Source: Nitrospirota bacterium (GTDB taxonomy: Bacteria; Nitrospirota; UBA9217). Taken from it: DNA of 64,000 bases. Position 1 is the stretch's first letter; every line of letters begins with the position of its first letter. Below the pieces are notes generated by a model. That model was not told where the DNA came from. It saw only the letters and a program-made list of their open reading frames with translations, and did no database searches. The translations under genes and the position numbers were made by a program. The stretch spans positions 165,809 through 229,808 of the forward strand of contig CAWIYV010000004.1 of the NCBI GenBank assembly GCA_963840455.1. Direction: 5' to 3'. Shown here piece by piece: positions 1 through 64,000 of the stretch.

Positions 1-97
1 GCAGGGGAAGCGCTGCAGGGAGGTGCCAGATCATGACGAGAACAAGCACCTGTAGCCTGCATGCTTAGCACAGCGTTGCACCGGGCTGCCCAAAAAA
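1..97 (+). repeat. Structured dispersed element I, copy a (cut by window edge)
   Basis: GCAGGGGAAGCGCTGC plus GCATGCTTAGCACAGCGTTGCACCGGGCTGCCCAAAAAA, shared with copies at 43867, 44988 and 63281. Confidence 0.85.
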
Positions 98-164
98 GGA
101 GAATCGTTTTTTCTGCGCCAGGCTCCCGTTTGACTTCCGCGTAACGTAAGGCTATATTGACCCT

Positions 165-1613
165 ATGGCAAAGCTCATCAAGACCGTCATCCTCCTCTTC
201 TGGGTCGTGATGATGGGACTCCTCATCCACCGCACCTATCTCCGCCCCACGTCGGTCATCGCGCTGGACGTCATCACCGAGGAAGGTATTAAGACCGGCG
301 ATGAGTGGTTCGGGATCTACCAGCAGGATCGGAAGATCGGCTACGCCCACATGCGCGTGACGCTCGAAGGCGACGCCTATCACCTCGTCGAGGAGTCGGA
401 AATGGACATCCTGGCGCTGGAGCGCGTCCAGCGCATCAGGACCGTCACCAACAGCTACGCCGCCAAGAACTTCCTGCTCAAGTATTTCGACTTCTCCCTC
501 CGGTCCGATCTGTCGAGCATGGACATGAAGGGCGCCGTGGTGGGCAAACAGCTCGTGCTGGATATCATCACCGCAGGTGAAACGCGCAAGCAGAAGATCA
601 TCCTCAAAGAGCCACCGTACCTTTCGCCGAACCTGAAGCCTGCCCTGGTGCTGATGGGCCTGGAGCCCGGCAAGCGGTACCGGTTCCCGCTCTTCAACCC
701 CGCGACCATGAGCACCGAGGACGCCTTCGTCAGCGTGGAGTCGAAGGAGACTATCAAGGTCGGCGACAGGTCGCAGACGGTCTATAAATTGAAGGAAGCC
801 TTCCAGGGCATGGAGGCCTTCTCGTGGATCACCCAGGAGGGCGAGACCCTGAAGGAAGAAAGCCCCCTCGGATACTCCCTGCTGAAGGAAACGCGGGTCG
901 AGGCCATGAAGCGGGACAAGCGCGGACCGGCAGTGGACATCATCTCCCTGGTGAAGATCCCCTCGTCTCCCATCGAGAATTCAGCAGGGGTGAAAACGAT
1001 GCGGGCACGGCTCTCGGGAGCGCCGCTCACGGGGTTCGAACTGGACGGCGGCAGGCAGTCCTGGAAGGACGGCGTCCTGTCGGTCAGGTCCGTGGCCGGG
1101 ACCGGCTCCTACCCTATCCCCTACACCGGGAAGGACCATGCCGAGGACCTTCAGGCAACCATGCTGGTGCAGAGCGATGACCGGACCATCCGCGAGCAGG
1201 CTGCCAAGATCGTGGGCAAAGAACAGGACGCGGCTGAGGCCACGAAGAAGCTGAACTCCTGGGTCTACGAGACGATCGACAAGCAGGCGGTCGTGAGCAT
1301 CCCGAGCGCTGTCGAGGTCCTGCAGCAGAAGGTGGGCGACTGCAACGAGCATACGACGCTGTATGCCGCGCTGGCCCGCGCCGCGGGCATCCCCACGCGC
1401 ATGGCCGCGGGCATCGTATATATGAAGAACGGCTTCTACTACCATGCCTGGCCCGAAGTCTGGCTCGGCGAATGGACGGCCATCGATCCCACGTTCGGCC
1501 AGTTCCCGGCTGACGCAACGCACATCCGCTTCGTCACCGGTGACCTTGCGAAGCAGGCCGAGATCCTGAAGCTTGTGGGGAAGCTGAAGGTGGAAGTGCT
1601 GGAGTACAAATGA
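165..1613 (+). CDS. Transglutaminase-like domain protein, N-terminal membrane anchor
   Basis: GDCNEH, HAWPEV and W..IDPT catalytic Cys/His/Asp motifs. Confidence 0.85.
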   Translation: MAKLIKTVILLFWVVMMGLLIHRTYLRPTSVIALDVITEEGIKTGDEWFGIYQQDRKIGYAHMRVTLEGDAYHLVEESEMDILALERVQRIRTVTNSYAAKNFLLKYFDFSLRSDLSSMDMKGAVVGKQLVLDIITAGETRKQKIILKEPPYLSPNLKPALVLMGLEPGKRYRFPLFNPATMSTEDAFVSVESKETIKVGDRSQTVYKLKEAFQGMEAFSWITQEGETLKEESPLGYSLLKETRVEAMKRDKRGPAVDIISLVKIPSSPIENSAGVKTMRARLSGAPLTGFELDGGRQSWKDGVLSVRSVAGTGSYPIPYTGKDHAEDLQATMLVQSDDRTIREQAAKIVGKEQDAAEATKKLNSWVYETIDKQAVVSIPSAVEVLQQKVGDCNEHTTLYAALARAAGIPTRMAAGIVYMKNGFYYHAWPEVWLGEWTAIDPTFGQFPADATHIRFVTGDLAKQAEILKLVGKLKVEVLEYK

Positions 1614-1672
1614 TTTGGAGCCACAGATGACCGACAGTAGGCGCCCCTTCATCCGCGGTTAAACAGAGACCC

Positions 1673-2401
1673 ATGATCAAACTCACCAACCTCACCAAGG
1701 TCTACGGCAACCTCACCGCCGTGAAGAGCATCGATCTCGAGGTCAAGGCCGGCGAGATCTTCGGCTTTCTCGGCCCCAACGGCGCGGGCAAGACCACGAC
1801 CATCAAGATGATGGCGGGACTCCTCCAGCCCACGGGCGGGAGCGTGGCGATCGGCGGCTTCGATGTGCAGAAGGAGCCGCTCCAGGCCAAGGCCATCACC
1901 GGCTTCATCCCCGACCGGCCGTACCTCTACGAGAAGTTAACCGCCGGCGAGTTCATGCGGTTCGTCGCGGAGCTGTACACCATGCCGACCGCGGACGGCC
2001 GCATCGACGAACTGCTCAGGCTCTTCGGCCTGACCGACTGGGTCGGCGAGCTGGTCGAGAACTTCTCCCACGGCATGAAGCAGCGGCTCGTCATGGCCTC
2101 GTCCCTCCTGCACCGCCCGAAGGTCCTCGTCGTGGACGAACCCATGGTGGGCCTCGACCCCCGCGGCGCCAGGCTGGTGAAGGACCTCTTCAAGGACCTT
2201 GCCTCGCAGGGCGTGACGATCTTCATGTCCACCCACACCCTCGAGATCGTCGAAGCCATGTGCACCCGCGTGGCAATCATCAACAAGGGCGAGATCATTG
2301 CCGGCGGCAGCGTCGAAGAGCTGGGGCGCCTGGCGCGGATGGAGAACAGCCACCTGGAGCCCATCTTCCTGAAGCTGACGGGCGGCGACGAAACGATCTA
2401 G
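1673..2401 (+). CDS. ABC transporter ATP-binding protein
   Basis: Walker A GPNGAGKT, signature FSHGMKQR, Walker B VLVVDEP. Confidence 0.95.
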   Translation: MIKLTNLTKVYGNLTAVKSIDLEVKAGEIFGFLGPNGAGKTTTIKMMAGLLQPTGGSVAIGGFDVQKEPLQAKAITGFIPDRPYLYEKLTAGEFMRFVAELYTMPTADGRIDELLRLFGLTDWVGELVENFSHGMKQRLVMASSLLHRPKVLVVDEPMVGLDPRGARLVKDLFKDLASQGVTIFMSTHTLEIVEAMCTRVAIINKGEIIAGGSVEELGRLARMENSHLEPIFLKLTGGDETI

Positions 2402-2421
2402 GACCGCGCCTCGGAGGGACC

Positions 2422-4176
2422 ATGCAGATCAAGGACTATCTTCCCTTTCTCCACTGGTGGCCAAAGGTCACGCGGCTTACGCTGCGCGCCGATATCATGG
2501 CCGGGATCACCGGCGCGGTCATTGTGCTTCCCCAGGGCGTCGCCTTCGCGATCATTGCCGGTCTACCGCCCGAATACGGCCTTTACTCGGCGATCGTCCC
2601 GGCGATCATCGCGGCGTTGCTCGGCTCTTCCCATCATCTGATATCCGGGCCCACCACCGCCATCTCCATCGTCATTTTCACGACCGTGAGCCCGCTGGCC
2701 GATCCATTAGGCTCTCATTATATCCAGATGGTGCTGACCCTCACATTCCTCGCCGGTCTGTTCCAGTTCGGTCTCGGCCTGGCCCATCTCGGAGCGTTGG
2801 TCAATTTCGTGTCTCACTCCGTCGTCGTCGGGTTCACGTCCGGCGCCGCCCTGCTCATAGCCACGAGCCAGCTCAGCAACTTCTTCGGCGTCCCCGGGTC
2901 GAAACGGCACGCCTTCATCCATTTGTGGGAGGACCTGCTGAGCGCGCTTCCTCACACCAATCCCTACGCGCTCGCCATCGCCGTTGCGACGCTGATCACC
3001 GCGATCCTGTTCCGGCGTTATTTTCCGCGACTTCCGGGCATGCTCTTCGCCATGGTCATCGGCAGCGTGCTGGCCTCGGTGCTGAGCGCAAAGGAGCACG
3101 GCGTTCGGCTCATCGGCTCCCTTCCGGGCCACCTGCCACCTCTGTCCAGCCCCGACCTCTCGACCGCCTCGGTGCGCGAGCTTGCGCCGGCCGCGCTTGC
3201 CGTTGCCATGCTCGGCCTCACCGAAGCGGTGTCCATTGCCCGAGCGGTCGCCACGCGCTCGCACCAGCGCATCGACAGCAACCAGGAGTTCATCGGCCAG
3301 GGGCTATCCAACATCATCGGCAGTTTCTTTTCGAGCTACGCGGCGTCGGGCTCCTTCACCCGCACGGGAGTGAACTACGAGTCTGGCGCAAGAACGCCGA
3401 TGGCCGCCGTCTTTGCCGCGCTGTCTCTCGCTGCCATCCTCCTGCTGATCGCTCCGCTCACAGCCTATCTTCCCATCGCGTCCATGGCGGGCGTGTTGCT
3501 GGTCGTTGCTTATGGGCTCATCGACTTTCATCATATCAGGACAATCGTCAGGACGAGCAAACCCGAAGCCGCGGTGCTCGCTGTCACATTCATGGCAACG
3601 CTCCTCGTGGAACTGGAGTTCGCGATCTACGTGGGCGTCATCCTTTCCCTCCTGCTGTACCTCAACCGGACGTCCCATCCGCACTTCATCACCCTTGCTC
3701 CGGACCCGGACAGCGACCGGCGGAGCTTTATCAATATCACGAGGAAGCCGGTGGATGAGTGCCCGCAGCTCAAGATCATCCGCATCGACGGATCGCTCTT
3801 CTTCGGTGCCGTGGACCATTTCGCCCAGGAGCTGCGCGCCATAACTAGGAACACGCCCGAGCAGGCCCACATTTTGATCGTCGGGAGCGGCATCAACTTC
3901 ATCGATGTCGCGGGTTGCGAAGCCCTTGCCAATGAGGCGCACCGCCTGCACGTAAGCGGACGGAAACTGTACCTCTGCACGCTGAAGAGCGAGGTATTGA
4001 ACACCCTGAAGCGCGGGGGATATTGCCGCCGTATCGGCGAGGAGAACGTGTTCCCCTCCAAACTCGAGGCGATCGAGAAGATCGTGCCGCGCCTCGACCC
4101 GGAGCGGTGCCGGATCTGCACGGTGCGCATCTTCCGCGAGTGCGCGCACATGCCCGGCGCGAGACCGCCTTTATGA
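2422..4176 (+). CDS. SulP family anion transporter with STAS domain
   Basis: ADIMAGITGA..LPQGVAFA..GLPPEYGLY motif, C-terminal STAS domain; GGAGG before ATG 2422. Confidence 0.93.
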   Translation: MQIKDYLPFLHWWPKVTRLTLRADIMAGITGAVIVLPQGVAFAIIAGLPPEYGLYSAIVPAIIAALLGSSHHLISGPTTAISIVIFTTVSPLADPLGSHYIQMVLTLTFLAGLFQFGLGLAHLGALVNFVSHSVVVGFTSGAALLIATSQLSNFFGVPGSKRHAFIHLWEDLLSALPHTNPYALAIAVATLITAILFRRYFPRLPGMLFAMVIGSVLASVLSAKEHGVRLIGSLPGHLPPLSSPDLSTASVRELAPAALAVAMLGLTEAVSIARAVATRSHQRIDSNQEFIGQGLSNIIGSFFSSYAASGSFTRTGVNYESGARTPMAAVFAALSLAAILLLIAPLTAYLPIASMAGVLLVVAYGLIDFHHIRTIVRTSKPEAAVLAVTFMATLLVELEFAIYVGVILSLLLYLNRTSHPHFITLAPDPDSDRRSFINITRKPVDECPQLKIIRIDGSLFFGAVDHFAQELRAITRNTPEQAHILIVGSGINFIDVAGCEALANEAHRLHVSGRKLYLCTLKSEVLNTLKRGGYCRRIGEENVFPSKLEAIEKIVPRLDPERCRICTVRIFRECAHMPGARPPL

Positions 4177-4179
4177 CCC

Positions 4180-4914
4180 ATGCGCTACGCGATCCTGTCC
4201 GATATCCATGCGAACCTCGAAGCGTTCCATGCCGTGCTGGCGCGGACCGCGGAGCTGGGCGCGGACCAGGTGCTCTGTCTCGGCGATGTTGTGGGATACA
4301 ATGCGGACCCGAACGCCTGCGTTGATATCGTGCGGAACGAAGGCATCGCCTGTGTTATGGGGAACCACGATGCCGCTGCCTGCGGTGCCGAGGAGCCGGA
4401 CAGCTTCAATCCGGCGGCGCGGGCAGCGGTCCTCTGGACACGGGAGGTCCTGACAGCGGAGAACAAGGATCTCCTGCGGGGCCTGCCCCGGCATCTGCAG
4501 TTCGGCAACATGGTCCTCTGCCACGGTTCGATCAACGACACGGACCAATATATCTTCGAGGACAGCGACGTGCGTGAAAATCTTGCCGTGATGGAAACGC
4601 TGCCGAGCAGGCCGCAGGTCTGCTTCTTCGGCCATACGCACATGAAGGCCGCCTACAGCATCGCAGGGGGTGTCTTATCCAGGGCGCTGTCGGACAAGAT
4701 CCTCCTGGCTGGCGGCACACGGTATCTCATCAACCCCGGCGGCGTCGGGCAGCCTAGGGACGGCGACCCGCAGACACCGTTCCTTCTCTATGATACGGCG
4801 GACAGGACGGTCGTCTTCCATCGTGTGGAGTACGACATCGCCGCCTGCCAGAGAAAGATCCTCCGGGCTGGCCTGCCCGCGAGGCTGGCGGAACGTCTGG
4901 CGATGGGAAGATGA
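4180..4914 (+). CDS. Metallophosphoesterase family protein
   Basis: SDIHAN, GDVVGY, GNHD, HGS, GHTH, NPGGVGQPRD motifs. Confidence 0.92.
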   Translation: MRYAILSDIHANLEAFHAVLARTAELGADQVLCLGDVVGYNADPNACVDIVRNEGIACVMGNHDAAACGAEEPDSFNPAARAAVLWTREVLTAENKDLLRGLPRHLQFGNMVLCHGSINDTDQYIFEDSDVRENLAVMETLPSRPQVCFFGHTHMKAAYSIAGGVLSRALSDKILLAGGTRYLINPGGVGQPRDGDPQTPFLLYDTADRTVVFHRVEYDIAACQRKILRAGLPARLAERLAMGR

Positions 4915-4917
4915 GGA

Positions 4918-4968
4918 AGTTCATAGGTCATAGGTCACATAGTTCATAGTTCAAGGCTGAAGGTTCAA
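4918..4968 (+). repeat. Degenerate heptamer tandem repeat
   Basis: AGTTCAT/AGGTCAT/AGGTCAC/AGTTCAT/AGTTCAA/GGCTGAA/GGTTCAA. Confidence 0.7.
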
Positions 4969-5071
4969 CATTCTGATACCAGGATTTTCTCTGCGTCCTC
5001 TGCGTCTCTGCGATAAAAGATTTTTATCAACGTTTTGTCTGTATTCGTGCCAGACCGGTGAAAATTGAATT

Positions 5072-6760
5072 ATGCTTATTCTCTTGCTTCCCCGCTATCA
5101 CGCCGTCAAGAACCGCCTCATGCGCCTCAAGCCGGGCGACGGGCTGAAGACCTTGATCCTCGCGCTCCTGGGGGTCGCGTTCTGGGCCTTCCTGTTCATC
5201 GTGGCGTACCGGGTGCTCACCTATTTCCGGACCGTGGAAGGGCTCGGCGACCTGCTGGCCTTGCGGCTCCTGTCCATGGTCCTTCTGACCTTTTTCTCGA
5301 TCCTGGTGTTCAGCAACATCGTCACGTCCCTCTCCACATTCTATCTCTCGGGCGAGTTGGACATCCTGCATTCCTCCCCCGTCAGGGTCGAGAGCATCTA
5401 CCGCGCCAAGTTCATCGAGACGCTGATCGACTCGTCGTGGATGACCCTCATCTACGGCCTGCCGGTCTTCATCGCCTACGGAGCGGTGTTCAAGGCGGGG
5501 GCCTCATACTACACCGGCCTCCTGCTCACGATCGTGCCGTTCCTGATCATCCCCGCGGCCATCGGCATCATCGTGACCATGCTGCTCGTCTCCGCCTTCC
5601 CGGCGCGCCGCGCCCGCGATATCCTGGTGCTGCTGGGACTCCTCTTCTTCGTGGTCCTCTACATCCTGTTCCGCATGCTCCGGCCCGAGAAGCTCGTTGA
5701 CCCCGACGCCTTCCCCACCCTCGTACAGTACCTGACGGCAATGCGCGGCCCCGTGTCGCCGCTCTTCCCGAGCTCCTGGGCATCGGACGCGCTGTCGCCG
5801 CTGCTTAAGCGGGGGGCGGGCGAGGCCGTCTTCTTTCTGCTCATGCTCTGGAGCACAGCCCTGGCCGGCATCGTCATCGGAGAATGGGCCTGCAGCAGGA
5901 TCTACTACGCCGGGTGGTCCCGTTCGCAGGAAGGCAAGAAGGCGAGGCTGTCGCGCTCACGGGCCGCTGACCTCTTCTTCCATATCGCCGTCCTGCCGTT
6001 CCGGGGAAGGATGCGGGCCATCGTGCAGAAGGACATCAAGCTCTTCTTCCGGGACGCCTCCCAGTGGTCCCAGCTCTTCCTGCTCCTGGCGCTCACGATC
6101 GTATACATCTACAGTTTCAAGCTGCTGCCGCTGGAACGCTCGCCCCTGCCCACGATCTTCATCCAGAACCTCATTTCGTTCCTGAACCTCGGCATGGTGG
6201 GCTTCGTCACATCGGCCGTGGCGGTGCGGTTCGTGTTCCCGGCGGTGAGCCTCGAGGGCGAATCCTTCTGGATCGTCCGTTCGTCGCCGCTGCCGCTCAA
6301 GGATCTCCTCTGGGCCAAGTTCTGGTCCAGCGTGCTCCCCCTGCTCGTCCTCGCCGAGGTCCTGATCGTCCTGTCGAACGTCCTGCTCAAGGTCTCGACG
6401 CTTATGATGGCCATCGGCGTCACCACGGTCGCCCTCATGACCTTCGGCATCGCCGCCCTCGGGATCGGCATGGGCGCCATATTCCCCCGCTTCCGGTACG
6501 AGAACGTGGCGCAGATCCCCACGGGCTTCGGCGGCATCGCGTACATGATCGTGACCATGCTGTTCATCGGTGCGGTCATCACGCTCGAAGCCTGGCCCGT
6601 CTACCGCATATTCCTGTCCCATTCCATCGGAGCCGGTATGGGCCCGGCAAGATGGGCATGGGCGGCCCTTTCCTTCTTCCTGGTCATCGTCCTGAACGTC
6701 CTGGCGGTCATTTTGCCCATGAAAACAGGCTTGAAACGCCTCATGGCCCGGGAAATCTAG
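5072..6760 (+). CDS. Putative ABC-2 type transporter permease
   Basis: About 12 hydrophobic segments, KD.KLFFRD and SLEGESFW..RSSP motifs; ATPase nearby. Confidence 0.8.
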   Translation: MLILLLPRYHAVKNRLMRLKPGDGLKTLILALLGVAFWAFLFIVAYRVLTYFRTVEGLGDLLALRLLSMVLLTFFSILVFSNIVTSLSTFYLSGELDILHSSPVRVESIYRAKFIETLIDSSWMTLIYGLPVFIAYGAVFKAGASYYTGLLLTIVPFLIIPAAIGIIVTMLLVSAFPARRARDILVLLGLLFFVVLYILFRMLRPEKLVDPDAFPTLVQYLTAMRGPVSPLFPSSWASDALSPLLKRGAGEAVFFLLMLWSTALAGIVIGEWACSRIYYAGWSRSQEGKKARLSRSRAADLFFHIAVLPFRGRMRAIVQKDIKLFFRDASQWSQLFLLLALTIVYIYSFKLLPLERSPLPTIFIQNLISFLNLGMVGFVTSAVAVRFVFPAVSLEGESFWIVRSSPLPLKDLLWAKFWSSVLPLLVLAEVLIVLSNVLLKVSTLMMAIGVTTVALMTFGIAALGIGMGAIFPRFRYENVAQIPTGFGGIAYMIVTMLFIGAVITLEAWPVYRIFLSHSIGAGMGPARWAWAALSFFLVIVLNVLAVILPMKTGLKRLMAREI

Positions 6761-6771
6761 ATTCCTTCCTG

Positions 6772-6789
6772 ACCACAATATATTGTGGT
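6772..6789. promoter_or_regulatory. Perfect 18-bp palindrome resembling an NrdR box, upstream of smc
   Basis: ACCACAATATATTGTGGT; core CACAATATATTGTG fits the NrdR consensus aCaCwAtATaTwGtg. Confidence 0.55.
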
Positions 6790-6937
6790 TTTCAGACAAA
6801 TCAATACCTTACCTTGTTATTTTTCCCTTTACAAAACCCTGGTCGTATGATATAAACCGAGTTGAAAATCGTTCGGATCACCATGCCGCTCTATTGGATT
6901 TTGAACCTTGAATTTTCTTTTTCCTTTGAGGAGTCCT

Positions 6938-9900
6938 ATGCAGCTCAAGTCCCTCGACATGCTCGGCTTCAAATCCTTCTTCGAGAAGACCACGCTCCAT
7001 TTCCAATCCGGAGTCACTGCCGTGGTCGGTCCCAACGGGTGCGGCAAGAGCAACATCTCCGACGCCATCCGCTGGGTGCTGGGCGAACAGAGCGCCAAGC
7101 ACCTTCGCGGCGACAAGATGGAGGATGTGATCTTCAACGGCAGCGAGTCCCGCAAGCCCCTCGGCCTGGCCGAGGTGACCCTCACGCTCGCTAACGTGTC
7201 GGGCCTGCCGTCGGAGTTCGGCCAGTACAGCGAGATCGAGATCACCCGCAGGCTCTACCGCTCCGGCGAGAGCGAGTACCTGATCAACAAGATCCCCTGC
7301 CGCCTGAAGGACATCCGCGACATCATGATGGACGCCGGCGTGGGCGCCAAACTCCATGCCATCATCGAGCAGGACCGCGTCAAGAAGATCATCGAGTCCA
7401 AGCCGGAGGACCGCCGGTTCCTGTTCGAGGAAGTGGCGGGTGTGATGAAGTACAAGGCCCGGCGGCAGGAGGCCCTCTCCAAGCTAGAGTCCACCCAGCA
7501 GAACCAGCTCCGCGTGAACGACATCCTGACCGAGGTGAAGCGCCAGGTCAACTCTCTGGACCGCCAGGCCAAGAAGGCCGAGCGGTACCAGAAGCTCCGG
7601 GCAGAGATGAAGGACCTGGAGCTCCGGCTTGCCAGCGTTGAGTATGCCAACCTCGGCGGGGAGTGGACAACGTCGACGGGCGAGTTCAAGGAGGCGGAGG
7701 ACGAGGTCACCGGGCTCCACGCCTCGCTCAGCACGATCGAGGCCGCCATCGAGGAGACCCGAGCCGAGGCGCTGTCGTCGGAGCGCGAGCTAGCCCTTCT
7801 CCAGCACCAGTTCCATGAGACCGAGAACGCCCTGCGGCAGGCCGAGCACCGTGTCGAGATGTCCCGGACCCAGATCGCGGCGCTCACGGAGCAGCGCGGC
7901 AGGGACCTGAAGGACATCGAGTACCTCAGCCAGGAGTCCGAGCGGAACGCGGAGCAAAAGAAACGCTTCGACGAAGAGTCCGGCAGCATTGCGGCGACCC
8001 TTGCCAGCCAGAACGCCATCCTCCTTGAACGGACCGCAGCATTCGAGGAGCTCGCCCGGTCGCTCAAGGGCAGGGAGGCCGCCCTGGAAGCGGCCCGTGC
8101 GGGCGTATATACCGCCATGACCGATGCCGCCGCGGAAAAGGCCCGAATCGCAAATCTGGAAATGCGCATCCACCAGCTCGACGAGATGGATGGGCGGTCA
8201 CAGGCAGAAGCGGACGAGCTCGCGAAGAAGTGGGAAGGCCTGAAGGTGCTCCTCGGCCAGAAAGAACAGGAGATTGGTGCGATTGCCAGCCGGAGATCCG
8301 GCCTTCAGGAAGAGCATGCCCGCGTCACTGCCCGGCTGGAGGCTGCCGTGACGCGGAAAAAGGAGCTTGACGCAGAGCTCGGCGCGACGAAGAACCGCCT
8401 CGCCGGACAAAGCTCGCGCCTCCACTCGCTCATCGAGCTCGAGCAAAGCCTCGAAGGGTACCAGAAGGGCGTGCAGTCCGTGATGGCGGCGAAGAAGCAG
8501 GCCTCTGCAGAGCGGGTGGGCACCATCCACGGCCTCGTGGCGGACATCATCGAAACGGAGCCGAAGTATGAGACGGCCATCGAGGCGGTCCTGGGCGACC
8601 GGCTTCAGAACGTCGTCGTCGGCTCGCAGAACGATTCGCTTAAGGCCATCGAATATCTCAAGTCGAGCGGCGGCGGACGGAGCACCTTCATCCCCGAGAC
8701 CCCGCGCGAGATCAGGACCGAGCCCTTCGTGAAGAACGGCCACGCCGGCGTCATCGGGAACGCCCTGGGTGTGGTGCGCTATAAGGACGATTACAAGAAC
8801 GTGGCGCAGTACCTTCTGGGCGACGTGGTGGTCGTGGACACCATGGATACGGCGCTCTACCTCTGGCACAAGAACGGCATCCACAAGACCATCGTGACGC
8901 TGACCGGCGAGATCGTGGACCCCTGGGGCGCGGTCACCGGCGGCACCGCCGACGCGGGCGGGTCCGGCATGCTGCGGAAGCGGCGTGAGATCAAGGACCT
9001 GGAGAGCGAGGTGGCGGCCCTCGGGGCACGCATCACCGGGATCGAACAGGACGTCCATGCCCTGGAGGCCTCCATCAAGGCGGACACGCGCGCCGAGGCG
9101 GAGCTTTCCGACGAGGTCCACAAGGCCGAACTGGAGCTCCTGCACCAGGAAAAGGACGCTGACGCGCTCCGTGACGAGGCGAACCGCACCGAGGCCCGCG
9201 CGAACACCCTTGCGGCGGAACGCGCCGAGCGGGCCGCACGGCGGACGGAATTCCGTACCGAGATCGACCGTTCTTCCGCCATGCTCCGGGACCTCGAGGA
9301 CGGCCACAGCAGCGCCCAGGCCAGCATCGAGACCCTTCAGCGCGAGCTTGCCGCGGAGCGCGAGAACCTGGAAACAACCCGTGCCGGCATCACCGACATC
9401 CGCATGGCCGTCGCCGCCCTTCAGGAGAAGCAGGCCGCTGCTGCGAAAGGCGTCGAGGCCCTCGAGCTTGCCGGCGTGGACCTCGCCGAGCGGCTGCGGA
9501 AACGCGAGGCCGAGATCGGCGAGATCGCCGGAAAGGTCCGGGAGCTCGGCGACGCCATCACCGCAGCCGAGGAGGATATCCGCGGCCACATCACGGCCCT
9601 CGAGCGGGAACGCGAGACCCTGGCCGTCAGGCAGGAGGCCCACGCCGAAAAGACCAGCGCCCTCGGCTCCCATGAGGAGGAGGCCCGCCAGGTCCGGCAC
9701 GACATCGACGCGGCGCAGAAGCGCCTGTCGGGGATCGAGGTCAGGCGCACCGAGCTCCGCATGAAGATCGAGCACCTGAAGGACAACATCTGGACCGGCT
9801 ACCACACCGAGCTGGAGGCCGTGGTGCAGGAGCTGGGCCAATTCGAGATCGACCTGGACGCGTCGAAGCACCGGGTCAGCGAGCTCCGCGAGAAGATCGA

Positions 9901-10513
9901 CCAGATGGGGCCCATCAATGTGGATGCGCTCCAGGAGTACAACGAGCTCAAGGAGCGCTACGACGTCCTCTCGGCCCAGCAGCAGGACATCAACGAGTCC
10001 ATCGCGAACCTCAAGGCTACCATCGCCAAGCTCGACGTCGAGACCATCGAGCTCTTCACCCAGTCGTTCGCCGCCATCCAGCAGAAGTTTCGCGAGGTCT
10101 TCACCCGCCTCTTCGAGGGCGGGCGCGCGGACGTCATCCTGCTCGACCCGGCCAACGTCCTCGAGTCGGGCATCGAGATCGTGGCCCAGCCGCGGGGCAA
10201 GAAGGTCCAGAGCATCACGTCGCTGTCGGGCGGTGAGAAGGCGCTGACGGCCATCGCCCTGCTGTTCGCGGCCTTCCTCGTGAAGCCGAGCCCCTTCTGC
10301 ATGCTCGACGAGGCGGACGCCCCCCTGGACGCGTCCAATGTGATGCGCTTCACCCGGCTCATCCGCGAGATGAGCGACCGCTCTCAGTTCATCGTCATCA
10401 CGCACAAGACGGGGACCATGGAGATGGCAGACGCGCTGTACGGCATCACCATGGACGAACCCGGCTGTTCCAAGGTGGTCTCCGTGAAGCTCCGCGAGGC
10501 GGCCCTGGCGTAG
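6938..10513 (+). CDS. smc: Chromosome segregation protein SMC
   Basis: GPNGCGKSN, coiled coils, hinge, LSGGEK, LDEAD; GAGGAG before ATG 6938. Confidence 0.97.
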   Translation: MQLKSLDMLGFKSFFEKTTLHFQSGVTAVVGPNGCGKSNISDAIRWVLGEQSAKHLRGDKMEDVIFNGSESRKPLGLAEVTLTLANVSGLPSEFGQYSEIEITRRLYRSGESEYLINKIPCRLKDIRDIMMDAGVGAKLHAIIEQDRVKKIIESKPEDRRFLFEEVAGVMKYKARRQEALSKLESTQQNQLRVNDILTEVKRQVNSLDRQAKKAERYQKLRAEMKDLELRLASVEYANLGGEWTTSTGEFKEAEDEVTGLHASLSTIEAAIEETRAEALSSERELALLQHQFHETENALRQAEHRVEMSRTQIAALTEQRGRDLKDIEYLSQESERNAEQKKRFDEESGSIAATLASQNAILLERTAAFEELARSLKGREAALEAARAGVYTAMTDAAAEKARIANLEMRIHQLDEMDGRSQAEADELAKKWEGLKVLLGQKEQEIGAIASRRSGLQEEHARVTARLEAAVTRKKELDAELGATKNRLAGQSSRLHSLIELEQSLEGYQKGVQSVMAAKKQASAERVGTIHGLVADIIETEPKYETAIEAVLGDRLQNVVVGSQNDSLKAIEYLKSSGGGRSTFIPETPREIRTEPFVKNGHAGVIGNALGVVRYKDDYKNVAQYLLGDVVVVDTMDTALYLWHKNGIHKTIVTLTGEIVDPWGAVTGGTADAGGSGMLRKRREIKDLESEVAALGARITGIEQDVHALEASIKADTRAEAELSDEVHKAELELLHQEKDADALRDEANRTEARANTLAAERAERAARRTEFRTEIDRSSAMLRDLEDGHSSAQASIETLQRELAAERENLETTRAGITDIRMAVAALQEKQAAAAKGVEALELAGVDLAERLRKREAEIGEIAGKVRELGDAITAAEEDIRGHITALERERETLAVRQEAHAEKTSALGSHEEEARQVRHDIDAAQKRLSGIEVRRTELRMKIEHLKDNIWTGYHTELEAVVQELGQFEIDLDASKHRVSELREKIDQMGPINVDALQEYNELKERYDVLSAQQQDINESIANLKATIAKLDVETIELFTQSFAAIQQKFREVFTRLFEGGRADVILLDPANVLESGIEIVAQPRGKKVQSITSLSGGEKALTAIALLFAAFLVKPSPFCMLDEADAPLDASNVMRFTRLIREMSDRSQFIVITHKTGTMEMADALYGITMDEPGCSKVVSVKLREAALA

Positions 10514-10608
10514 CCTCCCCGCATCCGATGTGCTTCTCCTGTCCGAGCTGATCCTCTGCCTCCTGACTTGCCCAGGCGGCAGGGGACAGCCCTGGCAGTG
10601 CGTTCCAG

Positions 10609-10638
10609 CAGGACCGGACTTGCCCCGGTCCTGTTTTT
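10609..10638 (+). terminator. Intrinsic terminator downstream of smc
   Basis: CAGGACCGG-ACTTGCC-CCGGTCCTG-TTTTT. Confidence 0.8.
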
Positions 10639-10747
10639 ATTTGATGCATCCCCATACGGTTTCCTCGTGACCTCAGTGTTGGCCTTAACGTATTTCCTGC
10701 TTCATCATCCTTGCTTTCGCCGTATCGGCATGATACATTCTGGCACC

Positions 10748-11719
10748 ATGGTACAGGCCGGATCACCCATACGGTACCTTGTCCCGATGCTGGCCCTCCT
10801 GGTCGCGGCCCTCTGTATCGCCGTCGTTCCTGCAGTCCGCGCGGAGGACGGCCAGCCCGCCGTTCCGCCTACGCCTCCTCCCGAGTTCTACAAGATCGAG
10901 TTCGAACCTGATGCCTACTACACCAGCCTCGGCCTGTACCTCGCCCTGACCAAAGCTCCCATCCCCCATGTCGGCGAGCAGAGCGAGAAGGACCTCTACC
11001 TGACCCTGCTCTCCCGGGCATACGCACCCCGCTTCCTGGTGATCGAGGGCAGCGTCAACCCCCTCCCCTATGCGGGCACCTATATCAAGGAACATGATCC
11101 GTCGTTCTACGAGAACGCACAGGTAACTGGGAGCTTCAACTGGGTGCAGGCCGTCACCGCGGGGTTCGAGGAACCCTACGCCGTGTCGGCCTTTCTGGGG
11201 AACATCGTGGATTTCTCCCTGCCCGGGAGCAAGGAGAGCAAAGGCATCGGCTACAGCGGGCTGCTGTACAGCCAGGGGACCTACCACATCAAGAACAATA
11301 CGCTCATCCGGGACGACTGGTGGGAGCTGGAATGGAAGGTGAAGGGCGACCGGAAGAAATCAGACCAGAAGCTGAGCTGGAGCTTCCGCTTCGGCGCCAA
11401 GCTCCATGGAAATCCCGACATCACGGACATCTACTACGTCTCCTTCCGCCGGAGCAGGCTTGACTACCGGCCAAAGCGGGACACGATCTTCAACAATAGC
11501 GGGTTCGAGTACACCATGGACCTGAAAAAGAACACCTTCACGCCGATGCGGCACTACTTCTTCGTCGAGAAGAAGTGGCCGCTTGAGGGAAAGAAGATGG
11601 CCTTCGCCCTGGCAACGGGATTCGTGTGGGAGTCCGCCGACAAGTATTCAGGTGAGCTCGCGACCGGCAAGCAGGGCAGCAGCACCCAGATCATCCTCCG
11701 GCCGAACATCGAGTTCTGA
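10748..11719 (+). CDS. Exported hypothetical protein, probable outer-membrane beta-barrel (start uncertain)
   Basis: Signal peptide ending VRA-E, alternating aromatic strands, C-terminal Phe. Confidence 0.65.
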   Translation: MVQAGSPIRYLVPMLALLVAALCIAVVPAVRAEDGQPAVPPTPPPEFYKIEFEPDAYYTSLGLYLALTKAPIPHVGEQSEKDLYLTLLSRAYAPRFLVIEGSVNPLPYAGTYIKEHDPSFYENAQVTGSFNWVQAVTAGFEEPYAVSAFLGNIVDFSLPGSKESKGIGYSGLLYSQGTYHIKNNTLIRDDWWELEWKVKGDRKKSDQKLSWSFRFGAKLHGNPDITDIYYVSFRRSRLDYRPKRDTIFNNSGFEYTMDLKKNTFTPMRHYFFVEKKWPLEGKKMAFALATGFVWESADKYSGELATGKQGSSTQIILRPNIEF

Positions 11720-11806
11720 GAATCCGCTTCAAGCCAAGCAAATTATCTGCATGAAGGGGGATGGACATTCTGCCCATCCCCTTGTCGTCAACCGACCCTC
11801 ACACTC

Positions 11807-11842
11807 GCGGTAATTTCTCCCGCTGCGGTAATTTCTCCCGCT
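11807..11842. repeat. Perfect 18-bp tandem duplication
   Basis: GCGGTAATTTCTCCCGCT x2. Confidence 0.9.
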
Positions 11843-12123
11843 TCTGTTCTTTTCCCAGGAGCATGGTTCTCATCTGTTCGTACAGGCCGTTCCATTGCAC
11901 GGGATCAGCTCCACCAAACATGTCTTATTGGTATTCATAAAAAGGAGACATGCCCGCGGGCAAGTGTCAAATTCTAATTTCAATTTGACGACATGCGATA
12001 CTGCGGAATATCCATAGAAGATGCTGAGATTCTGACGTAATGGTTATACGGTATCGATGCGGGTATGCGCAATCACCCTGAAGGGGTAACAATGGGGGAG
12101 GAATCTTTGAAGAATTGCTCCGC

Positions 12124-13317
12124 TTATTCGGAGCTTTCCTCAGGAGCACGGGGGCCAGCGCTGGCTGAAGGAGCTGTCCGGAGTTCCGGCGCCAGGATCT
12201 GTTCCCGCGTTATGCTGTCCAGGGGAACGGTCAAGACCTCGAAGGACGTAAGCGGCGGATCGAGCGCGTTCAGGAGGGTCCGGGCGCGCTCCTCGTCGGC
12301 AGCGCAGGCCAGCGCCCGGATCTCCGTTCCCTCCCGGACGACCGTGACGCTTTCCGGGACATCCATCGGTCCACCGGCGTCCGTCTGTGCCGCGCCGGCG
12401 AAAGCCGCCATTACGGAGCGGTCCAGCGTGGTCATGATGCGCTTGCCGCCGCGGTACAGTTCCTGCTCGGAGAGGAAGGAGAGCAACACCTGCTGAAGCG
12501 CCCGCAGATGACAGGGCCTGACATTCTCGATCCCGGCCGATGGCAGATCGAACCGCTTTGAGGACTGGTCGCGGAGCTGCAGGGGCTCGGCAAGCGCCTG
12601 CTGGTATTCCTCCTGGGTCAGCAGCTTCGCCTGCTGCATGTTGAACAGCACCTGCTCCTGCCGATGGCGCGCCTTGTCCGGCCGTTTAAAAGGATCATAG
12701 TACTTCGGGTTCGGCAGCATGCCGGCGAGCAGCGCAGCCTCAGCGTTCGTCAGCTCCGCGGCATGCTTGTCAAAGAAATAACGGCTCGCTGCCTCGATGC
12801 CGTGCAGGTCGGGCCCCCACTCCACCTCGTTCAGATAGATCTCGAGGATCTGTCGCTTGGTCAGGACCTCCTCGGCCCGCCGGGCAAGCACGAACTCCCG
12901 CAGTTTCCTCCCGATAGTCTTCTCCTTCGACAGCAGTACGTTCTTGATCATCTGCTGGGTGATGGTGCTGCCGCCGCGGGCGAAGCGCTTCTTCTGCACG
13001 TCGTGCTTGAGCGCCTCCCAGACCGCCTTGTAGTTGACGCCTTCATGGCCGAAAAAGGTGTCGTCTTCGGCGGTCACGACCGCCTTGATGGCGATATCGG
13101 GCAGCGAGGAGATCGGCACCCAAACGCGGAACTTCCGTTCGTAGTAGGATGCGAGGGGCCTGCCGTTCCGGTCCAGCACCTCGGACGCTGCAGCAGGGCG
13201 ATAGTGTTTCAGGACGGAGATGTCAGGAAGATTCCTGAGGGACAGGAACACCCAGACCGCGGGGACCAGGATGAGCAGCGCCAGAGCGGCAAACCCCCAG
13301 AGAAGGATCTTTTTCAT
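12124..13317 (-). CDS. Peptidoglycan transglycosylase (GT51), no transpeptidase domain
   Basis: EDDTFFGHEG, GGSTITQQ, RKLRE, KRQILEIYLN motifs. Confidence 0.9.
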   Translation of the reverse strand: MKKILLWGFAALALLILVPAVWVFLSLRNLPDISVLKHYRPAAASEVLDRNGRPLASYYERKFRVWVPISSLPDIAIKAVVTAEDDTFFGHEGVNYKAVWEALKHDVQKKRFARGGSTITQQMIKNVLLSKEKTIGRKLREFVLARRAEEVLTKRQILEIYLNEVEWGPDLHGIEAASRYFFDKHAAELTNAEAALLAGMLPNPKYYDPFKRPDKARHRQEQVLFNMQQAKLLTQEEYQQALAEPLQLRDQSSKRFDLPSAGIENVRPCHLRALQQVLLSFLSEQELYRGGKRIMTTLDRSVMAAFAGAAQTDAGGPMDVPESVTVVREGTEIRALACAADEERARTLLNALDPPLTSFEVLTVPLDSITREQILAPELRTAPSASAGPRAPEESSE

Positions 13318-13326
13318 CGCAGGAGG

Positions 13327-13482
13327 TTACTTTTTCCCGGTTTCGTTCTTGTGATCGTGGTCATCCCTCCTACAGGAGGGACCAGGGTCGATGCCTCAGC
13401 CACCGCCGCCGCGGCGGAGGGATCCGATCACGAGCAGGAACGCGATGCCGATGAGAATATTGATGAACTGGTTGTCACCCAT
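13327..13482 (-). CDS. Candidate small membrane selenoprotein (51 aa, Sec at codon 29)
   Basis: MGDNQFINILIGIAFLLVIGSLRRGGGG-TGA-GIDPGPSCRRDDHDHKNETGKK-TAA; SECIS-like hairpin 11 nt after TGA; read-through fills the intergenic gap. Confidence 0.6.
13354..13395 (-). promoter_or_regulatory. Putative bacterial SECIS element
   Basis: After UGA: 11 nt, then UGG-UCCCUCC-[UGUA]-GGAGGGA-UGA-CCA, plus lower AUCG/CGAU stem. Confidence 0.55.
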
Positions 13483-13525
13483 GGTTTTCTTTTCCCCGTT
13501 GGTCTTGAAAGGATAATGTTACTGC

Positions 13526-14059
13526 CTACTCCTTCTTATCCAGCATGGCCTGAATGACCTGCTGTGCCGCAGGACTCATCCAGTCAGCTGCGCCGATGAT
13601 CTTTCGCCGGACTACCCCCCCGCGGTCGACAAGATAGGTCTCGGGGAACTTGAAGGTTCCATAGGCCCTTGATACGGACTGGTCGGGGTTCAGGAGCACC
13701 GGCAGGGCAAAGCGGTTCTTCTGCATGAACTGCCCGACGGCGCCTGCTCCGCCTTCGTCCACGCTCACGGCGAGGATCTCGAGGTCCCTGCCGAAATAGG
13801 CACGGTACAGGCGCTCCAGCGTCGGGATCTCCTCGACGCACGGCGGGCACCAGGTCGCCCAGAAGTGCACCACCACGACCTTGCCGCGGTACGATGACAG
13901 GTTCACCGTCCTCCCGTCCAGCGACGGGAGCTGGAACTCGGGCGCGCGATCACCTTCCTGAACGATCCTCACCCGCTGCCCGCCGTTCTGCCCGAAGAGG
14001 AACAGGGCCCCGACAACTGCCAGGACCGCGATGACGATGATCAACGCATTTTTCTTCAT
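13526..14059 (-). CDS. TlpA/ResA family thiol-disulfide oxidoreductase
   Basis: FWATWCPPC, FPETY, N-terminal anchor. Confidence 0.92.
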   Translation of the reverse strand: MKKNALIIVIAVLAVVGALFLFGQNGGQRVRIVQEGDRAPEFQLPSLDGRTVNLSSYRGKVVVVHFWATWCPPCVEEIPTLERLYRAYFGRDLEILAVSVDEGGAGAVGQFMQKNRFALPVLLNPDQSVSRAYGTFKFPETYLVDRGGVVRRKIIGAADWMSPAAQQVIQAMLDKKE

Positions 14060-14096
14060 CCTCTCACAGACCTCCCTTGTCGACGAGCGCTCCCGC

Positions 14097-14125
14097 GAAG
14101 CACCCCGCAGCAAGCTGCGGGGCAT
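14097..14125. repeat. Palindromic hairpin related to element II (IS200/IS605-type end or MITE remnant)
   Basis: GAAGCACCCCGCAGCAAGCTGCGGGG, similar to the hairpins in 55466-55580. Confidence 0.6.
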
Positions 14126-14235
14126 GCATTCGTTCCTGGGCGCATGAACGGAAATGCATTATACCGCGGCGTGAGCGGGCGGGCAAGGAAAAATGTGGTT
14201 TTAAAAACAGAACCCCTCTGTTATAATGAACATCT

Positions 14236-16056
14236 ATGATCCGCGAGATCAAACTGCTGGGGAAGGCCAATGACAAGGTCGACTATTCCGTGACCATCAC
14301 GGGCGCGGACCTCAGCAACCGCTATTACTACGAGTCGGTCCCCGAGGGGGACCGGTTCTTTTCGGGCGGGAACGAGTTCATCATAACCAAGACCGGCGTC
14401 CGCTACATGGGGACCGGCGGTCACGTCTGCCAGTACATGTTCGGTGTTGATCTTCCGCTCAAAGACCTGCTCCGCAAGGACGTGGCGAACCGTCTCGTGA
14501 TGTTCGGGGCCTATTACGACAAGGCCGACAGCATTACGTTCAGCAACACCACGGCCGGCGAGGAGTCCTTCGACCGCATCTTCCTCACAGGCAACGCTGT
14601 TTCCAACTTTTTTTTCTTCGTGGACACAACGCTGAAGGCCGAGATTCGGGAGGTCCAGCGGGATGTCCTCCGGAAGCTGGGCAAGCAGGTGAAGCGGAGC
14701 GAGGCCGTGGGCGTGCGCGACGATTCCCGCTTCTGCCGGGAGATCTTCGACGCCCTGGAGGACCCCAGGGCCTTCGTGTTCCTGTTCCGGCTCGTCAACC
14801 TGCACACCGAGGAATACTTCGCCACGTTCAACAAGATGTACGCCGAGCACAAGCAGATCCCCCCTCACGACATGGAGATCCTGAGCGCCCTCGCCGACCT
14901 CCACGACCTCGCCCCCTACCAGCAGGAGCGCATCAAGATCGACGGCATGTACAAGCTGACCGAGAACAAGAAGGTCGTCGACGAGTACAAGGACATCCTG
15001 ATCGCCGTCTCGGAGACGGGCGAGGTAAGCCCATCAGAGCTGGCCAAGCTCTCGCGGCTCCGGACACTGAGCCTCCGCCTCAACATCCCGAACAACCTGT
15101 TCGATACCCTCGACGAGCTCCTGCTCAAGGACATGCAGATCATCGAGGTGGAAGAGCCGGACTACATCCGGGAGACCCGGGCCATCTGCGAAGGGTTCTT
15201 CCTGAAGACCGGCGATCTCCGCGGACACGTGGTGCCGGAGGATCTCATCAAGCTGCTGAAGGCCAAGCAGCGGTCCATGACGAACCGGGACCCTGCCTTT
15301 GAAAGCTTGCTGCTGGACACGGTCCGCGCCTGCGACGAGAACGCCCGCGACACCAACGACATGACCATCCTGGAGGGCATGAGCCAGGTCCTGACCTATT
15401 TCGACCGGTACGACAGCGCCGCCACCGTGATCAACAACCTGGCGTTCATGGAGCGGTCATCCCTCAATGAGGACAACATCCGGAGCCTCGCCGGCAACAT
15501 GGACATCTTCGACAAGGTGAAAAAGGGGTTCTTTCACGAGCTCTTCATTGCCGACCTGAAGGAGAACCGCTACCTGACCCGCTACGGACGGAAAAAGGTC
15601 GACACGCTGTACCGGGGGCTGGAGAAGATCCGCTCCGGCGATACCACCTACCGCGAGCTGGCCGCGACGCTCAACACCGTCAATGCCGAGGAGCGCATCT
15701 ACACGACCATCCACCGCTACATCAAGGAGCGGTTCAAGAGCATCTATGCCGAGCTGAACTCCAAGGAGGATCAGGAGATATTCATCCAGGACCTGAACCG
15801 GGAGGTCCAGGCCAAGGGCCTCACCAAAGGGCCCGTCCCCCACGCCATTTACGAAGAGATCATCCTGGACATCCGGAAGGAGTCGTTCTACCTCAACAAC
15901 CTCCTGCCTCACATCATAGTCTCCCGCGACAACCGGGTCCGCGAGGACTTCCTCACCAACAGCGGTCTCGACCGGTTCTACGTCGAGGAGCTGGAACGTG
16001 ATTACTTCGACATGAACCAGATTGACATCTACATCCTCGAGGAGCTGAGAAAGTAG
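14236..16056 (+). CDS. Conserved hypothetical protein, TIGR04442-like
   Basis: 606 aa, host-like codon usage; family recalled from the RFFSGGNEF and GG..C.YMFG motifs. Confidence 0.7.
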   Translation: MIREIKLLGKANDKVDYSVTITGADLSNRYYYESVPEGDRFFSGGNEFIITKTGVRYMGTGGHVCQYMFGVDLPLKDLLRKDVANRLVMFGAYYDKADSITFSNTTAGEESFDRIFLTGNAVSNFFFFVDTTLKAEIREVQRDVLRKLGKQVKRSEAVGVRDDSRFCREIFDALEDPRAFVFLFRLVNLHTEEYFATFNKMYAEHKQIPPHDMEILSALADLHDLAPYQQERIKIDGMYKLTENKKVVDEYKDILIAVSETGEVSPSELAKLSRLRTLSLRLNIPNNLFDTLDELLLKDMQIIEVEEPDYIRETRAICEGFFLKTGDLRGHVVPEDLIKLLKAKQRSMTNRDPAFESLLLDTVRACDENARDTNDMTILEGMSQVLTYFDRYDSAATVINNLAFMERSSLNEDNIRSLAGNMDIFDKVKKGFFHELFIADLKENRYLTRYGRKKVDTLYRGLEKIRSGDTTYRELAATLNTVNAEERIYTTIHRYIKERFKSIYAELNSKEDQEIFIQDLNREVQAKGLTKGPVPHAIYEEIILDIRKESFYLNNLLPHIIVSRDNRVREDFLTNSGLDRFYVEELERDYFDMNQIDIYILEELRK

Positions 16057-16058
16057 CC

Positions 16059-17246
16059 ATGTTCAGAGCGAAGATCCTCGACCGGTACATCATGCGCGAG
16101 CTCCTGGCTCCCTTCTTCCTGAGCATCGCCGTCCTCACGCTTGCCCTCTTTCTGCAGAAGATGTTCCGACTCACGGAGCTGGTGCTGTCCAAGGGGTCCT
16201 CGCTCGCCGAGACGGGCAAGCTTCTCCTGTACATCATGCCCGGCTTCCTCGCGATGACCATCCCCATATCGCTGCTGGTCGCAGCGCTTACGGCCTTCGC
16301 CCGTCTCTCATCGGACTCGGAGGTGACGGCCATGAAGGCGTCCCGGGTGAGCCTCTACGCCATGGTCCGCCCGGTGATGAAGTTCTCCATCGTCCTGTTC
16401 TTCGTCACCGCCGTCATCGCCCACTTTCTGGCTCCCCGCGCCACGTTCGCCTTCAAGGCGCAGCTCTTCAACATGCTGAAGGCACGGGCCATGGTGGGCC
16501 TGGAGCAGGGCATATTCAGCAGCACCTTCGACGGGATGGTCATCTACGTGGACAAGATGAATTCCCTGGACGACATACAGGGGATCTTCATCTCCGACGA
16601 GCGTTCAGGGAGCGAACCGTACACCATCGTGGCGAAGCAGGGCCGGCTCATCACCAACATGGAGAACCTGAATGTCACCCTGATCATGGAGCACGGCTCC
16701 ATCCATCTGCAGCCGCGCGCAGAGGACGTCTACTCGCTCATGTTCTTCGACTCGGGACGGCTCAACATCGACATCAACCGCGCGACCATGAGATACAGCG
16801 GCTCCGGGCGAAACATCGATGAGATGGACAGCCGCGAGCTGCTCGGGGCGCTGCGGCAGGCGCGCACGGCAGGAGAGCCCACCAAGAACATCGAGATCGA
16901 GTTCCAGAAGCGCATGTCCATCTCCTACGCCTGCCTGGTCTTCGGGCTCATCGGAGCCCCCCTTGGCATCCGAAAGAGCCGCACAGGGAGATCGGCGGGC
17001 ATCGCCGTCTCCATCCTCGTGATCCTCGTGTACTACCTCATCCTCGGGACGGCCTCAAGGCTTGCGCAAAGTGGTGCCGTATCGCCGGCCGCCGCGACCT
17101 GGGTCCCGAACGGTCTGATCACCGTCGCCGCCGTCGCGATGGTGGTGAAAAAGGGCGACGAGATCTACTTCGGAATAGGGCCCCGCATCAGTGCCCTGGT
17201 GCGCCGCCTGGCGTCGTTCTTCCGGCGAGGGGGACATACACCATGA
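16059..17246 (+). CDS. lptF: LPS export ABC transporter permease LptF
   Basis: ILDRYIMRE, RLSSDSEVTAMKAS; tandem with lptG. Confidence 0.88.
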   Translation: MFRAKILDRYIMRELLAPFFLSIAVLTLALFLQKMFRLTELVLSKGSSLAETGKLLLYIMPGFLAMTIPISLLVAALTAFARLSSDSEVTAMKASRVSLYAMVRPVMKFSIVLFFVTAVIAHFLAPRATFAFKAQLFNMLKARAMVGLEQGIFSSTFDGMVIYVDKMNSLDDIQGIFISDERSGSEPYTIVAKQGRLITNMENLNVTLIMEHGSIHLQPRAEDVYSLMFFDSGRLNIDINRATMRYSGSGRNIDEMDSRELLGALRQARTAGEPTKNIEIEFQKRMSISYACLVFGLIGAPLGIRKSRTGRSAGIAVSILVILVYYLILGTASRLAQSGAVSPAAATWVPNGLITVAAVAMVVKKGDEIYFGIGPRISALVRRLASFFRRGGHTP

Positions 17247-18328
17247 AGCTGCTCGACCGCTACATATTCATGGCATTCTTCAGGACCTCGTTCATGGTCC
17301 TCGCGGGGATCGTGGTCCTCTTCCTCTGCATGACATTCCTGAGGGAGGCCGACGACTTCATCAAGTACAAGGCCACCTTTGCCCAGATCGCAGCATATTA
17401 TCTCTACAGCATTCCCAGCATGGCGGGCCAGGCCCTTCCGTTTGCCGCGCTCATCGGGACCCTGCTCTCCCTGGGGAACCTTTCCCGCCACCAGGAGATC
17501 ACCGCCATGCGCGCCGGCGGGGTCAGCCTCATCGGCATCATTGTCCCGGTCCTCGTTGGCGGCATCCTGATCTCGGGCCTCGGGTTCGTGAACAACGAGA
17601 TGATCATGCCGGTCTACACCGCCCGTGCCGCGTTCATCCGGAATGTGGAAGTGGAGAAAAAACAGCAGCGGGTCATCTTCCAGCAGCGCCGCCTCTGGCT
17701 CCGGGGGCCGGACAACAGCATCGCGAACATCGACCTCGTTACGCCGGACCGGAAGGAGATGATCGGCGTCAACATTTACAAGTTGAATCCCGATTTCAGT
17801 GTCCGCGAGCGGATCAAGGCCGGGCGGCTCGTCTGGGAGGACACCGCCTGGAAGCTCCGGGAGAGCCAGAAGTTCGTCACCCGGGACGACGCCATCATCT
17901 CCCAGAAGGCGGACGGCGAGGTATACAACATCGTGGACAGGCCCGAGGACATGGGGATGATCGTCAAGAGCTCCGAGGAGATGAACTTTACCGAGCTCTG
18001 GGATTACGTACGGAAGCTCAAAGGCAGCGGGTACAAGGCGGTACGGTACGAGGTGGACCTGCACGGAAAGGTCGCCTACCCCTTTGCGAGCCTCCTGATG
18101 GTCATGATCGCCACCCCCTTCTCGCTCCAGCGGGTGCGGAGCGGTGGAGCGGCCCGCGGCATCGCCCTGTCCCTGCTTATCGCCACGGTGTACTGGGCAC
18201 TCACCAGCGGCGGCAGAGCCCTCGGGCTTTCCGGTGCAATGCCACCTCTCCAGGCCGCATGGCTTGCCAACACGGTCTTCGCGGTCCTGGCGATTGCTGC
18301 CATCGTCCGGATGCAGCGGCAAGTGTAG
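17243..18328 (+). CDS. lptG: LPS export ABC transporter permease LptG
   Basis: LLDRYI, LSRHQEITAMRAGGVS, AAWLAN; 4-nt overlap with lptF. Confidence 0.88.
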   Translation: MKLLDRYIFMAFFRTSFMVLAGIVVLFLCMTFLREADDFIKYKATFAQIAAYYLYSIPSMAGQALPFAALIGTLLSLGNLSRHQEITAMRAGGVSLIGIIVPVLVGGILISGLGFVNNEMIMPVYTARAAFIRNVEVEKKQQRVIFQQRRLWLRGPDNSIANIDLVTPDRKEMIGVNIYKLNPDFSVRERIKAGRLVWEDTAWKLRESQKFVTRDDAIISQKADGEVYNIVDRPEDMGMIVKSSEEMNFTELWDYVRKLKGSGYKAVRYEVDLHGKVAYPFASLLMVMIATPFSLQRVRSGGAARGIALSLLIATVYWALTSGGRALGLSGAMPPLQAAWLANTVFAVLAIAAIVRMQRQV

Positions 18329-18389
18329 GATCGTTGACAAGAACTGGCCATGGTGTTACGGTGTAATCAAGGAGCGCTGACGAAACGGC

Positions 18390-18818
18390 ATGAAAAGACT
18401 TTTCTTCTCCCAGAGCATGCTTGACAGCATGGTGGAAGCGGGTAAGATCAAGGTGGACAAGGGCATCCTGACCATGCTTGCCGGAGACCACCCGACCTTC
18501 TCGCTGCACCCTGCGTTCCGCATCGTCAGGACCATTGACGACGGCGCGGACCCCAACGGCCTCGTGGGCCAGATACGGTCCGAGGCGGGGCTCAGGGAGC
18601 TGGGCGCCGAGACCTATATGGACTCGGTCATCTATAAGGATATTGCCTACCAGGCGGACACCGGCTTCATTGCCGAGAAACGGGTGCCTGTACAGGCAAC
18701 GGAAGCGAAGACCGCGCCGAAGCCTGCGGAGCAGCCCGCGGCAGTCGCCGAGCCCCCTGCGGATACGGCCAAGGACGCGAACGATCTGTCCAAGTTCATC
18801 CTGGACAACCTGCTCTGA
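18390..18818 (+). CDS. Hypothetical protein
   Basis: AGGAG RBS, host codon usage, stop/start coupled to next gene. Confidence 0.75.
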   Translation: MKRLFFSQSMLDSMVEAGKIKVDKGILTMLAGDHPTFSLHPAFRIVRTIDDGADPNGLVGQIRSEAGLRELGAETYMDSVIYKDIAYQADTGFIAEKRVPVQATEAKTAPKPAEQPAAVAEPPADTAKDANDLSKFILDNLL

Positions 18819-19510
18819 TGCCAGACCGTTCCTCCCCGCTCACACGGACCGGCAAGGTCCTGCTCGGCATCGCGCTCCTTCCCTTCTGTGCAGGATTCGC
18901 CTGGCAGCTCGCCGTCATTTCCATGAGGGTCACGTACCAACCCCTCGTTCCCTACTGGTTCGCCGGCGGGTTCATCCTCTACGTCGTCATCCACTTCCTG
19001 TTCAAGAAGCCGATCCTGAGCTATGTCGTGGGTCACGAACTGACCCACGCGCTCTTCGCCGTCCTGTTCGGCGGCTCCGTAAAGTCCTTCCACGCCAGCG
19101 AAAAGGGAGGCCAGGTCCAGATCACCAAATCGAACTTCATCATCACCCTGGCGCCCTACTTCTTCCCGCTCTACACCTTCTTCGCCCTTGCCGCCTACTG
19201 GCTCGCCCGGGCCGCTGACGCCCCCGTGCTCGAGCCCTGGCTTGTCCTCATCGCCGGGGCTGCCTTCGCGTTCCATATCATCCTTACGCTGATCTTCCTC
19301 CAGACCGACCAGAACGACATCAGCGAGCACGGCGCGTTCTTCTCCTACCCCCTCATTCTCCTGTTCAACATCGTCCTGACCGCGCTTCTTATCCGTCTCC
19401 TGCTGGCGAGGGATATGAGCTACCTTGACTTTCTGGTTGATGGTATAATGAGGAGTGTCAGCCTGATCGTGCTGGGATCAGCGAAGCTATACGGGTGGCT
19501 CGCGCGGTAG
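18818..19510 (+). CDS. Membrane protein with HExxH motif (M50-like metallopeptidase)
   Basis: GHELTH, LAPYFFP and Q.D motifs; several TM segments. Confidence 0.7.
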   Translation: MPDRSSPLTRTGKVLLGIALLPFCAGFAWQLAVISMRVTYQPLVPYWFAGGFILYVVIHFLFKKPILSYVVGHELTHALFAVLFGGSVKSFHASEKGGQVQITKSNFIITLAPYFFPLYTFFALAAYWLARAADAPVLEPWLVLIAGAAFAFHIILTLIFLQTDQNDISEHGAFFSYPLILLFNIVLTALLIRLLLARDMSYLDFLVDGIMRSVSLIVLGSAKLYGWLAR

Positions 19511-19715
19511 CAGCGCTTCACCGTAGAATGGCAGAAAGATCGATCTTCACCACGGAGTCATGGAGAAAACTCCTTCAACGCTGATGATCGCTGATACAGT
19601 TTGATTGACGCAGAAACGTCTCATGATGGTCTGACAGCGAAAATCATAACCAATCATTATGTATGTCTGCGTTGAATTCTTTCTTCGTCCTCTGTGGTAG
19701 CGTGAGGTAAGGTTC

Positions 19716-20330
19716 ATGCTCATCGTGGGACTCACCGGCGGTATCGCCAGCGGCAAGAGCCTCGTGACCCGGGTCCTCCGGGACCTGGGCGCGCATATCA
19801 TCGACGCGGACAAGATCGTCCATGACCTCCTGGCCCCCGGCCAGGACACCTGCCGCGAGGTGGTCGGACATTTCGGCAAAGAGGTACAATTACCTGACGG
19901 TTCCATCGACCGGAGGAAGCTCGGCGATATCATCTTCAACCATCCTGAAGAACGCGCCTGGCTCAACCAGTGCATCCATCCCCGGGTGTTCGAGGCCTAT
20001 AATCACCAGGTCCGACACCTCAGCGAGCGTCAGCCCGACGCCATCGTTATCATGGACGCTGCGCTGCTCATCGAGACCGGCTATCACAAGCATATGGACA
20101 GGCTCATTGTGGTCTACGCAGATCAAAAGGCCCAGATGAAGCGTCTCATGGAGCGGGACCGGTTCACCCTGGAACAGGCCATGGCAAGGATATCGAGCCA
20201 GATGCCGCTTGACGAGAAGCGAAAATACGCAGACTTCGTCATCGAGAACACCGGAACGCGCGAGGCAACTGAGCAGCAGACTCGGGAGATCTTCGCGAAG
20301 CTGAAGGCAGAGGCAGGCAGGCGGGAATAA
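19716..20330 (+). CDS. coaE: Dephospho-CoA kinase
   Basis: GLTGGIASGKS, IDAD, IDRRKLG, IHP motifs. Confidence 0.95.
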   Translation: MLIVGLTGGIASGKSLVTRVLRDLGAHIIDADKIVHDLLAPGQDTCREVVGHFGKEVQLPDGSIDRRKLGDIIFNHPEERAWLNQCIHPRVFEAYNHQVRHLSERQPDAIVIMDAALLIETGYHKHMDRLIVVYADQKAQMKRLMERDRFTLEQAMARISSQMPLDEKRKYADFVIENTGTREATEQQTREIFAKLKAEAGRRE

Positions 20331-20500
20331 GCGGATGCAAAAACGGAGTCAAGCACCTACCGCGAGGGCGCGAAGGTCGCCAGGCTTTGATTCTATAACT
20401 ATGGTAAGCCGTGTTTTCCTTCGCGTTCTTCGCGTCTCGCTGAGAAGCGCCTACTTTTGGTCGCGGTTAAAATGATCTCTTTCTCTTTTGGATCCACGTT

Positions 20501-20956
20501 ATGAAGAAATTACCCATCAAGGTTGTCCCCATGACCCGGGCACATATCCCGGCATGCAACGAGATCGTGGCGACGTCAGAACCGTGGAAGACCCTGCGGG
20601 AGAGTGTCGACTTCCTTCCGTCCATCAAACGGAAGCATGCGTTCGTGGCGGTCATCGAAGGGTCCGTGGCCGGCTTCGTGATCTTCACGCCCGAACCAGT
20701 CTTCGCCCGAGGCGGGTACCTCCGCGCCATCGGCGTGGCATCTGCGATACGCGGGTTCGGCGTCGGAAAGCTCCTGATGGCTTTCGCCGAGAGAACGACG
20801 GCAAAGAAAGCCCCGAACTTCTTCCTCTGCGTCTCATCCTTTAACAAGCCTGCCCAGGCGTTCTACCGGAATAACGGGTATGCGAAGATCGGGAAGATCG
20901 ATGGCCTGATCCGAAAGGGCGCTTCGGAGTATATCTATTGGAAGAAACTGCGGTAG
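20501..20956 (+). CDS. GNAT family N-acetyltransferase
   Basis: RGFGVGKLL and N..AQAFYRNNGY motifs. Confidence 0.85.
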   Translation: MKKLPIKVVPMTRAHIPACNEIVATSEPWKTLRESVDFLPSIKRKHAFVAVIEGSVAGFVIFTPEPVFARGGYLRAIGVASAIRGFGVGKLLMAFAERTTAKKAPNFFLCVSSFNKPAQAFYRNNGYAKIGKIDGLIRKGASEYIYWKKLR

Positions 20957-21131
20957 AAAGGGAATGTGCAACTAACTTCCTGTTCGTTGCATGCGCTGCC
21001 ATCACTGCGTTAATGCATAATACAAGCTCTATTCTTGAACATTCATCATTTAGGACTTAAATCCCAAATTCCCTTGTGCTTCTCTCTTTCTGACTATCGG
21101 GGTGGTACCGTTTTTAGGGGGGCAAGAGGAT

Positions 21132-24005
21132 ATGAAATCTGAAGGACAACCAAGAGATCGCCGTGCTCTGCCGGAGAACTATAAAAAGTTCCATAAGGAA
21201 GTGGCCGGTTTTATTCCCGGTTCAAGGCTTTTTTGCGACCCGTTAAGGACCCTTGCATACGGCACGGACGCTAGTTTCTACCGGCTCATCCCGAAGATAG
21301 TGCTTAAGGTGAGGTCTCCTGAAGAGGTCTCAAGAATACTACAGATTGCCACACGCTGCAAGGTTCCTGTTACATTCAGGGCGGCTGGCACCAGTCTCTC
21401 CGGCCAGGCAGTGACCGACTCTGTGCTGATCGTACTGGCAGGTTCATGGAAGAACTATTCCATTCACGACAATGGTGAACGGATAATCCTCGAGCCCGGC
21501 GTAATAGGTGCCGAAGCCAATCGTTACCTCAGCCCCTATGGCAGAAAGATAGGCCCGGATCCTGCTTCAATAAACAGCTGCATGGTTGGCGGTATTGCAG
21601 CGAATAACGCAAGCGGCATGTGCTGCGGTACTGCGCAGAACAGCTATCAAACCGTTGAGAGCATGAGGATCATCTTCTGTGATGGTACGAGGCTTGATAC
21701 CGGAGTTCCTCAATCGAGACGTTCTTTTGCAGAATCCCATAGGAAGTTGATCAAAGAGATCGAGGATATAAGGAATGAAATCCACAATGACCATGCGCTC
21801 AGGGAACGAATCCGCCACAAATACCGCATAAAGAACACCACCGGATACAGCATCAATGCCTTCATCGATTATTTCGATCCCTTTGATATTATCCTCCATC
21901 TCATGATCGGATCGGAAGGCACGCTCGGATTCAACGCGGAGATCACGTATAAGACAGTGGTGGAGCACACCCATAAAGCGAGCGCGCTCATTGTTTTCCC
22001 GAACATAGAAAATGCCTGCCGGGCAGCTATTATCCTTAAAAGAGGGCCCTCTTCTGCAGTGGAGTTGATGGATAGAGCATCTCTCCGGTCCGTGGAAAGC
22101 AGGGAAGGGATGCCTCTGTATTTGAAGCACCTGGGCGAAGAGGCTGCAGCACTCCTTTTAGAGACGAGGGCGGACGACGAGATTTCACTCAAGAGACAGG
22201 GGGAAGAGATAACGGCCTCTCTCCGGCCTGTACCGACGGTCTTCCCGGTATTGTTTACCGATAGGAAAGATGAATCCGAAATACTTTGGGACGTGAGAAG
22301 AGGACTCTTCCCCGCTGTGGGAGGCGCGCGGAAGATTGGCACGACCGTGATCATAGAAGATGTCGCCTTCCCGATTGAAAGGCTTGCCAGTGCTACGCTT
22401 GAACTGGAGCGGTTGCTGAAACAGCATGGCTACTACGAGGCGATCATCTTCGGCCATGCCCTTGATGGGAACCTCCACTTTGTCTTCACACAGGATTTCA
22501 GCAATCCCGAAGAGGTGAAAAGATACCAGCGTCTTATGGACGATGTCTGTAGCATTGTGGTTCATAAATACGACGGTTCTTTAAAAGGTGAACACGGGAC
22601 AGGCAGGAACATGGCCCCCTTTGTTGAACTTGAGTGGGGGGAAAAAGCCTACAATGTCATGAAGAGGATTAAGAGGGCCTTCGACCCCTGCAACCTTCTG
22701 AACCCCGGAGTCCTGATAAATGATAAACCTGCCGTGCATCTCGACAATCTGAAGCCGCTCCCGAAAACCCATGAGATTGTCGACAAATGTATTGAATGCG
22801 GTTTTTGCGAGGTGAAATGCCCCTCACGGAATCTCACAACGACACCGAGGCAGCGCATCGTAATACAGAGGGAAGTTTCACGATTACGTGCAATCGGGGA
22901 GACCCCTGATCTCCTGAAGCGCCTCGAAAGAGACTATGCATATCTCGGCGAGCAGACCTGTGCGGCAGATGGCCTCTGCGCAACGGCCTGTCCGGTTTCG
23001 ATTAATACCGGAGATCTCGCGAAATATCTGCGCTCTCTGCGGAACAGCAGAAGGAAGGTTCGTGCTGCTCAATGGGTTGTCGATCATTATTCCGCTGTTA
23101 CATCAGGCGTCCGATCAGGCCTTCAAGCAGCTGACGCCGTCCACTCGCTGTTTGGCACATCACTGATGAGCAGCCTCACAAAAGGGGCAAGGGCCTTGTC
23201 AGGGAATACAATCCCCCTCTGGAATCCCCATATGCCAAAGGGGGTCCCACCGTCGATATTCCGGGACATCAGAAAAGGTTCCGACCGCAAGGCCGTCTAT
23301 TTCCCAAGCTGTGTCGTGAGGACTATGGGCCCCTCCAGGAAGGATACAGACCAGAGAACGGTATTCGATGCTGTGCTTTCTGTTCTGGATAAGGCAGGTT
23401 ACGATGTCTTGTTCCCTGACGGAATGGAAAACCTGTGCTGTGGCATGCCGTTCGAAAGCAAAGGCTTCTTCGAACAGGCTGATCAGATGTCGCGTGAGCT
23501 CGAAAAGGCGCTCCTTGACCGCAGTAATCAAGGAGAATACCCCGTGCTCTGCGATACGAGCCCATGTCTGTACCGTATGAGAAGAGCCTTTAGGAGTAAT
23601 TTCAAACTCTATGAGCCTGTAGAGTTTATCCACACGTTCCTCATGGACCGCTTGGACTTCAGGAAGGTCCCTGAGACTGTGGCGGTGCACATTACGTGCA
23701 GTTCGGCAAAGATGGGACTAGCTGACAAATTCAGGGCTTTGGCGGCAGCCTGTGCCGAAAAGGTCGTGATACCAGAGAATGTTGGCTGCTGCGGTTTCGC
23801 AGGTGACAGGGGCTTCAGCTATCCTGAACTGAACCGATCGGCCCTCGAGGAATTGCGGGCATCACTGCCCCGTGATTGCCGGTCCGGATACTCGAACAGT
23901 CGCACCTGCGAGATTGGCCTTTCCCTTCACGGCGGGATCGGATACCAATCCATAGCCTATTTGGTCGACCGGTGTACGGCAAAAAAACAGAAAAGGGAGA
24001 CGTGA
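21132..24005 (+). CDS. FAD- and Fe-S-binding oxidoreductase (Dld-II-type D-lactate dehydrogenase)
   Basis: FRAAGTSLSGQ, GHALDGNLH, GEHGTG, CIECGFCE..CP and CCG domains. Confidence 0.88.
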   Translation: MKSEGQPRDRRALPENYKKFHKEVAGFIPGSRLFCDPLRTLAYGTDASFYRLIPKIVLKVRSPEEVSRILQIATRCKVPVTFRAAGTSLSGQAVTDSVLIVLAGSWKNYSIHDNGERIILEPGVIGAEANRYLSPYGRKIGPDPASINSCMVGGIAANNASGMCCGTAQNSYQTVESMRIIFCDGTRLDTGVPQSRRSFAESHRKLIKEIEDIRNEIHNDHALRERIRHKYRIKNTTGYSINAFIDYFDPFDIILHLMIGSEGTLGFNAEITYKTVVEHTHKASALIVFPNIENACRAAIILKRGPSSAVELMDRASLRSVESREGMPLYLKHLGEEAAALLLETRADDEISLKRQGEEITASLRPVPTVFPVLFTDRKDESEILWDVRRGLFPAVGGARKIGTTVIIEDVAFPIERLASATLELERLLKQHGYYEAIIFGHALDGNLHFVFTQDFSNPEEVKRYQRLMDDVCSIVVHKYDGSLKGEHGTGRNMAPFVELEWGEKAYNVMKRIKRAFDPCNLLNPGVLINDKPAVHLDNLKPLPKTHEIVDKCIECGFCEVKCPSRNLTTTPRQRIVIQREVSRLRAIGETPDLLKRLERDYAYLGEQTCAADGLCATACPVSINTGDLAKYLRSLRNSRRKVRAAQWVVDHYSAVTSGVRSGLQAADAVHSLFGTSLMSSLTKGARALSGNTIPLWNPHMPKGVPPSIFRDIRKGSDRKAVYFPSCVVRTMGPSRKDTDQRTVFDAVLSVLDKAGYDVLFPDGMENLCCGMPFESKGFFEQADQMSRELEKALLDRSNQGEYPVLCDTSPCLYRMRRAFRSNFKLYEPVEFIHTFLMDRLDFRKVPETVAVHITCSSAKMGLADKFRALAAACAEKVVIPENVGCCGFAGDRGFSYPELNRSALEELRASLPRDCRSGYSNSRTCEIGLSLHGGIGYQSIAYLVDRCTAKKQKRET

Positions 24006-24260
24006 TCTCCGTTGGATCGATTTTTCAAAAGGATTAAGGGCGACCTGCCGCCGCTTATTGTGCCGGGTTGAGAATTGGACTTTATGGGTTTGAGGGTTCC
24101 TGTTGTGGAGCGGTGACGTGCAAGTTTCAACCTGTATTCGGCGCTTTCTATATATCAAGTGATATTGCAGTCTTGTGGATACTATGAATAGGCAATGAAC
24201 CCATGAATGGTGCTACCGGCAGAGCCAATTCTCTGATTATCTAGACAACCGCATATCACT

Positions 24261-24827
24261 TCAAGCAGTCCTCAATATCGCCTCGTACAATCCCCACACC
24301 CCGAACAGGATGAACAGGATCGCTGCAAACCACTTTACCTGCTTCTCCGGAAGCTTTTTATGCAGGACAATGCCGACGATGATGCCGATGGCGTCTGCGA
24401 TCAGCATCCCCGCAGTGGTCCCCGCCCAGACCGGGATAATCGTGTTGAAGTCCGCGGCAAGGGCGACCGTGGCGAGCTGGGTCTTATCGCCCATCTCAGC
24501 AATGAAGAAGGCTATGGCAACGGTCCAGAAGGGGCTGAAGTTGAACCGCTTGTCCTCGTCCCCCAGCTTATCGCCCCGGATGGTCCAGAGACCGAAAAGG
24601 ATGAACGAGACAGCAGCAGCGACCTTGATCCAGGACATCGGAATAATATGCGTGAGGTAGTTCCCTGCGAGAACTGCAAGGAAGTGGTTCGCGGCAGTCG
24701 CGACGAAGACGCCCCACATCACGGTCTGCCACCGGAAGCGAGAGGCAAAGGCCATTGCCAGGAGCTGGGTCTTGTCGCCCATCTCGGCAAGGACGACAAA
24801 AGCTAGGGAGGTGAGGAACGCGGTCAA
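24261..24827 (-). CDS. TMEM165/GDT1 (UPF0016) cation transporter
   Basis: Two EMGDKTQL motifs. Confidence 0.93.
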   Translation of the reverse strand: MTAFLTSLAFVVLAEMGDKTQLLAMAFASRFRWQTVMWGVFVATAANHFLAVLAGNYLTHIIPMSWIKVAAAVSFILFGLWTIRGDKLGDEDKRFNFSPFWTVAIAFFIAEMGDKTQLATVALAADFNTIIPVWAGTTAGMLIADAIGIIVGIVLHKKLPEKQVKWFAAILFILFGVWGLYEAILRTA

Positions 24828-24914
24828 TTCAATATCTTCCTAGTGTGATTGTTTTCCATCTACACGCCTGACGTTTATCAATGAAGGTATCATTACTATA
24901 CATCATCCTTACCG

Positions 24915-25048
24915 TTATCCCCGAATGCATCTAATGGGGATCCAGAAATTACCTCACGGGACCTGGATTCCCTATCCATAACCCCACGGTTATCCTTCCC
25001 TTAAACGAAGGGGATGGGTAGTGAGAAGTTAATCACCGCGGGAATGAT
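24915..25048. repeat. Degenerate REP-like inverted hairpin pair
   Basis: TTATCCCC..GGGGATCCAG / CTGGATTCCC..CGGGAATGA. Confidence 0.5.
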
Positions 25049-25122
25049 GATGAATGTGGCCGGTGTAAAGAAATCAGCCCTGATTCTTCTCAGTGATCTC
25101 TGTGTCTCCTTGGTGAAATAGC

Positions 25123-25830
25123 CTACTTCAGAACGTCCTGCTGTTTCTTGACCAGCGCCTTGATGCCCTTCTCGCCCAGGGCCAGCAGTTTCCCAAGCTC
25201 CGCCTTGGAGAACGGCTCACCCTCTGCCGTGCCCTGCACTTCTACGATCTTTCCCTTCCCGGTCATCACCAGGTTCATGTCCACCTCGGCCCCCGAGTCC
25301 TCGATGTAACAAAGGTCAAGCATGGGCTTGCCGTCGACGATCCCCACGCTTACCGCGGCAAGATAATCCAGAACAGGAACATGCTCGATCAACCCCTGCT
25401 TCTTCACATGCCGCAGGGCATCGACGAGCGCGATATAGGCGCCTGTGATGGATGCCGTGCGCGTGCCGCCGTCCGCCTGCACTACATCGCAGTCGATCAG
25501 CACCGACCGCTCGCCCAGTGCCTTCATGTCCACCACGGACCGGAGCGCCCTGCCGATGAGCCGCTGGATCTCGTGCGTCCTGCCGCCGACCTTGGACCGC
25601 TCCCGCTGGATGCGCTGGCCCGACGAACGCGGCAGCATGGCGTATTCCGCCGTCACCCAGCCCGTGCCTTTGCCGCGCAGGAACGGCGGGACCGAATTCT
25701 CCACCGTCGCTGTGCAGATGACCCAGGTGTCGCCCATCTGGATCAGGACGGAGCCTTCCGCCGACTTGATGTAGTTCCTGATGATCTTGATCTTGCGGAG
25801 TTCGTCCGCCTTCCTGCCGTCAGTACGCAT
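25123..25830 (-). CDS. rph: Ribonuclease PH
   Basis: [31 protein letters not shown]. Confidence 0.97.
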
Positions 25831-25848
25831 GAAACCTCCATTGGGAAC

Positions 25849-26198
25849 TACGGATGAACAGCCTTGTTACCCACAGATGAACACAGATAGAATCAAAGTC
25901 GATAGTAACCACGGATGAACACGGATAAGACCAAAACCAATGCGATCAAGTTTACCGCAGAGATCGCGGAGATTACAGGGGAAAATCAATGACCATTCTT
26001 TTAATAACTGCTTCAGCAACCACAGATGGACACAGATAGAAACGAAGATCGATATAAACCACGGATGTAGACCTAGGCAAGAGACACGATTTCACGCTGT
26101 AACTTCCCAAACAGAGGAGCTTCCTGTCTTTAATCTGTGTTCATCCATGGTTCCAGAAGTCTTCATTGTCTTTGTTTCCACCGTGTTCATCCGTGGTT
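25849..26198. repeat. Cluster of CCACRGATGAACAC-type repeats, direct then inverted
   Basis: CCACAGATGAACACAGAT, CCACGGATGAACACGGAT, then TCTGTGTTCATCCATGGT and CCGTGTTCATCCGTGGT. Confidence 0.75.
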
Positions 26199-26201
26199 CA
26201 G

Positions 26202-26969
26202 TCAGAACTGAAAGTACTTGGTCCTGCTTCTTCCCACGGGCTTCGCCTTCTTCAACATCTTTTCCACAAATCCCTTCGCCTTTTCCACAGCCTTTTCCAC
26301 AGGGTATCCCTGGCCTATGAACACGGCAATGGCGGAGGAAAGAACGCAGCCCGTGCCGTGAAAATCGCCTTTCAGGCGCTCTGTGGAAAAGCTCAGCACC
26401 GTTTTTCCGCCGTAGAGCGTGTCGATCGCCGGTCCGGTCCTGTGGCCGCCCTTGATCAGCACGTATTTCGGCCCCATATCCATGAACTTCCCGGCTGCAA
26501 AATCCATATCCTGGTCGGTCATGATCCGCATCCCCGTCAAAACCTCTGCCTCAGGTATGTTCGGGGTGATCACGAGTGCCAGGGGGAACAGGCTCTTCTT
26601 GAGGGACCTGACCCCATCCGGCTTGATCAGCATCGTTCCGGAACTGGAGCGGATGACCGGATCAATGATCAGGTTTCTGATCCGGTGCTTGCCCATTGCT
26701 TTTGCCACGGCGTCAACTGCCTGCTTCGTGAACAGCATCCCGGCCTTTATGGCGTCAGGCTTGATGTCAGAGAGAAGCGTCTCGATCTGCTGTGACAGCT
26801 CCCGGGGGATAACCGGACAGGCTCCGATCACACCCCCGCTGTTCTGGATCGTGAGCGCAGCCGGTATCGCCATCCCGTATGCGCCGAGCGCCTGGAAGGT
26901 CTTGAGGTCAACTTGGATGCCTGCCCCGCCCGAGGGGTCGGAGCCGGCGATGGAGAGGATCTTGATCAT
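26202..26969 (-). CDS. thiD: Hydroxymethylpyrimidine/phosphomethylpyrimidine kinase
   Basis: IAGSDPSGGAGIQ.D, TPNIPEA, KGGH, HGTGC. Confidence 0.95.
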   Translation of the reverse strand: MIKILSIAGSDPSGGAGIQVDLKTFQALGAYGMAIPAALTIQNSGGVIGACPVIPRELSQQIETLLSDIKPDAIKAGMLFTKQAVDAVAKAMGKHRIRNLIIDPVIRSSSGTMLIKPDGVRSLKKSLFPLALVITPNIPEAEVLTGMRIMTDQDMDFAAGKFMDMGPKYVLIKGGHRTGPAIDTLYGGKTVLSFSTERLKGDFHGTGCVLSSAIAVFIGQGYPVEKAVEKAKGFVEKMLKKAKPVGRSRTKYFQF

Positions 26970-27085
26970 GAGGCAGCCACGATGCGGTCGATAGTCATGA
27001 AGCAGTCGAAAAGCGGTCAAGAATCCAGTTCTCGTCTCCCGTCTTTACCGTTGACCCCTTACCACACGTCTAACAACGACGGAGT

Positions 27086-27928
27086 TCAATCCAATTTCAG
27101 CTTGGTCAATTCCAGCGGATCAACCTTCGCGCCCTGTACGCGCACACCCCAGTGGAGATGTGCGCCCGTGGACCTGCCGGTCGATCCCACCAAGGCGATC
27201 ACATCGCCCTTCCGCACCGCCTGGCCGTACTTGACCATGGCCTTCGAGAGGTGGAAAAACATGGTATAGATGCCCTGGCCATGGTCCAGCACGACGCTGT
27301 TGCCTGAGTAAAACTGGTCGTCCACCAGGATGACGACGCCGTCGTTCGGCGCCTTCACCGGGTCCCCCTCGTCGGCGGTAATGTCCACGCCCGAGTGGGG
27401 GTTCTTGGGAATGTTATTGATGATCCGTCGCACGCCGAAGGGCGTGCCGACCGTCTTCCCCGGCAGCGGATCGATGAAGCGCCCTCTCCAGACGCGCAGG
27501 GAATCGACGGGCCAGATGGCCGCCATCTTCCTTTGATCACGCTCTGCCCGCGCCTCGTTCTCGGGCGAGAGGACCACCATGTCCTCTGGGAGGGTGAGCC
27601 GTTGGACCGGATACTTCTTCTTCGAGATCAACACGTCCCGGGAAAGCGGTGTACCGTCCACGGACAGTGCGAGCTGATAGGTACCGGGCTCGGTGTTCAG
27701 GTCGATGCCAGTGACCGCCTTGGCGGCGCCCTTCGCTGGATTGAAGTGGAGCTGTTTTCCCCGGAACGAGCCTTCCACCATTCCGACCGCGTTCTTCACC
27801 GTCACGACCATGAGCCCGCCGGGAACGATCTTCTTAGGCGAGATCAGGACAGACGGCTCCGATGCAATGGCTTCGATTCCGACGAGCAAGAAGAGCACTA
27901 CGATAAGTACCCTCCCTATCAACTGCAT
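27086..27928 (-). CDS. M23 family metallopeptidase
   Basis: HSGVD, FHLS, GRSTGAHLH motifs; signal peptide. Confidence 0.92.
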   Translation of the reverse strand: MQLIGRVLIVVLFLLVGIEAIASEPSVLISPKKIVPGGLMVVTVKNAVGMVEGSFRGKQLHFNPAKGAAKAVTGIDLNTEPGTYQLALSVDGTPLSRDVLISKKKYPVQRLTLPEDMVVLSPENEARAERDQRKMAAIWPVDSLRVWRGRFIDPLPGKTVGTPFGVRRIINNIPKNPHSGVDITADEGDPVKAPNDGVVILVDDQFYSGNSVVLDHGQGIYTMFFHLSKAMVKYGQAVRKGDVIALVGSTGRSTGAHLHWGVRVQGAKVDPLELTKLKLD

Positions 27929-28008
27929 CGCTGCTCCTTGACCCATGACCCATGCCCCTGGACCCTTAATGTATTCCGCATTCCGCACTGAACCGTTCCC
28001 CCCCGCTC

Positions 28009-29331
<1,323 letters not shown>

Positions 29332-29371
29332 AACTCTACCTCGCCTCGTTGCTTCCGGGCAGGAACGAGTC

Positions 29372-30028
29372 CTACCGGGGAGAGCAGTCTAGACAGACAC
29401 GCCGGTTCAGAACGGTCGCCGCCTGAACGAACATGGCCGCGGCCTCTTTTATGTCAGGGGCAGCCAGGATGGCCGAGATCATCGCCATACCCGAGGCACC
29501 GGACATAATAACCTGCCTTACATTCCCACTTTTTATCCCACCGAGCGCAAATATTGGAATCTTAACTTCATTTTTTAGTGCTTTTATAGCATCTATCCCC
29601 ACAGGAGCACCATATTCTGATTTTGACGGGGTCTGGAATATGGGCCCGAAGGTAATGAAGTCGGCCCCGCCAGCCTCTGCTGCCCTTGCTTCTTCCGGAT
29701 CATGCGTTGACACACCTATCAGCAGCCCCTTGCCTGCGGCCTTCCTGACGGCTTCAGGAGGCATGCTCTGGTGGCCTAGATGCACTCCGTCGGCGCCAGC
29801 TGCCACAGCCACGTCGACCCGGTCGTTGATGAACAGCTTCGCCCCGAACTCCCGGGTGATCGCCCGCAGTTCCTGCGCCAGGGCAAGCAACTCCCGCACC
29901 GGCAGGTCCTTCTCCCTGAGCTGCACCGCCCTCACGCCGCCCTGGAGCGCCAGCCGGACAGCCTCCGGGAGAGGCTTCACCGCGATCTTCCGGTCGGTAA
30001 TGAGATACAGTCTGAAATCGACGGACAA
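29372..30028 (-). CDS. thiE: Thiamine phosphate synthase
   Basis: QLREK, INDRVD, DGVHLG, GPIF.T.SK, ALGGI. Confidence 0.95.
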
Positions 30029-30140
30029 TGCATGATCCTTTCACCGCAGAGAACGTCAAAAGCAACTGCACTTTTTTTTCTCTAAGACCGGAACCCAGAC
30101 CCTCGACTTCCTCATCTGCCGTTCCTCTGCGGTAAAACGC

Positions 30141-30920
30141 CTAGCTGCTGATCATCCCTTCGACGGGGCTGCTGGCCGTGGCATAGAGCTTCTTCGGCAT
30201 CCTGCCGGCCTTATACGCGAGTCTTCCCGCCATGACGCCGTACTTCATGGCCTCCGCCATCCTGATCGGGTCCTTTGCCGCCGAGATTGCCGTATTCAAC
30301 AGCACGGCGTCGCAGCCCAGCTCCATGGCTATGGCAACGTCTGAGGCCGTTCCCACGCCCGCATCCACAATGACCGGCACCTTTACGGACTCCATGATGA
30401 TCCGGATATTATAAGGGTTCCTGATGCCGAGGCCTGACCCGATAGGCGCGGCAAGCGGCATGACCGCAGGGCAGCCGATGTCCACAAGCTTCTTCGCCAT
30501 GACGGGGTCATCGCTCATGTAAGGCAGGACGATCAGCCCCTCCTTCAGCAGCACCTTCGCAGCCTCCAGCGTGGCCTCGTTGTCCGGGAAGAGCGTCCTC
30601 TCGTCGCCGATCACCTCGAGCTTCACCAGCTTTGTGATGCCTGCCTCGGCGGCCAGCATGGCGGTCCGGATGGCGTCCTTGGCCGTATAGCAGCCCGCCG
30701 TGTTCGGCAGGATCTTGTACTTCTTCGGGTCGATGTAGTCGAGCAGATTCTCCTTCGACTTGTCGATGATATTCACTCTCCGCACCGCGACCGTGACCAC
30801 GTCCGTGCCCGAGGCCTCGATGGCCCGCCGCGTCTCGTCGAAATCCTTGTACTTCCCCGTCCCGACCCAGAGCCGGGACTTGAACTCGATGCCTGCGATC
30901 ATCAATGTATCGTTGGTCAT
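30141..30920 (-). CDS. thiG: Thiazole synthase
   Basis: [31 protein letters not shown]. Confidence 0.98.
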
Positions 30921-31027
30921 GCTATTGCTCCCTCATGAATTACCTTGCCGCAGGGATCTCGGAGCGCAGAGAACTTCTCATACGATCCGCCTTGCGACCT
31001 CCCCGGCGACCTCTGTGCCCTCTGTGG

Positions 31028-31366
31028 CTACTTTTTATTGTTCTCTTTTTTCTTCGCTTTCTTTTTCGCCAAGACCCCGCCGCGCGCGTGGACCTGCACG
31101 TAGCAATTGTACGAGGCGAGCGCCTTCCCGCTCTCGCGGTCCGTGCTCTTCTTGTAAACCACTTGCAGCCTTGTCTCGTCGCTCTCGAACCGGAGCAGGT
31201 CCTTCAGCCGCGACAGTACGCTGTCCACGAAGGCCTTGCTGCCCGTGATCCTGACACCGTCCTCGGCGTAGGTGCTGCCCTCGTGGGTGTACCGCACCGC
31301 CTTGGGAGCTAGCTTCTGGTTGACACGCAGCTTCGCCCAGTGCTTCAGGAACGGCTTCTTCTCCAT
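31028..31366 (-). CDS. Hypothetical basic protein within the thi operon
   Basis: AGGAGG RBS, 112 aa, Lys-rich tail, host codon usage. Confidence 0.75.
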   Translation of the reverse strand: MEKKPFLKHWAKLRVNQKLAPKAVRYTHEGSTYAEDGVRITGSKAFVDSVLSRLKDLLRFESDETRLQVVYKKSTDRESGKALASYNCYVQVHARGGVLAKKKAKKKENNKK

Positions 31367-31465
31367 GAGGTCCCTCCTTTGCTCTGAGTGACGAGTGAAA
31401 AGCGACAAAGCATGATCGGTCAGTACCGCTGCCTTGCCGTACCCTTCAACTTTCAACCTTGAATT

Positions 31466-31696
31466 TTATACGTAAAACCTTGAACCAGCGCCTTCGGCGC
31501 CTCCTCCCATGAAGCTCACCACTTCCAGGGCGTCGCCATCCTTGAGCACGGTGGACACATACACAGCCTTTTTCACGATCTCCTCGTTCCGCTCCACCGC
31601 CACCCGCTGGTGCTGGATGTTCAGGAGCTCGAGCAGTCCGGAGACGGTGAGTCCGTCGTGGACGTCCTTCTTTTCGCCATTCAGCGTGATCGTCAT
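31466..31696 (-). CDS. thiS: Sulfur carrier protein ThiS with C-terminal extension
   Basis: ITLNGE, VAVERN, L.DGD.LEVVSFMGGG, then AEGAGSRFYV. Confidence 0.9.
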   Translation of the reverse strand: MTITLNGEKKDVHDGLTVSGLLELLNIQHQRVAVERNEEIVKKAVYVSTVLKDGDALEVVSFMGGGAEGAGSRFYV

Positions 31697-31700
31697 AATG

Positions 31701-31730
31701 AAAAAGCCGTACCCGGGATAGGGTACGGCT
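31701..31730 (-). terminator. TPP riboswitch expression-platform terminator
   Basis: AGCCGTACCC-TATCCC-GGGTACGGCT-TTTT immediately before the thiS ATG. Confidence 0.8.
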
Positions 31731-31756
31731 GGAGAGGTTGGATGCTCATGGTGTAC

Positions 31757-31843
31757 TCGCCTTCCCTACGCCGGCACTACCCGGATCAGGTTCCAAGGGT
31801 CGTCCTGGATCAGGACTCTCAGCCTCGCGGCTCCCCCGGCTAT
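31757..31843 (-). ncRNA. TPP riboswitch (THI element)
   Basis: GGGGAGC..GCTGAGA..ACCCTTGGAACCTGATCCGGGTAGTGCCGGCGTAGGGAA upstream of thiS. Confidence 0.95.
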
Positions 31844-31917
31844 GTGCAGGTACAATACAGCACTTTCCGGCATAAAGTCAAGGCATTCCACGTTATCCCT
31901 GACCCCATTTCCGGCAT

Positions 31918-32514
31918 TTATCCGTTCAGCAGCTTCACCACGGCCATGCCGTCGTCATAATGATCGATGATGTTCAGCGCGCCGAAGGCCTGGTCGATGC
32001 GGAACAGGTTCAGCGGGTCGAGACCCAGGGCATCCGCCAGGATGACCCGGTTCACGCCGCCGTGAAGCAGCATGGCGATCTCCTGGTCCGGATGCAACGC
32101 AATGATCCTCCTGTACTCGGGCAGGATGCGGTTCCGCACGTCCTGCAGGCACTCTCCCGCTGGCGGCCGGTAGCTCAAGAGGTCGGCCCGCCAGGCCTTG
32201 TACTCCTCGGGAAATCGCTGCTTGATCTCCTCCGCCGTCAACCCTTCCCACTGACCCACGCTCCGTTCCCGGAGCGCACGGACGGGCGCAGAGGACAGCC
32301 CCAGACGCTCCGAGATGATCCTGGCCCCCTTCACCGAGCGGATAAGATCGCTGGAATACACCGCTGTGACCGGTTTCCCTTCCAGCAGCCAGGCAAGGCG
32401 GTGCATCTGCTCGACACCCTTCGGCGTGATGTCAACGTCGATATGGCCGTTGTATCGTTTCTCGCCGCCATTGTCGACCTCGCCATGGCGCATGAGATAG
32501 ACGCGAGTAACCAT
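31918..32514 (-). CDS. cobC: Alpha-ribazole phosphatase (histidine phosphatase)
   Basis: RHGE, SSDL.R, LRE..G.WEG, HGG; follows cobS. Confidence 0.85.
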   Translation of the reverse strand: MVTRVYLMRHGEVDNGGEKRYNGHIDVDITPKGVEQMHRLAWLLEGKPVTAVYSSDLIRSVKGARIISERLGLSSAPVRALRERSVGQWEGLTAEEIKQRFPEEYKAWRADLLSYRPPAGECLQDVRNRILPEYRRIIALHPDQEIAMLLHGGVNRVILADALGLDPLNLFRIDQAFGALNIIDHYDDGMAVVKLLNG

Positions 32515-32563
32515 GTGGTCTTCCGCTTGCCCGCCTCTCCGTTTAACCTTGAACCTTTCGTTC

Positions 32564-33328
32564 CTATCGTCCACTCATCAGGAATACGAAGATGAGGAGC
32601 GTCAGCGTCTCGCTCATCTCGCTGGCCGCACCCACGGCATCTCCCGTCACGCCGCCGACCTTACGGACCACATACCACCGCCAGAGCATCGTGAACATCG
32701 CGATCATCAGGGGGATCGCGATGGCAAGTACCGCGGTCCTGTTGTCATGCACGATAACATAGGCCGAGATCCCGAGCGAGACCACCGACGCGGCGATGAG
32801 ACCTCCGATACGCACGTGGCCCACGAAGGCCTTGCCCAGCCCGTCCTCCCGGCCGTAATCCGCTTGGAACATCATAAGCATCTGCGACCATCTCCCGAAG
32901 GCGGGCGCGGTCAGCAGTGCGGCCGCCTTGTAGTCATCAAAAAGATTGTTCAGGCAGACATACTTGATCAGCAGGACAAAGACGATGCTCAGGACGCCGG
33001 CGGTGCCGATCCTGCTGTCCTTCATGATGGCAAGGCGCGACTCCCGGTCGGCACCGCCCATGATGCCGTCGATGCTGTCGGCGAGGCCATCGATGTGCAG
33101 GGCCCGGGTGATGACCATGGACAGGATGAGCAGGAAGATGTTCGCAATGGAGTCGGGGAAGAACCACAGAAAGACCCGGTCGGCCCACACCAGGATGAGC
33201 CCGATGAAAAGCCCCACGAAGGGGAAGTAGGTCATGGACCGCGCCAGATCGTTCTCACCCACTTCGTGGTCCTTCCTGACGGTGAAGACGGTGAGGAACT
33301 GGAGCGCTGTTATGAAATTATGCAGCAT
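32564..33328 (-). CDS. cobS: Adenosylcobinamide-GDP ribazoletransferase
   Basis: ALQFLT, LHIDGLAD..DG, MKDSRIG, GGVTGD..GA. Confidence 0.95.
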   Translation of the reverse strand: MLHNFITALQFLTVFTVRKDHEVGENDLARSMTYFPFVGLFIGLILVWADRVFLWFFPDSIANIFLLILSMVITRALHIDGLADSIDGIMGGADRESRLAIMKDSRIGTAGVLSIVFVLLIKYVCLNNLFDDYKAAALLTAPAFGRWSQMLMMFQADYGREDGLGKAFVGHVRIGGLIAASVVSLGISAYVIVHDNRTAVLAIAIPLMIAMFTMLWRWYVVRKVGGVTGDAVGAASEMSETLTLLIFVFLMSGR

Positions 33329-33542
33329 CGTCTATCCTCGGGAATATTTACTTTGACCTTTGGCCCTTAGCTCGAACATTCAGGCATCTCTCTATCAAAA
33401 GCATCTCACGCAAAGCCGCACTGGCCTAAAAAATGAATCGGCCACTCAGGGAATCACGCCGTGAAAATCTTCCGGATGTCAATAAAACCTGAGTGGGCAT
33501 CTTCTCCTGTTGTGAAGAACTTGTTCCTCAATGATCAATCCC

Positions 33543-34619
33543 CTACGCCTCGCGCTTTACCGGTTCTTCGCCCTTCTCCGCAACGCCCGCATCGGCGAAG
33601 GTAGCCATTTCCATCAGGATCTTCACCCCGGCCTCGACGAGCGAGATGCCCAGGGCCGCGCCGGTCCCTTCGCCGAGCCGGAGGTTCAGGTCCAGGAGCG
33701 GCCGCTGTTCAAGGTGCTCCAGCGTCTTCCGATGGCCGATCTCCACGGACTGGTGAGCGGCGATGATGTACCCCTTGACCAGCGGGTTCATTTCAGCGGC
33801 AATGAGCGCGCCCGCCGTGGAGATGAACCCGTCCACCACGACCGGGATGCGGTGAAGCGCCGCGCCCAGCACCAGGCCGGCGATGCCGGCGATCTCGAAG
33901 CCGCCCACCTTGCTCAGCACGTCCAGGGGGTCCTTCGGATCGGGCCGGTTCAGGGCTATGGCCTTCTTGATGACCGCGATCTTGCCCTTGAGCGACGCGT
34001 CGTCGATGCCGGTACCCCTGCCCGTGACCAGCTCAGGCTCCGTCCCGGTGATGACCGACACGATGGCCGAGGACGGCGTCGTGTTCCCGATGCCCATGTC
34101 GCCGGTGCCGATGATGTCGAGGCCGTCCCGGTATTTTTCCACCATCTCGACGCCGGCGAGGATGGCCTGCTCCGCCTCTTCCCGGGTCATGGCCGGCCCG
34201 GCAGCCATGTTCCGCGTGCCGCGACCGACCTTCCGGACCTCGAGGCCCTCGGCGGGCTCGAAGTCGTGGTCGACGCCGATGTCCACCACGATCACCCGGG
34301 CGCCGCAGTGCCGTGCCAGCACGTTCACGCCCGCGCCGCCTCGCAGGAAGTTATAGACCATCTGGGGCGTCACTTCCTTCGGGAAGGCGCTCACGCCCTC
34401 TCCGGCCACGCCATGGTCTCCGGCAAAGGTAAAGATGATCTTGTTCCGGATCTCCGGCCGGTCCTTGCCCGTGATGAGGCAGTACCGCCGCGCAAGCTCC
34501 TCAAGCCGTCCCAGGCTCCCCTGCGGCTTGGTGAGATTGTCCAGCCGCGCCTGGATCGCCACGGCGCGGGATCCATCGACGGGCTGAATTCGTTTAAGAA
34601 TGTCATCAAGTCTGTTCAT
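33543..34619 (-). CDS. cobT: Nicotinate-nucleotide--dimethylbenzimidazole phosphoribosyltransferase
   Basis: [30 protein letters not shown]. Confidence 0.96.
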
Positions 34620-34771
34620 CGCCGTTTCCTTTCACCGTCCGTATTCAATAACGGCAGGTAAACGCAGAACATCACCGAAAATGTATGATTTGTTATGCAA
34701 TGCTGCCTTAACAGCGTCCATCATAATCCAGTCATATCTTTCCGCATTGTATGCTTGTCCTCTCCATGCGA

Positions 34772-35293
34772 TTACTTTATTTTCAAGGGCATCCCCGACG
34801 TTAAAAGGTATGCTTCATCGGAGGCCTGCGCCATCTGCTGGTTCACGAACCCCGCAAGGTCGCGGAACCGGCGCGCCAGGGGATTGTCAGGAACGATGCC
34901 GAGGCCCACCTCGTTCGACACGATGATGCACGTTCCCTTGACGTTCTTGACGGCTTCGACGAGGAGTCCAGATTGTCGGAGCACCTCGTCGTCCCCGTCG
35001 GTATGCGCCATGACATTGCTGAGCCAGAGCGTCAGGCAGTCCAGCAGGACCACGTTATACCGTCCCGAGAGCTTGTGCACCAGCTCGGCCACGGCGAGGG
35101 GCTCCTCGAAGGTATCCCAGGCGCTCCCGCGGCGCTGCCGGTGGTGCTCGATGCGGGCCACCATCTCAGCGTCCAGCGCCTGCGCGGTCGCAAGATACGC
35201 GCGTTTTCCGGAGATGCCGGAAGCGAGCTTTTCTGCGAAGGCCGACTTTCCTGATCGCGCCCCACCGGTGATGAAAGTGATCTTATTCGCCAT
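34772..35293 (-). CDS. cobU: Adenosylcobinamide kinase/phosphate guanylyltransferase
   Basis: GGARSGKS, YLATA, DCLTLW, SNEVG.G.VP. Confidence 0.96.
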   Translation of the reverse strand: MANKITFITGGARSGKSAFAEKLASGISGKRAYLATAQALDAEMVARIEHHRQRRGSAWDTFEEPLAVAELVHKLSGRYNVVLLDCLTLWLSNVMAHTDGDDEVLRQSGLLVEAVKNVKGTCIIVSNEVGLGIVPDNPLARRFRDLAGFVNQQMAQASDEAYLLTSGMPLKIK

Positions 35294-35369
35294 GAAAGCT
35301 GCGCTTTCCCTGGACACTTGCCCCGCTTGTCCCCGAGAGGTTCAGTCGGGGATGACCCATGACCCTTTT

Positions 35370-36026
35370 TTACCGTTTCTTAAAGGCCACGTCGGCAAAA
35401 TAGCTCTCCGCCGAGGTCCCCGTGTGCTGGGAGTTGATCTGGAACCGCACACCCTCCACGGCCGGCGGTTCACTGCCATAGAGTTTCTTGTAATCCTCGT
35501 ACACGTTCCGGCTCTCGGTGATCCACTTGCCGAGCTCGGCCGGGCCGGAGCGGACCACCACGACCTTGACGGTCATGAACGGCACCGGCGAGGTGGACTC
35601 CATCAGACCCTGGGGAGCCGACGTGTCCCAGATGTAGACGATCGCTTTGGTCTTGGTGAAGGCGAGGAAGAGCTGAGCGGCCTGATCGTCGGTCTTCGAT
35701 CTCCGGAAATCGCCGTTCTTCGGCAGCTGCGTCACCTTCCATTTCCACGAGAGAACGGGATAGCGCTTCACATCGACGTTCACCTTGCCCTGCACCGAGA
35801 AGGAGCTGTCCACGCTCTTCAGGTGGAGTGCCGGAATATCGCCGTCCCGCATCACATCGAATGCGGCCTTGCCTGACTTGACCTTCAGTTCCCAGCTGGG
35901 CGGCATTCCCCTTGGTACGATCCAGGTGGAGAAATCGGCAATGACGATGCTGTCTTCCGCCGCCTGGACTCCGGACGCCGCACAGAGGATCGGCAACACG
36001 AGCAGGATGGCTATGATGGATCGCAT
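35370..36026 (-). CDS. DUF3047-like exported protein
   Basis: P.LSWKWKV, DD.AA, YIW, W..E.RNV..DY; signal peptide. Confidence 0.75.
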   Translation of the reverse strand: MRSIIAILLVLPILCAASGVQAAEDSIVIADFSTWIVPRGMPPSWELKVKSGKAAFDVMRDGDIPALHLKSVDSSFSVQGKVNVDVKRYPVLSWKWKVTQLPKNGDFRRSKTDDQAAQLFLAFTKTKAIVYIWDTSAPQGLMESTSPVPFMTVKVVVVRSGPAELGKWITESRNVYEDYKKLYGSEPPAVEGVRFQINSQHTGTSAESYFADVAFKKR

Positions 36027-36090
36027 AAGATAATTCCTCCTATAAAAAAACCCCCACCTGGTTTGTCAGGCAGGGGTGGTTGGTAAAAAA

Positions 36091-36166
36091 TGGAGCGGGC
36101 GACGGGTTTCGAACCCGCGACCCCAAGCTTGGGAAGCTTGTACTCTACCAGCTGAGCTACGCCCGC
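36091..36166 (-). tRNA. tRNA-Gly (anticodon CCC)
   Basis: GCGGGCGTAGCTCAGCTGGTAGAG..CAAGC-TTCCCAA-GCTTG..GGTTCGAAACC..CTCCA, 76 nt with encoded CCA. Confidence 0.97.
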
Positions 36167-36241
36167 TTAATGTGAGGTATTATAATTACGACCACTCGCA
36201 TTGTCAATCAAAAATCAGGCCCAGCCGGCCCCGACGCACGA

Positions 36242-36730
36242 CTACAGGAGCGCTTTGATCTCCTTCTCGAGCTCCTCGTCATTCCCCGCCCCCATGTACT
36301 GTTTCCTGATGATGCCCTGCTTGTCCACCAGGTACATCGCCGGGATCATGCGCACCAGGTATTTCGCGGACACGTCGTCCGTGCCTTTCAGCACGGCATA
36401 GGTGATCTTGTTTTCGGCGACGAAGTCCCTGACCTTGTCCCACCCTCCCTCGTCGTACGAGATCGCCAGGATCGTCAGCCCCTTGTTGCCGTAGGCCTTG
36501 TGCAGCCGCTCGATGCCGGGGATGGACGCACGGCACGGCGGGCACCACGTCGCCCAGAATTCCAGCAGCACCACCGAACCCTTCAGGCCGGAAAGGGTCA
36601 CTTTCTTCCCTGACAGGTCCTGGAGAGTGAAATCGGGCGCAGCAGCGGAAGCTGACCCCTTCTCCTTGCTGGTGCACCCCGGGAGCAGGGCAAGGATGAC
36701 GAGTGCGGCGGCCAACAGGTTCTTGATCAT
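36242..36730 (-). CDS. TlpA family thiol-disulfide oxidoreductase lipoprotein
   Basis: LPGC lipobox, FWATWCPPC. Confidence 0.9.
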   Translation of the reverse strand: MIKNLLAAALVILALLPGCTSKEKGSASAAAPDFTLQDLSGKKVTLSGLKGSVVLLEFWATWCPPCRASIPGIERLHKAYGNKGLTILAISYDEGGWDKVRDFVAENKITYAVLKGTDDVSAKYLVRMIPAMYLVDKQGIIRKQYMGAGNDEELEKEIKALL

Positions 36731-36826
36731 CGGGCTGCTCCTTGACGAGGGGAAACAATGACCCGGCGGCCGATCGATCAGGGCCGCCGGGGAAAGGGTG
36801 CCATGGTGAAGCGAACAGGAAGGTGG

Positions 36827-37147
36827 TTATGCCAGAAGCGAATCGACCTTGGTCTTGAGCTGTGCCTTCGGCACCGCACCGACGACCTGGTCAACCCGCT
36901 CGCCGTTCTTGAAGAACATCAGGGTGGGGATCCCCATGATCTTGTACCGCCCCGCGACGTCGGGGTTCTCGTCGGTGTTGAGCTTAAGCACCTTGAGCTT
37001 GCCTGCGTATTCCTTGGATATCTCATCGACGATGGGCGCGACCATCCTGCACGGCCCGCACCACACCGCCCAGAAATCCACCAGGACGAGAGTCGTCGAC
37101 TTCAGTACTTCCTGATCCCACGTTGCGCTCGTAACTGCGTCAGCCAT
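36827..37147 (-). CDS. trxA: Thioredoxin
   Basis: [15 protein letters not shown]. Confidence 0.96.
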
Positions 37148-37165
37148 GCCTTCCTCCTGAACTCG

Positions 37166-37363
37166 TTAGTGTACTCCCGGCACTGCCGGGACGACCGTCT
37201 TTTTCCTTATCGCCCCTTCGGGACAGACACGGGGGCATGCACCGCAATCGTTGCATTCCAGGGAGATCACGGCCTTGCCGTCCTCGATACGGATCGCTTC
37301 AACGGGGCAAACATCGGTACAGGTACCGCAGCCGGTGCAGGTTGTTCGATTGACAATATGCAT
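37166..37363 (-). CDS. 2[4Fe-4S] ferredoxin
   Basis: Two CxxCxxCxxxCP motifs. Confidence 0.88.
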   Translation of the reverse strand: MHIVNRTTCTGCGTCTDVCPVEAIRIEDGKAVISLECNDCGACPRVCPEGAIRKKTVVPAVPGVH

Positions 37364-37440
37364 GTTCAGGAACGTAAAGATTATAGACTCCGGCTTCCTC
37401 AGTTGTCAATAACTTTTACTTGTGGCATAATCGTTTCGCG

Positions 37441-40400
37441 ATGAAGGTCCTTCTTGTTCCCTGCGGCGATGCGGGATGGCGGGAAAAACAGCGGCTGCTG
37501 GGCGGACTTCTTTCCCAACGGCCCGCCCCCCCCTTCCTGTATAACGATGTTTTGCTCCTCGTCCCGTCCGCCCGTCTTCTGAGGACGTACGGCACGCTCT
37601 TCCTCGACTGGGCGGAGCATACACACGGGACCGGCGCGATCGTCCCTCCCGACATCCAGACGCTCTCCCAGTTCTTCCAGCGCCTCTGCCACGGTCTCGG
37701 CGGCCCCACGCTCATCGACGAGAACAGCAGGCTCATCCTCTTCGAAGGGATCGTGAAGGAGCTCATCACCGCGACCGGGGGGTTCGGCGGAAAGCCCGAC
37801 CTCCTCGCTCCGTCCCTCTCTGCTGCTGTTGCCTCAATGGTCGAGGAACTGTCACTGGCAGGCGTCTTCCCCGAACGGCTGGCCGCGACCGTGGCTGCTT
37901 CCGAGTCCGTTGGAAAACGACAGGTTACCCTGCTCGTCAATGCTTACGAGCGTTACGAACGCATCCTCGCTGACAAGGGGCTGGTCGATCCAGCGGGCAT
38001 GCTTGCCGCGCTGGCCGATCGCTTCGATCCGGCATGGCTGGCAGGCTACAGGACCGTGATCATCGACGGGATACACCATGCCAACGAACTCCAGGCGCGG
38101 GTCCTGCGCACCATAGCGGCGCATTCCGACTGCACGCTCATCATTGACGCCGCCTCGCTCGACGCCATCCGTAGCGCCGGAGAGTACCATCCCCTGCGGC
38201 TGGTGAAGGAGTTCCTGGCCAATATCGGCGCTTCCGGCGGCGAGATCTCCGGTTCGGCGGATGCTGACGAACGCTTCCTTGCCGATGCCCTGTTCTCGGA
38301 CCGTTCCTTCGACCAGGTGGCAAAGTCCGCACCCAGTCCGGATGCTTTCGGCAGGGACCTCCGGCTCGCCTCAGCAGTGAACACCCGCGAAGAGGTGTCC
38401 TGGATCGCCGGAGAAGTGAAGCGGTCACTCCGGAACGGCACCGCGCCGGACAGCACCCTCGTTGCTTTCCCATCACTCGACGAGTATGGACCGCTCGTGG
38501 AAGAGGTCTTCAATGACTTCGGCATCCCCTTCAACCGTGCACTGGGGCGTCAGCTCAGCTCCTCGCCCGTGGCAACTGCGCTCATCTCGCTCCTTACCGC
38601 TTCCCACGAGGATTTTTCCGGCCCATCGCTCCTGCGGGTCTTCAGTTCACCCTTCCTCAAGTTCGCCGAGGACCACTCCCTGACGCCTGCCCTTGACCGA
38701 TTCCTGCGGAACAGCCGCATCACCGGCGGTAAGGACCGCATACTCTATGCGCTGAAGCGCCATGCTTCCGGCGAAGAAGGGGCCGATGCCCTCGCTCCTC
38801 CCCTGTCCGATCTTGCTGCAGCACTCCGTCCCTTCTCCGAACCTGGGTCTGCGGCCCTTTCGATCTGGATGGAACGGCTCAATGCGCTCGTCGCGTGGTC
38901 CGGCATGGCGCAGAGGATCGCGGGCCTGCCGGGCGCGTTCAATATCAATCTGCAGGCATATCGAAAATTGGAAGAGACCATCGCCTCGCTCGGATGGGCA
39001 GGCAGCCTCTTTCCGGAATACCAGTACACCTTCAGCGAATGGCTTTTCCTGCTCAAGAAGACCTTTATGCACGCCCGGTTCCAGGTCCCGCCGGAAGACG
39101 AGGGCGGCGTCCAGGTCCTGGGCATGGAGGAAAGTATGGGCCGCGCCTGGGCTGAGGTCTATGTGGGCGGTTTGATCGACGGCAAATTTCCCCAGCGCCT
39201 GCCGCAGAACATATTCCTGCCCGAGGCTACCCTCGAGACGCTCGGCGTCCGGACGCTCGAGAACGCTCGTCTTAACGCAGCCTACCAGTTCTACCGGCTC
39301 ATGCTTGCGGCTCCCCGGATCTCGCTGACCTGGCCCACTGCGGTCGGCGACAAACCAACGGTCAAATCGCCCTTCCTTTCCGAGCTCGAGCCGCTCATTC
39401 GGGCAAAGCTTCTCAAGCCGAGCGAGAACGAACGGTTTAGCCTCAGCGCTCACGACAGCAGGAGTGTTCCGGAACTTGCGAAGGCTATCAGCCGGATAAA
39501 AGAGGTCCGGGGCATGGAGAGCGTCCTTGCCGCGGACCAGGAAGGCCTTGCCGGAATCAGGTCCGCGCTCGAGCTTCGACCGCCTGCCCGGTCCGCGCCG
39601 GTTATTCCGCTGGAGCAGACCGAGTTCTCGGTCACCGAACTGGACGACTACCTCCGGTGCCCCTACGATTACTATGTGAAGCACCGGATCAGGATCGCGC
39701 CGCTCGAGGAAGTGACCGAGGACATCTCGGCCCTTGCCCGGGGAAGCAAGGTCCATGCGATCCTGAAGGATTTTTACGAGCAGTGGAAGGGGCCCGTGAC
39801 TGCAGGAGACCGCGAAAAGACGCGGGAGCTCCTTGCGTCGCTTGCCCGGACTGAATACAACCGGGAAGCGGACACGTTCCGCAACCGGCGGGAATATTCG
39901 TTCTTCCTGAACACGATGGCAGAACGGTTCCTCGACGCGGAGACCGCTTTGGACAGGACCGCGTTCCGTCCCGTGCGCCTGGAGTGGAAGATCGAGTCGT
40001 TCAGACTTACGCTCGCTGACGGTACCGAGGTCGAGCTCCACGGCAAGATCGACCGCATCGACGCGGACCAGGACGGCAATTTCGTGGTCATCGACTACAA
40101 GACCGGGAAATATCCCGAAGCAAGGGATAAGCTTGCGCAGGAGATCTTCCAGCTGCCGGTCTATGCGGTCATGGCTCGCGCTACTGCTCCCGACAGCGGG
40201 GCATCTTTAAGGAAAGCAGTCGGACTCGCTTATTACGATCTTTCGGGCAGGACAGCAGCTCATGCACGCGACATGGTGCTCTACGACAAGGACGCGCTCT
40301 CGGAGCAGCCCGCGTCAAAGCCGAACGCCAGCAAAAAGAGCCCCGATGATCTTGCTGCAATTCTGAACCTGAGCATAGCCGACGCGAAGAAAGCGATCGA

Positions 40401-40506
40401 GGGCATCCGCGCCAACAGCTTCTCTGCAGTGCCGCGCGACCCGAAGGCCTGCCGTTTCTGCGTCAACGAGGTGCTGTGCGGCCGCAGGTCAGAGGACGAG
40501 GAATGA
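37441..40506 (+). CDS. addB: AddB/RexB-like PD-(D/E)xK nuclease subunit
   Basis: SVTEL..Y.RCPY, GKIDRID, IDYKTG, C..C.....C Fe-S staple; coupled to the helicase gene. Confidence 0.8.
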   Translation: MKVLLVPCGDAGWREKQRLLGGLLSQRPAPPFLYNDVLLLVPSARLLRTYGTLFLDWAEHTHGTGAIVPPDIQTLSQFFQRLCHGLGGPTLIDENSRLILFEGIVKELITATGGFGGKPDLLAPSLSAAVASMVEELSLAGVFPERLAATVAASESVGKRQVTLLVNAYERYERILADKGLVDPAGMLAALADRFDPAWLAGYRTVIIDGIHHANELQARVLRTIAAHSDCTLIIDAASLDAIRSAGEYHPLRLVKEFLANIGASGGEISGSADADERFLADALFSDRSFDQVAKSAPSPDAFGRDLRLASAVNTREEVSWIAGEVKRSLRNGTAPDSTLVAFPSLDEYGPLVEEVFNDFGIPFNRALGRQLSSSPVATALISLLTASHEDFSGPSLLRVFSSPFLKFAEDHSLTPALDRFLRNSRITGGKDRILYALKRHASGEEGADALAPPLSDLAAALRPFSEPGSAALSIWMERLNALVAWSGMAQRIAGLPGAFNINLQAYRKLEETIASLGWAGSLFPEYQYTFSEWLFLLKKTFMHARFQVPPEDEGGVQVLGMEESMGRAWAEVYVGGLIDGKFPQRLPQNIFLPEATLETLGVRTLENARLNAAYQFYRLMLAAPRISLTWPTAVGDKPTVKSPFLSELEPLIRAKLLKPSENERFSLSAHDSRSVPELAKAISRIKEVRGMESVLAADQEGLAGIRSALELRPPARSAPVIPLEQTEFSVTELDDYLRCPYDYYVKHRIRIAPLEEVTEDISALARGSKVHAILKDFYEQWKGPVTAGDREKTRELLASLARTEYNREADTFRNRREYSFFLNTMAERFLDAETALDRTAFRPVRLEWKIESFRLTLADGTEVELHGKIDRIDADQDGNFVVIDYKTGKYPEARDKLAQEIFQLPVYAVMARATAPDSGASLRKAVGLAYYDLSGRTAAHARDMVLYDKDALSEQPASKPNASKKSPDDLAAILNLSIADAKKAIEGIRANSFSAVPRDPKACRFCVNEVLCGRRSEDEE

Positions 40507-43500
40507 CGGACCAGAGCGACAGCGCCATGGCGCGGTTCATACACCTCTCCGCCTCGGCAGGCTCGGGCAAGACCCGTGCGCTTACCGAGCGCTACGTGGC
40601 GCTCCTCCGGGAGCTCACGGTGCGCCGGCTCAACATCGACCAGGCCGTGGCGATCACGTTCACGGACAAGGCCGCTGCCGAGATCAAGGACCGGGTCTTG
40701 AAGGGCCTGTCCGAGGATCTGCTCAAGATGATCATCCGGGGGCGGCAGGACCTTCGCATCTCCACGATCCACTCCTTCTGCATGAACCTGCTGAAGCGCT
40801 ATCCGCTCGAAGCGGGCCTCCCGCCGGACTTCGGCATCCTTGACGAGCGGGACAAGGCATACAAGGTCCAACAGGCCGTCGAAGCGGCCCTTGAGGACCT
40901 GGACCAGGACCGCGCTGTCATGGAACCGCTCCGGGAATATTCGGCGAACGATCTGGTCAGTCTTATGGAGTTCCTGATTTCGCTCAGGACCAGGCTCAAG
41001 CGCATGGAGATCGATGCGGGCGGGCCCGCAGGCCTGCTCGGCAGCCTCCGCCGCGGCATGGAACTCGACGGCGCCGATGCTGAACTGAAGGCGCTGCTCA
41101 CGGGACCGGAGTGGAAGACCGTATTCAGGCGCGTTGCAGACCTGGTCCGGGACCTCGGAGAGGACCCCGCTGAGAACCTCGTTGTCGAACATTGCGCTCT
41201 CGGCGAGACCTGCGACGCTGAAGCGGCATACCGCGCGGCAAATGTCCTGCTGAACCTTTACAGCACGCTCAAAGGAACACCGCGGAAGAATCCCTGGATA
41301 CCGAAGGGCAAGCGGCTGACGAAGACCTATGATGCCTACAAGGAAGCATACGCGTCGGCACAGGAGCTTTTCTTCCGGTTCCGCGAGCTCTCCAGTCGTG
41401 TCCGCGCAGGCAGCGAAGCGCAGAGCATGATCAGGCTCTATCTCCGCGCCGAAGAGCACTATCTTGACCTCAAGCTCCGCGAGGGACTCCTGGACTTCGA
41501 CGACCTCGAGATCTTCGCCTACCGCCTGCTCAAGGGACAGGAATCGCCCGACATCCTGTACTGGCTCGACCGGAAGGTCCTGCACTACCTGGTCGACGAG
41601 TTCCAGGACACCAGCGATATCCAGTGGGCGGTCCTGGACCGGCTGACCGAGGAGATATTCTCCGGCCAGGGCGCAATCAAGCCCATGCAGCCCTCGCTCT
41701 TCGTGGTCGGAGACAAGAAGCAGTCGATCTACCGCTTCCGCGAGGCGAACTACCGGCTCATCGACGACGTTCGGCAGGCAATGGAAGCGCTCCCCGCGGG
41801 ATCACAAGAGATCCGGACGCTGGACCGGAACTACCGGTCCGTTCCCGAGGTCATCGGCGCGGTGAACGAGGTATTCTCAGTGCTCTGGCAGCAGGAGTAT
41901 CAGACCCTGAAGGCGGCGCGCAGGTCACACCATGGCACGGTCACGCTGATCGAGGTCCTGCCGCCAACTGGACCGGAGGACCTGACCGAGGCAGCGGTCC
42001 TGGCGCAGGAGATACGCAGGCTCGTGGACGCGGGAACCCCGATCCAGATCAAGGTCAAGGACAAGGACGGAGAGTCCTGGAAATCGCGGCAGGCCGGCTA
42101 CAGCGACTGCGCCATCCTCATCCAGTCCCGCACACGGCTGAAGGAGTATGAGGCAGCGCTCCTCGCCGACGGCGTCCCCTTCCGCGTGGTCGGCGGGATC
42201 GGCTTCTACGAGGAGGACGAGGTCCAGGCGATCATCAGCGTGCTGTTCTACCTCTGGAACCACGATGACCGGATGGCGCTCGCCGCCAGCCTCAAATCCG
42301 CGCTCTTCGGTCTGACAGACCGCGACCTCGAGGCCCTCCTGAGCGAGGGTGGAAGCCTTTCCGAAGCACTTCGGCGGCTCTTTCCTGACATCGCGGCCAT
42401 GCTGGAACGCTGGCGGGAACTTGCCGGGGTGGTGCCTCTCGCCCCGCTCGTGCACCGCATCATCGCTGACACTGGCGCCTACGTCCGCTTCGGCAAGCGC
42501 CGCAGTCAGGCCATCTTCAACCTGGACAAGCTGCTCGACACGGCGCGGGAGTTCGACCGCCGCGGATACACCACCCTCCAGGATTTTGTCGCCTGGGTGC
42601 AGAGCATGCGCGAATCGGAGCAGCGCGAGGCCACGGCAGACATGAACCTGCCCGGTGACCAGGGAGCCGTGAGCATCATGACCGTGCACAAGGCCAAGGG
42701 GCTGGAGTTCCCGGTGGTCTTCCTGCCGGGCATGAACCAGCAGACCAGGTCACTGAAGACCGGGCCGGAGGTCATCGTCGAGGCGGCCAAGGACGGCCGT
42801 ATGCGGATGGCCGGTCCTGACCGGGACAATCCGATATATGAGGAGCTGTGGGAACGGGAGCAGGCGGAGCTACGGCAGGAGCATCAGCGGCTGCTCTACG
42901 TCGCTATGACCAGGGCATGCGATCACCTCATCATGGCCGGCACACTTGCTGGCGGCAGGAAGCCCGGACAGTCACCAACAGCAGGCCCCAACACCTGGCT
43001 CCAGTATCTCCACGATGCGATCCCTGCACTCAACAGGCAGGAGGGTATTGCAGCTGAAGGCATTCTCTCCTTCACCTATCCGGACTGGAAGCCTCAGGCG
43101 CTTGCCGATGAGCGTCCCATAACTCCTAGGCGCGGCATGAGCGAACAGGGACAGCCGCCTGTCATCGATCCCACGGCGATAAGCGAGAACATTTCACCGC
43201 TGCCGCAGTCGGACAGCATTCCGTGGAAAAAGGCAACGGACTTCCTCCTGCCCCTCAGGGAACAGCCAGTCGAACAGGAAATCCCCCGGGATGCGGCATA
43301 TCTGTCACCGCTGACGCGAGGAATTTTCTTCCACCGTTGTCTCGAGCTTGCTGCCACAACAGGGCGCTTTGACCTGGACCGGGTCATGCGGGAATTCCCC
43401 GAGGTCGTGGCCTTGGCGCCTGATGAGCAGCTACGGTTCCAGTCCGAAGCGGAACTGGTTCTCCGTTCGGTGACCGGGAACGAGGAACTGGCCTGGATCT

Positions 43501-43796
43501 TTAAGCAGCAGCCGGGCGCATACGCCGAGCTCCCGTTCCTGTACCGCAGGGGAAACGAGATCATCAGCGGCGTCATCGACCGCGTGGTCGTCAAGGAGGG
43601 GGCGGGGTATGTTATCGACTACAAGTCCATCGCCGTCGATAGCGACGAGGCCCTGCAAACGTGGATCGACCACTACCGTCCCCAGATCAGGATCTACTGC
43701 GAAGCGGCGAAGGAGGTGTTCGGGCTGGCGTCGGTGGAAGGATACCTGCTGTTCCTGGACAGCCGCAGGCTGGCGCTGACCGTGAAGATCGGGTAG
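40503..43796 (+). CDS. addA: AddA-like UvrD helicase/nuclease
   Basis: ASAGSGKT, VDEFQDT, VGDKKQSIYRFR, TVHKAKGLEF, LYVAMTRA, GVIDR..IDYK. Confidence 0.88.
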   Translation: MTDQSDSAMARFIHLSASAGSGKTRALTERYVALLRELTVRRLNIDQAVAITFTDKAAAEIKDRVLKGLSEDLLKMIIRGRQDLRISTIHSFCMNLLKRYPLEAGLPPDFGILDERDKAYKVQQAVEAALEDLDQDRAVMEPLREYSANDLVSLMEFLISLRTRLKRMEIDAGGPAGLLGSLRRGMELDGADAELKALLTGPEWKTVFRRVADLVRDLGEDPAENLVVEHCALGETCDAEAAYRAANVLLNLYSTLKGTPRKNPWIPKGKRLTKTYDAYKEAYASAQELFFRFRELSSRVRAGSEAQSMIRLYLRAEEHYLDLKLREGLLDFDDLEIFAYRLLKGQESPDILYWLDRKVLHYLVDEFQDTSDIQWAVLDRLTEEIFSGQGAIKPMQPSLFVVGDKKQSIYRFREANYRLIDDVRQAMEALPAGSQEIRTLDRNYRSVPEVIGAVNEVFSVLWQQEYQTLKAARRSHHGTVTLIEVLPPTGPEDLTEAAVLAQEIRRLVDAGTPIQIKVKDKDGESWKSRQAGYSDCAILIQSRTRLKEYEAALLADGVPFRVVGGIGFYEEDEVQAIISVLFYLWNHDDRMALAASLKSALFGLTDRDLEALLSEGGSLSEALRRLFPDIAAMLERWRELAGVVPLAPLVHRIIADTGAYVRFGKRRSQAIFNLDKLLDTAREFDRRGYTTLQDFVAWVQSMRESEQREATADMNLPGDQGAVSIMTVHKAKGLEFPVVFLPGMNQQTRSLKTGPEVIVEAAKDGRMRMAGPDRDNPIYEELWEREQAELRQEHQRLLYVAMTRACDHLIMAGTLAGGRKPGQSPTAGPNTWLQYLHDAIPALNRQEGIAAEGILSFTYPDWKPQALADERPITPRRGMSEQGQPPVIDPTAISENISPLPQSDSIPWKKATDFLLPLREQPVEQEIPRDAAYLSPLTRGIFFHRCLELAATTGRFDLDRVMREFPEVVALAPDEQLRFQSEAELVLRSVTGNEELAWIFKQQPGAYAELPFLYRRGNEIISGVIDRVVVKEGAGYVIDYKSIAVDSDEALQTWIDHYRPQIRIYCEAAKEVFGLASVEGYLLFLDSRRLALTVKIG

Positions 43797-43866
43797 GCCG
43801 GGCCGTCAGGTGCAGTGCACGGGATCAGCACAGTAAAGATCAAGTGCTGGCAGGAAATACAATCGC

Positions 43867-44138
43867 TTTTTTGGGCACCTCGGTGGCTCCGCTGTGCTCA
43901 GCATGCAGGAAGCAGGTGTACATACCTATCTCGCTCCGGCTCTTCCCGGCAGCGCTTCCCCTGCGGACGCGCTGCTTTAGAGTATCTCATTGTTCGATGC
44001 GGGACAGGGCATGCAAATCCAGGAGCGAGTGATGCCTCGGCAAGCAAGCGATTAGAATAAATATCAACATTGAGGATTGAAGCGTTACCGCTGTCGGCAT
44101 TTGGGCGCTTCAACGCACAGTCGTGGCAGCCGGCACCC
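43867..44138 (-). repeat. Structured dispersed element I, copy b (contains nested element II)
   Basis: All three conserved blocks present; the 5' arm is interrupted by about 100 nt. Confidence 0.8.
44015..44113 (-). mobile_element. MITE-like element II, nested copy
   Basis: TTGAAGC..CTTCAATCCTCAA..TATTCTAATCGCT..CTCGCTCCTGGATT, matching 50824 and 55466. Confidence 0.7.
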
Positions 44139-44140
44139 GA

Positions 44141-44575
44141 TTAATGAATTTTGAATTTGCGGTCGCTGCGTACAGAATCATCCAGCATGCCGCGTTCTGC
44201 CACATCCATAATGATCGACGCCAGCAGTTCGGGGTCCTGCAATGCCGGAAGGGCGGTAACGGGCTCTACTTTTTGCAGATCTTCCGGATTTGTTTCGTGC
44301 GTCGGAACGATTTGTATCCCCGAGCGGTATGACCCTTCTCCCCGCTGCTTGGTCCATACCAGCACGCCTTTTTTACTCCCTCCCATGTAGTCAGGGATCA
44401 CGACGAAACCCAGCGCGAGGGCGCGATCGGTAATGATGCCCATTCCCCCCTCGCCTCGATCGACGGCATCAGCGGTAATTTCGATCTTCTCCGATTTTTC
44501 ATAGGGGATGATGGTCATGGCGAGCTTCCCCGATCCTTCGACCGGCTGACGAACATGCTGCCTCTGGTTCATCAT
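44141..44575 (-). CDS. PilZ-like domain protein
   Basis: RQHVR (RxxxR) and DRGEGG (variant D/NxSxxG); GAAGGAG RBS. Confidence 0.6.
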   Translation of the reverse strand: MMNQRQHVRQPVEGSGKLAMTIIPYEKSEKIEITADAVDRGEGGMGIITDRALALGFVVIPDYMGGSKKGVLVWTKQRGEGSYRSGIQIVPTHETNPEDLQKVEPVTALPALQDPELLASIIMDVAERGMLDDSVRSDRKFKIH

Positions 44576-44709
44576 ATTCTCTCCTTCACTTCCTGTTTTT
44601 TGATTTTCGTCTTCCTATGCTGTTCCATATTATATCAGACATCCTTATTTTATCAAGCAATTGAATATCACGTCAATGTTATTAATGATCGTTTCCTTCT
44701 ATCACGGAT

Positions 44710-44756
44710 AAAAAAGGCCGAGCACGCCAAAGATATCATCCTTCGGAAGCTCGGCC
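44710..44756 (-). terminator. Terminator overlapping the c-di-GMP aptamer
   Basis: GGCCGAGC..GCTCGGCC-TTTTTT; the 5' arm is the aptamer P3 3' strand. Confidence 0.65.
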
Positions 44757-44822
44757 ATTTTTGGTCTTCTAAGACCCGCTGCATTCCGTCCCCTCTCACG
44801 AAGGGTTTGGCGTTATCGGGTG
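44738..44822 (-). ncRNA. c-di-GMP-I (GEMM-I) riboswitch, variant
   Basis: CGATAACGCCAAACCCTTC-GTGA-GAGGGGACGGAATGCAGCGGGTCTTA..ATGGCCGAGCTTCCGAA. Confidence 0.75.
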
Positions 44823-44987
44823 CTGCATAAATTTAATCACCAATGCGAGTAGCAGTCAATTTCCAGGATTTGCAGCTTTTCATTTTGCTGCATGTGCGGC
44901 AGGAGCATACTTATGATCAGGTCCGCTTCAGGGACCTGCACCGTTGGATGGGAAGCAAGGCTCTCGAATCAGCCTTACCCAAAACCC

Positions 44988-45146
44988 GGGCGGCCCGGCT
45001 GCGACGACTGAGCGTGGCGCATGCCCCAACCCGCACTGAACAAGAACCTACCTGAAAGCAGCGCGTCCGCAGGGGAAGCGCTGCCGGGACCACGCGCCAG
45101 TATCGTGCATGCACAGCACAGCGGAGCCACCGGGCTGCCCAAAAAA
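44988..45146 (+). repeat. Structured dispersed element I, copy c
   Basis: GGGCGGCCCGGCTGCGACGACTG..AAAGCAGCGCGTCCGCAGGGGAAGCGCTGC..CCGGGCTGCCCAAAAAA. Confidence 0.85.
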
Positions 45147-45187
45147 GCTCCGTGTTTTCTGCGGCCCAGTTCGCTCTATCACGGCGT

Positions 45188-45221
45188 AAAAAAAGGCAGC
45201 GTTTGAAACCGCTGCCTTTTT
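45188..45221. terminator. Bidirectional intrinsic terminator
   Basis: AAAAAAA-GGCAGCG-TTTGAAAC-CGCTGCC-TTTTT. Confidence 0.8.
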
Positions 45222-45244
45222 CTCATTTCACTTTCGATCACCGA

Positions 45245-45700
45245 TCAATCATCATGGCCGCGGCCATGATCGCCGCCATGCCTGCTGGTCCCGTACCACG
45301 GGCTGCTGCCGATGTAGCGCGGGCCGCCATAACCGTACGAAGGCGCCCGATGCATCAGGACCGGTCCGCTGACGACCGCATAGGGGACACGTTCCATGCC
45401 GATCACTGCCCAGGGGCCTCCCGCCTGTGCAGCGATATACCAGTTCCCGCCCGAAGGCCGGTACCAGTACCCGCCGTAGAACATGGCACCCTCCATGGGG
45501 GGCGCAGCATAATAGGCCGGCGGCGCTGGCGCAACATAGACCGGCGGCCCGGCTGCATACACCCCCGCAGCAAAGAGTCCGAACAGGGGTATGGAAATGT
45601 TTACATCAACGCCCGCCAAAGCCGGGCCCGGCGCCATCAACCCCACAGCAAGTACGATTGCGACTGCAATGAATCCGATCTTGATCCGGTTCTTCTTCAT
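45245..45700 (-). CDS. Exported Pro/Tyr/Gly-rich hypothetical protein
   Basis: Signal peptide ALA-G, PPVYVAPAPP, YGGYWY, His/Gly tail. Confidence 0.75.
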   Translation of the reverse strand: MKKNRIKIGFIAVAIVLAVGLMAPGPALAGVDVNISIPLFGLFAAGVYAAGPPVYVAPAPPAYYAAPPMEGAMFYGGYWYRPSGGNWYIAAQAGGPWAVIGMERVPYAVVSGPVLMHRAPSYGYGGPRYIGSSPWYGTSRHGGDHGRGHDD

Positions 45701-45912
45701 GGTATGCCTCCCTTCCTTTGATGCTTTGACACTCGAGAGAGCGGTTAGGTTGCGTGCCCCTCATTCCGAGAGCACAATACTCCCTTTTCCGTGTCGAAGT
45801 AAAGGTACGAATACCCGGTCCCGGTGGTGATTTTTACCAACAATTATCAATGGATTGTCACGAAAAGGTGGGTTGAGCGTTGTCCAGACGCAGCAAACGC
45901 GGCAGACTGTCG

Positions 45913-47187
45913 CTAGAACGACTCCCAGGGATAGCCGACGATGATCGTGGTCTCGATGCCTTCCCTGCCCGTTGCCACGTCTGCGCGCAGCACGATCCCG
46001 GAAGCGGTCACCATCCGAAAGCCCGCGCCGTAGGACGAACGGTAGAGATCGCCCAGGTCCTGCCGCTTATCAGCGACGCTCCCCATCTCGTAGAAAAGGG
46101 CCACCTGCAGCGCCGTCCGGACGTCCTTGGCGATGAAGATGTCAAAGGGAGTGGCCTCCTCGGTCAGGGTCCAACGGACCTCGGTGCCGTAGAAGACCAT
46201 GTGGGCGCCTGTGAACCGGCCTTCGGGATAGGAGCGGAGGCGGCTCGTGCCGCCGAGACCCGTGGCGGTCCCGTAGGTGTTCGCGTCCCTGATGTTGTTC
46301 ACAACGTCCTGGCAGTCTGCCACTTGCTGCGGCGTGAGCGTGGGGTCGCTGCAGTTGAGGCCCTGCTGCTGCTCGATCACTGACGGGTCCGTCTCGCCCT
46401 GCCGCGTCACGTGGGCATCGGACCGGAAGTAGTTGAGCAACCAGGTGCTGTGCTTGCCCAGCGGGAAGTAGGCTGTCGCGTTGTACTCCATGCGGTAGAA
46501 GTCAGGATCGCTGCTGCTCGCCGGCGGCGACCACCACCTCCCCACGTCCAGCCGCACACCCTTCCGGGGATCGCTGTAATCGTCCGTCAGGTCCCCGCGG
46601 ATGCCGACCCCGTACACCTTCGTTCGCCACGTCGGCGAGCCCTGGATGTCCAGGATCGTGTTGCTGTTCTGGTCGAGGACCTTGTCGAGCTGCGAGCCGA
46701 TGAGGTAGCCGCCGCCGTAGACCTCGAACCGCCGGTCAGCGAACGTCGCCGTAAGCCTGCCGCCGGTGAAGCCGTATTGATCGAACTGGAGATAAGAGAA
46801 ATCGTGCTTTCCCGACTGCATGCCCCGCTGCTGGTAGCTCGTGATCGTTGACTTGCCGAACTGGATGGACGTGACGTCCAGAATGAGCGTCTTCGGGATG
46901 ATATGGATGTCGGAGACCCCGGCGCCCCAGCCCGGAAGTCCTCCCGCCAGCGCGAAGCCGAACACGTCGGTGTACGTCCCGATGAGGTTCATGCCGATGC
47001 CCATGACGCCGAGGCCCTCGCCCACGCCGGGGATGCTGTAGGGCATGGGGAAGACATAGTAGCCCCGGTCGGTGAAGAACTGGTTCTTCCGCCGGTCGGG
47101 GAGGAGCGATGCCTCGTCGGCGAAGGCGGCTTGGGCAACTACGGCAGCGGCAAGGAGCATGGCCGCGCAGACACGAAGCATATTCAT
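45913..47187 (-). CDS. BamA/TamA (Omp85-like) outer-membrane barrel protein
   Basis: LGG..RLRSYPEGRF loop-6 motif, SYGAGFR, C-terminal Phe. Confidence 0.75.
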   Translation of the reverse strand: MNMLRVCAAMLLAAAVVAQAAFADEASLLPDRRKNQFFTDRGYYVFPMPYSIPGVGEGLGVMGIGMNLIGTYTDVFGFALAGGLPGWGAGVSDIHIIPKTLILDVTSIQFGKSTITSYQQRGMQSGKHDFSYLQFDQYGFTGGRLTATFADRRFEVYGGGYLIGSQLDKVLDQNSNTILDIQGSPTWRTKVYGVGIRGDLTDDYSDPRKGVRLDVGRWWSPPASSSDPDFYRMEYNATAYFPLGKHSTWLLNYFRSDAHVTRQGETDPSVIEQQQGLNCSDPTLTPQQVADCQDVVNNIRDANTYGTATGLGGTSRLRSYPEGRFTGAHMVFYGTEVRWTLTEEATPFDIFIAKDVRTALQVALFYEMGSVADKRQDLGDLYRSSYGAGFRMVTASGIVLRADVATGREGIETTIIVGYPWESF

Positions 47188-47203
47188 CCCATCGTCCTTT
47201 ACC

Positions 47204-47644
47204 TCATTCTCCATCCCGGTCCAGGATCATGTCCACCATCGTTTTCCGCTTCTGGTTGAACAGCCGTTTGACCCGTTTCCGGAACTCCTCAGGGGTAATA
47301 TGCTCCTGGTGAGTGCCGATGACGACCGTGATGCCGGGAAAGGAGGATTCGATCGCGCGACGGTACTGCTCCTGGAAGGGGCAGAGGGCCTTGACGCAAT
47401 TGGCGAAATGGATGGTGCCGGTCCTGAACTCTGTCAGCGCCCTGATGCGCAGCAGCAGCTTGTCCGGACCGGTGAGCGTAGGACAACCGGGGCAATTGAT
47501 GATCCCGACGAGGTCCAGCGGCTCATCCGCCGGATGCTCTTTGAACATCCCCCGCCGTTTTCGCAGGTCCGCGAGACAGCTCACGGAGGAGCAGCCCAGG
47601 TCCTGTGTTGCGTTCGAGCAGGTCAATATGCCGATGCGCGCCAT
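47204..47644 (-). CDS. CGGC domain-containing protein
   Basis: IGILTC, C...SC, INCPGCP, IHFANC, CP, VVIGTH. Confidence 0.85.
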   Translation of the reverse strand: MARIGILTCSNATQDLGCSSVSCLADLRKRRGMFKEHPADEPLDLVGIINCPGCPTLTGPDKLLLRIRALTEFRTGTIHFANCVKALCPFQEQYRRAIESSFPGITVVIGTHQEHITPEEFRKRVKRLFNQKRKTMVDMILDRDGE

Positions 47645-47671
47645 GAGCAACCTCGTCTCTCTTTTTCTGGA

Positions 47672-48262
47672 TCAGGAAAAGCATCGTCCGACGGTCTCGC
47701 GCACTTCGTCCAGCCATGCTTCCCGTTGCTGCTCCGTGCTCATGACCATTACCCCGAACGTCCTGCGGTTGACCTGTTTGACGCCGCACAGTCCGAAGAT
47801 GCAGTCCCTCCATATCCGCTCCAGCGGATCTCCGAATACTTCCTGTTCCCGTTGGGCTTCCGTGTTCGACGTGTTGAAGATCAGGGCCGACTTCGCGCGC
47901 AGGAGGCCGACGGGAATGCCCTCCCCGCCGTCTCCTTCCTTGAACTCGTAGGCGACGCCGGGACGGATGACCCGGTCGATCCAGCCTTTCACGATGGCCG
48001 GCGGCTGTCCCCACCAGTTGGGATGCACAATGACGATACCGTCTGCGGCCGCGATCTCATCGCAATGCCTCATGATGAGGGTCGGCACGACGGCCCCCTT
48101 GGGCAGCTCGACATCCGGCAGCACCGGATCGAACGCCTCCTGGTAAAGGTCATGAAACGCCACCTCATGGCCGCCGGTTCTCAGGGTCCGGACGACCGTC
48201 CCGGCTATGGCGTGGTTGAAACTGCCTCTCTTCGGATGACCGAGTATGACGGAAATCTTCAT
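47672..48262 (-). CDS. Flavodoxin-fold NAD(P)H dehydrogenase (quinone)
   Basis: GHP..GSFN, DLY, PNWWG.PPA.VKGWIDRV. Confidence 0.9.
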   Translation of the reverse strand: MKISVILGHPKRGSFNHAIAGTVVRTLRTGGHEVAFHDLYQEAFDPVLPDVELPKGAVVPTLIMRHCDEIAAADGIVIVHPNWWGQPPAIVKGWIDRVIRPGVAYEFKEGDGGEGIPVGLLRAKSALIFNTSNTEAQREQEVFGDPLERIWRDCIFGLCGVKQVNRRTFGVMVMSTEQQREAWLDEVRETVGRCFS

Positions 48263-48270
48263 GGACCTAT

Positions 48271-49347
48271 TTATTGAGGGGGCTCCGTCCCCACGTCGCT
48301 GATAAAATACTTCCTCGCCTCCTTCGCCAGGTCCTCGGGCAGGTTCAGGATCAGCTCGGTCTGGAGAAGCTTCTGCAGGAAATAATCGTCGTTCCGGTAA
48401 TTGGGGTAGAGGTTCTGGCGGTTCACGATCTTGATGAGGCAATGATTGCCCACCGTCTCTCCGCCCTTCGCCGAGTACAGGGAATAATTGAAGCTCAGGT
48501 GGCCGAGACCTTCGTAGAGGGCCAGGACCTTCGAGATCCCGTCGCACAGGTCGCGGATGTCCCGTTCCGAGAGCTTCGCAAGGTCGCTCTCCTCCTCGTG
48601 GATGCCCATGATCTCGTTGCTGCCCAGGGGCGAGAAAGAGGCGATCCAGTGCCACCGGCCCTGCTGGGTGATGTACCGTTCCCCGGACTGGCGCTCCTGG
48701 GCGATAAGGTCGGCGAAGTACGCGGTCCCGTGCTTCACCAGATACTCGCTTGCCGCGTTGAGCAGCCGCGCGTGGTAGGAATAGGGGATCGCCCCCGCGA
48801 GCATCTGCAGGTGAGGGTGGACGAGGCTTGCGCCCGCCGGCAGGAGGTAATTGGCGTTCACCGTCGAGAACGCAATGGTAGCGTCGCGCCGGCAGACGTC
48901 CCGCAGGAACTGCCTGGCAGTGCGGAAGCCGTCGGCGAGCATGTGCGGGCTGAACTCCGACGGCCTGAGAAAGTGGGCCTTCGAGAGAACGATGACCGGA
49001 TGGTGCGTCGCGATGGAGAAGAGGTTGGCGAACAACACCGCCTCGCCCTCCTCGATGCGGCCGCCCGGCAGCACATCGTCGGGATACCGCGCCGTCTTCA
49101 GGCGCACATTATCGCCGCAGAAGATGCAGCTCTTCGCCGTCTCCTCCGCCAGTGTCCTGACCAGCTCGGCGTCGTTCTGGCCGAAGAAGGCCTTCACCTT
49201 GTCCTTGAGGTAGGGATTGTAGACGCTCGTGTCGCCGAGGAGCGGGTCCTTGCGGACCTCGACGCTGTGCTCCTCCTCGGCAAAATCATTGAAGGGGTTC
49301 TGGATCCTGAAGGTCGATCCGTATCGCTCGAACTCGATGTCTGCCAT
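48271..49347 (-). CDS. Galactose-1-phosphate uridylyltransferase-like HIT protein
   Basis: RKDPL.G, CIFC, GASLVHPHLQ. Confidence 0.8.
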   Translation of the reverse strand: MADIEFERYGSTFRIQNPFNDFAEEEHSVEVRKDPLLGDTSVYNPYLKDKVKAFFGQNDAELVRTLAEETAKSCIFCGDNVRLKTARYPDDVLPGGRIEEGEAVLFANLFSIATHHPVIVLSKAHFLRPSEFSPHMLADGFRTARQFLRDVCRRDATIAFSTVNANYLLPAGASLVHPHLQMLAGAIPYSYHARLLNAASEYLVKHGTAYFADLIAQERQSGERYITQQGRWHWIASFSPLGSNEIMGIHEEESDLAKLSERDIRDLCDGISKVLALYEGLGHLSFNYSLYSAKGGETVGNHCLIKIVNRQNLYPNYRNDDYFLQKLLQTELILNLPEDLAKEARKYFISDVGTEPPQ

Positions 49348-49510
49348 TCTTTGCTCCTGGGGACCGTGAACACACCGGCCTGTTTCCTGTTATCGTTTTC
49401 CAACCCGGACAAGATGCATCCAATGGGGCAAAACTAAAATGATCCTGACGCCCCCCAGCAGGGACAGCATGATGATCTTCTTCTCCATGCTTCCCGGCTT
49501 CCCTCTCCTC

Positions 49511-50782
49511 TTACAATAACTGCATCTGCCATTTGCGCGTAGTCCGTTCAGCTTCCTCGAATATCCGCACGGTCCCGAACTCGCCGTCATAGCCGGGCGC
49601 GATGCGGACCCTGCCGGCGCGCATTCTCGCCACCGCCTCGCGGAGCAGCGAAGAGCCTGCGCTCTCGATATCACGCAGCGGAGCGTCCATGAGTATGCGG
49701 AACTCGCTGCCGAGCTGCTCCAGAAGAGCGCGATAGGTCCGGGCCACCCTTTTTCCGGCCGGCCCGACATCGAGCGTTTCCGCAATGAGCTCTTGAAGCG
49801 GAATGAGGGACTGGAAGGTCGGCGCGCCTGCGGGCCGGAATCCCTCCTCCCGGTCCGCGAGCTTCCCGACGCGGTGCATTACGCCCACGGTGACCCTGGC
49901 GCCGCAGAGCGGGCACGCATCATTCGCACGTTCGGACTCTTCCGGCGAAAGGCGCACGCCGCAGCCCCGGTGGCCGTCGAAGTGGTACTTCCCCTCTTCG
50001 GGAAAGAACTCGATGGTGCCGCTGAACCCCTGCCGCGTCCTGATGGCGTTCATCATGGCGTCATAGGAGAGAGGGGTATCGAGGATGTTCGCCTCGCGGC
50101 CGATCTTCGCCGGTGAGTGGGCGTCGGAATTGGAAATGAGGGTAAGCCGGTCCAGGCTGGAGAGCCGCCAGTTCATGGAAGGGTCCGACGACAGCCCGGT
50201 CTCGATGGCGTGGATGTGCGGCGTCAGGTCCTCGAAGCATTCCTCGAGGGAATCGAACCCCGATGCCGCGCCGAAGACCGAGAAGTGCGGCGTCCAGGCG
50301 TGCGCGGGGACCAGCATGGCGTCAGGCGACGCGTCCAGTACCATGCGCAGGAGGTCCTTTGCGTCGAGGCCGAGGATGGGCCTGCCGTCTGCGGCAAGGT
50401 TCCCGATCTTCCCGAGTGCGGCGTTTATACGCTTCACCGCCTCCAGGTCCGGCGCGAAAACCAGGCAATGGACCTTCCGTGTCCTGTTGTTCTTCCTATA
50501 GATACAGCTGATCTCGGCGGACAGGAGGAAAAGGACATCGGCGCGGCACGATGCGGGAACAGCATCGTTCCGGAAGCCTTTTCTGAGCGAGAGCAGGCCA
50601 TTGTCCGCAGGCTCCAGTTTTTCCCCAAGCTCGGCGAGCCAGCCCGGATGGGTGAAGTCTCCTGTCCCGATGACCGAGACGCCCTTGAGCTGCGCCCACG
50701 TCCAAAGCCCCTCAGGCGTCATGTCCCTGCTCGTGGCGCGGGAATATTTCGAGTGGATGTGCAGGTCGGCAATGAACGACAT
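49511..50782 (-). CDS. Endonuclease Q family protein (PHP domain plus Zn ribbon)
   Basis: ADLHIHSKYSRATS, GTGDFTHP, ETGLSSD, SNSDAHS, GKYH.DGHR.C, PGYDGEFG. Confidence 0.9.
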   Translation of the reverse strand: MSFIADLHIHSKYSRATSRDMTPEGLWTWAQLKGVSVIGTGDFTHPGWLAELGEKLEPADNGLLSLRKGFRNDAVPASCRADVLFLLSAEISCIYRKNNRTRKVHCLVFAPDLEAVKRINAALGKIGNLAADGRPILGLDAKDLLRMVLDASPDAMLVPAHAWTPHFSVFGAASGFDSLEECFEDLTPHIHAIETGLSSDPSMNWRLSSLDRLTLISNSDAHSPAKIGREANILDTPLSYDAMMNAIRTRQGFSGTIEFFPEEGKYHFDGHRGCGVRLSPEESERANDACPLCGARVTVGVMHRVGKLADREEGFRPAGAPTFQSLIPLQELIAETLDVGPAGKRVARTYRALLEQLGSEFRILMDAPLRDIESAGSSLLREAVARMRAGRVRIAPGYDGEFGTVRIFEEAERTTRKWQMQLL

Positions 50783-50823
50783 AAACGCATTATACCATTA
50801 TTGAATAAAGGGAGGAACGGCGT

Positions 50824-50929
50824 TTGAAGCTCCCTGAAGATTACTGCATGGAGCTTCGATCCTCAGGGTCGTCTATATTCTGGCCGCTCGCTGAGCCCCA
50901 AACTGCAGGGCTGAGCTCGCTCCTGGATT
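50824..50929 (+). mobile_element. MITE-like element II
   Basis: TTGAAGCTCCCTG..GGAGCTTCGATCCTCA..CGCTCGCT..CTCGCTCCTGGATT. Confidence 0.7.
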
Positions 50930-51435
50930 TACCGGGAGCGCATCAGGAGCTCCGCTCTCCGGTCCGCCAGCACCACGGAGGTCTCGGTCTGGCGTTCCGG
51001 GATTTTCCAGTACTTCCTGAGCAGCCGCTCCTTCTCTTCCCAGGTCACGAGCCTGAATCCGTGCTTCTCGTAGAACCCTATGGCCCACGTCGCCGCGGCC
51101 CAGGTCCCGACAAGCACGCGCCGCGCTGCCAGGGCCTTGAGATGGGCAAGCAGTTTTCCGCCGATCCCTTTTCCTCGCGATGCGGTCCGCACGTAGGCGT
51201 GCCGTATGAGCGTCACGTCCTGCACGTCCTGGATGCCCATCACGCCAAGCAGAGTACCTTCGTCCTCATATCCCCAGAAGACCACCCCGCTGGCCAGCTC
51301 ATGCCGGAGATATTCCCGCGACATATAGGGCTCCTGCCACCGGTCAGCGGGGATGTGACCCTGGTACGCCTGTGCTGCATCGTTGATGATCTCAAGGACT
51401 GTGTCGAAATCTGCATCAGTGCAGGAACGGATCAT
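50929..51435 (-). CDS. GNAT family N-acetyltransferase
   Basis: IRHAYV, RGKGIGGKLL, AIGFYEKHGF. Confidence 0.9.
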   Translation of the reverse strand: MIRSCTDADFDTVLEIINDAAQAYQGHIPADRWQEPYMSREYLRHELASGVVFWGYEDEGTLLGVMGIQDVQDVTLIRHAYVRTASRGKGIGGKLLAHLKALAARRVLVGTWAAATWAIGFYEKHGFRLVTWEEKERLLRKYWKIPERQTETSVVLADRRAELLMRSR

Positions 51436-51474
51436 GGCTCAGTATCCCCTCTGGCGCTTGAGGGACAGGGCATG

Positions 51475-51731
51475 TCAGAAATCCAGCGGGCTCTTCGCTT
51501 CCTTCACGGTCCGGCTCGGTACGCAGTGGGTGTAGATCATGGTCGTGCGAACATCGGCATGGCCGAGCAGCGTCTGGATCGTGCGGATATCGTAGCAGCG
51601 GACGGCCTGATGCAGCGCTTCCTGAACATTCTTTTCCATTTTTGATAGTCGGCATATTGCAAAGCGGGAACTCTCCGCTTCCTAAGAACAATTTCGAATG
51701 CCGCTAATATGTCGCGTGGAATAGGTAGCAT
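51475..51731 (-). pseudogene. intI: Integron integrase remnant with two internal deletions
   Basis: N-terminus MLPIP..YQKW joined to [13 protein letters not shown] joined to [29 protein letters not shown]. Confidence 0.85.
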
Positions 51732-51750
51732 GTGTGGCGATCCTAAGGGG

Positions 51751-51782
51751 GGGACTAATATCCGGATTCGTATATTAGTCCC
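51751..51782. promoter_or_regulatory. 11-bp perfect inverted repeat upstream of intI (putative operator)
   Basis: GGGACTAATAT-N10-ATATTAGTCCC. Confidence 0.5.
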
Positions 51783-51836
51783 GGAGCAAAGTATAATAAT
51801 ATTAATATCATGCGTCAAGAATAACCTGCTTTTTCG

Positions 51837-51865
51837 TTGACCAGAGGGCTGGTCTTTGCTACAGT
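51837..51865 (+). promoter_or_regulatory. Putative Pc cassette promoter
   Basis: TTGACC-N17-TACAGT with TGn extension, just upstream of the attI core. Confidence 0.6.
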
Positions 51866-51886
51866 CGTGTAACTACCTAATCACTT

Positions 51887-51893
51887 GTTGGGC
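51887..51893 (+). other. attI core / first cassette junction (GTTRRRY)
   Basis: GTTGGGC is the exact reverse complement of the attC1 inverse core GCCCAAC. Confidence 0.7.
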
Positions 51894-51923
51894 CTCTCAA
51901 GACGTTCTGAAGGGTATCACACG

Positions 51924-52577
51924 ATGCTGCTAAATATCGACCAAGCACTTTATGCCAAATTCAAAAAACATAGCCCCGAGGGTGGCTATAGAAAAAAAGA
52001 ATATGAGAACAAGCCTGTTCAAGCCATTTCTGAGATCGTCCAGTTGGGATATTTGGACGTAAATCGTACCCTCCGAGGCATTGAACTAGAGCAAAGTCGA
52101 ATATTTAAAGACACTGTCATTTCTTTCATAAACAACTTACTGGCCAGTCCGCCCGAAAACCAAGAAGACTTTGACCTCTTGCATCGTACATGCTGCGAGA
52201 AATGTCTTGATTCTCAGGGCAGAGCACAAATCCACTATGGCCAAGCTCAAAAGCTTCTCAATATGTCGCTGAAATATCTATACAACGAGTATGCTGTCTA
52301 CCGAGGAAAGGTAAATCAGTTTCGATTTCCAGATAACAACCTTGAGCATTTCTTCCACCTACCGATAGACAGTCAGATCCGAGATTTCCTGACTGACAAT
52401 TGTCATTTCATAGCCCCAGCTCGTCTGCCATGGTCACAATGGAATTATGAACATTACATCTCTTTTCAATGTCAACTTCGACAACGTCTTAACCCGCAAT
52501 ATAGCCCGCTGGAAATCGACTACATGTTGTGGAACACTAAAGGCGCATCCGTAGATAATGCAATTGTCGTCAAATAG
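51924..52577 (+). CDS. Integron cassette 1 hypothetical protein
   Basis: Low-GC ORF bounded by attI and attC; GQAQKLLN..LKY and HLPID motifs. Confidence 0.75.
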   Translation: MLLNIDQALYAKFKKHSPEGGYRKKEYENKPVQAISEIVQLGYLDVNRTLRGIELEQSRIFKDTVISFINNLLASPPENQEDFDLLHRTCCEKCLDSQGRAQIHYGQAQKLLNMSLKYLYNEYAVYRGKVNQFRFPDNNLEHFFHLPIDSQIRDFLTDNCHFIAPARLPWSQWNYEHYISFQCQLRQRLNPQYSPLEIDYMLWNTKGASVDNAIVVK

Positions 52578-52637
52578 GCCCAACCCAACGCTCAAGCGGG
52601 ACGCGCCTTCGGCGCGCCCCTTAGCTTCGTATTAAAT
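52578..52637 (+). other. attC site 1 (core GTT mutated to ATT)
   Basis: GCCCAAC-CCAAC-GCTCAAGCGGGACGCGCC-TTC-GGCGCGCCCCTTAGC-TTCGT-ATTAAAT. Confidence 0.8.
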
Positions 52638-52910
52638 CTGCTATACATAAGGCGATGCGATGATATCTGAAAAGCCTGAGAGCAATAACATATATACCAG
52701 AATGGGCTTGTTTGCTCTTATCGGATTCATAGTATTCTTTTGCGGATCATGGATTGGTTTGTCCCAGATTAACGGTGATCAGGCGGCACAGAACCCCTGT
52801 GCCGGTCCATCGGTCTTGTATTTGGAGCATTAGCGAGTTTGGCTCGTAGAAAACAGTAATATACCAATCAACTTCCCTTCCTTTTCGCGTTACCCCCCGG
52901 ATAATTCAAT

Positions 52911-52947
52911 TTGACAAAGCATTATTTAATATTTACAATGTAAATAT
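52911..52947 (+). promoter_or_regulatory. Sigma70 promoter with overlapping palindromic operator (TA autorepression)
   Basis: TTGACA-N17-TACAAT; ATATTTACA-A-TGTAAATAT; ATG 6 nt after the -10. Confidence 0.8.
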
Positions 52948-53230
52948 GAACTTGACCTTCGTTTGGGTCAAGGAAAAGAGCGCATCGAACCAAAAGAATC
53001 ATGGTGTCTCTTTCGAAGAGGCACAGACTGTATTTCTTGATGAGAATGCATTGATGATACATGATCCGGACCATTCCGCAGACGAGGGTCGCTTTGTCAT
53101 CCTGGGATTAAGCATTAAGTTCAGAGTTTTGGTTGTTTGTCACTGCTATCGAAAAAGCAATGAGGTTATAAGAATCATATCCGCTCGAAAAGCGACCCGG
53201 TCAGAACAGAAAGGATATTGGGAAAGGTGA
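52946..53230 (+). CDS. BrnT family toxin
   Basis: F.W...K...N.KNHGVSFEEA, IRIISARKAT. Confidence 0.92.
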   Translation: MNLTFVWVKEKSASNQKNHGVSFEEAQTVFLDENALMIHDPDHSADEGRFVILGLSIKFRVLVVCHCYRKSNEVIRIISARKATRSEQKGYWER

Positions 53231-53235
53231 TCAAA

Positions 53236-53451
53236 ATGAGAAAAGAATACGATTTTTCAAAAGCACAAAAGAATCCATATGCGCGCCGACTGAAGCGACA
53301 AGTTACACTCCGGATGGATGAAGGCACAATAAGCTATTTCAAAGCTCTGGCACAAGAGATCGGCGTGCCCTATCAAACATTGATAAATCTTTACCTCCGA
53401 GATTGTGCAGCCTCGCACAAGAAGCTGGCACTTCAATGGAAAACCGCATAA
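53236..53451 (+). CDS. BrnA family antitoxin
   Basis: MRKEYDFS..NPY, VTLRMD, PYQTLIN. Confidence 0.9.
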   Translation: MRKEYDFSKAQKNPYARRLKRQVTLRMDEGTISYFKALAQEIGVPYQTLINLYLRDCAASHKKLALQWKTA

Positions 53452-53453
53452 AG

Positions 53454-53504
53454 GTTTAACCAATCATTCGAGCCGCCCAAGGGCGGCTCAACTCGTCGTT
53501 ATGC
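53454..53504 (+). other. attC site 2 (short, 51 bp)
   Basis: GTTTAAC-CAATC-ATTCGAGCCGCCC-AA-GGGCGGCTCAAC-TCGTC-GTTATGC. Confidence 0.8.
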
Positions 53505-53532
53505 ACCCTTCTAACCCGAGAGGCCCTAGCTA

Positions 53533-53982
53533 ATGGCAAACCAACTTTTCTTCGCGTGTCTCATGCTTGCTACAGGCATTGGTATCCCTGTTATGGCGGC
53601 GCTAAGCGCAACGTTGGGCACCAAGTACGGAAGCCCAGCGTTCGCCGCCTCTGTCTTGTTTCTGGTAGCGCTGTCTATTTCGGTTGCTTTCCTTTTCGCT
53701 GTAGAGGGTGGCCTGAGGCCATTCCCGAAAACATCGCTGCCGTTCTATTTCTACTTAGGCGGTGTGTTCGTAGCCTTTTACGTCCTCAGCGTCACCTGGG
53801 TAGCCCCACAATTCGGTGTCGGAAATGCTGTGGCTTTTGTACTTCTAGGCCAGCTCATATCCATGGCGGCCATAGATCAATTCGGGCTGTTGGGTGCTCC
53901 AACGCATGCCATCACTTTTCAGAGGTCTATCGGTCTCATTCTGATGTCGGTCGGCGTGTTTTTGGCCGTACGCCGCGGATAA
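53533..53982 (+). CDS. DMT family (YdcZ-like) membrane protein, cassette
   Basis: Five TM segments, GG..., GQL....IDQFG; ends in GGATAAC inverse core. Confidence 0.85.
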   Translation: MANQLFFACLMLATGIGIPVMAALSATLGTKYGSPAFAASVLFLVALSISVAFLFAVEGGLRPFPKTSLPFYFYLGGVFVAFYVLSVTWVAPQFGVGNAVAFVLLGQLISMAAIDQFGLLGAPTHAITFQRSIGLILMSVGVFLAVRRG

Positions 53983-53983
53983 C

Positions 53984-54196
53984 ATGCGATCAATTCATCG
54001 GCACATCAAGGAAATAGCGAAAAAAGAAGGGGTATCCATCAACCAGTTTATTTCCTCGGCGGTTGCTGAAAGAATATCTGCGTTGATGACGGAAGACTAC
54101 CTGGAAGGCCGAGCAAAAAAAGCGAAGCGCGAAGACTTCAAGAAAATATTAGCAAAGGTTCCTGCGAGAAAACCCCTGCCCGGTGATGAGTTGTAG
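53984..54196 (+). pseudogene. N-terminally truncated RHH/HicB-like antitoxin
   Basis: SIHRHIKEIAKKEGVSINQFISSAVAE lacks the usual N-terminal beta-strand; fused to a truncated attC. Confidence 0.6.
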
Positions 54197-54199
54197 TAG

Positions 54200-54233
54200 C
54201 ATTAACGAGTCGTTCGAGTACTCGTCGTTCTCC
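54200..54233 (+). other. Collapsed attC remnant
   Basis: TAAC-GAGTC-GTTCGAGT/ACTCGTC-GTT, same ends as attC2 without the middle. Confidence 0.55.
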
Positions 54234-54271
54234 CCTCGCTCCGCGACGAGAGAACGCCTTCTAGAGTCAAT

Positions 54272-54811
54272 ATGCGAATCGCCATTTCAGGTACTCATTT
54301 TTCAGGCAAGTCGTCGCTGGTCCAGGCGCTGTCCGAAGCGCTACCGAAGTATACGACCGTAGATGAACCATACCACCTCTTGCAGGAGGAAGGGTATGAG
54401 TTTGCCGAGCTACCCTCTATCGAGGACTTCGAACTACAGCTTGAGCGAGCCATCGAGAGCCTGGATGAGACCTTATCGAATGTCATTTTTGACCGATGTC
54501 CTGCAGACATTCTATGCTACCTGCTTTCGCATACCGACGCCGAAGCATTTAACCTCGAGGAGTGGCTACCTCGCGTTCAAACTGCGATAAAGAAACTGGA
54601 TCTAGTCGTTTTCTTACCTATCGAAGAGCCAGATCGGATAGTGCTCCCGCTGTCGCAGGACGCAGTGTACAGGCAGCGTGTGGACGAAAAGCTACGAGAG
54701 GTCGTCCTGGAGAATATATTCGACTTCGAGGTGGATGTGCTGGAGGTTTCAGGCAATCCGCAGACACGCGTTGAACGAGTCTTGGCCTATATCGCTAACG
54801 AGGGCGCTTGA
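54272..54811 (+). CDS. AAA/NadR-like P-loop ATPase, cassette
   Basis: SGTHFSGKS, FDRCPAD. Confidence 0.8.
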   Translation: MRIAISGTHFSGKSSLVQALSEALPKYTTVDEPYHLLQEEGYEFAELPSIEDFELQLERAIESLDETLSNVIFDRCPADILCYLLSHTDAEAFNLEEWLPRVQTAIKKLDLVVFLPIEEPDRIVLPLSQDAVYRQRVDEKLREVVLENIFDFEVDVLEVSGNPQTRVERVLAYIANEGA

Positions 54812-54833
54812 CGTTGTTACCGCAGCTCAGTCG

Positions 54834-54864
54834 GTAGGTCGCGTAGAACGCAGTGAAACCCAGC
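54834..54864 (+). repeat. GTAG-type REP-like sequence
   Basis: GTAGGTCGCGTAGAACGCAGTGAAACCCAGC. Confidence 0.5.
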
Positions 54865-54936
54865 AATGATTCTAACGAGGCGGGTCCACAGCGGCGCACC
54901 AAAGGCGGCGCGTCAGCCGCATGTTCACCCTCTCCC

Positions 54937-55443
54937 TTATCGCTTCTTCGGCCACCACTCGGTCTTTTCCTGGAACTTGCCCACATGCATGCACCGGCTG
55001 ATCGTCACGAGCATCAGGGCGGTCGTTGGTGCGGCGATGAATGCTTCAAGCTCCTTGTGCTTGCTCGCCAGGAGCGTGGCCAGCGCCGCCCATCGAGGCC
55101 CTTCCTTGATCTCCTTCGCCCTGCCGAAGATGGTCATGGCCTCGGCCTTCAGATAATCTCGCCTGTTATTCTCCCGCGTATCGATCAAGAGCGAGACTTT
55201 GCTGTCCTTCTTCATGTTCCGGTACTTTGCCGTGGATGTTGGCGTCGCGAACACGATGCCCTTGCTGTCTTTCGTCAGCACAAAGGCGACGAGGCTCACC
55301 AGGGGGCCGGTCCTCCCTGTCGTCGCAAGGACCGCATGGCGCTGTGCCCGGTCGAGCCGCTTGAGCCGCGCGGGAACGTTCGCAGTTCCCTTGCTCGTAC
55401 TCGCCGGGACAGGTCCGCCTCCGGGCAAGACTTTTCGCCTCAC
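54937..55443 (-). CDS. Pyridoxamine 5'-phosphate oxidase family protein (start uncertain)
   Basis: AVLAT, FATP....KYRN, VSLLID. Confidence 0.8.
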   Translation of the reverse strand: MRRKVLPGGGPVPASTSKGTANVPARLKRLDRAQRHAVLATTGRTGPLVSLVAFVLTKDSKGIVFATPTSTAKYRNMKKDSKVSLLIDTRENNRRDYLKAEAMTIFGRAKEIKEGPRWAALATLLASKHKELEAFIAAPTTALMLVTISRCMHVGKFQEKTEWWPKKR

Positions 55444-55465
55444 TGTCCCAACTCGTTTGCCATTG

Positions 55466-55580
55466 TTGAAGCTCCCTGCAGCAAGCTGCAGGGAATCTTC
55501 GATCCTCAAGGTAGTATTATTCATTCTAATCGCTCGCTAACCCCGCAGCAAGCTACGCGGAATGCGCTCGCTCCTGGATT
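55466..55580 (+). mobile_element. MITE-like element II, best-preserved copy
   Basis: Two CCCYGCAGCAAGCTRC hairpins; shared ends TTGAAGC and CTCGCTCCTGGATT. Confidence 0.75.
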
Positions 55581-56956
55581 CATTTCAATCCCTTCACGTA
55601 GGCGATATAGGCTCTCACGTCGAACTTCGATTGACATCCCTTCTCGCTCATGTACCTGACCATACCAAAAACCTTGCGTTCGCCCCAGGGCCGGTCGTGC
55701 ACGCCGCCGATGCTCCAGGCGATGCCGGCGTAGCCGTTCGGATCACGTCCATCAAGCTCGTATTTGTCGTTCAGATAGATCGCGGTCTTCATAGCTCCCG
55801 CAGGCGATCGACTCCACTCAAGGATCTTCTTTGCCCAGTACATCCGGAGATAGCCATGCATCTTGCCCCGCTTCACCATCTCGAGCTGGGCGGCATTCCA
55901 GAGGTCGTCGTGGGTCCGCGCCTCTTCGAACTCCTTCAGCGTATATACCTGTTCGCGCTTGTCCCCCAGGTGCCGAGCGAGCGTCCTCTGTGCCCAGGCC
56001 GGGAACCCCTTCGGACCATCATAGTCGGGAGCATAAAAACAGAAATTGTCCGAAAGCTCCCGACGGACAATGAGCTCCTCGAGAAATGCCTCCCGTGATG
56101 TCTCGCGCACATCAGCACGCAGCACCTCCAGCGCGACGCGTTGGGCGGACAGCTGGCCGAAATGGAGGTAGGGAGACAGGTTGGACTGGCCGCCCCGGTT
56201 CGGATCGTTCCGGTCGTCGTCGTACCCGTCCAGCGTCGTGGCAATGAACCGCTTGAACGCCCGTAGCGCGGCCCGCTCACCGGGTATGATCCAGCTCACC
56301 TCACCTGCTGAGATGTCGAGCATACGTCTTCGGTGGACCCTGCTCCAGTCCGTTTTGACGGTGCTCACCGGCCAAAGGTGCGGGTGTTTTTTGATGCGCG
56401 GGAGGTCGGTAAGATAAGAAGAAAGAAGTCTCTGCAGCCTGGGCCGAAGGGTGTACGCTCCGTATTCCATTTTCGGCGATGCGGTCCAGCAGGGAACGAT
56501 ATTGTGAGCGTCGACCTCGTGGAACGGAAAGCGAATGGCGCGGGCCACAGAGTTCTTCCATGCGCGCTTGATCTTCAAGGGATCGAAGTCGGCTACGAGA
56601 AGACCCGCTTTGTTCTTGTTCAGGAACGCCGGCAGCACCGTACGCGGCTCTCCCGTTAGAAGGAAGAACGGGATGCCCTTCGCTGCGAGACCATGCTCCA
56701 CCTCCTCCAATCCCCGCAGCATGAACCCATACTGGCGGGCCGTTGCACCAAGGAACTCGGGCACCAGACAAAAGGCCACGGCGAGCGGGGCACGGTGACG
56801 CAGCGCCAGGTCCTGGGCATGGAGGAGCGCCCAATTGTCGCGGACACGCTGGTCCCTGCTCATCCAGTAGACCACAGGGCCGGCAGCCGGATCGCCGGGC
56901 CGGAGGATGCGAACGCGTGAAGGATCAACGAGGCTGGGGTTGAAAGGAGGGTTCAC
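55580..56956 (-). CDS. phr: Class II CPD photolyase (start uncertain)
   Basis: YWMSRDQR..DNWAL, SNLSPYLHFG, GKMHGYLRMYWAKKILEW, LDGRDPNG. Confidence 0.93.
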   Translation of the reverse strand: MNPPFNPSLVDPSRVRILRPGDPAAGPVVYWMSRDQRVRDNWALLHAQDLALRHRAPLAVAFCLVPEFLGATARQYGFMLRGLEEVEHGLAAKGIPFFLLTGEPRTVLPAFLNKNKAGLLVADFDPLKIKRAWKNSVARAIRFPFHEVDAHNIVPCWTASPKMEYGAYTLRPRLQRLLSSYLTDLPRIKKHPHLWPVSTVKTDWSRVHRRRMLDISAGEVSWIIPGERAALRAFKRFIATTLDGYDDDRNDPNRGGQSNLSPYLHFGQLSAQRVALEVLRADVRETSREAFLEELIVRRELSDNFCFYAPDYDGPKGFPAWAQRTLARHLGDKREQVYTLKEFEEARTHDDLWNAAQLEMVKRGKMHGYLRMYWAKKILEWSRSPAGAMKTAIYLNDKYELDGRDPNGYAGIAWSIGGVHDRPWGERKVFGMVRYMSEKGCQSKFDVRAYIAYVKGLK

Positions 56957-57311
56957 CAGGACATTGTAGCGTATGGGCCTGATGGAATCAATCCCGTAAT
57001 CCGAGCGACAGGACAACGATAGTTCTTAATAGGCTTTTAAAAGTGATCAAGTCTGATAGGAGTCGGATTACCTCGAATTATTCTTCAGGAGGCAGTTCAT
57101 AGGGCAGGTGAATTTTTACTAAAGACGTTATACGCTTTTATCAGGCTAGCAATCCCTTTCTCACGTGTCCATATGACTTTTCCAGGATGATGGCATTTAG
57201 GGACCGGGCCGGACAAGTAAAAGGCGGAGCACATCAGCGCCTCTCAGGGCTACTTTCATATGCTCCGCCTTCCTTTACCATGCACGCGCATGGCATGTGC
57301 TTCGCGGCAGT

Positions 57312-57548
57312 TTACCGCTTGGTCATTTTCTTCTGGATATCCAGCACCTGTTCAAGTTCCCTGGGCTCCACAGCGCCGATGCGAACGAGGATCTCTCCGA
57401 TGAGCCCCTTGCTGTGCTTCTGGTGCTCCAGGGCGAAATCGAGGTCCTGCGGAATGATATATTCTTCCGCCATCAGCAACGAACCGATCGGTGGGACCCC
57501 TGATGGGTGCGACATATTGTCCTTGTTGTCCTTGCTCTGAGCTGACAT
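57312..57548 (-). CDS. Stand-alone MshEN-like small protein
   Basis: Tandem IGxLLxxxxxIxxxxLxxALxxQ / IGEILxxxGxVxxxxLxxVLxxQ; GGAGG RBS. Confidence 0.65.
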   Translation of the reverse strand: MSAQSKDNKDNMSHPSGVPPIGSLLMAEEYIIPQDLDFALEHQKHSKGLIGEILVRIGAVEPRELEQVLDIQKKMTKR

Positions 57549-57807
57549 ATTTTATCCCTCCCTGTGTCCCCGGACGAGCCGGGAAGTTAGACCACATAAA
57601 TCTGTATTACGCATATTATAATGTTTTGCATTCGCCTTGTCAAGTAATTTATGTTATTACTAAATATAATGGTTTTTTTAACCAACACAATAAAGTGAGC
57701 ATGCGGAAAACGGCATTAACATATTGATTTATAACTATTTTATTTTATTTACGGTGTGGAAAACTGGTAGGAAAAAGACTGGGGTCCTCATTTCTATTGC
57801 TGTTCCA

Positions 57808-57900
57808 TCACGGTTTCTTCTCTTTTTTCGGCCTGTCGTTGTTCTCGTCCTTCTTCTTCTCCTGCTTTTTGTCCTTCTCCCCCCCCTGCTCGTCTGCCTT
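57808..57900 (-). repeat. Diverged duplicate of the lon-like 3' end
   Basis: Encodes KADEQGGEKDKKQEKKKDENNDRPKKEKKP*, versus KADEKGEKDKEEKKKEENNDVPKKEPERP* at 60454-60543. Confidence 0.8.
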
Positions 57901-58040
57901 GCGCTCCTTCTCTATTTCACCGCGCTGCCGTAGCCGCCGTCGTCAGCGATCATCCCTTCATGCAGCGTACAAACACTTTCCCGGCGACCGGTCCGATCCC
58001 CTCTCATTTGCTCATACACGTGCTCGATCACCGCGTCCCG

Positions 58041-59027
58041 CTACTGCGACAGCACGGAAGCAGCCTCCTGCGCGAAGATACCGTGAACCACCATTGTTGG
58101 ATGGATGCCGTCCCAAAACAGATAGTCGTCAGGCGTCTTGCAATCAAAAGGCGGGATATTGGGCGTCACGCATGCCGCGTCCACCACATCGAGTCCGTAA
58201 GCTTCGGGATCTGCCACCAGATCATTGACCTTCTTGAAGGCGTCAAGACGCTTGATCTCGATTCCCGGAAGCACCGAAAGAGAGACGAGGACATTATCGA
58301 GCCAGTAGTTAAAGCCATACCCTAAGCTTTCGACAGCCGCTCCGGCGCCGCCGGGAGGGATGCTGTCCAGTATGCGTATCGCCGGTGTCCACTTTAGATT
58401 TGGCGTGTTCCATACGAGAAATTTTCTCGCGCCGGCTGCATGCAAGGCTCCGATGCTCTTGCCGATCTGTTCGACCGCTTCATTGATGATCGCGATGGGA
58501 TTACCACCCGACGCGGCCGCCGCCAGGGCGTCGCGGACGTCATTCCCGCCGATCTCGATCACGTAGAGCGCATCGGAGGGCGCCTGGCCGCCTACATCGG
58601 CCAGGTACGCGCTCACCTGAACCGACAGATTGGCGTTCTTCCCGTCCTCGTACGCGCGGGCGCCGCCGACCGCGTAATTGGCTGCCTTGGAGCCGGATCC
58701 CTCGAACGCAGGTCGGACGCTCCCTGCCAGCCCTCGGGGCCGCGCGAACTGCTCGATCCAGGTGGCGCCGTTGCTGAAGTGGTGGCCGCCCTTCGCGTAT
58801 GGCGCGTCGGGAATGAGCAGCGCGTCAAGCGTGGCATAGGGAGGCGTGCTCTGTAAGCCCCGCAGCGCGAAGGCATTGCCGGTATCGGACAGGCTGTCCC
58901 CGAAGACCACGATGCTGCTGAAGGTCTTTCCTCCCGCGGCCCAAGCCGGCGCCGCCAGTGCGAGAACAAGCATAACGGCCAAGATCCATTGCAACGCTGA
59001 TGACTTCCTTAATGAATAGGTAACCAT
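58041..59027 (-). CDS. Secreted SGNH/GDSL hydrolase
   Basis: FGDSLSD.GN, NYAVGGA, GGND, WDGIHPT; signal peptide. Confidence 0.93.
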   Translation of the reverse strand: MVTYSLRKSSALQWILAVMLVLALAAPAWAAGGKTFSSIVVFGDSLSDTGNAFALRGLQSTPPYATLDALLIPDAPYAKGGHHFSNGATWIEQFARPRGLAGSVRPAFEGSGSKAANYAVGGARAYEDGKNANLSVQVSAYLADVGGQAPSDALYVIEIGGNDVRDALAAAASGGNPIAIINEAVEQIGKSIGALHAAGARKFLVWNTPNLKWTPAIRILDSIPPGGAGAAVESLGYGFNYWLDNVLVSLSVLPGIEIKRLDAFKKVNDLVADPEAYGLDVVDAACVTPNIPPFDCKTPDDYLFWDGIHPTMVVHGIFAQEAASVLSQ

Positions 59028-59164
59028 GGTATCTCTCCTTTACTGCACATGCAGATCTTTCTTGACTACAGGAACTTCCCCTTGTCTGAGCCGAACGATA
59101 GCAACCGCAGGCTTTTGATCCCTGGTTGTAAAAGAGAAAGGCCGATCATTCACAAAGGTCCCAT

Positions 59165-59250
59165 CCCTTCGGCAGTCCGGCCATCTTGATCGTTTAAGAT
59201 CCGCAGCTTTCCGTCCCTGCTTCACAGCGGGCTCGGCTTTTCGGTTACAG
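59165..59250 (-). ncRNA. c-di-GMP-I (GEMM-I) riboswitch
   Basis: CGAAAAGCCGAGCCCGCT-GTGA-AGCAGGGACGGAAAGCTGCGGATCTTAA..GATGGCCGGACTGCCGAA; aligns to Vc2 with G20. Confidence 0.88.
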
Positions 59251-59460
59251 CTTTCGTGGGATATTTGAAGTATAGCACTACAGCAGATTCGAGGATGGGA
59301 TATTTTAAGGGTATGCAGAATGTTTCCTGATTTTGTGTATGGGAATGCGTAAAACATTGAGTTCCGCAGAACTACAGGAACTAACGTCCAGAGACGATGT
59401 CCTGAACCGCGTAGCTGCGTATCGCTGCCGCCATATTCTCATCGCCGAACAACGATCGCT

Positions 59461-60285
59461 CTAGAACCGGACTGCCGCCCCGAACACGGTCTCCTTCGTG
59501 CTCATGCTCAGATCACCACTGCTGAAAAGCTGATCGACCTCCAGGTTCATGTTCATGCTGCGCACCTCCGCGAAAAGGTCCAGAAGGGAGAATCGCAGCG
59601 ACACGCCGAGAAGCCCGCCTACGCCGCTGCCCATCAGATCCGCCTCGAACGCATTCGTCGTGACACTGCCCGACGGCACAAAGGACAGGGCGATCCCCGC
59701 ATAGATGTTCACATGTCCATTCGGCAGGGATTCGGTCCGGAAGAAGCGGAGCCGTACCATTGGCATCAGAGACAATGCAATATAGTCCACGCTCGCAGGG
59801 ACGGCTCCCGGTCCGCCCGAAACGCCGTCAGCTTGGTACAGTGCTGAACTCCATGGCGATTCCAGATAGGGATACTTGTCCGCGCCCCACATGCCCCACC
59901 GTAATCCCATGACACTGGCGCTATTGAATCGGATATTCGCGGTTGTTGTCGTCGACCCACTGAACAGGAAGCCGGTCGAGGTGTACGTGGCCGTCGTATT
60001 GCCCGCCGATGAGGGTCCTCCGAAGAAGGCGAGATACTGCTCCAGCGTCTTGTGCCGACCCGTATGCCCTTTGTCATCGGTTGTCGGTGGAACCAATGCG
60101 GGGACGCTGCTGTCCCGGGCGGACGTTCCGCCTGATTCTCCTGGCCATAATTCCGCCGGCTGACTCGACGTCCCAGCGTCTTCCCGTTTCTCCTCCGCCA
60201 GGGCACTACCGGAGATTGAACCCGAGTGGATTCCAGGCAAGAACAAGAACAGAAGGACAAAAGTGGACCAGCCAAATGTGCGCAT
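59461..60285 (-). CDS. Outer-membrane beta-barrel protein
   Basis: Signal peptide, amphipathic strands, C-terminal VRF; possible compensating indels near 59850. Confidence 0.65.
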   Translation of the reverse strand: MRTFGWSTFVLLFLFLPGIHSGSISGSALAEEKREDAGTSSQPAELWPGESGGTSARDSSVPALVPPTTDDKGHTGRHKTLEQYLAFFGGPSSAGNTTATYTSTGFLFSGSTTTTANIRFNSASVMGLRWGMWGADKYPYLESPWSSALYQADGVSGGPGAVPASVDYIALSLMPMVRLRFFRTESLPNGHVNIYAGIALSFVPSGSVTTNAFEADLMGSGVGGLLGVSLRFSLLDLFAEVRSMNMNLEVDQLFSSGDLSMSTKETVFGAAVRF

Positions 60286-60453
60286 CTCATTGTCACGCAT
60301 GAACGACAGGATCGAACTCCTTCCGCTCACAAAGGACAGGGCGGCAGTTCGTACGCACATTCACGTCGTGCTCCCTGCGCGCGTATCACGTTGCAGCAAT
60401 CGCCTTTGTACGACGACCTCACTTGCTGCTGGATATGCTTCCTCCTGCTTCCG

Positions 60454-62909
60454 CTACGGTCTTTCCGGCTCTTTCTTCGGCACGTCGTTGTTCTCTTCCT
60501 TCTTCTTCTCCTCCTTGTCCTTCTCGCCCTTTTCGTCGGCCTTGAGCTTCTTCGCCATCTCTTTCAGCCGCTTGTCCACGAGGAAGTTGATGGTGCCTTC
60601 GGGGAAGGTCCCATCCTCAGCCCGCGTTCGCCGGCGGGCAGGCCCGTGAGCAGCTCGATACCCTCGTCGATCGTCTTGACTGCATAGATGTGGAACTTGC
60701 CGTCTTTGATAGCGCGACAACCTCCTGTCTTGAGCATCAGGTTCTTTACGTTGCTCGCAGGAATGACGACGCCGTGTTCGCCGTGAGCCCCTTGGCCTTG
60801 CAGAGCTGGAAGTATCCCTCGAGCTTCTCGTTGACGCCGCCGATGGGCTGGACCTCGCCCTTCTGGTTGACGGAGCCGGTGACGGCGAGGTCCTGCCGGA
60901 GCGGCACTCCGGCAATGGTCGACAGGAGCGTAACAGCTCGGCCGTGGACGCGCTGTCCCCCTCGATGCCGCTGTAGCCTGCTCGAAACAGATGCTGGCCG
61001 ACAGGGACAGGGGCTTCTCCTGGGCATACGTGCCGCCCAGATAGTGCGCTCAGGATGAGCACCCCCTTGTCGTGGGTCCGACCCGTCATCTTGGCCTCAC
61101 GCTCGATGTTGATCACGCCTGCCTGGCCGATAAAGACCCGGCGGTGATTCGGGACGGCTTGCCGAAGGTGATATCTCCGAGATCGTAGACCGACAGGCCG
61201 TTCACCTGGCCGGTGACTGCGCCCGTGTATCCACCATGATGGTGCCGTCGGTCAGGAGCTCCTGGATCGCTCCTCCAGCAAATTCGCCCGGTAGACCTTC
61301 TCGTCCAGCGCTTTGTCCACGTGCCCCGTTTCCACAGTGCGCTTTTCCTCGCGCCCGGCCCAGAAGGACGCCTCGCGCACCAGGTCGGAAAGATCGCTGA
61401 AGCGGAGCGACAGCTTGCCCTTCTTCTCGGCTAGCCGGGCCGCATAATCGATGACCTCCGCCACCGCCTCGCGGCTGAAGGGCAGCAGTTTCTCCTCCGC
61501 GGCCATGGCACCGATGAAGTTGGCGTACCGCGCCTTCTCCTCGCGGGACACGTCCATCTGGGTGTCGAAGTCCGACTTCACCTTGAAGATGCTCCGGAAC
61601 TCCTCGTCGTAGTAATACAACAGGTAATAGAGCCAAGGGCTGCCGAGCATGATTATCTTCAGAGAGATCGGGATGGGCTCGGGCTTGATCCCCGCGGTGG
61701 CGATCCCGTAGAGCTCGCCAATGTCCTCGATCTTGACCTCGTTCTTCTTGATGATTCGCTTGAGCGCGTCCCAGGCAAAGGCTCGAAGCACGTCCATGGC
61801 GTTCATGATGAGGTAGCCGCCGTTCGCCTGGAGCACGGACCCGGACTTGATCATCATGAAGTTGGTGAAGGCCACCCCGAGCCGCATCTTGCGCTCAATA
61901 CGGCCGACGAGGTTGTTGTAGGTGGGATTTGCCTCCTCTACCACCGGGCCGCCCTTCGTCTTCGAATTGTCCACCAGGACGTTGACCCGGTACCGTTCCA
62001 GGAAGCTCGCCCGGTCCATGCCTTCGATGTGGAACGGGAGCTCCGGCGTCTGTCCGAGAAACTCCTTGAGGTTCCCCAGGATGTCCTCCTCAACCTCGAC
62101 GAGGTAGTCGGGGATGCGGTAGTTCGCGCGGTACTTCTCCTTCAGGTCATCAAGCTGGTGACCCATGGCGAAGTGGGCGACCTTGCGGTTCAGTTCGTGG
62201 ATTCTCTCGCGCGCCTCCTTGTCGAGCTGGCGTGCCTTGGACAGAAAATCGCGGATCTCGGTGTCCACCTTCTTTTCCCGGTTGTCCATCTCGAGCCGCT
62301 GCTCCGCGGAGAGATTCTCCACGTCCTCGGCCTGGAGCGGCTTGCCCTTGAAGAGCGGGACCTTCACGATCCCCGTGCGGGTCACCGAGAGCTGAAAGCC
62401 CATTTCCTTCGTCTTGCGGCCCGTGTCCTCGAAGAGGACCTCCTTGGCGCGCTCAAGCTCCTCCTGGATGCCGGTCTTCTTCCTGCTCCTCGTACTCCTT
62501 GGACTCGAAGACCTTGGGGATGGCCGCTCAACATGAGCTCGATGAACTTCTCCATGTCCTGCTGGAGCTCGCGTCCGCTGCCCGGCGCAAGCTTGACCGC
62601 GAGGGGCCGGTCCGGGTCCTTGAAATTGTTGATGTAGCACCAATCCTCGGGCACGGGACGGTCGAGCGAGATGCGCTTCACAATGGACTTGACGATCGTG
62701 TTCCTGCCGGTGCCCGGGACGCCGGACACGAATATGTTATAGCCGTGGTTCCGGATAGAGAGGCCGAACTCGATGGCAGAGACGGCCCGAGCCTGGCCGA
62801 TCACCTCTTCGCGGGGCTTGAGCTCCTCCGTCGTGGCAAACGGGAACTCTGCCGGGTCGCAGGCATGCCGAAGCTCTGCAAGGGGAACGACGAAATCCTT
62901 GATATCCAC
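60454..62909 (-). pseudogene. Lon-like (LonB/LonC/YcbZ-type) AAA protease with multiple frameshifts, possibly assembly errors
   Basis: IGQ.RA, G.PGTGR, ANGGYL, GDSASTAE (Ser) and GGVNEK.EG (Lys) spread over at least five frame segments. Confidence 0.8.
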
Positions 62910-62942
62910 GCTGTGCCTCCTTGGTTACCGTTGCCTGATTAG

Positions 62943-62971
62943 ATTGTAGGGACAGATGAAGGTTCTGTCTA
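62943..62971 (-). promoter_or_regulatory. Sigma70-like promoter for the lon-like gene
   Basis: TAGACA-N17-TACAAT upstream of AGGAGG RBS. Confidence 0.6.
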
Positions 62972-63280
62972 AGGCAGGCGTCACACCGTTCATGACCGAA
63001 AAGGAGCAAATCCCTTTTGCTGGACGCCGTGCTCAGCCGCCCTTTTTAGGCAAGAGTGCATGGGAAAAGCGAACCATGTAAGACTCCTCCTCAGAGGCCC
63101 CTGCATCCCGTGAACAGGGTCGCGCACAAGCATGCCCGGAACAAAGCTGATAAACCACCGGTCATGCCTGCGCGTGCGCAGCGAAAGCGCACATGAATCG
63201 CCATCGTTGCAGGTTAAAGCAGAAGACGCCTGGCATGCCTGCGCGGACCTATGAACCGGGGTGCAGAAAGAAATAAAATC

Positions 63281-63457
63281 TTTTTTTGGGCAGCCCGGTG
63301 CAACGCTGTGCTAAGCATGCCGAACATTGAGTGGTGTTCCAGGTCAGTCCGGGTGAATCCGGCAGCGCTTCCCCTGCGGACGCGCTGCTTTCCGGTGGTG
63401 GTCGTTCCCTGCCTGGCGGGGCATGCATAACGCACAGTTGTCGCAGCCGGGCAGCCC
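63281..63457 (-). repeat. Structured dispersed element I, copy d
   Basis: GGGCTGCCCGGCTGCGACAACTGTGCG..GCAGCGCGTCCGCAGGGGAAGCGCTGC..GCACAGCGTTGCACCGGGCTGCCCAAAAAAA. Confidence 0.85.
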
Positions 63458-63747
63458 TAGGTATTGGTAAAAGCTTCAGACCAATTCAAATATGAACCCA
63501 CTCGATGGGGAGATGAACCATTTCGAAGATCATGCCTGCTCTTCATCATAACAGAGGCAAGGGACGCTCTCCGCAGCATGTTACCGATGACAAACAGCCA
63601 TTCCCGGAACCAATTGACGAAAAGTGACCGCTCTGCAACAGACCGCAACCGCTAAAATTGTGTTGATTTCTTGGAGAGCGGACCCGGACCTGATAATCGC
63701 CGCCATAGGTTTTTCCGGCGCGCTCACCCATCAGAGAGGAGCACGGC

Positions 63748-64000
63748 ATGAACCGTTCGAAGTTCCTGGCCCCCCAACCGACCAATGTCCTGGCGCGGGA
63801 ACGTCTCATCAACAGGCTCGGCGCGTGGGATGACAAGAAGCTGGTGATCATTCATGCGCAGGCGGGCCAGGGTAAGAGCACGCTTGCCGCCGGGTTCGCA
63901 GCGTCGCTCCCCCTACCGACCGTCTGGTATACCATGGATGCCGGAGATGATGATCCCGCGGTGTTCCTCTCCTGCCTCGCGCAGGCCCTTCAGTCCGCCC
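63748..64000 (+). CDS. MalT-like STAND ATPase regulator, N-terminus (runs off window)
   Basis: SKFLAP..RERL, AQAGQGKSTL, W.TMD.GDDDP.VF; GAGGAG RBS. Confidence 0.85.
   Translation, partial: MNRSKFLAPQPTNVLARERLINRLGAWDDKKLVIIHAQAGQGKSTLAAGFAASLPLPTVWYTMDAGDDDPAVFLSCLAQALQSA

Follow-up and report, generated by a model that had tools for sequence, protein, structure and literature searches.

Does the short reading frame between a TlpA-like gene and a peptidoglycan glycosyltransferase gene of an uncultured Nitrospirota bacterium end at its TGA codon, or does it run on through this codon as a selenocysteine (Sec)-containing membrane peptide? The locus lies in a stretch of 64,000 nucleotides of contig CAWIYV010000004.1 (positions 165,809 to 229,808 of the forward strand; assembly GCA_963840455.1), here called the window, from whose first letter all coordinates are counted. 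The original prediction, made from the letters of the window, had proposed a new small membrane selenoprotein with an in-frame UGA and a SECIS-like hairpin, and the reading frame, the TGA, the spacings and the hairpin are all present on the minus strand (Table 1). The ATG (13482-13480) lies 43 nt past the stop of the TlpA-like ORF and opens 28 sense codons, followed by the TGA, 22 further in-frame codons and a TAA (13329-13327); from there, 9 nt remain to the ATG of the transglycosylase gene at 13317.

Table 1. Features of the locus (all on the minus strand; positions in the window).
Feature	Position	Strand	Basis or remark
Promoter-like site 5' of the TlpA-like gene	14158..14186	-	TTGCCC-17-TATAAT, 10/12 matches
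Upstream gene, membrane-anchored TlpA/ResA-like thioredoxin-fold protein (WCPPC)	13526..14125	-	Pfam, NCBIfam
Micro-gene, 51 codons (UGA proposed as Sec at codon 29) and TAA stop	13327..13482	-	
Predicted membrane anchor, codons 3-26, single hydrophobic helix	13405..13476	-	AlphaFold2 and hydropathy
In-frame UGA (proposed selenocysteine codon 29)	13396..13398	-	TGA in 48/48 distinct copies; one Cys homologue
SECIS-like hairpin	13363..13382	-	Stem 13382-13375 with 13370-13363, UGUA loop 13374-13371
Cys-37 codon UGU, first three apical-loop bases	13372..13374	-	Alignment of 48 copies
Charged, poorly conserved C-terminal tail and TAA stop	13327..13362	-	9 nt 5' of the next gene's ATG
Downstream gene, 397-aa membrane-anchored peptidoglycan glycosyltransferase (GT51)	12124..13317	-	Pfam Transgly 3.6e-59, residues 52-228

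All parts of the Sec machinery that the original prediction had called for were found in the window's genome: selA (E 9.4e-158), selB, seen by its wing domain (E 2.5e-21), two tRNA-Sec genes with anticodon TCA, and selD (E 1.4e-107), itself a Sec-containing gene with one in-frame TGA. Several Sec formate-dehydrogenase-like genes accompany them, and within the family selA occurs in 55 of 64 genomes, among them 31 of the 32 of high quality. The host, an uncultured Nitrospirota lineage, is clearly selenium-dependent, and its machinery would also serve the micro-gene. Like the micro-gene, the canonical SECIS-dependent genes selD and fdhA combine an in-frame UGA with a stem-loop inside the ORF and a small, G-containing apical loop. 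In selD of the same genome, the geometry is the same as in the micro-gene (UGA, 13 nt, 8-bp stem, 4-nt loop), with the loop starting 21 nt past the UGA in both, and the loops of two fdhA genes start 18 and 21 nt past theirs. The apical loops themselves differ, being UGUA in the micro-gene, GGUCU in both fdhA genes and GACC in selD. A further difference is that canonical selenoprotein genes encode enzymes, whereas the product of the micro-gene would be a 51-residue membrane peptide whose Cys homologues are almost absent (one was found).

Taken by itself, the hairpin of the window is statistically unremarkable. Its 8-bp stem (-13.1 kcal/mol) carries the UGUA loop, with a G at loop position 2, and overlaps the codons for G-P-S-C-R-R-D, the loop corresponding to the Cys-37 codon plus one base. 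For the 71-nt fold, z is -0.99, and equal or better stability was reached by 27 of 200 shuffles; the case beyond chance thus rests on comparison. An Rfam scan of 13250-13550 (E up to 10) returned two chance-level matches and no SECIS family. The bacterial SECIS consensus, as worded in one figure legend (PMC13188914, Fig. 2), describes a loop of 3-9 nt, an upper stem of 4-16 bp, a G in the first two loop positions, a distance of 16-37 nt from the UGA and a minimum free energy of at most -7.5 kcal/mol, and the window hairpin agrees with all four consensus criteria of this source. A crude script applying the four criteria as that legend words them accepted 35 of 48 copies of the gene. Among the 13 that failed by this wording, eight fold into the aligned hairpin but, with -6.4 to -7.4 kcal/mol, narrowly miss the legend's -7.5, and in the other five the fold gave a different, shorter or larger-loop hairpin.

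For the comparison, a profile of 16 orthologues was run against 64 species genomes of the window's order/family of uncultured Nitrospirota. The micro-ORF was matched in 51 of these genomes, representing 18 of 19 genera, with exactly one TGA per match. A 52nd profile match, in a genome without selA (G012), was rejected as a spurious frame over other genes and is no Cys homologue. Nine genomes have selA and are without the micro-gene. No convincing micro-ORF was seen among 337 other genomes sampled from the phylum Nitrospirota, and neither of two weak hits beyond the family (in G146 and G224; E ~8e-4, 19-30 residues, no TGA) was counted as a homologue. For the alignment statistics, 48 distinct gene copies were compiled. 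Micro-ORF, UGA and hairpin persist down to ~25-45% peptide identity and in differing genomic contexts: at type-1 loci the micro-gene stands directly upstream of the peptidoglycan glycosyltransferase gene, and in a paralogous form (type 2) upstream of a gene for an EptA-like phosphoethanolamine transferase. Four of the 48 copies lie in unrelated contexts and keep ORF, UGA and hairpin; judged by these loci, the micro-gene behaves as an autonomous unit.

In current databases the micro-gene is mis-annotated. Since gene callers stop at TGA, the databases hold only the 28-residue stump: a word-indexed search with the read-through peptide gave 14 matches, all of them N-terminal pieces of 28-48 aa (51-55% query coverage), and all six that were inspected end at TGA. 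Likewise, five of six matches among 1.84 billion representatives were N-terminal pieces ending at TGA.

Across the 48 copies, the hairpin is conserved as a structure. Its stem of 6-8 bp is 88.5% paired, and five of the eight pairs show double changes, with 21 doubly changed cells observed against 5.7 expected. The observed covariation score was reached by none of 500 shuffles, and all slid registers of the stem score lower. This applies to the upper stem of the hairpin as first drawn; the lower stem proposed along with it (AUCG/CGAU and UGG/CCA) occurs in the window and its nearest relative and is not kept by the alignment. A Cys follows the Sec position by eight residues in 44 of the 48 copies and by nine in two, and is absent there in two (L023 and L088), whose loops read GGAC and AGGA on a stem that is retained. 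The codon of this Cys falls into the SECIS loop, and the conservation of P-F-C-R-R-D is confounded with that of the RNA stem. The overlap of SECIS loop and conserved Cys codon offers a clean example of dual constraint on RNA and protein and cautions against calling every conserved residue near a SECIS catalytic.

The micro-gene has regular neighbours. A TlpA-like gene lies upstream and a GT51 gene downstream in 44 of 48 copies each. The TlpA-like protein of the window matches Pfam AhpC-TSA (4.9e-29) and Redoxin (7.5e-26) as well as NCBIfam ResA (1.6e-35, under the ResA cut-off), and its true start is likely the internal ATG at 14059. No transpeptidase domain was detected in the 397-aa GT51 protein. 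The promoter-like site in front of the TlpA-like gene is a candidate operon promoter by its consensus match alone. Parts of the window are covered by contigs from soil metatranscriptome libraries, two of which span both the UGA and the beginning of the next gene, one of 240 nt being identical over 13196-13435 and the other, of 290 nt, showing 21 differences over 13197-13476; as these contigs are assembled and their libraries may contain DNA, they are at most a hint of co-transcription. The purine-rich end of the tail could double as ribosome-binding site of the next gene.

This arrangement raises the question of whether the micro-gene might be a selenium-sensing leader. If the UGA is decoded as Sec, ribosomes reading through would reach the terminal stop, 9 nt ahead of the glycosyltransferase gene, and promote translation of that gene by coupling, whereas low selenium would lead to termination ~70 nt further upstream. 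The peptide as such would matter less than this control. In line with such a role, the 9-nt spacing is kept in most type-1 copies, with the downstream gene in the same orientation, no terminator-like site was found within the three-gene unit, the tail is poorly conserved, and in five genomes (G006, G009, G048, G018 and G014) selA lies divergently 1.0-1.3 kb from the micro-ORF. However, a leader has no need for a conserved transmembrane helix, a positive-inside pattern and a G-x-G-U-G upstream of the SECIS; 4 of the 48 copies stand without the glycosyltransferase gene, and 13 of 55 glycosyltransferase loci are without any micro-ORF. Nor is any reason known to us why selenium should gate the synthesis of the cell wall, which further counts against this explanation, and on balance we regard it as improbable.

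That the UGA is read through is indicated by the codon itself and by what follows. Codon 29 is TGA in 48 of 48 copies, and none of them has TAA or TAG there; the terminal stops, by comparison, vary (TAG 26, TAA 17, TGA 5). Past the UGA, conservation has the character of coding sequence. Per-position entropy follows a three-base period in frame (0.35/0.57/1.71, 1.32/1.64/1.93, 0.85/1.19/1.75 and 1.32/0.77/1.74 for post-UGA codons 2-5, and 0/0.15/1.59 for codon 12), and of the differences in the 15-nt linker, which is no part of the stem, a share of 0.253 is synonymous in frame 0 versus 0.080 and 0.139 in the other frames. The far tail has a weak coding signal (0.073 versus 0.066 and 0.049). Length changes between UGA and hairpin number two, each of +3 nt. 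An open frame after the UGA carries no weight by itself and was dropped from the argument, since all 48 copies have at least 25 open codons in the +1 frame too.

A natural counterpart with Cys in place of Sec also exists. P0016, a full-length homologue (52 aa) that has Cys where the micro-gene has its Sec codon, was found with an E-value of 7.5e-12 in a search against 1.84 billion representatives; it is 63% identical to a Sec-form and was seen on two short metagenome contigs. The interchange of Cys and UGA anticipated at codon 29 is hereby documented, at the minimum of a single case. No further Cys form turned up in the 1.84 billion representatives or the 64 family genomes, a word-indexed protein search with P0016 found only itself, and the best scores of a protein-atlas look-up (0.83, 0.78 and 0.77) lay under the meaningful level. 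A metagenome scan with the Cys homologue as query yielded 594 pattern matches, none confirmed, and a metagenome DNA pattern with TGY for TGA before the commonest hairpin variant yielded 0 matches; both scans were run without a TGA-version baseline, and these nulls give no measure of the rarity of Cys forms. Most selenoprotein families have many Cys homologues. As they are nearly absent here, pipelines relying on Cys/Sec pairs would see almost nothing of this family.

These data also bear on a simpler explanation, namely that the gene encodes a 28-residue membrane peptide truly ending at the UGA and that the conserved hairpin has another role, such as stabilising or processing the transcript or controlling translation further downstream, with no Sec involved. 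This very 28-aa peptide is what gene callers predict, the hairpin, better conserved than anything else downstream, could alone impose P-F-C-R-R-D, and the openness of the +1 frame would fit as well. Yet a real stop would be expected to vary in the manner of the terminal one, with TAA and TAG beside TGA, and neither the three-base periodicity, nor the synonymous excess in the unpaired linker, nor the in-frame indels would be expected behind it. Moreover, the Cys homologue reads through as one protein, and the hairpin shares its geometry with the selD SECIS of the same genome. Nor is the hairpin an intrinsic terminator, given that the sequence after the stem (GACCACGAUC) has no T-run; a search of 11900-14400 found 0 terminator-like sites on either strand. 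We therefore consider a true stop at codon 29 very improbable, even more so than a leader. Finally, a chance ORF with a chance hairpin in an intergenic spacer could be entertained from the window alone, where a short ORF is joined to a hairpin whose stability is matched by 27 of 200 shuffles, but it is contradicted by conservation over 18 of 19 genera, at ~25-45% identity and in different contexts, and has practically no likelihood left.

Taken together, the invariant UGA, the coding signal beyond it, the covarying hairpin, the Sec machinery and the Cys form support the proposal of a new small membrane selenoprotein, and we hold, with high confidence as far as comparative sequence data can carry it, that the micro-gene is a genuine gene for a Sec-containing membrane peptide; this confidence does not extend to its biochemical role. 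According to the mechanism we propose, the ribosome would start at the ATG at 13482 and translate the hydrophobic helix first. At the UGA, Sec would be inserted by the standard bacterial route, that is, by SelB with Sec-tRNA, directed by the compact stem-loop within the ORF whose apical loop starts 21 nt downstream. The nucleotides of this element would be translated in turn, the loop as Cys-37 and the stem as Pro/x and Arg-Arg-Asp.

The membrane helix foreseen for the product is borne out by the predictions. AlphaFold2 places a helix at residues 3-26 (pLDDT 86-90) and gives the tail a pLDDT of 41-59, and the mean Kyte-Doolittle value of the best 17-residue window has its median, across the 48 copies, at 2.68. 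Summed over these copies, there are 0 K/R before the helix and 83 between helix and Sec, and the C-terminal tails contain 260 K/R and 269 D/E. In contrast to the helix, the His-rich tail of the original prediction is not a conserved trait, with 45 His in 48 tails and no fixed position. The peptide is thus predicted to be single-pass with its N-terminus out and its C-terminus in, and to hold the Sec/Cys tail, disordered, in the cytoplasm. It would expose a short acidic N-terminus outside and a flexible tail inside, in which the motif G-[W/G]-G-Sec-G-x-[D/E]-P-G-P-[F/L]-Cys-R-R-D would lie ~6-9 residues from the membrane surface and be followed by a charged, disordered end.

The original prediction had suggested a redox or metal-binding role; what the peptide does is probably related to redox chemistry, as we infer. 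One possibility, which we put forward tentatively from motif reasoning, is a redox loop on the inner side of the membrane, closed by a selenenylsulfide between Sec-29 and Cys-37. With such a loop, the peptide would be small and redox-active and would assist or regulate membrane-bound enzymes of the envelope. We considered the adjacent TlpA-like protein as its direct partner in redox chemistry, with the peptide as substrate. TlpA-like and transglycosylase proteins have their catalytic domains in the periplasm; with the Sec/Cys tail predicted to be cytoplasmic, a direct partnership is unlikely.

A more distant comparison may be instructive. SELENOK and SELENOS, membrane selenoproteins of eukaryotes, have one N-terminal transmembrane helix and a cytosolic, disordered tail in which Gly, Pro and charged residues abound and Sec is flanked by Gly, and SELENOS forms a Cys-Sec selenenylsulfide. 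The peptide resembles them in its single N-terminal helix and its predicted disordered cytoplasmic tail, of similar composition and with a Gly-flanked Sec. It differs in being about half their size and without detectable homology (no Pfam match), in the position of Sec, which is residue 29 of 51, 22 from the C-terminus and next to the membrane rather than at the extreme C-terminus, and in its bacterial in-ORF SECIS, that of SELENOK and SELENOS being in the 3'-UTR. A functional analogy may nevertheless exist. Carried to its end, it would make the peptide a convergent bacterial counterpart of SELENOK/SELENOS, a tethered disordered selenopeptide with its Sec at the cytoplasmic surface of the membrane, acting as redox-switchable or selenium-status-dependent subunit or regulator of the GT51 (type 1) and EptA-like (type 2) enzymes, an idea that we rate as rather unlikely. 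If true, it would link cell-envelope synthesis to redox state or selenium supply; in such a peptide, the best conserved protein motif would be encoded by the very nucleotides of the SECIS stem-loop, whose RNA and protein constraints would have co-evolved.

MgrB, PmrR and AcrZ are examples of small proteins that cross the membrane once and regulate envelope or signalling enzymes, and MgrB function depends on conserved Cys residues. To our knowledge, none of the three contains selenocysteine. The likeness lies in a single-helix peptide of ~30-50 residues beside or acting on a membrane enzyme; no homology is claimed, and any binding of the peptide to such an enzyme would be hypothetical.

Among known selenoproteins we found no match. 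Pfam-A and NCBIfam release 20.0 gave 0 families for the peptide at E up to 1, and none of the 119 prokaryotic selenoprotein families and subfamilies in Table 1 of a 2026 review was recognised as a match; a few families there are defined by CDD or PANTHER identifiers, and the model scans covered Pfam and NCBIfam. The table includes small bacterial selenoproteins, namely KCU-star/DUF466 (NF033934), the UXX-star families (NF041114 and NF041211), a selenobacteriocin (TIGR04081, motif SGUG) and hypothetical protein DG (NF049953, GUxG). Like the peptide, these are short, have a Gly-flanked Sec and typically end at TGA in database entries; none of the models for KCU-star, UXX-star, selenobacteriocin and protein DG matches the peptide. 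Judging by the family names, Sec in KCU-star and UXX-star is at or near the C-terminus, unlike in the peptide, and none of these small families is named a membrane protein in the review table. The review text does not use 'transmembrane', and its two occurrences of 'membrane' both concern other proteins. The micro-gene is also flanked by no radical-SAM maturase gene, its neighbours being the TlpA-like and glycosyltransferase genes. In the literature searched, which included neither the supplementary tables of the deep-Sep paper nor those of the review, no bacterial micro-selenoprotein with a single membrane pass is described.

Altogether, the peptide looks like a new bacterial selenoprotein family, and it would add to the prokaryotic selenoproteome a family without detectable relative. 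Its product, far under the usual length cut-offs, falls into a blind spot of gene detection. The near-universal presence of the peptide in its Nitrospirota lineage suggests that it does something important on the inner side of the membrane, beside the enzymes of the cell envelope.

The micro-gene very probably encodes a membrane peptide containing selenocysteine (Sec). The open reading frame, its in-frame UGA, the hairpin and the flanking genes named in the original prediction are all present on the minus strand. An open frame of 297 codons on the plus strand, antisense to the 5' end of the glycosyltransferase gene, the micro-gene and the 3' end of the TlpA-like gene, was rejected as a gene, being a by-product of the G+C-rich coding sequence opposite.

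Coordinates of the micro-gene, its neighbours and related loci (unprefixed positions refer to the window; C, contig, of the window's genome unless preceded by G; G, other genome; L, locus)
Feature	Position or locus	Strand	Remark
Micro-gene start (ATG)	13482	-	28 sense codons up to TGA
In-frame TGA	13398-13396	-	
Terminal TAA	13329-13327	-	22 codons past read-through TGA
Hairpin stem	13382-13375 with 13370-13363	-	8 bp; begins 13 nt after UGA
Hairpin loop UGUA	13374-13371	-	first three bases form the Cys-37 codon
TlpA-like gene	13526-14125	-	stop 43 nt before micro-ORF ATG
Glycosyltransferase (transglycosylase) gene	12124-13317	-	ATG 9 nt past micro-ORF stop
Its C-terminal region	12124-12640	-	residues about 230-397
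Rejected open frame	12664-13557	+	
tRNA-Sec genes	C1:311722-311816; C9:389439-389529		
selD and five formate-dehydrogenase-alpha-like genes	C14:252661-253584; C10:288503-290509; C9:237513-239510; C8:21854-22297; C8:29058-29501; C13:14877-15695		
selA near micro-ORF	G006:C141; G009:C33; G048:C162; G018:C78; G014:C146		
Type-2 loci	L163, L171, L169 (and L054); L166		
Frame-broken type-2 copy	L169, ~2633-2800	-	
Glycosyltransferase loci without micro-ORF upstream	L077, L085, L087, L091, L092, L095, L096, L105, L109, L112, L113, L117, L118		

When 41 related genomes were searched in six frames, the read-through peptide gave matches spanning the TGA in all five other genomes of the genus and in many other genera of the family. 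A profile of 16 aligned orthologues matched 52 of the 64 genomes of the family, which equals the whole order (E up to 0.001). Exactly one TGA was found in 51 of these matches, and 18 of 19 genera were covered; the remaining match, in genome G012, is a spurious frame over other genes and not a micro-ORF. A 401-genome sample of the phylum included 337 from outside the family; no full-length or TGA-containing match came from these, two of them giving short, weak profile matches only. Besides, an exact DNA pattern (UGA plus the commonest hairpin variant) was run against 185,579 species, each represented by a single genome; the 14 contigs that it matched all belong to this uncultured Nitrospirota lineage. 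One of them is labelled Betaproteobacteria (JBLMWN010000212.1; loci L078 / L170); it bears the micro-gene with UGA and hairpin as well as a glycosyltransferase sharing 59% identity with that of the window, and was probably binned or labelled wrongly. Across the 48 distinct gene copies compiled for comparison, the recoded position is always TGA, and no homologue stops at codon 29 with TAA or TAG. The terminal stops of these copies vary (TAG in 26, TAA in 17, TGA in five), so stop codons do turn over at this depth, yet the internal TGA is invariant.

Taken alone, the fold in the window is unremarkable (z = -0.99; 27 of 200 shuffles equally stable), which left comparison to decide the question. 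In an alignment of 57 nt from the UGA onward in all 48 copies, the 8-bp stem is 88.5% paired, five of the eight pairs show changes on both sides, doubly changed cells number 21 against 5.7 expected, and the covariation score was reached by 0 of 500 shuffles, while six slid registers all paired more poorly (48.7-62.5%). The SECIS-like hairpin originally proposed is thus conserved in its upper, 8-bp stem. Stem variants include CCCUCC/GGAGGG, CCCGUC/GACGGG, CCUUUC/GAAAGG and GCCU/AGGC, and several changes replace amino acids on both arms together. The counted pairing is lowered by seven or eight copies with Lys-Arg rather than Arg-Arg, in which the pairing register is offset by one position and the loop reads GUA or UGUAA. 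Independently, RNAalifold predicted a core of five pairs, four of them with compensatory changes. Two copies that have lost the downstream Cys (L023, Gly; L088, Arg) retain the stem around GGAC and AGGA loops; the RNA structure is thus the more strictly conserved object, and the apparent P-F-C-R-R-D motif may partly be imposed by it.

[quoted passage not shown] The window element lies within all of these limits (8 bp, UGUA, 21 nt, -13.1 kcal/mol), and a crude script placed 35 of the 48 copies within them and 13 outside. In eight of the latter the aligned hairpin falls just short of the energy limit (-6.4 to -7.4 kcal/mol), and in five the fold gave a different, shorter or larger-loop hairpin. 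The selD SECIS of the window's genome shares this layout (UGA, 13 nt, 8-bp stem, 4-nt loop), and in the two fdhA elements the GGUCU loops begin 18 and 21 nt past the UGA. The hairpin matched no Rfam family and, having no T-run, is not terminator-like.

Openness of the frame past the UGA is uninformative because the +1 frame is open too in 48/48 copies. The unpaired 15-nt linker between UGA and stem carries a low-low-high in-frame entropy pattern (0.35/0.57/1.71, 1.32/1.64/1.93, 0.85/1.19/1.75, 1.32/0.77/1.74), and the synonymous share of its pairwise differences is 0.253 in frame 0, the alternative frames giving 0.080 and 0.139. Entropy is equally periodic directly past the stem (0/0.15/1.59 and 1.10/0.43/1.90), and only two length changes occur between UGA and hairpin among the 48 copies, both of +3 nt. 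Coding conservation past the UGA, as predicted, holds in the linker and just after the stem; it fades in the far tail, where the signal is weaker (synonymous share 0.073 in frame 0 versus 0.066 and 0.049). Among 1.84 billion representative proteins, the profile found six matches, five of which are N-terminal pieces stopping at the TGA. The sixth, the database protein P0016, is full-length (52 residues, E 7.5e-12), has Cys at the Sec position and is 63% identical to a Sec form. The expected Cys/UGA interchange accordingly exists, in a single homologue from two short metagenome contigs only.

As for the selenium machinery, the window's genome (4.03 Mb, 14 contigs, 100% complete by marker genes) contains selA (E 9.4e-158), the C-terminal wing domain of SelB (E 2.5e-21), selD and two separate tRNA-Sec genes, which score 66.5 and 52.9 bits, beyond the Rfam cut-off, and are both called tRNA-SeC with anticodon TCA by ARAGORN; one such gene is usual in most bacteria. 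One in-frame TGA each is present in selD, in two full-length formate dehydrogenase alpha genes and in three further FDH-like genes, in these last five at the expected ...AR[YLI]-U-HS... site. The organism is able to make selenoproteins, its genome is selenoprotein-rich, and expression of the micro-gene by canonical SelB/SECIS recoding is well supported. Across the family, 55 of 64 genomes (31 of 32 of high quality) gave a selA match. Five genomes with the micro-ORF gave no selA match, each being less than 90% complete; G012 (96% complete) lacks both, and nine have selA and no micro-ORF. In five genomes of four genera, a divergent selA neighbours the TlpA-like gene at a distance of 1.0-1.3 kb from the micro-ORF, a genomic arrangement that may tie the operon to selenium metabolism.

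The order TlpA-like gene, micro-gene, glycosyltransferase recurs in 44/48 copies, 17 of which were found via the glycosyltransferase and are hence biased; among copies found via the peptide itself it holds in 27/31. Most copies have 9 nt separating the micro-ORF stop from the next ATG. The three-gene unit is preceded by a promoter-like site, ahead of the TlpA-like gene, and a search of it for terminator-like sites found none. In named MAGs, glycosyltransferase-anchored loci have the micro-ORF directly upstream in 42 of 55 cases and lack it in 13. At least eight of these 13 retain the TlpA-like gene, which marks its pairing with the glycosyltransferase as the older backbone; among the MAGs of the 13 loci, three have a type-2 copy elsewhere. 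This distinct, paralogous form (four copies, MSEQT-type N-terminus) is flanked in three MAGs by genes for a DksA/TraR-type zinc-finger protein and an EptA/EptB-like phosphoethanolamine transferase, and in one adjoins a DUF3786 gene; one MAG has both types (L107, type 1; L166, type 2). The type-2 copy L169, from a long-read MAG, has UGA, hairpin and tail intact but its N-terminal half out of frame, owing to an indel in the assembly or to decay of the copy. Regarding the glycosyltransferase, its GT51 domain ends near residue 228; the remaining ~170 C-terminal residues are conserved in the lineage and matched no Pfam family and no transpeptidase domain.

For the peptide, AlphaFold2 (16-sequence alignment) predicted that residues 3-26 form a single helix (pLDDT 86-90) and that the tail is unstructured (pLDDT 41-59). 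Over the 48 copies, the segment ahead of the hydrophobic core has 0 K/R and 27 D/E, and that from core to Sec 83 K/R and 0 D/E, which by the positive-inside rule points to an N-out, C-in peptide with a cytoplasmic Sec-bearing tail. The nearest architectural analogues are the eukaryotic SELENOK and SELENOS, a likeness in topology and disorder and not in homology. Gly is found at Sec -3 (44/48), -1 (43/48) and +1 (38/48), Trp or Gly at -2 (34/48), Pro at +4 (29/48) and +6 (35/48), and Cys at +8 (44/48), followed by R-R-D. Since the Gly residues ahead of the UGA lie outside the SECIS, they speak for constraint on the protein. The His tail noted initially is not conserved (45 His over 48 tails, at no fixed position).

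A Gly-flanked Sec within a few residues of the inner membrane surface, with a Cys usually eight residues on, is most readily interpreted as a small selenol/thiol redox centre, and the neighbouring genes hint that the peptide may serve or regulate membrane-bound envelope enzymes. Such a redox-accessory role is conceivable rather than probable, and the topology makes it unlikely that the peptide exchanges redox equivalents directly with the TlpA-like protein's periplasmic domain. Alternatively, read-through might report selenium supply and be coupled to translation of the next gene, which is compatible with the 9-nt spacing to the glycosyltransferase, yet leaves both the conserved membrane anchor and the stand-alone copies unexplained. 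That the hairpin is a 5' element of the glycosyltransferase gene is countered by the type-2 copies, in which ORF, UGA and hairpin have moved as one unit.

With E values up to 1 allowed, neither Pfam-A nor NCBIfam release 20.0 had a match for the Sec peptide; NCBIfam includes models of curated selenoprotein families, and those of small Gly-flanked families gave no match either. Among the 119 prokaryotic selenoprotein families and subfamilies as listed in Table 1 of the May 2026 review (PMC13188914), none was recognised as a match. Passages from the deep-Sep paper and from a preprint presenting eight new selenoprotein families mention neither such a protein nor Nitrospirota, and full-text literature searches brought up neither a bacterial single-pass membrane selenopeptide nor any selenoproteins of this lineage. 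In summary, this is very probably a genuine and previously unrecognised selenoprotein family of ~50 residues, restricted to one lineage, near-universal inside it and systematically truncated in databases.
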